Source: Halomicronema hongdechloris C2206 | GTDB lineage: Bacteria > Cyanobacteriota > Cyanobacteriia > Phormidesmidales > Phormidesmidaceae | Length of the DNA: 32,000 bases | Direction of reading: 5' to 3' | Assembly (NCBI RefSeq): GCF_002075285.3 | Contig: NZ_CP021983.2 | Coordinates: forward strand, 3,120,001 to 3,152,000 | In this document: in pieces, positions 1-32,000 of the stretch | Layout: each line of letters starts with the position of its first letter | Numbering within the stretch: the first letter of the stretch is position 1 | Position numbers and translations under genes: made by a program | Notes under the pieces: generated by a model | What the model saw: only the letters and a program-made list of their open reading frames with translations | The model's database searches: none | What the model was told of the DNA's origin: nothing

Positions 1-196
1 ACAACTGGGGTGATTCAGACCCTAGCGTAGTCAGGGGCAATTCGTCCTTTTGACCTCTGCCTGTGGCTAGAGGCGAAGGTCATACAGTCACCATCTCGCG
101 CTTTAGGGCGGTGGCGAAATGCCTCTTCTGAGCGATGTGGGTCATTGTATTCCTTTCATAGAATTTAAATGGCGACATCAACAGGAGGGTTACTCT

Positions 197-538
197 ATGG
201 CACAGCCAGAGACAACACCAATTCGACAACCGACGTCACCCGAAATGCTGTCTCCAGAGCAAAAGCAAACCCATCGCCGCATTCTGGAAACAGAGAATCC
301 CACCGTGAATCCTGGAGATCGGGTGGATGAGTCCCTGTCTCTAGAAGAAAAGGCGCAGCAGGTGGCCATTAACACCCCGGACATCACCGCCGAGGCCGTG
401 GTCATTCCCACCTATTTCATCGTGGATAATCCCGACGGCAGCCGTCAGGCTCTTCACCATGTCCGGGATGCCGAGGCCATTTCCGATGTGATTCGTCAGG
501 CTCGCACCACAGAGGACGGCGAGCGGGTCTGGTGGTAA
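197..538 (+). CDS. hypothetical protein (113 aa from ATG 197; frame is open from 119)
   Basis: Open frame 119..538. The ATG at 197 is preceded by AGGAGG at 183-188 (8-nt spacer). No family recognised from the translation. Followed by a strong hairpin at 612-650. Confidence 0.5.
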   Translation: MAQPETTPIRQPTSPEMLSPEQKQTHRRILETENPTVNPGDRVDESLSLEEKAQQVAINTPDITAEAVVIPTYFIVDNPDGSRQALHHVRDAEAISDVIRQARTTEDGERVWW

Positions 539-611
539 TAGGCCTTGGCCCGGTATCTAGCCGCCATAGGAACGGCTAGGGCACCGGCATCGCCATTGTG
601 ATCATCGTAGT

Positions 612-650
612 CATCCCCCTACGCCTGACTGATGCAGGCGTAGGGGGATG
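612..650 (+). terminator. stem-loop terminator between convergent genes
   Basis: Perfect 16-bp inverted repeat CATCCCCCTACGCCTG (612-627) / CAGGCGTAGGGGGATG (635-650) with a 7-nt loop, followed by CTGTTTC. Lies between ORF 197..538 (+) and ORF 686..1090 (-). Confidence 0.6.
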
Positions 651-685
651 CTGTTTCATGGGCTGTGTGTGGAACTATCGACTCA

Positions 686-1090
686 TTAGTCTGTTTGCAA
701 GGACGGCCAAGCAGTGCTTGACATCTCGTTGAGTTTTACGGCCATGGGCTCAGCTTGGGAGTCCGCCGCGGTTTCCTCGGTAACTGCTGTTCCTGCAGCA
801 ATAAACTTGGCCTCTAACAGAGAAGGGATGGTCCTTAATATCTGAGTTTGGCCTAGCGGTTGTTTCACAACAGGGCTAGGGAGTTGATTGTCAGTGGTTG
901 AGCCCCAGTTGGACATTTGGAATGCCGGTAGTTTCAGGGAACTAGCTTGGGAGGAGAGATTGAGATCCGCTGAGTAGGGCACTTGGGGATCGGCAATGGC
1001 TACCGCTACGATAGCCAGGGTTGTCAAAATGCTACTGCTGAGAACTTGATGGAGTCGCCGAGAGCGAGGACGAAGTGTTTCGTTAGGCAT
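686..1090 (-). CDS. hypothetical membrane-anchored or secreted protein
   Basis: ORF 686..1159. The internal ATG at 1088-1090 gives MPNETLRPRSRRLHQVLSSSILTTLAIVAVAIA, a charged N-terminus followed by one hydrophobic helix. The remainder is Ser/Thr/Gln-rich with no recognisable family. Confidence 0.4.
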   Translation of the reverse strand: MPNETLRPRSRRLHQVLSSSILTTLAIVAVAIADPQVPYSADLNLSSQASSLKLPAFQMSNWGSTTDNQLPSPVVKQPLGQTQILRTIPSLLEAKFIAAGTAVTEETAADSQAEPMAVKLNEMSSTAWPSLQTD

Positions 1091-1285
1091 ACCTAAGAGA
1101 ATAAAATTGTCGCGTATCTTCCATATACTTAATTCTATGGTAAACGAAGACGATATCAAAGTCCTCTATCATCGGCCAGAAAGTATCTTGGCTGACTCCG
1201 TCAATTCGCACTGTCTGGATCGAGGCAACTGTTGTGTCTAGGGCATCAGAGGGGCATCTCAGCCGTTACGATGTAAATTGAATCC

Positions 1286-2476
1286 ATGGGTGGTCAGAGT
1301 GCTGTGACTAACGTATTGATCTTGCATTCGTCGTTGGGGTCGGGCCACATTAGTGCCTCGAAAGCGTTACAGGAAGCCTTCGCCCGCTTCCCCCAGATGA
1401 CGGTGCGCAGCGAAGATGCCTTAGAGCATGCCAGTCCGGTCTATCGACGGGTAGTGCGGGAGGCCTATGAGCAGCTGAGTGAGCGCTTGCCCCAACTCTA
1501 CAAGGCCTATTACGAAGGCAGCGATGTGGAGGATCTAGAAAAATCTCTGGACAGCAATTTGACCTGGGCTAAGTTGGAGCGGCCTTTTTTTCGCAAGCTG
1601 GAGAATTTAGTCCAAGCGGCTAATCCAGATGTGGTGGTATGCGTGCAGCAAATTCCCAGTCGTCTACTGCAGCTAGTCGAGAAACAAGATACGGTGCGGC
1701 GGCCTCAGTATGTGGTAATCACCGATGCCATTGCCCACAGTACTTGGATCAACTACGGCGTCAGTGGCTATTTTCTGCCCAATGATCTGGGCCGGAATTT
1801 TCTGGTCCAGCGGGGGGTCGATCCAGCCCTGCTGCATGTAACCGGGATTCCGATTCGCCTGGAAATCATGGAACAGAAGCATAAGGCGACGGTGCGATCG
1901 CAGCTGGAACTGCCCCCAGACAGCCGGGTCGTCACCCTGATGGGGGGTGGGTTGTCCCCGAAGCGCGTCCATGAAGTGGTTTCAGACTTATTGGAGTATG
2001 CCTGCCTGGATGTGTTGGTGGTGGCGGCCGGTCGCAATCAGGATCTGCTGGACGCCATCGCCGATCTCAGCAGCCACGATACCGTCAGCCTGCGTAAGCT
2101 CGGTATGATCGATTACATTGACGATCTGATCGTGGCCAGTGATCTGGTCATCACCAAGGCCGGGGGGCTCATTACCAGCGAAATTCTGGCCCGGGGCACG
2201 CCGATGATTCTGGTGGATCCCATCCCCGGTCAGGAAGAACAGAATGCCGATGTGATTGCGGCCTCCGGAGCGGGGGTGCAGCTGCGATTGCTGGAGATGG
2301 TTGCCCCGGCTGTGGGGCATCTGCTCAGCCATCCAGAGCGCCTGGCCGACATGAGCGAGGCCGCCCTCAGTTTGGGCCGTCCCGAGGCGGCCCTGGCCAT
2401 TGCCCGCCATATTATCGAGCACTGGCAGCAAGATCGGCAGCGGTTGGCCTCCCTGGCTCCAGCAAACAACTCGTAA
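1286..2476 (+). CDS. GT28-family glycosyltransferase, MGDG-synthase/UgtP-like (diacylglycerol glycosyltransferase-like)
   Basis: The N-terminus VLILHSSLGSGHISASKALQEAF and the following 170 aa resemble the MGDG-synthase/UgtP N-domain. The C-terminal half (VITKAGGLITSEILARGTPMILVDPIPGQEEQNA) resembles the GT28 C-terminal nucleotide-sugar domain. Confidence 0.8.
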   Translation: MGGQSAVTNVLILHSSLGSGHISASKALQEAFARFPQMTVRSEDALEHASPVYRRVVREAYEQLSERLPQLYKAYYEGSDVEDLEKSLDSNLTWAKLERPFFRKLENLVQAANPDVVVCVQQIPSRLLQLVEKQDTVRRPQYVVITDAIAHSTWINYGVSGYFLPNDLGRNFLVQRGVDPALLHVTGIPIRLEIMEQKHKATVRSQLELPPDSRVVTLMGGGLSPKRVHEVVSDLLEYACLDVLVVAAGRNQDLLDAIADLSSHDTVSLRKLGMIDYIDDLIVASDLVITKAGGLITSEILARGTPMILVDPIPGQEEQNADVIAASGAGVQLRLLEMVAPAVGHLLSHPERLADMSEAALSLGRPEAALAIARHIIEHWQQDRQRLASLAPANNS

Positions 2477-2488
2477 TCATCCACCACC

Positions 2489-4048
2489 ATGGCAGATGTT
2501 TCCAGTCCCTTTCTCTGGGGCGTCTCTACCTCAGGCTATCAGCACGAAGGGGGCTATAACGGCCCTCAACAGCCCTACAACAATTGGGCCGCGTGGGAAC
2601 AGCAGGGACGGGTGGCCACCACCGGCGGCGCCGCCGATTTCTGGCATCGCTATCAGGCCGATTTTCAGCGTTGCCGTCAGATGGGCCTGAATGCCTTTCG
2701 CCTCAGCATCGAGTGGGCCCGGGTGCAGCCCAGCACTCACCTGGGGGATACCTCGCCGCCGCCGTTGGATCGGCAGGCCTTGGCCGCGTATTGCGATCGC
2801 ATCGCCGCCTGTCGCCACCATGGCCTAGAACCTTTGGTCACCCTGCAACACTTCACCCATCCCGCCTGGCTGGGCACCGACGCCTGGCTGCAACCCCAGA
2901 CCGTAGACGCCTACCTGGCCTATGTTCGGGCCGCAGTCACCACCATCAACCAGCAACTGCAGGAGCGCTACCAACAGCCCCCCATCCGCTGGTATATCAC
3001 CATCAACGAGCCCAATATCCTGGTGGCCAATACCTACTTGAAGGGGGAATTTCCCGGCCACCGTTGGGGCGTCGCGGCAGCCCTGACCGCCTATACCCAT
3101 CTGCTGTCGGCCCATATCCGCGCCTATAACCTGATCCACGATCTCTACGAGGCCGCAGACTGGCCCACCCCTCAGGTGACCTTCAACACCTACTGCAGCG
3201 ATCTCTACTGGTCGGAGAAGGTGCTGTGGGACTTGATGATGATGCGATCGCGGCAGATTCCAGCCACCCAGATAGAGCCCTACATCCACCAGCAAGCCAC
3301 TGAGTGGGAAACCACCCTGGACAAGGCCGATCTGCCCTTTACGCAAGACTTAGCCTATCGCATCGGTCAGGGTGTCCGCTGGGTGGCCAACGCCATCGGC
3401 CATCGCCTGTTTAACGCCGAGCAGGTGGCCGGAGTCCTAGACACCCTGCAGGCCTCCCCCCGGGACCAGGTGGTCGACTTCCTGGCCATCGACTATTATG
3501 ATCCCTTCTTCGCCCACAGCCTCCGCTGGCCCACCTTCTCAGACGTGGAATCCAGCATTAACGATCTGCGTAGTTGGCTCATGAGTGGCATCACCAGCAA
3601 ATGGTGGGACTGGCGTTGCCTGCCGGAAGGGCTGAGCTTCTTCGTCAGAGCCTACACCGATGACTTTCATCTACCGCTGCTGATTGCCGAAAATGGCATG
3701 GCCCTGCGCCGCACCACAGATAACCAGGTGGCCCCGCCCCGTTCCGACCAACTGCAGCGCAGTGAATTCCTCCAGGCCCACCTGCAGCAAGTGCATCAGC
3801 TCCGGCAAGACCAGGTGCCCCTGCTGGGCTACTTCCACTGGTCCCTCACCGATAACTACGAATGGGGCTCCTACACCCCCCGGTTTGGCCTGTTTGCCAT
3901 CGACTTCAGCCACAGTCCCCAACGACAGCCCACCGACCACCTGCAGGATTGCCCCTCTGAGACCTATGCCCGTCTGATTCAGGCCGCAGTCCCCCCAGAG
4001 GCCTCAGCCTCCTTCTCAGCCTCCGAGGGACGTCATTCGACCCTGTAG
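2489..4048 (+). CDS. glycoside hydrolase family 1 (beta-glucosidase/beta-glycosidase-like)
   Basis: GH1 signatures are present: FLWGVSTSGYQHEGG at the N-terminus, acid/base motif TINEPN, nucleophile motif IAENGM, and HWSLTDNYEWGSYTPRFGL near the C-terminus. Starts 12 nt after the GT28 stop. Confidence 0.9.
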   Translation: MADVSSPFLWGVSTSGYQHEGGYNGPQQPYNNWAAWEQQGRVATTGGAADFWHRYQADFQRCRQMGLNAFRLSIEWARVQPSTHLGDTSPPPLDRQALAAYCDRIAACRHHGLEPLVTLQHFTHPAWLGTDAWLQPQTVDAYLAYVRAAVTTINQQLQERYQQPPIRWYITINEPNILVANTYLKGEFPGHRWGVAAALTAYTHLLSAHIRAYNLIHDLYEAADWPTPQVTFNTYCSDLYWSEKVLWDLMMMRSRQIPATQIEPYIHQQATEWETTLDKADLPFTQDLAYRIGQGVRWVANAIGHRLFNAEQVAGVLDTLQASPRDQVVDFLAIDYYDPFFAHSLRWPTFSDVESSINDLRSWLMSGITSKWWDWRCLPEGLSFFVRAYTDDFHLPLLIAENGMALRRTTDNQVAPPRSDQLQRSEFLQAHLQQVHQLRQDQVPLLGYFHWSLTDNYEWGSYTPRFGLFAIDFSHSPQRQPTDHLQDCPSETYARLIQAAVPPEASASFSASEGRHSTL

Positions 4049-4615
4049 CTGAATCAGCTGCCTGTCACAGTTAACCGGCAAGATATGAGGCTGCTTAGAC
4101 CACACCAATTGTTCCTCTTCCACTAATTGATGCAGTAGTCGCGTGATAGTCACCCGAGTGCTACCAATCGTTTCGGCGATTTCCTGGTGGGTGGGACGAA
4201 AGGGCAATCGCCATCCCTGACCGACGGGATAGCCCAAATTCATCCCCAACCACTGGAGAAACTGCATCAAGCGACAGTCGACCCGCCGACTATGGAGAAT
4301 ATACAAAAGCTGTTGAGCCTGTTGTAGGTGAGCCGCCGAGACGCGGGCAGTGAGTTGATACTGGGAATCCAACGGCACCGCCATCACCGGCGTTAAACAC
4401 TGAATGTCGTAATGGTCGACCAAGGCCACGGCGGCCCCAACAATACTGCCCTGGCCCCAAAACCCCAAAGGCACCACCGCTCCTTCATAGTTCCAGGTAA
4501 TGGTCCTCACCACCCCAGCGTGAATGCGCCACCAATGAGACCCTCGAACTGGAATCCGAGCCGAGCGCTTGAACATCTGAGGCGCAGTATCCAAGACAGT
4601 TGCAGGCCTAGCCAT
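4016..4615 (-). CDS. Crp/Fnr-family transcriptional regulator
   Basis: 199 aa. C-terminal helix-turn-helix THQEIAETIGSTRVTITRLLHQLVEEEQL follows an effector-domain-length N-terminal region. Lies 36 nt downstream of flavodoxin on the same strand. Its 3' end overlaps the GH1 3' end by 33 nt (convergent). Confidence 0.8.
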   Translation of the reverse strand: MARPATVLDTAPQMFKRSARIPVRGSHWWRIHAGVVRTITWNYEGAVVPLGFWGQGSIVGAAVALVDHYDIQCLTPVMAVPLDSQYQLTARVSAAHLQQAQQLLYILHSRRVDCRLMQFLQWLGMNLGYPVGQGWRLPFRPTHQEIAETIGSTRVTITRLLHQLVEEEQLVWSKQPHILPVNCDRQLIQLQGRMTSLGG

Positions 4616-4651
4616 GGCATTTTCTCCTGACGACGAATACCTACCGCCTAT

Positions 4652-5164
4652 CTATAGCCCTAACTCTTGCTTGAGCTGGGCTGTCCAGGCTTGGATACGC
4701 TTAGCCGTCTTGTCAGATTCGTTGTCTTCATCCAAGGCCAACCCACAGAACTTGCCATGCCGCAACGCTCTGGACTCATTGAAGTCATAATCATCGGCAG
4801 GCCAATACCCCACTGTCTTGCCCCCCAGAGCCGTAATTTTCTCTTCCAAGATGCCGATGGCATCCATGAAATTATCGGCATAGCCCACCTGGTCACCGGT
4901 GCCAAAATAGGCCACGGTCTTGCCACTGAAGTCCATGTCATCAAGCTCTGGAAACGCCCCATCCCAGTCACTTTGTAGCTCACCAATATCCCAAGTAGGG
5001 CAACCAATGATCAGACAGTCATATTCCGCCATCTGGTCCTCGTCTCCATCGGCAATGTCATGTAAGGCCACGACCGCCTCACCGCCCAAGGCTGCCTGAA
5101 TTTGCTCGGCAGCATCCGCTGTCTTACCTGTAGTCGATCCATAAAAGAGTCCAATGGTTGCCAT
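4652..5164 (-). CDS. isiB: long-chain flavodoxin
   Basis: MATIGLFYGSTTGKTADAAEQI (FMN phosphate-binding loop), GCPTWDIGELQSDW and FGTGDQVGYADNF are classic long-chain flavodoxin motifs. 170 aa. Confidence 0.92.
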   Translation of the reverse strand: MATIGLFYGSTTGKTADAAEQIQAALGGEAVVALHDIADGDEDQMAEYDCLIIGCPTWDIGELQSDWDGAFPELDDMDFSGKTVAYFGTGDQVGYADNFMDAIGILEEKITALGGKTVGYWPADDYDFNESRALRHGKFCGLALDEDNESDKTAKRIQAWTAQLKQELGL

Positions 5165-5328
5165 AATAATGTTTCCTGATTAGGGTCTTTCCCTTGAGAT
5201 CCATCAATCCTCCGCCACCTGCCTAGGACCACGCAGCAACCTAGCGACACTAAAGCCAGCTCAACTTCTGCAGCACAGTGGACAGTAAATCACCAGGGCC
5301 AGCCATAGGCAGGTAGACAAAGGGTTAA

Positions 5329-5355
5329 GCTTATTGAGATATAAAATCAATAAGC
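5329..5355. promoter_or_regulatory. perfect 9-bp inverted repeat with 9-nt AT spacer upstream of isiB (candidate operator)
   Basis: GCTTATTGA (5329-5337), GATATAAAA, TCAATAAGC (5347-5355), about 180 nt upstream of the isiB start. A second palindrome, GAGAATAATTCTC, lies at 5401-5413 and is loosely Fur-box-like (about 11/19 to GATAATGATAATCATTATC by eye). Confidence 0.3.
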
Positions 5356-5473
5356 CCTGAGGAAAGTATCTCCAGGTATGACCAAGAAGTCAATACTATC
5401 GAGAATAATTCTCTTTTATAGATAGCCAAAAGAATTCCCATCCCTAGCCAACAACAGCTGCTCCGATGCCGAC

Positions 5474-6427
5474 CTAAGCAGTAGGCTTACGCGCCACGAT
5501 GGTGCGATGGCGGGGGTCGCTGGCAACAGTGACAGGCGGATCAAATCCAATCTGGCTCAAGGCCCTCTCTAGATCGAAGGTGTAGTAATCATCGCTCCAG
5601 GGTTCGGTGCTTTTCATCAGGGTAAATAGCACCGGCGGCAGGTTTTGAATTACCGGAGAGCGGGGATTATTATCCACTAGGGCCAGGGCTCCCTGGGGAC
5701 GCAACAATCGCAGCACCTCCTTAAAAATGGCCTGGGTGGCCTGCCGGGGCAGTTCATGGACCACAAACTGCAGGGTGATCAAATCAAAGGCGTTATCTGG
5801 CAACCCGGTGGCCTCGGCGGGGGCGTGCAACCACTGGGCGATGTCCTGCTGCTGATCCTGCAACTTGGCCACCGCCAGCATATAGGGAGATAAATCTAGG
5901 CCCACCGTGCGTACCGGCTGAGACTGACGCCCTTGGTAGAAGCGATGCAAGGTCACGGTGGAGATGCCCACGGAGCAGCCGATATCCAAGATATCCTGGA
6001 CAGCTTCAGGGCCATGCTCTGCTAACACCTGATGGAAACTACCCCGCAGTCGGGCCTGGGCGGCTTGCCAGGTCAAGGATTCTTTGGGCCAGACTCGCAG
6101 GGCCATGGCATAGGTGGCTGGGGCCGCTTCATAGGCGGCTTGCCAGCAGAGATTGCCTTGGTCATAGGCATGGAACGGCACCTGATAATAGTCGGGATAG
6201 GTGACGGTGGGATTGCTCACCTGACTCAGCAGGGACTCTGTATCGATTGCCGCCAATTGCTCACAGGTCTGCCGCCAGGGCACCCCTTTCTGCTCCGCCG
6301 TCTTGATTAAGACCCGGCGGGCTTGCCGCTTCATGACGGCGTAGAGGGGCTTGGTCTGGATCAGCCCATTGACCAGGCGTGCTAGTAAATCTTCTCCGGC
6401 CCAGTCTGGTTTGAGTTTGGCGACCAT
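5474..6427 (-). CDS. class I SAM-dependent methyltransferase
   Basis: SAM-binding motif I ILDIGCSVGIST, then DLITLQFVVHELP and LRLLRPQGALALVD. 317 aa. Substrate is not assignable from sequence alone. Confidence 0.8.
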   Translation of the reverse strand: MVAKLKPDWAGEDLLARLVNGLIQTKPLYAVMKRQARRVLIKTAEQKGVPWRQTCEQLAAIDTESLLSQVSNPTVTYPDYYQVPFHAYDQGNLCWQAAYEAAPATYAMALRVWPKESLTWQAAQARLRGSFHQVLAEHGPEAVQDILDIGCSVGISTVTLHRFYQGRQSQPVRTVGLDLSPYMLAVAKLQDQQQDIAQWLHAPAEATGLPDNAFDLITLQFVVHELPRQATQAIFKEVLRLLRPQGALALVDNNPRSPVIQNLPPVLFTLMKSTEPWSDDYYTFDLERALSQIGFDPPVTVASDPRHRTIVARKPTA

Positions 6428-6543
6428 GGCATCTGCACAGTATCTATCCCGAAGCCTATTCTATAGCGTTGGCCAGTCGGTTAAGCGGAGAGAGGAATAG
6501 GCTATCCATAGCAAAATGGTGTCAGCGGTGCTAGTCAGGAATC

Positions 6544-6954
6544 TTATGCTCCGTAGTCAGGAGATTCACTCAGTTTATCGAGGTAGGTGATGGCCGCCTT
6601 TGCCAAAACGGTCTCTTCTAGATAATGCTTGGCGACTTCTCCAACAGTGGCTTTGAGCGCCTGGGCATGACGTTCGGGATTGAGGAGTTGCTGGCGCAGC
6701 GTTGTGAGGCGATGATGGGGCGACTGTTGGATGTCGGTGAACTCAGCATCGATGATGGCCAGGGCTTCAGTTTCGGTGGTGACGCTGGGATGCCGAGCCT
6801 GAAGCTGGGTGAGTAGCGCTTGCAGGTCAGCGATCGCCTGTTTAACCTTTGGGTCACTCGGATGGTTATTTTGAGTCTCGATGTAGGTTTCAACTTGCTC
6901 AAAAATTTGCACTTTTTCGGCTTTGGGAAAATGGTATTTCGAACTCTCAGTCAT
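6544..6954 (-). CDS. hypothetical all-helical 136-aa protein, last gene of the NACHT-ParDE string
   Basis: Intact ORF. Its ATG (6952-6954) overlaps the TGA (6951-6953) of the frame-corrected ParE reading frame (ATGA overlap). Gln/Leu/Glu-rich, no TM segment, no motif recognised. Confidence 0.6.
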   Translation of the reverse strand: MTESSKYHFPKAEKVQIFEQVETYIETQNNHPSDPKVKQAIADLQALLTQLQARHPSVTTETEALAIIDAEFTDIQQSPHHRLTTLRQQLLNPERHAQALKATVGEVAKHYLEETVLAKAAITYLDKLSESPDYGA

Positions 6955-7272
6955 GGCTCCGGCTCCTGTTCCAAAATGAATTCCAGATTTTGAGCCCCGT
7001 GGAGGACTCGAATAATCTCAACGGCTTCGGGGTGTATTTGATAGAATGATATGTTTGTTGAAGCCTTTGATGGGATATTGACGCACTTGAGCGAGTTTTG
7101 GCGTTGTGAAACCGCTCAATTTTCCAATTGCAGGTAACTCGGCAATGCGTTGGAAAGTAGCCTCGGCGGCATAGATAAAGCGATCTCCCGCATCAAGATT
7201 ATCTCGACTGATGTATGTAGCATGGTCAATTAGATCTTGAATAACAACGGGGCGTTTGATTAGATTAGCCAT
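6951..7272 (-). pseudogene. parE: ParE/RelE-family toxin, interrupted by a frameshift near 7044-7050
   Basis: ORF 7018..7272 encodes a ParE-like N-terminal part (...VRQYPIKGFNKHII) and then stops after LSNTPRSR. The adjacent frame continues from 7046 as FYQIHPEAVEIIRVLHGAQNLEFILEQEPEP*, the canonical ParE C-terminus (IFY...I.RVLHG). A 1-nt insertion or 2-nt deletion in AAACATATCATTCTATCAA would explain it. Confidence 0.75.
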
Positions 7273-7522
7273 GCTGAGATTGATCGCTCTGATTCTTGCG
7301 TACGTTCGAGCGAATGGTTTCCCAGTCGGCAGCGGTCATCGGGGTTGCCTCGCCCGATTCTAGTCCTTCAAGGAGAAGCGGTTCGAGATGTTCCTGGCGG
7401 GCTTTATCTTGCTGAATTAGAGCCTGGATGTAGGCATCTGCCGTACTGAATTCACCAGAGTCGATGCGAGCTTGCAGGTAAGCAGTTAGGGCTTCAGGAA
7501 GGGAGACAGTGAAAGTTGTCAT
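7265..7522 (-). CDS. parD: ParD-family (RHH/CopG-like) antitoxin
   Basis: 85 aa. MTTFTVSLPEALTAYLQARIDSGEFSTADAYIQALIQQD is typical of the ParD antitoxin family. Its stop overlaps the parE start by 8 nt (ATGGCTAA-type overlap). Confidence 0.8.
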   Translation of the reverse strand: MTTFTVSLPEALTAYLQARIDSGEFSTADAYIQALIQQDKARQEHLEPLLLEGLESGEATPMTAADWETIRSNVRKNQSDQSQHG

Positions 7523-7549
7523 GGTTTTCTCAGGGGAAGGACGGCGATT

Positions 7550-10500
7550 TTATCGGCTATGGATTGGGGTCTGGGGGATGCTCATAGTAGCGATCAACCC
7601 GCCCGAAGTTTTGGCCTCTGTAGCATTGGGGAAAACATATGTCGTTTGGCCAGGAGCTATCTGACCTTCATTTTGAATTTCTAATTTTGCAGTTTGAATT
7701 GCCTCCTGCCAGATTTCGTAGTTGTAGAACTTGCAGCGGTTTTGGATAGCGGCGATAGTAGAAATAAGACTAATGTTATCCATTCGCTGACAGATTCGCC
7801 AAAGCTCGGCAATAGCTATAGGAAACCCGACTTTCTTAAGGGCATCACAACATTTTCTGTATCTATCTGTATGCTCATATATCCCAGCATAGGGATTTCT
7901 TCTCATTTTTAAGCCTTGCCTTAGTTCATCCAATAGTGCTTCAGTAGCCCTTTTGATGTCTGATCTGCTATCTAATTTGATACTTAAATCTCCTAAAACT
8001 TCAGTGGCTTTAATACGACGATACGGATCTATTTCTTTTGCAAGAATATATCTAAGTTTTAAAAGTGCTTTTTCGCAATCTAAGTTATCTAACGCCTGGA
8101 TGGAATCTCTATACAGGGAAGTGTTTTTATTTTTCCTGCTATCTTTGACTGCTTTAACCAAAGCAGGAATTATCTTATCGTTTTTTACCTGACTTGTGAG
8201 TTTGACAAGTGCATTGGCAGCCATCTCTCGCAAAGACCAGTCTCGCTCTTTCAGTGTTATAAGCAGCTCTGAAAAAGCCTCTTCACAACCTAGATTACCT
8301 AATCCGAAAGCGGCAAATTTACGAACATCTGGGTATTGGCTTTTTATCGCTCTCTGTAGCAATGGAATAGCTCCCTCACTGTTAAATTTATCCAAAGTGT
8401 ATGTAACACAAGCTTGAACTTTAATTTCTTGACGTTCTAAAGCATCTAAAAATATTGTTTTAAGGATGGGGATAGCATGCACAGGATCTAACTTGCTCAA
8501 TGAGCTAATAACTAAACAAGCTCTATGCTTGTCTGTTATTCTTAACCCTGACTCGATTGATTTTTTAAGCTCTTGGACAGCATTATTAGTACCTAGTCGA
8601 GCCAGAGAATTAGCTGCGGCTTTTACGACTTCATCTTGCGAATCATTTAATGCCTGACTTAAAGCTGAAATAGATTCCCCAGAATCCAGGTATCCCAGGG
8701 CCAAAACTGCGCGAATTCTAACAATAGCATCTTCATGCTTGCTAAGGTGGATCAAGCCAGAAATAGTTTTTTCACTCCTCAAGTAGTGGACCAAAACTAT
8801 TGCGGACTTCAATCCTGGATCGGATTTCAATTTTTCCAATGAATAAAAAATTTCCTTAGACGAATCTAAAGAAACTTTAGTGAATCCAAACTCAGATTCT
8901 TCAAGATTGGAATCGGAATGGATAGATTCTTTAACGTCTCGAAATAATTCTGGAATTATTTCTTTGCAACCCAAACTTGCCAATTCAAACAATATACTAC
9001 GTCGCTTTTTAGCATAATTCCATCCATAACTATCTGGATCAGCATTAGTGATGAATTCACTTAAAACTGGGATTGCCTCCTGTTTATCAAAAATCGCTAA
9101 TATTTGAGCTGCATTAAAACGAGCAGAAAAATTCTGGCTTTTAAGTAAATTCAAGAATTTTGAAACATGATTCTCTATGTCCAACGGTCTTATTAAATTT
9201 GATATGCTAGCGTTGGTTCCCCATATCAAATCCAAATCATCGAGTCCATCAAATATATCTTTATCATAATCTTCCAAGAAATCAATTAGACTCGGAACCC
9301 CTATTTCGGCATTGAGCATTAACAAGGCAGTTGCCGCCTCTCGGCGAGTATGAATTTCATGTTTTCTTTGTGATAACTTCAGAAGATGAGGAATAGCTAG
9401 TGAGCTACCCAGTTTTCCTAATGAGATAGTGCTATACTTAGCCAGTATCTTAATAGCTTCCTCCGATGAGGTGTTTGCTAGTGCTCGGATAATATTTCGC
9501 TCCAACCTTTGTTTCGAGAGATTTTCCTCTATTGGAGTATTTCTGTTCCGGCATTTTTTTCGAAGGATAGGTAACTTCTCTAACCATGATTGGTTAATAA
9601 AATGATCGTCTCCCTCTTCAAGAATCTTCTTCAATGCAGGAATCGCCGATGCTGAGCGAGCTTTATCCAAAAGTTTTACTTTGAGCTGTAAAGGATTCTC
9701 TTTACATCCGGTGATTAGCTGAACAGTTTGCTCTTGAAAACTTGGTTTCACCTCTCCCGCCAATTTCGCTCCCAGCATCAAATCCACATCATCGATCGCC
9801 AGTTTCACAACCCGCAGCGCCTGTTCCTCCTCATTCACCAGGGCCAGCATCAGGGCCACGGGTTCGGTCCACTTCAACAGATTGAGGTAGTCTCGCTTCA
9901 GTCGATCGTCGCTTAGCTCTGGCAGCAGCCGCAGCAACTGTTCCGCGGCGTAATATTCCTGAATCAGTTGGTGGCGAAACTCGATGTGTTCTTCAAGGGT
10001 GGGCTGTTTCACCGGCTGCAGCAGGTGATAGTCCAGCAGGTCTTGCAGCCAGCGTTCGGCACAGGCTCGGGCATTGGCTCTACCCTCTTGCTGCAAGCAG
10101 TCCGCCAACACCGCCTCCGCCTCTTCCCGAGGCATGGACAGGCGAAACTCAACCGGGTCTTGGTCATGCATCAGGGCAAAGGCCAGATGGCGCAGTAGTT
10201 TGGGCCACTGCTTTCTGGAATCAACCGGGGCATCTTCCTGAATCGCCTGATGCTCCTCAGTTCCTTGGTCATACAGCTGAGTAAACTCGCGAAACGCCAA
10301 CCCCAAATTGGCGGGCACCTCGCCGTTCTGGGCAAACACCCGACAGAGCATCCACAGTAGCAGGGGCGTTTCGGCAAACTTCCGCAGCCGGTCTCCTTGC
10401 AGTTGCTGAAACAGGCGATCGCCTTCCTCACGTAAATAGCCCCGCACAAACGCCTGCATTTGCGGTGCCGTCAGGGGCAACATCTTCAGGGTTTTGGTGA

Positions 10501-11419
10501 TGCCCAGGGTGCCGCCCACGCTTAGGTCGCGGGTGGAGACAATCATCGGGGTGGTGGCGCGGTTGCGATCGCGAAAATTGGTCACCTCTGTTCGGTAGTC
10601 TTCTGGGAGTTCGTTCAAGCCATCCAGCAACAGCAGCAGCCTGCCCTGCCGTAACAAGCGCTCAATCTCGGCAATCTCCAGCGGCAGCTCATGACCACTG
10701 AAATAGTCTTGAATCAGATGCTCAAGGGTGGAAGTACAGCGGCGCAGCTTCACCAGCACCGGGATTTTTGCAGCAGGATTCTGCAATGCGTTGCTGGCCT
10801 CTTCCCACAGCAGCCGTTCCAGCGATGTCGATTTCCCCGAACCCGGTTTGCCAATCAGCAGCACATGCTCCGCCGCATAGTTGCGTAGTCCCGCCAGCAC
10901 ATCCCACTGTTCAACCTGTTCCCTGTTCTCTATTCTCTCTACATCTCTGCCTTCTCGATCTTCCTGGGGCTTAACGGTCTCTACCCGATCTCTGCCTTCT
11001 CGATCTTCCTGGGGCTTAACGGTCTCTACCCGCAGCTTTAGGAGCGGTGAAAACTTGGGTCGTGGCACTTGCTTGCGGCCTGCAACCGTCGTACGAGTGT
11101 AGACCTCTTGCCGCTCGCGATAGTCTTCGTGATTACGGATAGACTGCAAATAGGGCTCAAAATCAATATGATCTGAACGCTGGATCGCCTTCGGCGCAAA
11201 CCGCTGCTCCAGCAGATCAGTCAATGGGTCTAAGCCGCAGCCGGTGGAGCCGGTGGCCCAATTGAGCAGATCCGCCACGCGGTTGCCCTGGGGGGCCGAT
11301 GGCCCACTAATGATGCCAGGGGGCAGGTTCAGCGCCACCAGGAACTCCTCGAACTGGGGCTGGGGTAGGGCGGATAATTGTCGAAACAGATGCGATCGCA
11401 GCTCAGAATCACCTGACAT
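7550..11419 (-). CDS. STAND NTPase: N-terminal helical adaptor-like domain, NACHT P-loop NTPase, C-terminal HEAT/ARM repeat array (1289 aa)
   Basis: Walker A LLIGKPGSGKST (codons at 10826-10852), Walker B LLLLLDGLNE, then MIVSTRD (sensor-1-like). The N-terminal 75 aa read LFRQLSALPQPQFEEFLVALNLPPGIISGPSAPQGNRVADLLNWATGS. From about aa 565 there are many HEAT-like units (AIPALKKILEEGD, VRIRAVLALGYLDSGESISALSQALND, VRKFAAFGLGNLGCEEAFSELL and others). Single uninterrupted ORF. Confidence 0.9.
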   Translation of the reverse strand: MSGDSELRSHLFRQLSALPQPQFEEFLVALNLPPGIISGPSAPQGNRVADLLNWATGSTGCGLDPLTDLLEQRFAPKAIQRSDHIDFEPYLQSIRNHEDYRERQEVYTRTTVAGRKQVPRPKFSPLLKLRVETVKPQEDREGRDRVETVKPQEDREGRDVERIENREQVEQWDVLAGLRNYAAEHVLLIGKPGSGKSTSLERLLWEEASNALQNPAAKIPVLVKLRRCTSTLEHLIQDYFSGHELPLEIAEIERLLRQGRLLLLLDGLNELPEDYRTEVTNFRDRNRATTPMIVSTRDLSVGGTLGITKTLKMLPLTAPQMQAFVRGYLREEGDRLFQQLQGDRLRKFAETPLLLWMLCRVFAQNGEVPANLGLAFREFTQLYDQGTEEHQAIQEDAPVDSRKQWPKLLRHLAFALMHDQDPVEFRLSMPREEAEAVLADCLQQEGRANARACAERWLQDLLDYHLLQPVKQPTLEEHIEFRHQLIQEYYAAEQLLRLLPELSDDRLKRDYLNLLKWTEPVALMLALVNEEEQALRVVKLAIDDVDLMLGAKLAGEVKPSFQEQTVQLITGCKENPLQLKVKLLDKARSASAIPALKKILEEGDDHFINQSWLEKLPILRKKCRNRNTPIEENLSKQRLERNIIRALANTSSEEAIKILAKYSTISLGKLGSSLAIPHLLKLSQRKHEIHTRREAATALLMLNAEIGVPSLIDFLEDYDKDIFDGLDDLDLIWGTNASISNLIRPLDIENHVSKFLNLLKSQNFSARFNAAQILAIFDKQEAIPVLSEFITNADPDSYGWNYAKKRRSILFELASLGCKEIIPELFRDVKESIHSDSNLEESEFGFTKVSLDSSKEIFYSLEKLKSDPGLKSAIVLVHYLRSEKTISGLIHLSKHEDAIVRIRAVLALGYLDSGESISALSQALNDSQDEVVKAAANSLARLGTNNAVQELKKSIESGLRITDKHRACLVISSLSKLDPVHAIPILKTIFLDALERQEIKVQACVTYTLDKFNSEGAIPLLQRAIKSQYPDVRKFAAFGLGNLGCEEAFSELLITLKERDWSLREMAANALVKLTSQVKNDKIIPALVKAVKDSRKNKNTSLYRDSIQALDNLDCEKALLKLRYILAKEIDPYRRIKATEVLGDLSIKLDSRSDIKRATEALLDELRQGLKMRRNPYAGIYEHTDRYRKCCDALKKVGFPIAIAELWRICQRMDNISLISTIAAIQNRCKFYNYEIWQEAIQTAKLEIQNEGQIAPGQTTYVFPNATEAKTSGGLIATMSIPQTPIHSR
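10943..11032 (-). repeat. perfect 45-bp tandem duplication inside the NACHT gene linker
   Basis: ATCTCTGCCTTCTCGATCTTCCTGGGGCTTAACGGTCTCTACCCG occurs at 10943-10987 and again at 10988-11032. It encodes the doubled 15-aa unit seen as VETVKPQEDREGRDRVETVKPQEDREGRD, between the N-terminal domain and the NACHT core. Confidence 0.95.
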
Positions 11420-11891
11420 GGTGTTGCCTAGCCTAGGCCAAGGGAATTTTTCCCATTGTGGCCTACACCCATGCCCAGGGTCATGGCATCATCCCATTCT
11501 CTCTGGCCTTATCTCCCCAGTGTGTGGTGGTATCGTCACTGTCCGTGGGTAGGGACAGGCACAAACACCTCTGAGAATTCATTGATCTGGCTATAGTAGT
11601 GGGTAGGGTGGGCAAGCACCTTGCCGGTGGCCTCAGCAATGCACAAAAATCTCAACTTGCCCACCAATTTTATTTTTGGGACTGAGCTTGGGTGAAATTG
11701 TCGCCACAGATGCGATCGCAAGCTTACTCACATCAGGACAGCCCGACAGCTGATCACAAACAACGTAAATGTTCCTAGACTGCCAATGCCAAACATCAAA
11801 GAGCGGAGTGCTGGAATATCCAAAAAGCAACTGAGTTGCTGGCAGCGGGCAATGATCTCCTGATTACACAGCGCGCTGGCTGCTGCGCCTA

Positions 11892-13085
11892 TCAGGGCTC
11901 TCCTGCCTGGGTCAGCCGCATCCACATCGGCATCTGGGTGTTTGCCCCAGCCTCGATCCGCTCTAAGGCTGTCATCATCTCGACCTTGACATCAAATTTA
12001 GATTCCTGCTCAAGCGCCCGACGGAGCGATTCAACTGCCGAGTGATCGCCAATTTCGTTTAAGAACCGGGCAGCGCGCCAGCGTACTAGCTCAGAGGGAT
12101 CGCTCAGGGCTGCAATCATGGTGGCCATGGCGCTAGGACTAGGATCGCCAATATCGCTCAGGGCATCACCTGCAGTCCGGCGGACGATGGGTGAGGGATC
12201 TTGCCGGGCGAGACGACAGAGGGGGGCAACCGCAGTCGTCAGGGCACTGGCCCCGAGTAGCGCTGCGGCCCAACGCCGGATTGTGCTTTTGTCATCATCG
12301 AGTACGGCCACCACTGCCGATACAGTCTCGGCAGTCACGTCTAGCTGCTGCAGTGCCTTAAGTCGACGTTTCCAGTCGGGGTGGTTTAACTCAGCGATGA
12401 GGGCTTGCTGTTGGTCCGTTTTGTCAGCAGGGGGGGCATCGGAACGATCTTCAACCGCCACGGCTTCAAGCTGGGTCAGTGCTTGGGAGTCAAGCAAACT
12501 ATCGATTTCATCGGCCACCATCTGGGCCACAAGGTGGGGGTCCCCCGCTGGCGCTTGATAAGGCTCCCAGCGTCGCTCTATCACATAGTCAGCCCCAGTC
12601 GCACTAATGGTTCGCTGTAGCGCCTGAGCGAAACGGTCGGGTAGGGCAACGCGGGCCTGCTGCCCGTCAGCTGCGATCGCACGTACTTGCACTGGAATGC
12701 CCCGAAATACCTGAACGGCTACATCGAGTTGGCCCAAATTTGAGCTAGACGAGGGCGCACTCGAATTATCCTCAGTGGGATGCAGCGGCTGGGATAGCTG
12801 CGTGAGCAGCTTCGAATCAGCATGGTCTGCTACACCAATTAAAGCCGCCGCCTTGGCGAGAATCGGTTGCCAATCTGATCTGCCTTGGCGAGTGAGGGTA
12901 ACGAAATCTTTGACCACGAAGACAGACTGAATCGCCTCAATTGCCAGCAGTTGCTGAACCCATTCAGGGGTATTGGGCGAGGGGTTACCTTTCTGGAAGG
13001 TCAGTGCTTTGTCGCTAATGGTCTCATCTAGATTGAGCTTGATGCAGTTAGGGCTAGGGGTGGTTTCGATAGAAAGCAATCGCAT
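11892..13085 (-). CDS. CvfC/YpgR-like protein: Nfu/NifU N-terminal-like domain plus PBS-lyase HEAT-like repeats
   Basis: The N-terminus MRLLSIETTPSPNCIKLNLDE...FVTLTR resembles the Nfu_N scaffold-like domain. The C-terminal third has HEAT-like units (IRRWAAALLGA, VRRTAGDALSDIGDPS, VRWRAARFLNEIGDHSAVESL). Confidence 0.7.
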   Translation of the reverse strand: MRLLSIETTPSPNCIKLNLDETISDKALTFQKGNPSPNTPEWVQQLLAIEAIQSVFVVKDFVTLTRQGRSDWQPILAKAAALIGVADHADSKLLTQLSQPLHPTEDNSSAPSSSSNLGQLDVAVQVFRGIPVQVRAIAADGQQARVALPDRFAQALQRTISATGADYVIERRWEPYQAPAGDPHLVAQMVADEIDSLLDSQALTQLEAVAVEDRSDAPPADKTDQQQALIAELNHPDWKRRLKALQQLDVTAETVSAVVAVLDDDKSTIRRWAAALLGASALTTAVAPLCRLARQDPSPIVRRTAGDALSDIGDPSPSAMATMIAALSDPSELVRWRAARFLNEIGDHSAVESLRRALEQESKFDVKVEMMTALERIEAGANTQMPMWMRLTQAGEP

Positions 13086-13367
13086 AGTCTAGGCGGTGTA
13101 CAGATTTCAGCGATGCCTACAGTGAGTAGCTGGTTTAGCAGACTGCCGTAGATCTCAACGAGAGACACACAATTGATGTGCTCCCTTATTCTGTTATTCT
13201 GCCACTCACTCCCAATAAGAGGTAAGGAGAGTGTCATGGCTGACCCTGAATTTAGGGTGTATGTCTGTTCGGGCAGCATGCTGCTGGGATTGCCCCTGGA
13301 GCCATAGGGAATGGCAGCCGTAGTTTTATGCTGAAGCTGCTGACCGCTTATGGACTATTGATGCGTT

Positions 13368-14522
13368 ATGGCCAATGCCCATCCCCCGTCACCGAGCCCA
13401 GAGCATAGCTATGTCGACTATGCCTACGACCAGCCCGGCAGCCCACCGGGAACCTTGCAAATCCGCGCCGATGCCCCGCCACCGCAGATTGTATTGATTG
13501 ATTACAACGCCAAAACGGCTGTGCGACAGGTGATAGAGGCGCCGGAAGATTGCTCTCCCTATCTGGATACTCGCTCGGTGTCGTGGATCGATATTCAGGG
13601 GTTGGGGGATGAATCGATCTGGCGTCGCATCGCTCAGGTGTTTGAGTTGCATCCCATGATCCTGGAGGATGTGGTCAATGTGCCGCAGCGCCCCAAGGTA
13701 GAGGACCATGAGGATCAACTGGTGGTGGTGACCCACATGGTGATGGTGGTGCCGGACCAGGAGCGGTTTCTGCAGGAGCAGGTCAGTTTTGTGCTGGGGC
13801 CTAATTATCTGCTGACGGTGCAAGAAGAGCCCCGGTATGACTGCTTCGATCCCATTCGCGCTCGCATCCGTTACCGTAAGGGATCTCTGCGCCAACGCCA
13901 GGCCGATTACCTGTTCTATGCCCTGCTGGATGCCATTATCGATGGCTATTTCCCGGTGTTAGAGCTGTATGGGGAACGCCTGGAAGCCCTGGAGACCAAG
14001 GTGACCGATGCCCCACACACCAAGACGCTGGCGGAGATCCATCAGATCAAGCGAGAACTGTTGTCCCTACGGCGCTCGGTCTGGCCCCACCGGGATGCGA
14101 TCGCAGCCCTGCTGCATAAAGACAATCCCCTGATATCGACGGACGTCAAGATCTACCTGCGGGATTGCTATGAGCACGTGGTGCAGGTATTAGACATGCT
14201 AGAAACCTATCGGGAGCTGGCCTCCAGCCTGATGGATGTCTACCTCTCGGCAGTCAGCAATCGCATGAACGAGGTGATGAAGACCCTGACGGTGATTTCC
14301 ACCATCTTCATTCCCCTCACCTTCATCGCCGGTATCTACGGCATGAACTTCAACCCGACGGTGTCTCCCCTCAACATGCCGGAGTTGAACTGGTACTGGG
14401 GCTATCCCGCCGTCTGGCTGCTGATGCTGGCGGTAGCCTCGGGGCTGGTGGCCTTCTTCTGGCGCCGCGGCTGGTTCGAGAACTTTTCACCGGCAGACTC
14501 GTCTGCCAAGCCGTCTGGGTAA
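13368..14522 (+). CDS. corA: CorA-family magnesium/cobalt transporter
   Basis: Signature AGIYGMNF followed by two C-terminal TM helices (LTVISTIFIPLTFIAGI and YPAVWLLMLAVASGLVAFF). The cytoplasmic N-domain has typical length. 384 aa. Confidence 0.92.
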   Translation: MANAHPPSPSPEHSYVDYAYDQPGSPPGTLQIRADAPPPQIVLIDYNAKTAVRQVIEAPEDCSPYLDTRSVSWIDIQGLGDESIWRRIAQVFELHPMILEDVVNVPQRPKVEDHEDQLVVVTHMVMVVPDQERFLQEQVSFVLGPNYLLTVQEEPRYDCFDPIRARIRYRKGSLRQRQADYLFYALLDAIIDGYFPVLELYGERLEALETKVTDAPHTKTLAEIHQIKRELLSLRRSVWPHRDAIAALLHKDNPLISTDVKIYLRDCYEHVVQVLDMLETYRELASSLMDVYLSAVSNRMNEVMKTLTVISTIFIPLTFIAGIYGMNFNPTVSPLNMPELNWYWGYPAVWLLMLAVASGLVAFFWRRGWFENFSPADSSAKPSG

Positions 14523-14560
14523 TTATCACCTTCGCGTTTGCCGTCGATGCTAACTATCCG

Positions 14561-14684
14561 TCAGAGGACATTTGAAAACTCGGCTGAAAGCCTTGCAGGG
14601 CAAGGGTTTTAGAGCTTATGACTCTGTTGGCCAGAATCCAGTCTGGAGCAAGGTTGCAGGGTACTTGCCAAATATCCTCTCAGC
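14561..14684 (+). repeat. 124-bp MITE-like dispersed repeat, copy A
   Basis: 106/124 positions (hand alignment, no gaps) are identical to 18438-18561 in the same orientation. The ends are imperfect inverted repeats (CAGAGGACATTTG ... CAAATATCCTCTCAG). Intergenic between corA and cbiG. Confidence 0.75.
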
Positions 14685-14733
14685 GGGGTCGGCTGAGCCG
14701 CTATGCTGGTAGGCCTGTGCTTGGTGAATCGCT

Positions 14734-16601
14734 GTGACTGCTTCTCGGCCTTTAGTTGCCCTAGCAACGACTCCCACTGCCCTCAATACCCTGCTACCGG
14801 TCTGTGTTGCAGTCCAGGCAGAACTTTGGTTCCCGGCGAAATTAACCGCTTCAGTGCAGCACCCTGGCGGGGTAGTCCTGCGGGCTTACCAGGGACCGTT
14901 GCGGCAGATCTTAGCGTCCCTGTGGCCAGAGCGCCCCGGGTTTATCTTCGGATTGGCCACTGGGGCAGTGGTGCGGTTGATTGCCCCCCTATTGCAAGAC
15001 AAGGCCACCGACCCGGCAGTGGTGGTGGTGGATGCCGCTGGGAAGTTTGTCATCAGCCTCTGCGGTGGGCATCAAGGGGGAGCCGATGGGCTAGCCCGAG
15101 AGGTGGCCCAATATCTGCAGGCCACGCCGGTACTGACTGGCGCCGCTAACCATCAAACCTTACCGGGCATCGATGTGCTGGGGCATCCCTTTGGCTGGCG
15201 ACGGGGCCAGGGCGATTGGACGGGGTCAGTGCGACCATTGCCCAGGGCCAGCCGGTGGCCATCGTGCAGGAGGCGGGCACGGCGCTGTGGCAGCAGCATC
15301 TGCCTGCAGACCATCCGTTTCAGTGGCCAGATACAGATAGTTCCTCGGCTGCACCCCAGGCTCGGGTATGGATCAGTCCTCGGCAACGGCAGATGTCCCC
15401 CGGGGAAGGCCTGCCCCAAGGTCAGTGGCATCCGCGGGTGTTGTGGGTGGGGGTCGGTTGCGAACGGGGCACGGCCCAGGCCTTAATCGCCCAGGCCATC
15501 GAGCAGATCTGTGGGCACTATGGCCTGGCGGTAGATGCGATCGCAGGTCTCGCCAGCCTCGAGCTCAAGGCCGATGAACCGGGGCTGGTGGCCCTCTGCC
15601 AAGACCATCACTGGCCCCTGCAGCTATTTTCTTCAGCCCATCTCAGCACCATACAGGTGCCCCATCCCTCAGCAGTGGTGGCGCAGGCGGTGGGCACTCC
15701 CAGCGTGGCAGAAGCGGCGGCTCTGGCGGCGGCCCAAGCGTCGAGCGCACAAGCGACAACTCCTCCCTTGCTGGTGCCCAAGCAGGTGCGGCGGCAGCCA
15801 GGAGTATCGGGGGCAGTTACCCTCGCCATTGCCCAAGCCTCGCGTGAGTATACCGGGCGAGAGGGGCACCTGGCCCTAGTGGGCACTGGACCTGGCAGCT
15901 TAGATCAGCTCACCCCAGCTGCCAAGGGGGCCATTACCCGGGCCGATGTGGTCATCGGCTATGGCCTCTATGTGGATTTAATTCGGCCGCTGCTGCGACC
16001 GGGGCAGATCGTGGAAGCCCTGCCCATTAGCCAAGAGCGACAACGGGCACGGCGCGCCATTGAATTAGCTCGCTGGGGCCTATCGGTGGCAGTGGTCTCC
16101 TCCGGGGACTGTGGCATCTATGGCATGGCCGGGTTGGTGCTGGAGCACCTAGCACTCAGCGATTGGGATGGTCAGACCCCAGCTGTGGCTGTTTACCCTG
16201 GCATCACCGCCCTGCAAGCGGCGGCGGCTCGGGTGGGGGCGCCGTTAATGCACGACTTTTGCGCCATCAGCCTCAGCGATTTACTCACTCCCTTAGCGGT
16301 GATCGAGCAACGGCTTACGGCGGCGGCAACAGCCGACTTTGTGGTGGCCCTGTACAATCCCCAGTCCCAGCGACGCACCGAGCCCCTGGCCCTGGCCCAT
16401 CGAATTTTTCTGGCCCACCGCCCCGGCAATACCCCGGTGGCCATCGTGCGGGCCGCCTATCGACCGCAGGAAACGGTTATCTGCACCACCCTGGATCAGC
16501 TGTTGGGGCATCCCATCGACATGGTGACGGTGGTCTTGATTGGCAACCGCACCAGTCGCCTACACCAAGGCTGGATGATCACCCCCCGGGGCTATCTCTG
16601 A
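14734..16601 (+). CDS. bifunctional CbiG (cobalt-precorrin-5A hydrolase) / CobJ-CbiH (precorrin-3B C17-methyltransferase) fusion, with an apparent frameshift at a G-run (15222-15225)
   Basis: Frame 1 (GTG 14734) gives a CbiG N-domain (GLATGAVVRLIAPLLQDKATDPAVVVVDAAGKFVISLCGGHQGGADGLAREVA ... GQGDWTG) and then degenerates to Arg-rich nonsense. The frame of ORF 15216..16601 continues sensibly (VSATIAQGQPVAIVQEAG ...). It ends in a tetrapyrrole methylase domain (GHLALVGTGPGSLDQLTPAAKGAITRADVVIGYGLYVDLI ... SSGDCGIYGMAG). One extra G in ACGGGGTCAGT would fuse the two. Confidence 0.85.
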
Positions 16602-16628
16602 TCGCCGTATTCAATTGACGCCTCCAGC

Positions 16629-17534
16629 TCAGCAAGTCGCTGCAGCTGGCTTTGAGCTCGGCCTGGCCCAGGGAGCATTGTTCTGGGTGAGGTAGAGAGT
16701 GCGGGCGTAGTCTAATACGGTGCGGGCATCCTCGTACTGCTGCAGGCGGATGAAGGTCAGCCCAGCGCTGTAGTAGGCATTGGCATAGGTGGGGCGTAGG
16801 TCTGTGGCCTGGCGAAAGCTATCGAGGGCTGCCTGTAGCTGGCCCTGGTTAAAGAGGGCGACTCCAAGGTTGTAGTGGGCTTCGGGATATTGCTCCTGAA
16901 GACTCAGGGCTCGCCGGAAGGCGACCTCGGCTTCCCCGGGTTGTCCCTGGTTTAGATAAATCAACCCCACATGGTAAGACGGCTCCGGGGCATTTGGATT
17001 GCTCTGGATGGCCCGTTGCAAGGATGCGATCGCAGCCTCCGGATTGCCCCGGACTCGATGCACCAAACCCAGATTGTAATGGGCAATGCCCAGGTCTGGT
17101 TGAATCTCAATGGCCCGTTCCAAATAATCGGTGGCTTGCTCCAGATTATTGCCCTCGATCAGAGCTGCCCCCAAATTGGCATAGGCCATCGCCAATTGCG
17201 GATCGGCCTGAATCGCCTGCCAAAAGGCATCTGCCGCCGCTTGCAGTTGCCCCTGCTGCCGATAGGCCAGTCCCAAATTATAGTGGGCTGGGGCCAGAGT
17301 AGCATCCAGCTGCGCCGCCTGCCGAAAGGCTGCAATAGCTGCCTCAACCTGCCCTTGTTTGATCAGTTGCAGGCCCCGGTCCAATTCGGCCTCAGCCGCC
17401 GAGGAATTCCCTGCCGGAGTCTGATCCTGAGCCCACAGCGGCTGCGTCAACTGGGGAAAGTCGGCCCATCCCGCCAAGATGATACCGAGGACACCAATGA
17501 TGACTCCCTTAGGGATAGCGCCTTGCTTAACCAT
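16629..17534 (-). CDS. TPR-repeat protein with N-terminal membrane anchor or signal
   Basis: N-terminal hydrophobic segment VIIGVLGIILAGWA, then about 7 consecutive 34-aa TPR units (AHYNLGLAYRQQGQLQAAADAFWQAIQADPQ, AYANLGAALIEGNNLEQATDYLERAIEIQPD and others). Confidence 0.85.
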   Translation of the reverse strand: MVKQGAIPKGVIIGVLGIILAGWADFPQLTQPLWAQDQTPAGNSSAAEAELDRGLQLIKQGQVEAAIAAFRQAAQLDATLAPAHYNLGLAYRQQGQLQAAADAFWQAIQADPQLAMAYANLGAALIEGNNLEQATDYLERAIEIQPDLGIAHYNLGLVHRVRGNPEAAIASLQRAIQSNPNAPEPSYHVGLIYLNQGQPGEAEVAFRRALSLQEQYPEAHYNLGVALFNQGQLQAALDSFRQATDLRPTYANAYYSAGLTFIRLQQYEDARTVLDYARTLYLTQNNAPWARPSSKPAAATC

Positions 17535-17785
17535 TGCCCCATGCCCCCATCCGTTCAGTCGCCCCTTACCTTAGCACTGCCAGCACCAATGCCCCACTAG
17601 TCAGTCGATAGGCCGATTGTAACCAGGACCTGGAAGTTGGCATGCCGTTTAACTCTAAACGTTTGTAACGGATTTTCAGAATTCTCAGACACTTCTCAGG
17701 AGTAACTCATTATCGTATCAGAGGCCTCTTAAGAAATTTTGTAATATTAGTAACAGACGATAAGCTTAAGAAAGGAGCGTCTTCT

Positions 17786-17989
17786 ATGAAACGCCTCGTT
17801 TACGCTCTACTGACAGCGGCCTTAGCCACAGCGGCCTTAGCTCCTGCAGCCGCCGCTGTAGATTGGGATAAACTGCGGCGAGAGAACCTAGACAAAGACC
17901 AAAATTCCCTCGATACCCTACGTACCGAACATCTGGAACTGAAGGTGGACTGGGATAAACTTCGCCGGGAAAACCTAGACAAAGACTAA
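17786..17989 (+). CDS. small secreted protein (67 aa) with a duplicated 14-aa module VDWDKLRRENLDKD
   Basis: AAGGAG lies 8 nt upstream of the ATG. Signal-peptide-like N-terminus MKRLVYALLTAALATAALAPAAAA. The two 42-nt module copies (17858-17899 and 17945-17986) differ at 6 positions, all synonymous. Confidence 0.65.
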   Translation: MKRLVYALLTAALATAALAPAAAAVDWDKLRRENLDKDQNSLDTLRTEHLELKVDWDKLRRENLDKD

Positions 17990-18083
17990 AGGCTGACTCA
18001 GTCGCTTTGCGATAACCGCTGTATGATTTCACACCTTGCCCCCTGGCCCTGTGGTCAGGGGGCCTAACTATTAACACTGTGTG

Positions 18084-18269
18084 GACGTTAGCGCTGTCGA
18101 GGTCGATCCGCGCCTTTGATGGGGTTGCTTTGGAGCAGGTAGTAGGGGCGTTGGCGATCACGGCGATTTGCAGGTCATAAGCCCCAATCGGGGTGCCCTT
18201 GGTTTTGAACTCGGCGCGAATCTTGCCACAAATGGCGGCGGCGGTCCCATCAAAATGCTGGCGACAGTT
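18084..18269 (-). pseudogene. PIN-domain (VapC-like) toxin remnant
   Basis: The minus-strand translation RQHFDGTAAAICGKIRAEFKTKGTPIGAYDLQIAVIAN fits the central VapC pattern (pFD..AA..yG.IRa.L...G.PIG..DL.IAaiA). An in-frame TGA sits immediately upstream (18270-18272). There is no intact N-terminus, and the C-terminal LVT.N..F motif is recoverable only in a shifted frame. Confidence 0.35.
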
Positions 18270-18437
18270 TCATTATCACTCAATAGGCCAGGATAGAATG
18301 GAATCGCTTCGTCGATTTTCTACATCAGGGTGATGGTTTCTTTGGTCAATGCCAAGCGCTCGCAGCTTGCAGAGTGCTCAGTCTACTGTTGGCTGGGTCT
18401 GATGACGCTTCTGGAATCATTATCCAAAGGCATGCCA

Positions 18438-18561
18438 TCAGAGGACATTTGGAAACTCGGCTGAAAGGCCTGAAAGGTAAGCATTTTAGAGTGTATGGCC
18501 CTGCTGGCCAGAAACCAGTCTGGAGAAAGGGTGCAGGGTACTTTCCAAACATCCTCTCAGC
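18438..18561 (+). repeat. 124-bp MITE-like dispersed repeat, copy B
   Basis: Same length and orientation as 14561-14684 (106/124 identical by hand). Its last 5 nt overlap the stop codon region of the ABC ATPase gene (the stop is the complement of 18557-18559). Confidence 0.75.
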
Positions 18562-19279
18562 TGATGGTCGTCGTCAGGTGGCCAATATCGTCAGGGGCCA
18601 GATGATCATCGAGGACTTCTCCGTCGCGGAACCAGACAATGCGTCGGGCCAGACGAGCCACATCGGGCTCGTGGGTCACCATGACAACAGTCATGCCCTC
18701 CCTATTAAGCTGGGCGAAAATCTCCATCACCTCTTGGGTCGTCTGGGAGTCTAAGGCCCCAGTGGGTTCATCTGCTAGCAGCAATAGCGGTTGATTAACA
18801 ATGGCCCGAGCGATAGCTACCCGCTGCTGTTGGCCCCCCGAGAGTTGGGTGGGTTTATTGTGGCGGCGCTGACCCAGCCCCACTTGGGCCAAGGCCGCTG
18901 CGGCTCGGTGCTGGCGTTCTGCCGTTGGCACACTGCCGTAGATCATGGGTAACTCCACATTCTCTTGGGCCGTCAGTTGCGGCAACAGATGAAATTGCTG
19001 AAAGACGAAACCAATATTGCGATTGCGAATGTGGGCCAGGGCATCATCGTCCAACTGGGCCACGGCCTGGCGGTCGAGATAATAGTCTCCGCTGGTGGGG
19101 CGATCGAGACAGCCGATGATGTTCATGGCGGTGGACTTGCCAGAACCAGATGGCCCCATGATGGCGCAGTATTCACCGGTATCGATGGTCAAGTTGACAT
19201 GCCATAGGGCCCTGACCTCGGTATTACCGGTCCCATAAACCTTGCAGACATCCTGGAAGTGAATCAGAGGAGTGTTCAT
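18557..19279 (-). CDS. ABC transporter ATP-binding protein (MacB/DevA/LolD-type)
   Basis: Walker A GPSGSGKST, Q-loop, ABC signature LSGGQQQRVAIARA, Walker B LLLADEPTGALD, H-loop VMVTHE. 240 aa. Confidence 0.9.
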   Translation of the reverse strand: MNTPLIHFQDVCKVYGTGNTEVRALWHVNLTIDTGEYCAIMGPSGSGKSTAMNIIGCLDRPTSGDYYLDRQAVAQLDDDALAHIRNRNIGFVFQQFHLLPQLTAQENVELPMIYGSVPTAERQHRAAAALAQVGLGQRRHNKPTQLSGGQQQRVAIARAIVNQPLLLLADEPTGALDSQTTQEVMEIFAQLNREGMTVVMVTHEPDVARLARRIVWFRDGEVLDDHLAPDDIGHLTTTIS

Positions 19280-19286
19280 GGATCAG

Positions 19287-20507
19287 TTATGCGCTCCTGA
19301 GGGCCACGATGGGGTCTAGCTTGGCCGCCTGTCGAGCCGGCACGACACCAAAGAACAACCCGATACCGCCGGAAACGCTAACAGCTACGGTAATGGCCAC
19401 CACCGAAATACCTGCCTGAAAAGGGGTGAGGGCGCTAATCACCACGATCCCGCCGACGCCAAGGCCAGTACCAATCACCCCGCCAGCCACCGACAAAATC
19501 ATGGCCTCGATCAGAAACTGCACCAGAATATCTTGTTGGGAGGCTCCAATCGCCTTGCGCAGACCAATCTCTTGGGTGCGTTCCTGCACTGAGACCAGCA
19601 TGATATTCATGATGCCGATGCCCCCCACCAGCAATGAGATACCGGCAATGGCGGCCAACATGATGGTCAGGGCGCCGGTAATGGTGCCGGCAATGTTGAG
19701 CAGGGTATTTTGGCTGTTGATGAAAAAGTCATCATCGCCACGGATATTGTGGCGCAGCCGCAGTAAGTTAGTGATTTGGAACTCGGCAGTATCCATGCTG
19801 TCTCGGTTTTTAGCCGATACCGCAATAAAGGAAACCTCAATGCCGTAGGGAGAGCGGCGACCGACGATGCGGCTGGCCTGGGTGGTAATGGGCATGAGCA
19901 CGGCGTCGTCATAGTTGAGTCCCAGATTCGATCCTTTCTGGGCCATCACGCCAATTACCTCGAAGCTCACGCCCTTGACTCGAATCGACTGACCAATAGG
20001 AGATTGCTGATCAAACAGGCGGTCGGCTAAGTCTGCTCCCATCACCAGCACCTGGCTGCGGCGCTGTAAATCCAGATCGGAGATAAAGCGCCCCTGGGCC
20101 ATGTCAAACCCGCGCACCTGCAGGAATTGTTCATTGCTGCCCACCACACTGGCGTTGGCACTGCGGTTGCGGTAAGTGATCAATTCTCGGGTATTAAACT
20201 CTGGAGCCACTCCGGCGACGGTAGGAACTTGATTGTCAATGGCGGTAGCATCGGCCACCACCAGGGTGCGGGGCACATCTAAGCCCCCCAGTTCTCGGGT
20301 TTCTCGGTTACCGGGGACGATGAACAGCACATTGGGTCCCAGGGTTTGCAATTGCTCGTTGACAAACCGCTGCGCCCCTTCGCCGATGCCCACCATGGCA
20401 ATCACAGAGGCATTGCCAATCACAATCCCCAGCATGGTTAAGGCACTGCGGAGGCGGTGGGCGATCAGGGTTCGGGTCGCCATTTTCAGGCTTTCTTGAA
20501 GATCCAT
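19287..20507 (-). CDS. ABC transporter permease, MacB-like periplasmic domain plus FtsX domain (DevC-like)
   Basis: N-terminal TM (ALTMLGIVIGNASVIAMVGIG), a large periplasmic domain, then three C-terminal TM helices with the FtsX-type motif GIGIMNIMLVSVQERTQEIGLRKAIGA. 8 nt upstream of the ATPase gene. Confidence 0.9.
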   Translation of the reverse strand: MDLQESLKMATRTLIAHRLRSALTMLGIVIGNASVIAMVGIGEGAQRFVNEQLQTLGPNVLFIVPGNRETRELGGLDVPRTLVVADATAIDNQVPTVAGVAPEFNTRELITYRNRSANASVVGSNEQFLQVRGFDMAQGRFISDLDLQRRSQVLVMGADLADRLFDQQSPIGQSIRVKGVSFEVIGVMAQKGSNLGLNYDDAVLMPITTQASRIVGRRSPYGIEVSFIAVSAKNRDSMDTAEFQITNLLRLRHNIRGDDDFFINSQNTLLNIAGTITGALTIMLAAIAGISLLVGGIGIMNIMLVSVQERTQEIGLRKAIGASQQDILVQFLIEAMILSVAGGVIGTGLGVGGIVVISALTPFQAGISVVAITVAVSVSGGIGLFFGVVPARQAAKLDPIVALRSA

Positions 20508-20509
20508 GG

Positions 20510-21847
20510 TTAATCGCGGCCAAAGGTCAAGCTTTCTATGGATTGTCCTGGAGGCAGATCGGTGAAGATGCGATCGCCAGGCTCTAGTCCCTCCAGGATC
20601 TGGATCTGCTCCCCAACTTGGGAGCCCAACGTGACGGGGCGAAACTCAATATCACCGCGCTCATCGGGTACCAGCACGCCGGTGCGGCCTTCCTGGGTGA
20701 TGATCGCTACCGCAGGTACCACCAGCGCCTCCTCCAATTGCTCGCCGATGAAGGCCACGGTCACGTTCATATTCGATAGCAACTGCTCTTTACCGGTGAG
20801 CAATTCAATCCGCACTTGAAACAGGGTGACATTTTGGCGTTCGATGGCTTCTGGAGCAATCAACCGCACTCGCCCTCGAAATACTTCTTCTGGAAAGGCA
20901 TCGGCTCGAATTTCTACGGCTTGCCCCGGTTGAATGGCACCAATGTCGGCCTCTGGGACCTCGGCTAGAATTTCAAGATCTTGGGCCAGGGCGACGATAG
21001 CGGTGGAGGTGGCAGAGGTGGCATCGGAAGCAGAAGTCGTAGGGGTGACGAAGGCTCCTTCGGTGGCAAACTTCTGGGTAATCACCCCAGCAAAAGGGGC
21101 TCGCACCAGGGTGTTTTCTAATTGCACCTGGGCTGCCTGTAATTGCGCCTGGGCTTGGGCCAAGCGAGCTCGAGCCTGGGCTTCTGCTTCCGGGGTGGGT
21201 TGCGTGCGCAGATCCTGTAATCGCTGCTCGGCTTCTTGTACCTGAGCCTGGGCCCGCTCATAGGCCGCCTGGGCACTTTGTTGCTCTTGCCTGGCTGTGT
21301 CCAAAGCCTCTAGGGAGATGGCACCGCGGGCCTGGAGCTGGCGGTTGCGTTCTAGCTGGGCATTGGCTAGATCGAGGCGGGCCTGGTTGTCCCGAAGTTG
21401 GGCCTGGGCAGCCTCTAGGGCGGCGCTGGCCTGGGCGATTTCCTGGGGTCGATTGCCATCGAGGACATCTTGCAGTTGGGCTTCGGCTTCGGCCACGGCG
21501 GCTTGGCGTTGGGCGATTTGGGCTTGCTCATCCTCGCTTTCCATGCGGGCAATCAATTGGCCTTGGTTGACCCGATCCCCTTGCTCTACATAGAGGGCCT
21601 GCAGGATGCCGGCATTTTTAGGACTAAGATTGACCGTCTGAATCGGTTGTACGGTCCCACTAGCCGTAATGCGGATGGTCAGGGGTTGCTCTGTCACCGG
21701 TTGTGTCAGGGCTTCAACGTCGTATTGGGGACCGCGATTGCGCCAGAACCAGAGAGCCGATCCAGAGATGATCACCGCGGCTGCTACCCCAATGCCCAGA
21801 ACCCAGAGCCAGGGGCGACGAACTTTTCCAATCAGCGGTAAGTGCAT
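20510..21847 (-). CDS. HlyD-family membrane fusion protein (DevB/MacA-like)
   Basis: TM anchor PWLWVLGIGVAAAVIISG, a lipoyl-like segment, a long Ala/Gln-rich coiled coil, and a beta-barrel C-terminus. The ORF is open to 21976, but the ATG at 21845-21847 (MHLPLIGKVRRPW) sits directly before the TM helix. Ends 3 nt before the permease start. Confidence 0.85.
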   Translation of the reverse strand: MHLPLIGKVRRPWLWVLGIGVAAAVIISGSALWFWRNRGPQYDVEALTQPVTEQPLTIRITASGTVQPIQTVNLSPKNAGILQALYVEQGDRVNQGQLIARMESEDEQAQIAQRQAAVAEAEAQLQDVLDGNRPQEIAQASAALEAAQAQLRDNQARLDLANAQLERNRQLQARGAISLEALDTARQEQQSAQAAYERAQAQVQEAEQRLQDLRTQPTPEAEAQARARLAQAQAQLQAAQVQLENTLVRAPFAGVITQKFATEGAFVTPTTSASDATSATSTAIVALAQDLEILAEVPEADIGAIQPGQAVEIRADAFPEEVFRGRVRLIAPEAIERQNVTLFQVRIELLTGKEQLLSNMNVTVAFIGEQLEEALVVPAVAIITQEGRTGVLVPDERGDIEFRPVTLGSQVGEQIQILEGLEPGDRIFTDLPPGQSIESLTFGRD

Positions 21848-22055
21848 AGGGAAGGGATCAACTCTTTTCCTATTGTGCGGAGATTGGATGGGAAAGTGCA
21901 TCCCACTTTTGTAATGGTCAGCCGAGGGCAACCTGGTCCGCTTTCCTGGCCAGGGGGTGTTGACAGGTGCTCTCAAAGTTGGTCATGGCCGAGAAAGTTG
22001 TCATTCCCAAAATCCACCGGTAGGCTGATAACGGATTTGAGTAGGGCGAGCAGTT

Positions 22056-23147
22056 ATGACGACAGAGGCCCCCATTGGTGTTGCGGTAGTCGGGACTGGG
22101 TTTGGGCAGAAGGTTCATATTCCAGGGTTGCAGGCCCATCACCGCACAAATGTAGTCGCGGTCTATCATCGCGATCTGGAGACGGCCCGTGCGATCGCAC
22201 AGGAGTATCAGATTCCCCACGCTTGTCAGCGGGTCGAAGACATCGTCGCCCTGCCAGAGGTAGATGCCGTCACCATCGCCACCCCGCCCTTCCTGCATCA
22301 TGCCATGGCCACCACTGCCCTCCAGGCCGGAAAGCATGTACTGCTAGAGAAACCCACCACCCTGTCAGTGGAGGAAGCACGGCAACTAGAGGCCCTGGCC
22401 CAGGAGCGCCAGCTGATGGCGGTGATGGACTTCGAATTTCGCTTTGTTCCCGCCTGGCAGCGGCTAGCTCAGCTCCTGGCCGAGGGCTATGTGGGTCAAC
22501 CACGGCTGATCAAAATTGACTGGCTGGTGCCCGGTCGGGCTAATCCGCAGCGCCCCTGGAGTTGGTACGCCCGTCGGGACCAGGGGGGCGGTGCCCTAGG
22601 GGCCTTTGCCTCCCACAGTTTCGACTATATTGCCTGGTTGTTCGGTCCGGTGCGGCGCCTCAGTGCCCGCCTCAGCACGGCCATTCCTCAACGCCCGGAC
22701 CCACAGACAGGGGAACCCAAGCCCGTGGATGCCGATGATACCTGCAGCCTCATCCTAGAGTTAGCCGACGGCACCCCCTGCCAAGTCGCCATTAGCTCGG
22801 TGACCTATGCCGGCCGAGGCCATTGGCTGGAGATCTATGGGGAGCGCGGCACCCTGGTACTGGGCAGCGATAACCTCAAGGACTATGTTCATGGCTTTAG
22901 GCTCTATGGCAGCCAGGAGGGCGCTCCGTTAGAGGAGCTGCCCATTCCAGACCAGCTGGCCTTTCCTAAGACTTACGCAGATGGTCGCATAGCCCCCTTC
23001 ATTCGTGTAGTCAACCACTGGGTTAATTGCATCGATCAGGGCACCCTATCGGCCCCATCAATTCGCGACGGGGTCTATTCCCAGCTGCTAATGGATTTGA
23101 CCCACCAGGCCGATGACTCCGGCACTTGGGTGGCAGTGCCGAATTAA
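22056..23147 (+). CDS. Gfo/Idh/MocA-family NAD(P)-dependent oxidoreductase
   Basis: N-terminal Rossmann motif IGVAVVGTGFGQKVHIPGL, then HVLLEKP typical of the family. 363 aa. Confidence 0.85.
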   Translation: MTTEAPIGVAVVGTGFGQKVHIPGLQAHHRTNVVAVYHRDLETARAIAQEYQIPHACQRVEDIVALPEVDAVTIATPPFLHHAMATTALQAGKHVLLEKPTTLSVEEARQLEALAQERQLMAVMDFEFRFVPAWQRLAQLLAEGYVGQPRLIKIDWLVPGRANPQRPWSWYARRDQGGGALGAFASHSFDYIAWLFGPVRRLSARLSTAIPQRPDPQTGEPKPVDADDTCSLILELADGTPCQVAISSVTYAGRGHWLEIYGERGTLVLGSDNLKDYVHGFRLYGSQEGAPLEELPIPDQLAFPKTYADGRIAPFIRVVNHWVNCIDQGTLSAPSIRDGVYSQLLMDLTHQADDSGTWVAVPN

Positions 23148-23187
23148 GTCGTTCTGTCGTGGTAGTGGGCAGTGGGAGGATCTCAGA

Positions 23188-24261
23188 TTGCATATTGAGT
23201 ATCTGCAGTTCTATGTCGACGAAGCCATGGTTTGGCGTCAGTGGTTTGTGCAGCGGTTTGGCTACCAGTCCCTCGGCAGCCTGACTGACGCCGATCATCA
23301 CAGCGAATTGCTGTGCTGGGGACGGGTGCGGGTGCTGCTAACGGCTCCCTTAAATTCCCTCAGTGCCGCGGCGGCCTACCTGAAGCGGCATCCCCCCGGC
23401 ATCGTCGATGTGGCCTTTCGAGTCGAAGGGTTGGCGGCGTGGTTAGAGCGATTTCGTCGCCTAGGAGGGCGGCTCTGCCGCCCCTTGCAAACCTGGCAGC
23501 GCCAGGGAGCCTGTCTGCGCTGGTGCCAGATTCGCGGCTGGGGTTCCCTGTGCCACACTTTGATCGAGCGACACGGGACCACGCCGCCAGTACCCAATTG
23601 GCCCCAGATAGATGTGCCCAGCCCATCGTCGATGATCATCGACCATGCGGTCCTAAATGTGCCGGCCGGAGAACTCCCCCAAGCCGCCCGCTGGTACGAA
23701 ACCATGTTGGGCTTTCAGTCCCAACAACGATTCGTCATCACCACCCCTCGCTCGGGCTTAGCCAGTGTCGTCTTGTCCCATCCCCAGGGGTCGGCTCAGT
23801 TTCCCATCAACGAACCCACCTCGGCTAATTCTCAGATCCAGGAGTTTCTAAATCACAACCGGGGGGCCGGGATTCAACACGTTGCCATCGAGACTCCCGA
23901 TATTGTCCGTACTGTGGCCCAGCTGCGGCGGCAAGGGGTCAAGTTCTTAGAAGTGCCGTCGACTTACTATGAGCAGCTGCAACAGCGACCAGGCTTTCGA
24001 CCTGAGCAGGCTGACTGGGATGCGATCGCACAACAGCAGATTCTAGTCGATTGGTTACCAGATATCCCCGAGGCCCTGCTACTGCAGACCTTTACCGAAC
24101 CAATTTTCAGGGAACCCACCTGCTTTTTCGAGCTGATCGAACGCTGCCCCTACCGACAGAATCAGCGACTCTGCAAGACCCAGGGATTCGGGGAAGGCAA
24201 CTTCCAGGCCCTGTTCGAGGCCATCGAACGGCAGCAGGCGCAGCGGGGCAGCCTCCAGTAG
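23188..24261 (+). CDS. hppD: 4-hydroxyphenylpyruvate dioxygenase
   Basis: SQIQEFLNHNRGAGIQHVAIETPDI, the EVPSTYY motif and the C-terminal GFGEGNFQALFEAIERQQ are HPPD hallmarks. The ORF is open from 23113, but the TTG at 23188 (MHIEYLQFYVDE, matching the usual HPPD N-terminus) is preceded by GGAGGA at 23175-23180. The start is uncertain. Confidence 0.88.
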   Translation: MHIEYLQFYVDEAMVWRQWFVQRFGYQSLGSLTDADHHSELLCWGRVRVLLTAPLNSLSAAAAYLKRHPPGIVDVAFRVEGLAAWLERFRRLGGRLCRPLQTWQRQGACLRWCQIRGWGSLCHTLIERHGTTPPVPNWPQIDVPSPSSMIIDHAVLNVPAGELPQAARWYETMLGFQSQQRFVITTPRSGLASVVLSHPQGSAQFPINEPTSANSQIQEFLNHNRGAGIQHVAIETPDIVRTVAQLRRQGVKFLEVPSTYYEQLQQRPGFRPEQADWDAIAQQQILVDWLPDIPEALLLQTFTEPIFREPTCFFELIERCPYRQNQRLCKTQGFGEGNFQALFEAIERQQAQRGSLQ

Positions 24262-24280
24262 AACTACAACGCTGAGGGCT

Positions 24281-24889
24281 TCAACGCAGGAAACTACTGA
24301 ACAGCCACAGCACCACAAAGGTCACCACTGCCGTGACCACATCTGAGGTAGCCCAGGCCCACTGCAGCCCCGACGCCGTTAACCCTTGGGCTAACGATAG
24401 GCCAACGGCAAAGCCAACGACCAGACCTGCCACCGTCAGCAACACCGAGCGCCAGAACTTATGTTCCTTACGGTTGAGGAAGTATATGGTGGCCCCCACG
24501 CCCAGAGCCAAAGCCAAAGAAGGCGTATAGAGCCCCAGTAAACACAGTACAGAGAAGGTGAACCCTGGCCACAGCACCTCATTGCGCTCTGGCGTATCCA
24601 TCAGTTGAGTTAACCACTCAGGCCGAGTCGGCGGCGGAGTCGCAGGCTTCGATGGTAAAGGCTCCGCCGCCGATTCTGCGAAGCGAATCCGATCGGGCAC
24701 TTTAATCTTCCCTTCCTGACGCAGGCGCAATCGCTCCATCAAGATGGCATCGTAGGCCGCCTCAATCGCTTCAATCCGCTTTCGATCATCGGCGCACTGT
24801 TCGATTAAGCGGTCGCGAGCCTCCTGAATATCCTCAAAGGAGGAGGACTCAGTTAACCCCAGCGTTTCATACGAGTTTTGTTCGTTCAT
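24281..24889 (-). CDS. J-domain-like membrane protein (DnaJ N-terminal-like plus DUF3353-type TM region; CPP1/CDF1-like)
   Basis: The N-terminus YETLGLTESSSFEDIQEARDRLIEQ is J-domain-like. The C-terminal half has three hydrophobic helices (VLWPGFTFSVLCLLGLY, WRSVLLTVAGLVVGFAVGL, VVTAVVTFVVLWLFSSF). Confidence 0.7.
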   Translation of the reverse strand: MNEQNSYETLGLTESSSFEDIQEARDRLIEQCADDRKRIEAIEAAYDAILMERLRLRQEGKIKVPDRIRFAESAAEPLPSKPATPPPTRPEWLTQLMDTPERNEVLWPGFTFSVLCLLGLYTPSLALALGVGATIYFLNRKEHKFWRSVLLTVAGLVVGFAVGLSLAQGLTASGLQWAWATSDVVTAVVTFVVLWLFSSFLR

Positions 24890-25240
24890 CTAGAACCTCC
24901 GAGAGCCCCCAGACTATCCTACTGACAGGCTACCTTGATCAACCCTACTCTTGCCGGCCAGAAGACGGCCCATGATGGTCCCTAGCCACCAGTGTAACCA
25001 TCCTCTGGCCAAACGAAAATGGGGCCCAATTCAGCCCTTGGTTGTCTAGATACTTTATCTAGGATCCACACCCAGTTAAATTCTCTAGTAAGCTATGGAT
25101 GCAATCTATAACTTTTTCGCGGAACTTGATGAAAATCCTTGTAGTGAATGATTGAGCGATTATGATGGAGCCACTTTGTGTGTACAGTTGCGCTACCATC
25201 TTGTCGCATCGGTGTTCATCTCGCAGCAAAGGTTAAGACC

Positions 25241-25957
25241 ATGGCTTCTGCCAAGATTCTCGTTGTTGATGACGATCCTGCCATTCGCAATCTGATCCAT
25301 CGTTTTCTGGCCAAGCAAGATTATCACGTGGAGTCTGCAGAAGACGGTAAAGGGGCCCTGGCAATCTTCGAACAATTGAATCCAGATTTGGTGGTCCTTG
25401 ACGTTAACCTACCCGATACCAACGGCTACGACCTCTGTGGTGAGATGCAGGCGCGTACCGGCGTGTTTGTGCTGATGCTGACCAGCCGCACCGATGAAGA
25501 CGATAAAATTCGGGGATTCCACCAGGGGGCCGACGACTATCTGACCAAACCCTTTGGCCTGCGAGAGTTGGAAGTCAGAGTGGGGGCCATCCTGAAGCGG
25601 CAACGCCCGGTCACCGCTGCAGAGCAACAGTGTCTCACCTTCAATAGTCTGGCCATCGACCCGGTGCGCCGGGAAGTTACCCTGGATGACGAACTGGTTC
25701 CCCTCACGGCCTTAGAGTTTGACCTGCTACACTTTTTGGCTAGCCATCCTGGGCGAGTATGGCGGCGGGCCGAATTGATCCAGAAGGTGTGGGATTACGA
25801 GTATGTGGGCGACCAGCGAGTGGTGGATGTCCATGTCGGCCAAATCCGCAAGAAAATTGAAAAAGATACGACCCAACCTGCTCTGATTCAAACAGTACGG
25901 GGAGTAGGCTATAAATTTGAACCGCCATCAGGGCAATTGGCTGAACCCGAGGCCTAA
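25241..25957 (+). CDS. OmpR-family response regulator
   Basis: Receiver domain KILVVDDDPAIRNLI ... DLVVLDVNLPDTNG ... GADDYLTKPF, and a winged-helix output domain (LTALEFDLLHFLASHPGRVW ... IQTVRGVGYKF). The ORF is open from 25178, but the ATG at 25241 gives the canonical N-terminus. Confidence 0.9.
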   Translation: MASAKILVVDDDPAIRNLIHRFLAKQDYHVESAEDGKGALAIFEQLNPDLVVLDVNLPDTNGYDLCGEMQARTGVFVLMLTSRTDEDDKIRGFHQGADDYLTKPFGLRELEVRVGAILKRQRPVTAAEQQCLTFNSLAIDPVRREVTLDDELVPLTALEFDLLHFLASHPGRVWRRAELIQKVWDYEYVGDQRVVDVHVGQIRKKIEKDTTQPALIQTVRGVGYKFEPPSGQLAEPEA

Positions 25958-25970
25958 CTCAAGGAGGAAC

Positions 25971-26624
25971 TCAGCTGAGGACACCCCAGTTAGAGACTTC
26001 TTCCCAGCCCAGCCCTTGTCTGACCAAGGTGGGTTCAGCCTCAGTTAAATCTAAGATGCTAGAGACCTGATACGTCAGCTCCTGGCCATTGTCGACGATC
26101 AGATCTACCTGCTTTTCTAAGTGGTCGAAGAGGCTGGCCTTAGAGAAGGTCGGCCGTTCGCTGCCATGGTCTAAGGGCATGAGCGACAGGGCTGAGGTGG
26201 AAATAATCGGAGTCTGCAAGCTTTCCAACAGAGCGTGGCAAATGGTGCTGTTAGGCACGCGAATACCGGTGGTGCGCCGCTTCGGACTCATGACCAGTTT
26301 GGGCACTTGCTTGGTAGCCGGGAGCAAGAAGGTATAGGGGCCCGGAATCAGATGGCGGATGATGCGATAGGCGGTGTCGCTGACAAAGGCATAATCGGCG
26401 ATATTAGAGAGGGATGAACAGAGAAACGTGAGGGGTTTGTCGTTGGCCAGTTGTTTCAGCTGGCGCACCCGTTGGATGGCGGCTTTCACCGTGAGGCTGC
26501 AGCCGATGGCATAGACCGTATCGGTGGGATACAGCACGATGGCACCAACGTCTAGGGCATCCTTGACAGCTTGAATCTTGTGGGATTGGGGATTGTCGGG
26601 ATGAATTTTGTAGACCGTAGCCAT
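25971..26624 (-). CDS. tsaC: L-threonylcarbamoyladenylate synthase (TsaC/YrdC/Sua5 family)
   Basis: YrdC-domain motifs: GAIVLYPTDTVYAIGCSL, KPLTFLCSSLSNI, LIPGPYTFLL, TGIRVPN. 217 aa. Confidence 0.85.
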   Translation of the reverse strand: MATVYKIHPDNPQSHKIQAVKDALDVGAIVLYPTDTVYAIGCSLTVKAAIQRVRQLKQLANDKPLTFLCSSLSNIADYAFVSDTAYRIIRHLIPGPYTFLLPATKQVPKLVMSPKRRTTGIRVPNSTICHALLESLQTPIISTSALSLMPLDHGSERPTFSKASLFDHLEKQVDLIVDNGQELTYQVSSILDLTEAEPTLVRQGLGWEEVSNWGVLS

Positions 26625-26822
26625 GGTTGATCTCCCAGTGATGAGTTCCAGCCGTCATCTCCCCATCTTAATAGTGGGGATGGTGGCAGGGCTGAGATGC
26701 AGGCGGTGAGGAATATTCAGATATTGATTAAATCTTGTTTGGTGACTACTCTGGCACCTGTTAGAGAAACACCTATTGCGCCTAAGGGCCAGCTGAACGA
26801 CCTGGACGAATGGAGAAGGGAC

Positions 26823-26856
26823 TAAGAAAAGCGGAGGTGCCACGAGTACCTCCGCT
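26823..26856 (-). terminator. rho-independent terminator of the DUF4168-lipoprotein unit
   Basis: 9-bp stem AGCGGAGGT (26830-26838) / ACCTCCGCT (26848-26856). On the minus strand it is followed by TTTTCTT (complement of 26823-26829). Lies 48 nt downstream of the lipoprotein stop. Confidence 0.7.
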
Positions 26857-26903
26857 CCCATTCAATTCTCTATGACGTCTGCAATGACTCGAGACATTAA
26901 CTG

Positions 26904-27200
26904 CTATGGTGTGCCGGGTTCACTCTCAGAATCACTGCCAGGCTCACCCATAGGATCACTGCCAGGCTCACCCATAGGATCACTGCCAGGCTCACCCATA
27001 GGATCACTACCAGGCTCACCCATAGGATCACTGCCAGGCTCACCCATAGGATCACTGCCAGGCTCACCCATGGGATCAGATGGCAATTCTTCCTCCGGCT
27101 GAGGCTGTTCTGGCTGAGGTTGTTCTCCGACGCCGCAGGCTGCCCCTAACAGAGCAAATCCAGCCACAACGGGCCAAGCTAACCATTTAGTCAACTTCAT
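26904..27200 (-). CDS. small lipoprotein with six tandem SDPMGEPG repeats
   Basis: Signal peptide plus lipobox MKLTKWLAWPVVAGFALLGAAC, then PQPEQPQPEE and 6 x SDPMGEPG. GGAGGA-type RBS (AGGAGGATATGTA before the ATG, minus strand). Confidence 0.7.
   Translation of the reverse strand: MKLTKWLAWPVVAGFALLGAACGVGEQPQPEQPQPEEELPSDPMGEPGSDPMGEPGSDPMGEPGSDPMGEPGSDPMGEPGSDPMGEPGSDSESEPGTP
26931..27074 (-). repeat. 6 x 24-bp near-perfect in-frame tandem repeat
   Basis: Plus-strand unit ATCACTGCCAGGCTCACCCATAGG starts at 26931, 26955, 26979, 27003, 27027 and 27051. There are only two substitutions (27009 G>A, 27072 A>G), both synonymous on the coding strand. Confidence 0.95.
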
Positions 27201-27247
27201 TACATATCCTCCTGAAGTGAAAAGTCTTGGGGTTAATTAACAGGGCG

Positions 27248-27760
27248 CTACTGTGCCAGGCGTTGGTTAATGGCTTGTCGCAACGCTTCATCTTGTTGGG
27301 CCATGGCTAGAATCTGCTCAAATTCCTCCACGCTTAGGCCCTCAGCCTGAATGGCTGATTCCATCTCCTCTCGAGCGTTGGTGCGAATGGCGTTGATCTG
27401 CTCAGTGGCCGCAGAAAACCGCTCGATTTGCTCGGGCGGTACCTCTGCCTGGATCTCAGGATTTTGCTGACTCTGGGCAATGGTATTGAACTCCTCGACC
27501 GTTAACCCTTCAGCTTCTACGGCCTGGATCATGTCAGCCTGAACATCTTCTTGAATGGTCTGGATGGCCTTGTAGGCGTCAGCAAACTGCTCAATTTGCT
27601 GCTCAGATAAGGTGGCTTGGCTGTCTAGCGTCTCAGGCGGTGGAGCCTGAGCGGGTTGAGGCTCTTGGGCCACAGCTTGCCCTCCTAATATGACCATTGG
27701 CGTAACCGCTAGCATCGCGGCAATTAGAGAGCCTTTGAGCAGGTGTGATGTTAGGATCAT
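27248..27760 (-). CDS. secreted DUF4168-like protein (two tandem helical modules)
   Basis: Signal peptide MILTSHLLKGSLIAAMLAVTPMVILGGQAVA. Two homologous modules: EQQIEQFADAYKAIQTIQEDVQADMIQAVEAEGLTVEEFNTI and PEQIERFSAATEQINAIRTNAREEMESAIQAEGLSVEEFEQI. Confidence 0.65.
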   Translation of the reverse strand: MILTSHLLKGSLIAAMLAVTPMVILGGQAVAQEPQPAQAPPPETLDSQATLSEQQIEQFADAYKAIQTIQEDVQADMIQAVEAEGLTVEEFNTIAQSQQNPEIQAEVPPEQIERFSAATEQINAIRTNAREEMESAIQAEGLSVEEFEQILAMAQQDEALRQAINQRLAQ

Positions 27761-27926
27761 GGGTTTCTCTTAGCGTATCTGCAGTGCAGTTCAATAGGGC
27801 TCGCTACGATTGATAGCGTAGAGACCAAAAGTAAAAAACTCGGCGAGGCAGGGCTGGATCACTACCTGAACTCTGGTACCCATGGACAGGACAGGCTAGA
27901 CGATGTAATTTTTACTGCAGCCAACC

Positions 27927-28607
27927 ATGAAGCTATTGCTGATTGAAGATGATGAGCGTATCGCCGACGCCCTGGCCGAGGATCTCAGTGACCAGCACTA
28001 TACGGTAGATGTGGTCTACGATGGTCAGACTGGATGGGACTATGCCGATATGGTTCAGTACGATTTGATTGTGCTGGATGTAATGTTGCCTGAAATTGAT
28101 GGCATTACCCTCTGCCAACGGCTACGTCAGGCTGGACATCAGGTCCCAATTTTGATGCTGACAGCGTGCGATACCATTGCCGATAAGGTATTGGGCTTAG
28201 ATGCTGGGGCAGATGACTATTTAGTTAAGCCCTTTGATTTGCAAGAGCTTTCCGCCCGCATTCGAGCATTGCTGCGGCGGGGAGAAACCACGACGCCACC
28301 GGTTTTGCAGTGGCACCAGCTGTCCCTCAACCCCAACACCTGTGATGTTAGCTATGGTGAGCAGCCCCTTGCCCTCAGCCCCAAGGAGTACAGCCTGCTG
28401 GAATTTTTTCTGCGCCACCAGCGCCGGGTCTTCAGCCGGGCGCAATTACTGGAACAACTGTGGCCGTTTGAACGGATGCCAGATGAGTCGACGGTAAAAG
28501 CCCATATTCGAGGACTGCGACAAAAGCTAGAGGCGGCAGGGGCGCCCAAGGATCTGATTGAAACGGTTTATGGGTTGGGCTATCGACTCAAACAACTGGA
28601 TGAATGA
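27927..28607 (+). CDS. OmpR-family response regulator
   Basis: MKLLLIEDDERIADAL ... DLIVLDVMLPEIDG ... GADDYLVKPF, plus a winged-helix domain (LSPKEYSLLEFFLRHQRRVFS ... IETVYGLGYRL). Confidence 0.9.
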   Translation: MKLLLIEDDERIADALAEDLSDQHYTVDVVYDGQTGWDYADMVQYDLIVLDVMLPEIDGITLCQRLRQAGHQVPILMLTACDTIADKVLGLDAGADDYLVKPFDLQELSARIRALLRRGETTTPPVLQWHQLSLNPNTCDVSYGEQPLALSPKEYSLLEFFLRHQRRVFSRAQLLEQLWPFERMPDESTVKAHIRGLRQKLEAAGAPKDLIETVYGLGYRLKQLDE

Positions 28608-28610
28608 GGT

Positions 28611-29969
28611 GTGGGGATGTTCGCAGGACTGCGATGGCGGTTGCTGTTGTATCAGCTCTCGGTGATGGCGACTATCTTAGTGGTATTTGGTCTGGGGGCA
28701 TATACCTTCTTTAGCCACAGTCTCTATCGTCAAACGAAGCAAAAGCTTAGGACCCTAGCCCAGGCTGCAACCCCATCTATGACCAAAGTAGCCTCCGGAG
28801 GGGATGGCTATCTCAACCAGCTGGATATGGTGCCCTGGCGGGATATTTTTAATCGTGATCAGCAGAGTCTGGAATGGTTCAACGTCAACGGGGAGTTATT
28901 GGCTCGACGCGGCAAAATTGAGTTGTCGGTGCCTCCTCAAGTGGGTCCCCAAACTATTCAGGGCAGTACCCCGGTGTATACCTTTACAGTGTCTGTCTTT
29001 GAAGGTGCCCCGGACGCGGGTAGCCCTACCTTACGGGGATATATTCGGGCCAGCCAGACGGCCCAGAGTATTCAGACGGCCAAGCAGCAGCTGCTATTAG
29101 GATTGGGGGTTGGCGGTGGGGTAGCGCTGGTATTAGTGGGAGTAGGAGGGGTGTGGTTAACTCGTATATCGCTGCATCCGATTGAACAGAGCTATCATCG
29201 GCTGATGCAATTCACGGCGGATGCTTCCCACGAGCTGCGGGGACCGTTAACAGCGATCAAAACCTCGGTGGAGGTCATGCAGCGCCACCCCGAGCGGATC
29301 CATCCTCGCGACATCAAGAAGCTGAGTGCGATCGCAAGTGCCACGACCCAGTTAAGCACCATGGCTGCCGATCTGCTACTGCTAGCTCGCATGGATGCCG
29401 ATACCATCGGCCAGTCGCCCCAGACTGTGTTGCTCAATCCACTCCTGCGGAACTTGGTGGAGTTATATGTTGACAATGCTCGTGCTCAGGGCATCGAGCT
29501 GACGTTTACCGAATCTGCCATCGTGGCGGTCATCGGTCAGCCAGCTCAGTTCAACCGACTGTTTACCAATCTGATTCAAAATGCCCTGCAATATACCTAT
29601 CAGGGTTGGGTGCAGGTGCGACTTTCTTGCTCTCGCCGACACGCCTTGGTGGCGGTGGTCGATACCGGCATTGGCATCGCCCCCCAAGACTTACCTCAAG
29701 TATTTGAGCGCTTTTGGCGAGCCGATAAGGCCCGTTCTCAACCGGCTGGCGGTAGCGGTTTGGGACTGGCAATCACCAAAGCAATTACCGAACAATATGG
29801 CGGCAAAATCTGGGTGACCAGCACCATCGGCAGTGGTAGCTGTTTTCATGTACAGTTTCCTCTGGCCAATGCTACGGCTGTTAAACCCCGCTCTTCACAG
29901 CCACTGGGGCAGCCTAAAGACATCAACTACCAGGATAACTCCGTAGGGGATCGCCAAGAAATGCGCTAG
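28611..29969 (+). CDS. sensor histidine kinase (two TM helices, periplasmic loop, HisKA, HATPase_c)
   Basis: TM1 LLLYQLSVMATILVVFGLGAYTFF, TM2 LLLGLGVGGGVALVLVGVGGVWL, H-box FTADASHELRGPLTAI, N-box NLIQNALQYT, G-boxes VVDTGIGI and GGSGLGLAITK. GTG at 28611 or ATG at 28617 (GAGG at 28606-28609). Starts 3 nt after the regulator stop. Confidence 0.9.
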   Translation: MGMFAGLRWRLLLYQLSVMATILVVFGLGAYTFFSHSLYRQTKQKLRTLAQAATPSMTKVASGGDGYLNQLDMVPWRDIFNRDQQSLEWFNVNGELLARRGKIELSVPPQVGPQTIQGSTPVYTFTVSVFEGAPDAGSPTLRGYIRASQTAQSIQTAKQQLLLGLGVGGGVALVLVGVGGVWLTRISLHPIEQSYHRLMQFTADASHELRGPLTAIKTSVEVMQRHPERIHPRDIKKLSAIASATTQLSTMAADLLLLARMDADTIGQSPQTVLLNPLLRNLVELYVDNARAQGIELTFTESAIVAVIGQPAQFNRLFTNLIQNALQYTYQGWVQVRLSCSRRHALVAVVDTGIGIAPQDLPQVFERFWRADKARSQPAGGSGLGLAITKAITEQYGGKIWVTSTIGSGSCFHVQFPLANATAVKPRSSQPLGQPKDINYQDNSVGDRQEMR

Positions 29970-29984
29970 AACTAAAGCGCACAG

Positions 29985-31433
29985 ATGAGCGGAACCATAG
30001 GGAGAGCAACTGTGATTGGCTATTTAGACTGTCCCACTGGGATTTCGGGCGACATGTGTTTGGGAGCGTTAGTCGATGCTGGGGTCCCTCTGGAGATGTT
30101 GCAAGAGCAACTCCATGGGTTGGGACTCTCCGATGAGTTTGAGTTGCGCTCCCATCTCGTCACCCGCAATGGCCAAGCTGCCACCAGGGTTGAGGTCGAT
30201 TTAAACTGCCAAGGACCCCATCGCCACCTGAGAGACATTGAAGAGCTGATCCAGCAGGCCCAGTTGCCACCCCAGGTCCGAGACCGGAGTCTGGCCATTT
30301 TTCGGCGCCTGGCCGCGGCGGAAGGGGCGGTCCACGGTATTGCCCTGGAGCAGGTCCATTTCCATGAGGTGGGAGCTACCGATGCCATTGTGGATATTGT
30401 TGGCACTTGCTTGGGGCTAGATTGGCTGCAGATTGATGCCCTCTACTGTTCGGCTCTGCCCACGGGGGGCGGCCGGGTGAGGGCGGCCCATGGCTGGTTG
30501 CCAGTGCCGGCGCCAGCGGTATTGCAACTGATGCAAATGGCCCAGGTGCCGATTTATAGCAATGGCATTGAGGCCGAATTGGTAACGCCGACGGGATGTG
30601 CGATCGCAACGACACTCGCCCAAGGTTTCGGCCCGCCGCCACCGTTGCGGCTACAGCGATTAGGGCTGGGGGCTGGGGGGCGTGATCTGTCGCTGCCGAA
30701 TTTGCTGCGGCTGTGGCTGGGGCCGGCTACCCTTGAGCCTTCTCAGCCATCTCCAACAACCACAACTCCCCTATCCCCAGCCGCAACACCCCCTAGCCTA
30801 GAAACCATCGCGGTCCTCCAGACTCAGGTAGACGATCTCAGTCCCCAAGCCATTGGCTACCTCTTCGACCAATTACTCCAGGCAGGAGCCCTGGACGTCT
30901 TCACCCAGGCCATTGCCATGAAAAAAAATCGCCCTGGGGTCTTGATCACGGTGATCTGCTGGCCAGACCAGATTACCACCTGTGAAACCCTGCTGTTTCA
31001 AGAGACCACGACCCTAGGAATTCGACGGCACTGGCAACACCGCCATGCCTTGCAACGGCAACGAGTACCGGTAGCCACTCCCTATGGCACCGTACATATG
31101 AAACTGGCGTGGGATGGAACCACCGGAACCCATTACACTGCTCAGCCTGAATACGAAGACTGTGCCCAGCTAGCCCAACAGCATCAGCGCCCCTGGCGCG
31201 AGATCCATCGCGTGGCCTTGCACTGCTGGCATAGCCAGCCTGAGGCAGCTACCTACCTTCCCTCTTCCTCGATATCGATATCTCCATCCAGTAGTGAATC
31301 ATCAAATGATTCATCAAATGATTCATCGAAGAGCCGCTCATCCAGCCAAGCAGCTGCCTCGTCTAGGTCCAACTCTTCTTCTGACTCTGATGACTCTACC
31401 GATAGGAGAGATTCATCCAGGGCATCGGTCTGA
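29985..31433 (+). CDS. larC: LarC-family nickel insertion protein (DUF111; nickel-pincer cofactor biosynthesis) with a Ser-rich low-complexity C-terminal extension
   Basis: IGYLDCPTGISGDMCLGALVDAGVP, FHEVGATDAIVDIVG, LVTPTGCAI, MKKNRPG and PEYEDC are LarC/DUF111 hallmarks. The GTG at 30012 (GGGAGAG 5 nt upstream) is an alternative start. The last 65 aa or so are Ser/Asp low complexity and antisense to the neighbouring gene. Confidence 0.85.
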   Translation: MSGTIGRATVIGYLDCPTGISGDMCLGALVDAGVPLEMLQEQLHGLGLSDEFELRSHLVTRNGQAATRVEVDLNCQGPHRHLRDIEELIQQAQLPPQVRDRSLAIFRRLAAAEGAVHGIALEQVHFHEVGATDAIVDIVGTCLGLDWLQIDALYCSALPTGGGRVRAAHGWLPVPAPAVLQLMQMAQVPIYSNGIEAELVTPTGCAIATTLAQGFGPPPPLRLQRLGLGAGGRDLSLPNLLRLWLGPATLEPSQPSPTTTTPLSPAATPPSLETIAVLQTQVDDLSPQAIGYLFDQLLQAGALDVFTQAIAMKKNRPGVLITVICWPDQITTCETLLFQETTTLGIRRHWQHRHALQRQRVPVATPYGTVHMKLAWDGTTGTHYTAQPEYEDCAQLAQQHQRPWREIHRVALHCWHSQPEAATYLPSSSISISPSSSESSNDSSNDSSKSRSSSQAAASSRSNSSSDSDDSTDRRDSSRASV

Positions 31434-32000
31434 TAAAGAAGCCGAGAAAAGATCCGAACTGTCTCCGCATCAGCCCGGCGACTCGGGGCAGCTCCATCCT
31501 CATCCTGATCTGACTGATACCCAACTGTTTGGGCCGCCATCCGTACTAGGTTATACTCCACATTCTCGGCATAGATAGCAAAGGTCACCCGGAAAATTTC
31601 TAGAAAATTGATCACCCACTGGCATTGCTCCTGGGGAAATTGCTCATAATAGCGGATCAGATCGGCAATGCGAGCCTCTAGATAGGGGTGAGAGTTCTTA
31701 GAAATTAAAATTAGTTTTAGCAGCAGCACGACCAACGTCAGCGAGTTACCCTGGGATAGAATCAGAGTGAAGAGTTGAGAAGGATTTTTCTTATCCTCAG
31801 TCATCAAGCTGTCAATGACCCGGTTACAGGTGCGTAGAATCAGCGATCGGTCAACTTCTTCATCGGCATATTCTGGATATAAATCCTCTAGTTTATGGGT
31901 CAACTGGCGCTTGATAGTTTTCGCCGTCCCTTTGCGATTTATGGAATATAGCAGATATTGCAGCAGGCTTTTCTTGAATTGTTGATAGGTGAGCTGCTTA
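31253..32000 (-). CDS. hypothetical protein with acidic C-terminal tail, 5'-truncated by the window edge
   Basis: The frame stays open from the listed TTG (31903) to position 31999 with no stop (upstream codons read ...KQLTYQQFKKSLLQYLLYSINRKGTAKTIKRQ). The helical body ends in an Asp/Glu-rich tail (DESFDESFDDSLLDGDIDIEEEGR). No family recognised. Confidence 0.5.
   Translation of the reverse strand, partial: KQLTYQQFKKSLLQYLLYSINRKGTAKTIKRQLTHKLEDLYPEYADEEVDRSLILRTCNRVIDSLMTEDKKNPSQLFTLILSQGNSLTLVVLLLKLILISKNSHPYLEARIADLIRYYEQFPQEQCQWVINFLEIFRVTFAIYAENVEYNLVRMAAQTVGYQSDQDEDGAAPSRRADAETVRIFSRLLYQTDALDESLLSVESSESEEELDLDEAAAWLDERLFDESFDESFDDSLLDGDIDIEEEGR

What the first reader, a model, noticed from the sequence alone, without database searches (positions are those of the whole stretch)
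6544..11419. Four-gene co-oriented islet: adaptor-NACHT-HEAT STAND NTPase, ParD, frameshifted ParE and an unknown 136-aa protein. Candidate NLR-like conflict or defence system.
Seen in sequence: one 1289-aa ORF has a bona fide NACHT/STAND core (Walker A GKPGSGKST, Walker B LLLLLDGLNE) and a C-terminal array of about 700 aa of HEAT/ARM repeats. Its N-terminus is only a 75-aa helical module (LSALPQPQFEEFLVALNLPPGIISGPSAPQGNRVADLLNWATGS) with no enzymatic effector domain. It is followed on the same strand by parD (27-nt gap), parE (8-nt overlap) and a 136-aa ORF (ATGA overlap with the restored ParE frame). Established knowledge: bacterial NACHT/STAND proteins with repeat sensors act as anti-phage NLR-like immune sensors. 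Short helical N-terminal effector-associated (death-like) adaptor domains have been proposed to recruit effectors encoded separately. Toxin-antitoxin modules cluster in defence islands. Inference: the N-terminal module is such an adaptor. Either the output is supplied in trans, or the tightly linked TA and 136-aa genes are part of the system. This exact architecture and gene string is not one I recognise as characterised.
Basis: partly seen in the sequence, partly recalled or inferred. Interest (0 to 1): 0.82.

Follow-up and report, generated by a model that had tools for sequence, protein, structure and literature searches.

The report
Split cyanobacterial NLR with toxin-antitoxin slot
This is a real bacterial NLR-like immune-type sensor gene whose conserved tail domain is encoded as a separate small gene because a swappable toxin-antitoxin cassette sits inside it, and whose short N-terminus belongs to a large, uncatalogued family of adaptor domains that elsewhere pair sensors with TIR and protease effectors.

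Summary
Four co-oriented minus-strand genes lie at 6544-11419 of Halomicronema hongdechloris C2206: a NACHT-HEAT protein, ParD, a frameshifted ParE and a 136-aa ORF.

- **N-terminal module.** The first 75 aa form a confident four-helix domain with no Pfam, NCBIfam or PDB match. It has 646 homologous clusters, placed N- or C-terminally on TIR, CHAT, TRADD-N, esterase and STAND proteins. In one metagenome locus an adjacent TIR-module gene and module-NB-ARC gene carry mutually closest copies. This is the "effector-associated domain" (EAD) pattern.
- **ORF136.** It is the detached C-terminal domain of the NLR. A NACHT gene lies directly upstream in 34 of 43 evaluable genomes, and the two are fused in seven.
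- **ParDE.** It is one of four unrelated TA families found in the same slot, so it looks accessory rather than core.

Further findings:
- The NACHT tail and the small protein's N-terminus repeat one ~20-aa junction motif.
- The HEAT arrays are AT-rich and have been shuffled independently of the NACHT cores.
- This copy carries two indels, in ParE and in the NACHT tail.
- The flanking genes are housekeeping.

A defence role is inferred, not shown.

The parts
7550..11419 (-). NACHT-HEAT STAND NTPase gene (1289 aa), the sensor/switch subunit of the system
   Evidence: ORF. Pfam NACHT 3.3e-10 (aa 186-331) and HEAT_2 1.3e-36. Orthologues in 34 of 43 evaluable loci.
11195..11404 (-). N-terminal adaptor module (aa 6-75): four-helix domain, an EAD-like family absent from Pfam
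   Evidence: AF2 pLDDT 92.8, four helices. 646 homologous clusters. Placement is N-terminal in 78, C-terminal in 55, internal in 17 of 150. Partners are TIR, TRADD-N, CHAT, NB-ARC, NACHT and EAD1. No Pfam hit.
10943..11032 (-). Perfect 45-nt tandem duplication in the linker between module and NACHT (aa 130-159, RVETVKPQEDREGRD x2)
10427..10864 (-). NACHT NTPase core, with Walker A at 10826-10852 and Walker B at 10610-10639 (the family-invariant DG[LV]NE variant)
7805..9697 (-). HEAT repeat sensor array (aa ~575-1205), compositionally foreign: GC 0.33-0.43, GC3 0.30 against 0.66 in the core
   Evidence: Arrays and cores have discordant relationships between loci.
7706..7735 (-). Conserved post-array motif CKFYNYEIWQ, shared by the orthologous NACHT proteins
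7550..7639 (-). NACHT tail carrying the first copy of the junction motif (YVFPNATEAK...). A 1-nt deletion in an A-run at ~7602-7615 puts the last 19 codons out of frame; the ancestral end was ...AKNFGRVDRYYEHPPDPNP*
7265..7522 (-). parD antitoxin (85 aa), intact
   Evidence: TIGR02606 1.9e-12, above the cut-off. 66-93% identical to ParD in ten other loci.
6951..7272 (-). parE toxin, disrupted by a 2-nt deletion in a T-run at ~7045; the repaired product is 107 aa
6544..6954 (-). ORF136 (XM38_029770), the detached C-terminal constant domain of the NLR. It holds the second copy of the junction motif (6877-6939) and a helical body (6571-6852)
   Evidence: More than 200 homologues at 60-87% identity. 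Fused to NACHT-HEAT in L030, L032, L034, L038, L044, L061 and L065. AF2 gives five helices at pLDDT 60.7. Motif match.

Best explanation
The locus encodes a cyanobacterial NLR-like (bacterial NACHT) conflict sensor that has been split into two genes.

Shown:
- The core of the system is NACHT NTPase + HEAT array + a conserved ~110-aa helical C-terminal domain.
- In this genome that last domain is a separate gene (ORF136), because a two-gene toxin-antitoxin cassette (ParDE) sits in the linker.
- The linker motif is present on both sides of the cassette.
- The same slot holds three other unrelated TA families in other genomes, and none in the fused genes.
- The position N-terminal to the NACHT domain holds, in different orthologues, a trypsin-like peptidase, an HNH nuclease, EAD10, nothing, or (as here) a 70-aa four-helix module.
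- That module belongs to a large family with the architecture of an effector-associated adaptor.

Inferred mechanism:
1. The hypervariable, horizontally shuffled HEAT array binds an invader-derived or infection-induced ligand.
2. Binding releases the NACHT switch, which oligomerises with NTP.
3. The clustered N-terminal modules recruit, through module-module contacts, effector proteins that carry the same module (TIR, CHAT peptidase, esterase and others) and are encoded elsewhere in the genome.
4. ORF136 rejoins the NACHT-HEAT subunit non-covalently and acts as its constant regulatory or tethering domain.
5. ParDE is an accessory, exchangeable cassette (addiction or stabilisation, or simply a hitchhiker) and not the required output.

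The copy in this assembly carries two indels, so it may be decaying, unless these are assembly errors.
For: NACHT and HEAT identity.

Module as adaptor:
- It is a confident four-helix, non-enzymatic domain.
- It has 646 clusters with terminal placement on TIR_2 (26 of 143), TIR (16), pentapeptide (14), NB-ARC (10), TRADD-like_N (9), NACHT (7), EAD1 (5) and CHAT (5) proteins.
- In L070, a TIR-module gene is followed by a module-NB-ARC-WD40 gene. The two modules are 63% identical to each other, against at most 55-57% (median 39%) to 144 other family members.
- Orthologous NACHTs carry Trypsin_2 (2.6e-19), EAD10 (1.7e-24) or a Cap5-type HNH (1.8e-8 to 8ysq_A) in the same position.

ORF136 as the NLR's own domain:
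- A NACHT-family gene lies upstream on the same strand in 34 of 43 evaluable genome loci.
- There are seven in-frame fusions.

TA as a swappable accessory:
- ParDE occurs in 10 loci, DUF2281-PIN in 7, RelE-like in 9 and UPF0175-DUF3368 in 3, all at the same slot.
- The NACHT cores closest to the window's (71-74% identity: L035, L037, L006, L017) carry no cassette, a RelE-like cassette or PIN cassettes. ParDE loci have cores only 46-49% identical to the window's, yet ParE is 85-90% identical.

Junction motif: it is duplicated in 13 of 16 split loci (z = 6-16) and co-varies in three variants.

Sensor shuffling: L002 and L007 have cores 88% identical but arrays 26%; L018 and L037 have arrays 61% identical but cores 46%.
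Against: - No experiment, phage link or known-defence-model hit supports a defence role. PADLOC gives only partial HEAT matches, the flanks are housekeeping, and there are no relatives in IMG/VR.
- The module has no detectable homology to any catalogued EAD or Death-fold family.
- No second module copy lies in the window or in the 16-kb loci of the other module-NACHT genes. The whole genome could not be scanned.
- The ORF136 fold is only moderately predicted (pLDDT 60.7) and matches nothing, so its role is a guess.
- TA cassettes hug the ORF136 domain in 29 of 59 loci upstream and 6 downstream. That is more persistent than expected for a mere hitchhiker.
- Two frameshifts are present in this copy.
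Confidence: 0.6

Rival explanations
1. The toxin-antitoxin pair is an integral, interchangeable output or regulatory module of the NLR. On activation (for example through a fused or recruited peptidase) the antitoxin is removed and the toxin (ParE, PIN, RelE-like) executes growth arrest. The four TA families would then be effector swaps, of the kind seen in other defence systems.
For: - Position and orientation are fixed. The genes overlap or are tightly spaced (8-nt and ATGA overlaps here; 15-18 nt gaps in other types).
- A TA lies within 900 nt upstream of the ORF136 domain in 29 of 59 loci, and directly downstream of fused genes in L038, L044, L051 and L057.
- Ten loci have no N-terminal effector or adaptor at all.
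- Kaur et al. 2020 describe recruitment of TA-derived toxins into STAND-type conflict systems (PMC7159879).
Against: - L061 has neither an N-terminal domain nor any TA hit, and the other fused genes have no cassette inside them.
- TAs occur with every N-terminal type, including trypsin and HNH fusions that already supply an effector.
- ParE is frameshifted here while ParD and ORF136 are intact.
- Type II TAs are known to colonise operons and variable regions (general knowledge).
Confidence: 0.2
2. The locus is a decaying remnant with no present function in this strain. The TA cassette disrupted the NLR gene, and further frameshifts in ParE and the NACHT tail mark ongoing pseudogenisation.
For: - There are two indels relative to 5-6 orthologues within 600 nt.
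- Related loci contain clear wrecks: a truncated 185-aa NACHT in L001, trypsin-only or tail-only remnants in L024 and L053, and a trypsin-ORF136 deletion fusion in L039.
Against: - The 1289-aa reading frame is otherwise open. ParD and ORF136 are intact, and ORF136 is 76-82% identical to orthologues in the other ParDE-type loci.
- The split arrangement is conserved with both halves intact in many genomes.
- Both indels lie in homopolymer runs (A-run, T-run), the commonest kind of assembly error.
Confidence: 0.12
3. It is not an anti-invader system. Instead it is a housekeeping or developmental STAND regulator of filamentous cyanobacteria, for example one monitoring phycobilisome or photosynthesis status through PBS-lyase-type HEAT repeats.
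For: - The HEAT repeats are of the PBS-lyase type: HEAT_PBS 1.7e-21, with partial matches to CpcE and NblB.
- The flanks are housekeeping, and the Nfu_N-HEAT neighbour is conserved in L006.
- ORF136 is unusually conserved for a conflict gene.
Against: - The CpcE and NblB scores are far below the family cut-offs (65 against 330 bits).
- N-terminal peptidase, HNH and EAD swapping, array shuffling, frequent decay and differing genomic contexts are signatures of conflict systems, not of housekeeping genes.
Confidence: 0.08

Closest known systems
Bacterial NACHT (bNACHT) NLR-related anti-phage proteins, 'hybrid' class (Kibby et al., bioRxiv 10.1101/2022.07.19.500537)
   Same: - Central NACHT module.
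[quoted passage not shown]
- N-terminal effector or EAD position that varies between close relatives.
- Abundance in cyanobacteria.
   Different: - Here the small C-terminal domain is a separate gene in most genomes, with a TA cassette between the halves.
- Walker B is DG[LV]NE rather than D[GAS]hDE.
- No PADLOC model recognises the protein.
- No phenotype is known.
EAD-coupled STAND/ternary conflict systems (Kaur et al. 2020, PMC7159879; 2021, PMC8195603)
   Same: - A small alpha-helical non-catalytic domain sits at the N-terminus of the core NTPase.
- The same domain sits at the termini of TIR, caspase-like, TRADD-N and other effector proteins.
- Adjacent copies are mutually closest (L070).
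- A direct effector fusion (trypsin) replaces it in orthologues (features quoted).
   Different: - The module matches none of the Pfam EAD1-11 or Death-like models.
- The partner is not adjacent in this locus or in eight related loci.
- The system is a single NACHT rather than a vWA-MoxR ternary system.
Metazoan Death-fold adaptors (PYD, CARD, DD)
   Same: - A short helical bundle at the N-terminus of an NLR.
- Ten of the 21 weak Foldseek hits are PYD, CARD, DD or the PYD-like CENP-N domain, with TMq about 0.5.
   Different: - Four helices rather than six.
- The best E-value is 2.2, and there is no sequence-profile hit.
Polymorphic-toxin / orphan-cassette loci such as CDI and Rhs (Zhang et al. 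2012, PMC3482391; comparison from general knowledge)
   Same: - A conserved junction motif is repeated upstream of a displaced C-terminal cassette.
- Small toxin/antidote pairs lie between the copies.
- Some loci hold arrays of cassettes: L018 has two ORF136 copies and two TA pairs, and L006 has further TA pairs downstream.
   Different: - The displaced C-terminal piece is constant, not variable.
- The variable element is a classical type II TA, not a toxin tip with its immunity gene.
- There is no secretion context.
ParDE type II toxin-antitoxin module
   Same: ParD (TIGR02606) and ParE (PF05016) are in the usual overlapping antitoxin-toxin order.
   Different: ParE is frameshifted in this copy. 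The pair is embedded inside a split NLR gene and translationally coupled to the downstream half.

Membership tests
NACHT clade of STAND NTPases | Pfam NACHT model matched above its gathering score | tested here: met
   PF05729 at 40.5 bits against a cut-off of 26.7, aa 186-331.
NACHT clade of STAND NTPases | Walker A P-loop GxxxxGK[ST] | tested here: met
   GKPGSGKST at aa 190-198.
NACHT clade of STAND NTPases | Walker B signature hhhhD[GAS]hDE (as stated by Kibby et al.) | tested here: inconclusive
   The window has LLLLLDGLNE. D, G and N are invariant (31 of 31) and E is present in 30 of 31 family members, but Asn replaces the first acidic residue after the hydrophobic position.
NACHT clade of STAND NTPases | C-terminal winged-helix extension of the NTPase module | not tested
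   No structure prediction or profile was run for aa 332-575.
Effector-associated domains (EAD principle, Kaur et al. 2020) | Small domain without enzymatic features, mostly all-alpha | tested here: met
   About 70 aa, four helices, pLDDT 92.8. No catalytic family hit.
Effector-associated domains (EAD principle, Kaur et al. 2020) | N- or C-terminal placement on a core NTPase and, in other proteins, on diverse effector or signalling domains | tested here: met
   Placement is N-terminal in 78 and C-terminal in 55 of 150. Partners are TIR, CHAT, TRADD-like_N, DUF676 esterase, NB-ARC, NACHT and nSTAND1.
Effector-associated domains (EAD principle, Kaur et al. 2020) | A second copy on an effector encoded by an adjacent gene or elsewhere in the same genome, with adjacent copies mutually closest | tested here: inconclusive
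   Met for the family in L070: TIR-module next to module-NB-ARC-WD40, 63% identical to each other against at most 57% to others. Not met in this window or in eight related 16-kb loci. The whole genome could not be scanned.
Effector-associated domains (EAD principle, Kaur et al. 2020) | The same position holds directly fused effectors, or other EADs, in related core proteins | tested here: met
   Trypsin_2, EAD10 and Cap5-type HNH sit at the N-terminus of orthologous NACHT-HEAT proteins.
Effector-associated domains (EAD principle, Kaur et al. 2020) | Sequence membership in one of the catalogued EAD1-11/bDLD families | tested here: not met
   None of 49 diverse members hits any EAD or Death model at E <= 1. 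The query has no hit at E <= 10.
Effector-associated domains (EAD principle, Kaur et al. 2020) | Homotypic interaction between copies | not testable with these tools
   Needs two-hybrid or pull-down assays, or multimer modelling.
Death-like superfamily | Six-helix Death fold with significant structural or profile similarity | tested here: not met
   Four helices. Best Foldseek E = 2.2 at TMq 0.49-0.59, though 10 of the 21 weak hits are Death-fold. No PDB profile hit.
ParDE type II toxin-antitoxin | ParD-family antitoxin | tested here: met
   TIGR02606 1.9e-12, 47 bits against a cut-off of 46.2.
ParDE type II toxin-antitoxin | Intact ParE-family toxin gene | tested here: not met
   A 2-nt deletion relative to five orthologues. 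Only the repaired frame gives a full PF05016 match, 9e-14.
Catalogued anti-phage defence systems (PADLOC-DB v2) | Match of the system's proteins to a PADLOC model over most of its length | tested here: not met
   Only partial repeat matches: HEAT-ARM_XIII positions 576-721 of 1972, and HEAT_CxxC_PDDEXK. ParD, ParE and ORF136 have none.
bNACHT 'hybrid' architecture (Kibby et al.) | [quoted passage not shown] | tested here: inconclusive
   Met in seven orthologous loci, where the ORF136 domain is fused. In the window the domain is a separate gene.

The most novel reading that the evidence does not exclude
Type II toxin-antitoxin cassettes are wired into a split NLR as exchangeable functional modules. 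On this reading the ~20-aa junction motif, duplicated on the NACHT tail and on the detached C-terminal domain, has two roles: it is the recombination handle for swapping cassettes, and it is the contact that reassembles the two halves. NLR activation would then gate toxin release. That would be an NLR-controlled TA, and a new way of building modular immune loci.
Probability: 0.2. Interest if true: 0.8.

Novelty: new variant of a known kind. Interest (0 to 1): 0.6.

Why it matters
Bacterial NLR-like proteins and adaptor-mediated effector recruitment are known ideas, but very few adaptor-type systems have been tested. This locus offers four things.

- **A large uncatalogued adaptor family.** It has 646 clusters and a confident fold. 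One natural TIR-adaptor / adaptor-STAND gene pair (L070) could be used to test the homotypic recruitment model directly.
- **A natural split/fused series of one NLR.** It identifies a strongly conserved C-terminal constant domain of unknown role.
- **A fixed slot inside an immune gene that has captured four unrelated TA families.** This bears on the long-standing question of why TA modules cluster with defence genes.
- **Sensor arrays that are AT-rich at synonymous sites and shuffled independently of the NTPase core.** This hints at a separately circulating pool of sensor cassettes.

Tried and rejected
- **Family scans.** Pfam, NCBIfam and PADLOC scans of the module and of ORF136 gave nothing usable.
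- **PDB sequence-profile searches.** Both families returned only chance-level hits.
- **Foldseek.** For the module there was no significant match, only a weak enrichment of Death-fold entries. For ORF136 the output was meaningless, because the model is of low confidence.
- **Word-index protein searches with the module.** These returned 1 and 3 hits and were of little use. The exhaustive search was needed.
- **Exact look-up of the NACHT protein.** Not on record.
- **Collection scans.** The IMG/VR scan for ORF136 relatives found none. The module alignment was too variable to scan IMG/VR. The first metagenome scan found nothing.
- **Sequence-feature scans.** Promoter and terminator scans were at chance level. 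There were no Rfam hits. No inverted repeats or flanking direct repeats delimit a mobile element.
- **Supplement of Kaur 2020.** A search for the module's motifs found none.
- **Programmed ParE frameshift.** Rejected, because five orthologues are intact at that site.
- **Internally homogenised HEAT array (recent repeat shuffling within the gene).** Rejected, because there are no high-identity internal DNA repeats.
- **Recently duplicated junction repeats.** Rejected, because DNA identity between the two copies is limited to short exact runs of at most 18 nt.
- **HNH label for the Cys-rich N-terminal domain of L021, L038 and L065.** My by-eye label was not supported by Pfam, but was confirmed against Cap5-type HNH-SAVED structures.


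Full report
**Observation.** The four genes are real and lie on the minus strand:
- NACHT-HEAT, 11419..7550 (1289 aa)
- ParD, 7522..7265 (85 aa)
- ParE, 7272..7018
- ORF136, 6954..6544

Pfam finds NACHT (40.5 bits, cut-off 26.7) and HEAT_2 (1.3e-36). ParD passes TIGR02606. ParE gives a full PF05016 match only after frame repair (9e-14). ORF136 is 100% identical to XM38_029770 of Halomicronema hongdechloris C2206, which identifies the source genome.

**Surroundings.** The flanking genes are ordinary. On one side lie an MGDG-synthase-like glycosyltransferase, a GH1 hydrolase, a Crp regulator, flavodoxin and a methyltransferase. On the other lie an Nfu_N/HEAT protein, CorA, a CbiG/methylase and a TPR protein. 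There are no tRNAs, no Rfam hits, and no terminal repeats around the four genes. PADLOC gives only partial repeat matches. This is therefore not a defence island.

**The N-terminal module.** It has no Pfam hit even at E <= 10, no NCBIfam hit and no PDB sequence hit. An exhaustive HMMER search of 1.84 billion representatives found 646 clusters at E <= 1e-3.
- Among the best 150, the domain is N-terminal in 78, C-terminal in 55, internal in 17 and repeated in 8. One protein carries seven copies.
- A Pfam scan of 143 of these proteins gives TIR_2 (26), TIR (16), pentapeptide (14), AAA_16 (12), NB-ARC (10), TRADD-like_N (9), NACHT (7), EAD1 (5), CHAT (5) and nSTAND1/3.
- None of 49 diverse module sequences matches any EAD or Death model at E <= 1.
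- AlphaFold2 on a 49-sequence alignment gives a four-helix domain at pLDDT 92.8.
- Foldseek against the PDB finds nothing significant (best E = 2.2). Ten of the 21 weak hits are PYD, CARD, DD or the PYD-like domain of CENP-N, at TMq about 0.5. This is a lead, not a result.

A metagenome scan found twelve more loci. In L070, a TIR_2 protein ending in the module (4082-4870) is followed 131 nt later by a protein that starts with the module and continues as NB-ARC + WD40. The two copies are 63% identical to each other, against at most 55-57% (median 39%) to 144 other members. This is the coupling pattern that Kaur et al. use to define effector-associated domains (quoted). Other fusions are a DUF676 esterase, CHAT, EAD1 + module, and nSTAND1 + FGE-sulfatase. 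No second copy lies in this window or in the loci of eight related module-NACHT genes. The genome itself could not be scanned.

**ORF136 and the gene string.** ORF136 has more than 200 homologues at 60-87% identity; those that carry an organism name are cyanobacteria. Several neighbourhoods are informative:
- Two unrelated contexts show the exact string NACHT-HEAT / 85-aa / ParE / 136-aa.
- A locus that shares the window's Nfu_N-HEAT neighbour has DUF2281 + PIN in place of ParDE.

A scan of one genome per species returned 59 loci. Of the 43 with at least 2 kb upstream, 34 have a NACHT-family gene upstream on the same strand. The other nine fall into three groups:
- Wrecks of the same system: L024, L039, L053.
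- ORF136 fused to HEAT, or lying downstream of an LRR protein or fused to a long protein without a detectable NACHT core: L050, L051, L054, L057.
- Unclear: L048, L060.

In L030, L032, L034, L038, L044, L061 and L065, the NACHT-HEAT reading frame runs straight through the ORF136-homologous region. ORF136 is therefore the C-terminal domain of the NLR, encoded separately in this genome. It is also the most conserved part of the system: against the other ParDE-type loci, ORF136 is 65-82% identical (76-82% in the closer ones), the NACHT core 46-49% and the array 24-28%. Its own fold is only moderately predicted (five helices at aa 35-128, N-terminal 32 aa disordered, pLDDT 60.7). It matches nothing in Pfam, the PDB or IMG/VR.

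**The TA slot.** Four unrelated two-gene cassettes occur between the NACHT-HEAT gene and the ORF136 homologue:

| Cassette | Genome loci |
|---|---|
| ParD/ParE | 10 |
| DUF2281 + PIN | 7 |
| RelN-like antitoxin + RelE/StbE-like toxin | 9 |
| UPF0175-like + DUF3368 | 3 |

In total, 29 of 59 loci have a TA within 900 nt upstream of the ORF136 region. Six have one directly downstream, including the NACHT-fused genes L038 and L044 and the ORF136 fusions L051 and L057.

Cassette type does not follow NACHT relatedness. The cores closest to the window's carry no cassette (L035), a RelE-like cassette (L037) or PIN cassettes (L006, L017), at 71-74% core identity. ParDE loci have cores only 46-49% identical to the window's, yet ParE is 85-90% identical. 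TAs also occur with every N-terminal type. L018 holds two ORF136 copies and two different TA pairs in tandem.

**Junction motif.** In 13 of 16 split loci, the last ~25 aa of the NACHT protein resemble the first ~25 aa of the downstream small protein (local alignment z = 6-16 against shuffles). The pair co-varies in three variants:
- FPNATEVKIFERVEHYYE with FPKAEKVQIFEQVDTYIE
- YEVNAEVFQVVENNAGKVIG with YTIHTQSSQIIEHNAGTVIG
- FNIDTLHAPNAAINLGGTIYGDQIGTQN with FNIQNFNTNNAAVNLGGTIEGDQIGTQN

Fused genes carry the motif once. The DNA copies share only short exact runs of at most 18 nt, so the duplication is old. That both copies are kept by selection is my inference.

**The effector position.** The region N-terminal to Walker A varies among orthologues:
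- the module (window, L004, L012, L016, L017, L018, L035, L055)
- Trypsin_2, 2.6e-19 (L030 and relatives)
- EAD10, 1.7e-24 (L032)
- an HNH domain like that of Cap5-type SAVED effectors, 1.8e-8 to 8ysq_A (L021, L038, L065)
- nothing

**Sensor arrays.**
- The window's HEAT array (7805-9697) has GC 0.33-0.43 and GC3 0.30, against GC3 0.66 in the NACHT core.
- The same contrast holds in most other loci. Five loci have host-like arrays.
- Arrays and cores have discordant histories. L002/L007 have cores 88% identical and arrays 26%. L004/L018 have cores 81% and arrays 24%. Conversely, L018/L037 have arrays 61% and cores 46%, and L027/L028 have arrays 77% and cores 32%.
- The high-GC arrays are related to one another (L004/L031 at 64%, L019/L031 at 58%).
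- Arrays are thus exchanged as units. Why most stay AT-rich at synonymous sites is unexplained.

**State of this copy.** Relative to orthologues, the window has a 2-nt deletion in a T-run in parE (~7045) and a 1-nt deletion in an A-run in the NACHT tail (~7602-7615). The second replaces the conserved tail ...AKNFGRVDRYYEHPPDPNP* by TSGGLIATMSIPQTPIHSR*. Both are homopolymer indels, so assembly error and real decay cannot be told apart here. A perfect 45-nt tandem duplication lies in the linker (10943-11032).

**Mechanism.** The anatomy above is shown. The following steps are inferred, from the STAND/NLR paradigm and the EAD principle (PMC7159879, PMC8195603, bioRxiv 2022.07.19.500537):
1. The HEAT array binds a ligand.
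2. The NACHT module oligomerises in an NTP-dependent way.
3. The clustered N-terminal modules recruit module-tagged effectors encoded in trans.
4. ORF136 acts as a detached constant regulatory or tethering domain.
5. ParDE is an accessory cassette.

The main rival is that the TA is the gated output. I give it about 0.2, because the fused genes have no cassette inside them (L061 has no TA hit at all) and because TAs co-occur with fused peptidase or nuclease effectors.

**Comparison and novelty.**
- The protein is a NACHT-clade STAND by the Pfam and P-loop tests. Its Walker B is a family-invariant DG[LV]NE variant.
- It corresponds to the 'hybrid' bNACHT architecture of Kibby et al., but is split.
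- The module meets the architectural definition of an EAD, yet belongs to no catalogued EAD family.
- It is not shown to be a Death fold.

I rate this a new variant of a known kind. NLR-like sensors and adaptor coupling are known. The uncatalogued adaptor family, the split constant domain, the multi-family TA slot with its duplicated junction motif, and the AT-rich shuffled arrays are the new elements. I found none of them described in the three papers I read, but my literature search was limited.

Noticed in passing
window 7805-9697; also L002, L006, L007, L016, L018, L021, L027, L030, L032, L035, L037, L040, L041, L044: In most loci the repeat arrays of these NACHT genes are AT-rich at synonymous sites (GC3 0.23-0.37), while the NACHT core of the same gene has GC3 0.47-0.66. 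Five loci have host-like arrays, and those arrays are related to one another. The cause is unknown: import from a low-GC pool, or a local mutation bias.
   Followed up: partly
window 10943-11032: There is a perfect 45-nt tandem duplication (2.0 copies, 100% identity) in the acidic linker between the adaptor module and the NACHT domain, which doubles RVETVKPQEDREGRD. L007 has a similar repeated acidic linker.
   Followed up: no
window ~7602-7615: A 1-nt deletion in an A-run puts the last 19 codons of the NACHT gene out of frame relative to six orthologues. This destroys the conserved tail copy of the junction motif.
   Followed up: yes
window 11892-13085 (minus strand): The 397-aa neighbour combines Nfu_N, a 'Virulence_fact' domain and HEAT repeats. 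The same gene lies next to the NACHT gene in L006. A functional link to the NLR is not evident.
   Followed up: no
P0122 (810 aa, Nodosilinea sp. AN01ver1), P0123 (1583 aa): These proteins carry seven and five tandem copies of the adaptor module. They could act as multivalent hubs.
   Followed up: no
L018 2141-8408 (Spirulina sp. MAG): One NACHT gene is followed by DUF2281-PIN, an ORF136 copy, two small ORFs, ParDE and a second ORF136 copy. This is a tandem array of cassette-plus-constant-domain units, and could be an intermediate in cassette exchange.
   Followed up: partly
L024, L039, L053, L001: These loci are decayed versions of the system. L024 has a trypsin-only remnant that keeps the tail motif. 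L039 has a trypsin start fused directly to the ORF136 body. L053 has a 126-aa remnant ending in the tail motif. L001 has a 185-aa truncated module-NACHT next to TIR fragments and a RelE/ParE toxin.
   Followed up: partly
L070 4082-7292 (metagenome contig JAAUYH010228609.1): A TIR protein with a C-terminal module lies adjacent to a module-NB-ARC-WD40 protein. Their modules are mutually closest. This makes a ready-made pair for testing homotypic adaptor coupling.
   Followed up: yes
NACHT cores of 31 family members (window 10610-10639): Walker B is invariably DG[LV]NE rather than the canonical NACHT D[GAS]hDE. Asn replaces the first acidic residue in all 31 members.
   Followed up: partly
L006 8401-11003: Downstream of ORF136 this locus carries further TA genes: two UPF0175 + DUF3368 pairs, and a ParD with a truncated ParE. 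This suggests that displaced cassettes accumulate there.
   Followed up: no

Follow-up and report, generated by a model that had tools for sequence, protein, structure and literature searches.

The 1289-aa NLR-like receptor gene of Halomicronema hongdechloris C2206 (WP_088430210.1 / ASC72026.1; positions 7550..11419, minus strand, of the 32-kb stretch of DNA analysed here, the window) is split in composition, and its low-GC part coincides exactly with the HEAT sensor (codons 558-1220). On balance, we favour the view that the whole ligand-sensing HEAT module of an NLR-like NACHT receptor makes up this AT-rich stretch, and that it was swapped in as a block from a cassette pool of the family. Sensors of the family form a compositional class of their own, with a GC3 of ~0.30 that is independent of the host genome, and the composition of the NACHT half follows the host in part.

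Module organization and the composition step

The receptor consists of an N-terminal module, a NACHT NTPase, a helical linker, the HEAT sensor and a conserved tail, and its gene is surrounded by housekeeping neighbours; no transposase, integrase or silent copy of the cassette was found within the 32-kb window, and an Rfam search gave no match. The N-terminal module (aa 1-84; 11168..11419, minus strand) has host-like GC3, matches no Pfam family, EAD models included, and is shared with protein P0004; EAD10 or Trypsin_2 takes its place in close relatives. The linker preceding NACHT contains a perfect 45-nt tandem duplication (RVETVKPQEDREGRD twice; 10943..11032, minus strand), the unit being present as a single copy in relatives. 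The NACHT domain (aa 186-331; 10427..10864, minus strand) scores 40.5 bits against PF05729 (cutoff 26.7), and Walker A (GKPGSGKST) and Walker B (LLLLLDGLNE) motifs were read in the translation. With a NACHT score above the curated threshold, both Walker motifs and a C-terminal repeat sensor, the protein is predicted from its sequence to be a NACHT-type STAND NTPase (NLR-like). None of the PADLOC bNACHT or Avs models matched it; the only hits of that search were HEAT-ARM_XIII and, weakly, HEAT_CxxC_PDDEXK and mad8.

The 5' edge of the AT-rich cassette is formed by a conserved junction motif, AIDDVDLMLGAKLAGEV (aa 541-557; 9749..9799, minus strand), which is a recurrent break point among relatives. 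A role of this junction as a nucleotide-level anchor or G-rich hot spot was rejected (synonymous conservation 0.54 vs 0.56 in other conserved columns, P=0.6), as was a 31-nt "echo" of it inside the cassette, which is not significant at the protein level (167/500 shuffles reach its score). The sensor module itself (aa 558-1220; 7760..9748, minus strand; G+C 0.37, GC3 0.31) is all-helical by prediction and has no internal DNA repeats in H. hongdechloris. Canonical PBS/alphaRep-type HEAT repeats occupy aa 872-1145 (7985..8806, minus strand), where AlphaRep matches span the whole segment (E 6e-30); HEAT_2 reaches 125 bits on the receptor over five stretches. These repeats are the only sensor part with a confident structure model, the predictions for the sensor and for the companion protein described below being of low confidence (pLDDT 45.8 and 55.2).

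The sharp G+C drop that the initial annotation had described within this single ORF is real: GC3 is 0.66 before and 0.32 after a change point at codon 557 ± 5 (LLR 73.3; 2-lnL support interval, codons 549-559, positions 9742-9772), and the top LLR was 9.6 in 300 permutations and 7.6 in 23 other ORFs of the window. The accompanying flip in synonymous codons was also borne out by the counts. From the N-half to the sensor, CTG drops from 54 to 9 and TTA rises from 4 to 27 (Leu), GCC+GCG drops from 37 to 14 and GCT rises from 1 to 26 (Ala), and GTG goes from 19 to 1 (Val). The step is not an amino-acid effect, since four-fold degenerate sites change as well, from a G+C of 0.77 in the N-half to 0.27 in the sensor; GC1 falls too, from 0.69 to 0.46. 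Third positions are host-like in the N-half (C3.25, G3.41), and those of the sensor (A.34, C.14, G.17, T.35) carry no sign of amelioration. The codon-adaptation and sliding-window checks proposed in the initial annotation gave a concordant picture: with the other ORFs of the window as the reference set, a CAI-like index was 0.705 for the N-half, 0.493 for the sensor and 0.61-0.79 for those ORFs, and 7572-9838 is the sole long run of 300-nt windows below 0.44 G+C. GC3 lies between 0.49 and 0.76 in 26 of 26 other ORFs. HEAT repeats are not AT-rich per se, because an adjacent HEAT protein has a GC3 of 0.61 across its HEAT part. HIP1 octamers do occur at 10415, 10565 and 11392 and not in the cassette, as had been pointed out, but their absence there carries no weight because only 1.26 sites are expected in 2.2 kb (P(0)=0.29).

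Exchange of sensor blocks at the conserved junction in relatives

Separate searches with the two halves pointed in different directions, as the initial annotation had anticipated. The NACHT half has 483 homologues, the best of them 64-80% identical. Among 1.84 billion representative proteins, the sensor found a 100% match to itself only; the next matches were 29-40% identical over generic HEAT repeats, and no relative above ~40% identity was detected. Plasmids yielded three weak matches only (~28% identity) and phages none, and a metagenome scan recovered eight loci only. These comparisons support discordant histories for the sensor and the NACHT half.

Replacement of blocks at the junction can be followed in relatives. 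Loci L022 and L023 show 0 mismatches over 1488 nt and then 109 in the 550 nt just past the junction, their N-halves being identical and their sensors ~20% different. The syntenic pair L010/L011 is 90% identical in nucleotide sequence, with homology that ends at the junction and resumes inside the downstream companion gene and with sensors that cannot be aligned. For L005 and L025, dS is 2.9 in the NACHT core and 0.23-0.33 in the sensor, and the flanks are 90% identical, which corresponds to a retained sensor and a replaced NACHT half; the sensor dS equals that of the flanks, so stable inheritance of sensors is possible. More broadly, many protein pairs combine 92-100% identity in the N-half with only 31-66% in the sensor. 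Alignments of these three pairs show cassette exchange at conserved anchors, and for the H. hongdechloris lineage itself we infer a sensor swap. Given the distinct sensor class and the block exchange in relatives, the history of the H. hongdechloris sensor is most likely separate from that of its NACHT half.

We propose that modules are exchanged as in-frame blocks through recombination, with a 5' break point at the conserved junction (...VDLMLGA[KR]LAGEV) and a 3' break point in or past the conserved tail. L010/L011 are the one syntenic pair in which the 3' break point can be located: it falls inside the companion gene, and the tail motif on the receptor side, a toxin-antitoxin pair and the motif on the companion side travel in the block along with the sensor. 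In H. hongdechloris, the sensor would likewise have been installed by block replacement from the cassette pool, a scenario in which a low-GC donor species is unnecessary; every sampled cassette is unique, so the pool itself is not demonstrable. As for AT-richness, our preferred reason is that DNA exchanged only as whole blocks and too diverged to pair internally may escape the force that keeps host GC3 high, and would then rest at an AT-biased mutational equilibrium. Intergenic DNA of the window has 0.49 G+C, not 0.3, and a plain decay of neutral sites to AT would therefore have to be supplemented by another force, for which GC-biased gene conversion is one candidate. The strength of GC-biased gene conversion in bacteria is disputed.

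Sensor composition across hosts and the alternative explanations

An AT-rich sensor is present in the window locus (WIN) and in L001-L005, L010, L011, L014, L017, L020 and L022-L029, including the three nearest relatives of the NACHT half. Across 14 independent relatives, sensor GC3 is 0.299 ± 0.027 (0.24-0.35), with host GC3 ranging from 0.38 to 0.75; sensor GC3 does not track that of the host (r=0.06, slope 0.013), and the slope for the N-half is 0.29. GC3 change points fall at the junction and at the C.FYNY motif. The third-position make-up of the sensors is near-identical between hosts, with A3 ~ T3 and G3 ~ C3. Exceptions are L006, L007, L009 and L015/16, whose host-like sensors lie outside what the favoured model explains.

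Such host independence also bears on the possibility that no swap took place in this lineage, i.e. that sensor and NACHT half were never separated and that the sensor became AT-rich where it stands, under some local regime. Candidates for such a regime are relief from codon selection or from GC-biased gene conversion, and a mutation spectrum that differs locally. Bare mutation pressure predicts host-independent GC3 and strand-symmetric third positions; several sensors have a GC3 lower than predicted from GC1 and GC2, and the AT-rich sensor of L005/L025 is stably inherited in GC-rich hosts. However, relatives directly show block replacement at the junction, L006 and L009 have host-like sensors, and regular repeat arrays, open to internal conversion, are AT-rich too. 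There is also no known mechanism for a 0.35 GC3 step within ~10 codons, and we regard in-place origin as a credible but minority explanation.

Alternatively, the sensor could have been imported in frame once and recently, from a low-GC organism (for instance, a Nostocales cyanobacterium), and not yet have ameliorated. Such an origin fits the sharp boundary, the GC1/GC2/GC3 of the cassette (0.46/0.36/0.31, as in a ~38% G+C genome at equilibrium), the GC3 of the adjoining parE (0.36) and the fact that most family members reside in low-GC Nostocales and Pseudanabaena. This explanation, already weakened, appears unlikely to us: the same composition recurs in at least 14 independent relatives regardless of host, nearest N-half relatives included, and no cassette relative above 40% identity exists among the 1.84e9 representatives, plasmids or phages searched. 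Moreover, the sensor remains below the host's own GC3 by 0.11-0.15 even in low-GC Nostoc (0.24 vs 0.31-0.44) and Pseudanabaena (0.27 vs 0.38). By the criteria for horizontal acquisition, the composition of the sensor is atypical for its host, but it is not one that is typical of a donor and atypical only in high-GC hosts. AT-richness in nearly all relatives regardless of host points to a trait of the exchangeable cassette rather than to one low-GC import. The initial proposal that the sensor was swapped in by recombination from a low-GC donor is therefore partly supported: its first part agrees with the discordant halves and the in-frame replacement in relatives, and its second finds no support, since the 14 relatives have AT-rich sensors whatever their host GC3 and no donor-like relative was found.

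Targeted hypermutation of the sensor by a diversity-generating retroelement (DGR), a deaminase or a process like fungal RIP would account for the differences between L022 and L023, which are more than 100-fold more frequent in the sensor than in the N-half. There is precedent, in that RIP-like C-to-T mutations and a GC below that of other genes are seen in fungal NLRs whose repeats are internally conserved (PMC13449251), and DGRs target sensors in multicellular bacteria (PMC10907252). Nevertheless, such a process is highly improbable here: the 32-kb window contains no reverse transcriptase or template repeat, L022 and L023 differ by every substitution class with a transition/transversion ratio of 1.3, a RIP/deaminase signature is absent from the sensors ((CpA+TpG)/(ApC+GpT) 1.49, the same as in N-halves), and sensor dS equals flank dS in L005/L025. 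DGR variable regions are also far smaller than a 2-kb target. Finally, an assembly chimera or other artefact can be dismissed, since, the probable indel described below aside, the 3.9-kb frame is unbroken, both ends of the cassette are those of the family (the conserved first sensor segment at its start, the tail at its end), and the same pattern recurs in more than 15 independent assemblies.

Tail, toxin-antitoxin pair and companion gene

The sensor is followed by a conserved tail motif, TIAAIQNRCKFYNYEIWQEA (codons 1221-1240; 7700..7759, minus strand), a GC3-rich island whose C-ending codons are kept family-wide and which shares 36 identical nt with Almyronema L002. The motif occurs only once in the window, and it was not found in the viral contigs scanned. 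The C-terminal tail that follows (motif Y.FPNATEAK / NFGRVDRYYEHPPDPNP; 7550..7642, minus strand) matches the N-terminus of the companion protein. It is broken by a -1 frameshift at an A4 run (7609-7612), the stop in the family frame being a TAG at 7557-7559; the frameshift is probably a homopolymer indel, implying that the assembly has small errors. These features revise the outline given in the initial annotation, which had set the cassette at 7650-9720 and returned the last ~30 codons to host composition. The cassette proper spans 7760-9748, and GC3 beyond it is 15/20 in codons 1221-1240, 7/30 in codons 1241-1270 and 13/19 in the last 19 codons, so the 3' end does not simply become host-like again. 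Those last 19 codons are read out of the family frame.

Immediately downstream lie ORFs for a ParD-family antitoxin (85 aa, GC3 0.50; 7265..7522, minus strand; TIGR02606 47.0 bits, cutoff 46.2) and a ParE-family toxin (84 aa, GC3 0.36; 7018..7272, minus strand; PF05016 25.4 bits, cutoff 23), which overlap by 8 nt and qualify as a type II toxin-antitoxin parDE pair. The ParD ORF is 71% identical to an ORF downstream of the L001 receptor, and toxin-antitoxin pairs from five families fill the same gap in relatives. Next comes the companion gene (136 aa, predicted all-helical; 6544..6954, minus strand), whose homologues follow the receptor gene in nine other loci. That these are separate downstream genes ruled out the ORF as the leftover of a displaced gene end. 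The companion protein has no family match, Bell and HeLo included, and in P0119 its domain and the receptor are fused into one protein. The first ~25 aa of the companion (6865-6954) match the C-terminal tail of the receptor, and this correspondence is kept within individual loci, four motif types being represented: the within-locus motif scores sum to 464, a value reached by 3 of 5040 permutations, and the WIN pair scores 54 vs 20.4 ± 4.3 for shuffles.

By analogy, the HEAT solenoid would bind a ligand and thereby trigger NACHT oligomerization, and the clustered receptor C-terminal tails would then engage the matching companion N-terminal motif. A bolder version, which we put forward as a rather doubtful extension, treats the exchange unit as a "specificity cassette" made up of the sensor, the tail motif, the TA pair and the companion motif. 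The TA pair could then serve as an addiction module favouring the persistence of a newly gained cassette, the matched terminal motifs could let the oligomerized receptor activate the companion in an inverted amyloid-type signalling, and the constant, strand-symmetric GC3 of ~0.30 would represent the bare mutational equilibrium of cyanobacterial DNA, exposed because exchange only as blocks would free the cassette from GC-biased gene conversion or selection. The arrangement resembles BASS/Bell and HET-S/NWD2 amyloid pairs, in which one end of a receptor and one end of an adjacent small helical protein likewise have a ~25-aa motif in common. Published pairs carry the motif N-terminally on the receptor and C-terminally on the effector, whereas here it occupies the receptor C-terminus and the companion N-terminus, a toxin-antitoxin pair separates the two genes, and amyloid formation is putative. 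This layout with matched terminal motifs was not found in the amyloid-signalling literature examined; if true, it suggests a logic of signalling and cassette maintenance.

Fungal and bacterial repeat-sensor NLRs (HET-E/NWD WD40, TPR, ANK), whose hypervariable repeats are reshuffled, likewise place a fast-diversifying repeat sensor behind a STAND NTPase. Bacterial WD and TPR NLRs have internally conserved repeats that vary at fixed positions (bioRxiv 10.1101/2020.01.06.895854), and similarly the 93-nt HEAT units of L022, L023 and L024 share 81-87% identity among themselves, their differences falling at fixed positions. In contrast to those NLRs, the repeats here are HEAT repeats and the H. hongdechloris sensor lacks internal DNA repeats; in contrast to fungal NLRs, only the sensor is GC-poor, independently of the host and without a RIP signature. 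A limited literature search found no report of a compositional split of this kind in bacteria. Cassette-type variable segments such as hsdS target-recognition domains, O-antigen clusters and flagellin central regions are AT-richer than their genomes. They share with the sensor a hypervariable recombining block, with G+C under that of the host, between conserved sequences; the block described here differs in lying inside an NLR-like receptor gene and in its constant composition over hosts of 0.38-0.75 GC3. If true, a GC3 step at a conserved junction would be a simple signature of sensor modules and exchange boundaries in bacterial NLR-like receptors. Synonymous composition that is independent of the host across this range would offer a natural probe of what sets bacterial G+C, and the two halves of one transcript would allow mutation bias, selection and GC-biased gene conversion to be contrasted.

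Avs and bNACHT defence proteins likewise combine a NACHT NTPase with a C-terminal repeat sensor, and a defence role is putative here; among relatives of the receptor, TIR or trypsin-like effector modules are present. In multicellular prokaryotes, EAD-coupled conflict systems pair a constant core with swappable terminal adaptor/effector modules (Kaur et al. 2020, PMC7159879). Although the 84 N-terminal residues of the receptor match no Pfam EAD model, unlike those systems, its close relatives with an N-terminal EAD10 resemble them, and L027 sits among EAD10 proteins.

Composition step inside the receptor gene

The NLR-like receptor gene (7550-11419, minus strand) encodes a 1289-aa protein (WP_088430210.1 / ASC72026.1 of Halomicronema hongdechloris C2206), a singleton at 90% identity clustering, with Pfam matches to NACHT (aa 186-331) and, in five stretches, to HEAT_2; its PDB matches (aa 872-1145) are designed alphaRep HEAT-like proteins. 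At codon 557, third-codon-position G+C (GC3) steps from 0.66 to 0.32 (support interval 549-559, LLR 73.3; maximum 9.6 in 300 permutations and 7.6 in 23 other ORFs). Four-fold-site G+C falls from 0.77 in the N-half (aa 1-557, comprising the N-terminal module, NACHT and linker) to 0.27 in the sensor, the HEAT module encoded by an AT-rich cassette at 7760-9748, and the CAI-like index is 0.493 in the sensor versus 0.705 in the N-half and 0.61-0.79 in other ORFs. The window overall has 55.0% G+C and 17 HIP1 octamers; none of its other ORFs has a GC3 below 0.49, and no second long stretch with G+C below 0.44 was seen in it. The sharp change noticed in the initial annotation is thus real and highly significant, and the synonymous codon flips claimed between the NACHT part and the cassette were borne out by codon counts. 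The lack of HIP1 sites in the cassette, also put forward as evidence, carries no weight because merely 1.26 sites are expected.

AT-richness is not inherent to HEAT repeats, since the HEAT part of a neighbouring Nfu-HEAT protein has a GC3 of 0.61. The gene for this neighbour (11892-13085, minus strand; Nfu_N, Virulence_fact and HEAT_2 domains) is host-like in composition. Within the receptor gene, a perfect tandem duplication of 45-nt units (10943-11032) encodes RVETVKPQEDREGRD twice, present once in the relative proteins P0004 and P0001; this either arose very recently or reflects an artefact of assembly.

Block exchange and sensor composition in relatives

As proposed, separate searches with the two parts returned different relatives. 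The N-half gave 483 matches, the best (64-80% identity) from Leptolyngbya- and Nodosilinea-like cyanobacteria, whereas the sensor (aa 558-1289) gave six weak matches in a word-indexed search. When 1.84 billion representatives were searched exhaustively with phmmer, only the sensor itself was recovered, the next matches (29-40% identity) being confined to a generic HEAT stretch; no relatives were found among phages, and among plasmids there were three weak matches (about 28% identity). Aligned with P0004 and P0001, the receptor shows high identity to about aa 560-598, then a collapse, and identity resumes solely at the tail motif IQ..C[KQ]FYNYEIWQ. The closest N-half relative, P0022 (locus L027, 1-4508), is N-terminally cut, adjoins a transposase and is flanked by three EAD10-containing genes, one with an nSTAND1 NTPase.

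Exchange is seen directly among relatives, where sensors are 31-66% identical in protein pairs whose N-halves are 92-100% identical. Loci L022 and L023 have no mismatch in 1488 nt of upstream region and entire N-half but 109 mismatches in 550 nt on the sensor side, beginning a few codons past the junction, a conserved motif at the 5' cassette boundary (9749-9799, aa 541-557, in the window). The syntenic loci L010 and L011 (90% nucleotide identity) lose homology at the junction and regain it 1.4-1.8 kb on, within a downstream companion gene, right behind its N-terminal motif. Between L005 (Kaiparowitsia) and L025 (Nodosilinea nodulosa), the flanks (89.7% nucleotide identity), sensor (dS 0.23-0.33) and TIR tail (dS 0.25) are close but the NACHT cores are not (dS 2.9, 48% amino acid identity), so here the NACHT module is the replaced part. 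L001 (Nodosilinea) and L005 share 84% identity in the N-half and 39% in the sensor, so L001, L005 and L025 are incongruent in a three-way comparison. Exchange also extends to the N-terminal module, which is of the window type, EAD10 or Trypsin_2, and some relatives carry a TIR domain C-terminal of the C.FYNY motif. The flanks common to L005 (9368-13774) and L025 (8001-10619, 15337-16788) include a TrwC relaxase, and in N. nodulosa an interruption of about 4.7 kb with transposases splits the gene, leaving a separate HEAT-CQFYNY-TIR ORF.

The AT-rich sensor composition is a property of the family. A three-part GC3 profile, with an intermediate or host-like N-half, a sensor at 0.24-0.37 and a GC-rich tail, recurs in genomes and metagenomes: L001, L002 (Almyronema), L003, L004 (Alkalinema), L005, L010 (Phormidesmis) and its sister L011, L014, L017, L020, L022, L023, L024 (Pseudanabaena), L025, L026 (Nostoc), and the three closest relatives of the window N-half, L027/P0022, L028/P0001 and L029/P0004. 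The change points coincide with the junction and C.FYNY motifs. In 14 independent genes whose host GC3 was estimated, the sensor has a GC3 of 0.299 ± 0.027 over host values of 0.38-0.75 (r = 0.06, slope 0.013), and N-half GC3 tracks that of the host in part (slope 0.29). The sensor lies below the host value in Nostoc and Pseudanabaena as well. Sensor third positions are near-identical across hosts and strand-symmetric (A.33-.39, T.33-.42, G.12-.21, C.07-.20). L006, L007, L009 and L015/16 are exceptions with host-like sensors.

The NACHT halves are G3-rich (0.29-0.46) and C3-poor (0.11-0.25) in all hosts, low-GC Nostoc and Pseudanabaena included (e.g. L004, L024, L026), with T-ending codons at conserved Phe, Tyr, Asp and His. 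In pooled AT-class sensors the odds ratio of CpG is 0.70 and that of GpC 1.34; for CpG, their N-halves have 0.83, low-GC host genes 0.97 and host-like sensors 1.01. A distant member (31% identity; L013, 2802-6203) is AT-rich throughout (GC3 about 0.3) and has one flanking ORF with a GC3 of 0.65.

Origin and extent of the window cassette

In the window, GC3 and third-position make-up of the N-half are host-like, and the sensor has the standard composition of its class without sign of amelioration; either the sensor is the later arrival of the two halves, or sensors escape whatever lifts host GC3. The sensor swap put forward in the initial annotation is supported at the family level by exchange at the same junction. 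Because relatives show replacement at this exact junction, we favour a sensor installed by block replacement out of a family cassette pool, which on balance is the probable course in the window gene. Neither mobile-element genes nor silent cassette copies were found in the window. That a local regime alone made the sensor AT-rich, with no swap at all, is conceivable but less likely; such a regime may also explain the AT-richness of the entire pool. The low-GC donor species originally suggested is an improbable source, unsupported and unneeded given that the same AT-rich class occurs in 14 genes irrespective of host GC3. Hypermutation of the sensor is unlikely, as the window contains neither a reverse transcriptase nor a template repeat, a RIP signature (fungal repeat-induced point mutation) is absent, substitutions are of mixed types, and in L005/L025 the sensor and its flanks have the same dS.

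Fungal NLRs are known to have hypervariable repeat sensors that are internally conserved and undergo repeat reshuffling, and the same has been proposed of bacterial NLRs (bioRxiv 10.1101/2020.01.06.895854); lower GC and RIP-like mutations are reported in fungal NLRs (PMC13449251), and adaptor-coupled modular conflict systems in multicellular prokaryotes (PMC7159879). A limited literature search found no earlier account of AT-rich sensors as a host-independent class, of an inverted matched-motif pair or of the toxin-antitoxin position described below.

Type II toxin-antitoxin pairs of five different families, depending on locus, occupy the gap between receptor and companion: ParDE in the window, UPF0175 with DUF3368 in L006 and L007 (UPF0175 alone in L029), RelE with antitoxin in L003, L011 and L014, PIN with DUF2281 in L001 and L020, and HicA/HicB-like in L010. 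The window ParD (7265-7522, minus strand; GC3 0.50), directly 3' of the receptor and 71% identical to an ORF 3' of the L001 receptor, and ParE (7018-7272, minus strand; GC3 0.36) both lie below host GC3. The block exchanged between L010 and L011 spans the sensor, the tail motif of the receptor, their differing toxin-antitoxin pairs and the companion motif. G+C below 0.44 in the window extends over ParE and the first ~40 companion codons, which would fit an exchanged unit reaching from about 6850 to 9748.

Receptor tail and companion gene

The 3' boundary of the window cassette is a compositional mosaic; the host-like return claimed for the last ~30 codons is not a simple one, and the conserved tail motif TIAAIQNRCKFYNYEIWQEA (7700-7759) forms a GC3-rich island. 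Across nine genes, 37 of the motif's 45 Phe, Tyr, Asn and Cys codons (82%) have C in third position, compared with 27% for sensors and 34% for N-halves (Fisher P 1e-10 to 1e-13). Synonymous sites of C[KQ]FYNY are conserved in the window, L002, L003, L005, L006, L014, L020 and L029, with 36 identical nucleotides between the window and Almyronema. Speculatively, the motif could be a homologous-recombination anchor or be under codon-level constraint. Past FPNATEAK, the annotated frame, TSGGLIATMSIPQTPIHSR (last 19 aa), lacks homology, whereas the -1 frame, NFGRVDRYYEHPPDPNP (stop 7557-7559), matches family tails and the companion motif. The -1 frameshift maps to the A4 run at 7609-7612, where it reflects either a genuine, inactivating change or a sequencing error in the homopolymer.

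The companion ORF (6544-6954, minus strand) encodes a predicted helical protein of 136 aa. Homologues with 59-76% identity are separate genes 3' of the receptor in L029 (11078-11497), L006 (14851-15273), L014 (5702-6127), L003 (6535-6954) and L020; weaker ones occur in L004, L007 and the sister loci L010 (13284-13643) and L011 (12890-13282), and in protein P0119 the domain is joined to the receptor. Within each locus, the first ~25 aa of the companion match the last ~25 aa of the receptor, and four types of motif occur; just 3 of 5040 permutations reached the within-locus score sum, and the window pair scores 54 versus 20.4 ± 4.3 for shuffles. The matched motifs make these pairs resemble amyloid-signalling receptor/effector pairs, but the topology is inverted, with the motif at the receptor C-terminus and the companion N-terminus. 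In Leptolyngbya PCC 6406 (L006, 13372-14860) there are two genes resembling the companion, the first of them (129 aa, MSNAPKFDLRGANIGNLAETVQGDQI...) matching the receptor tail TYDLRGATIANLAHEVHGNQI and the second carrying a motif of the L029 type.
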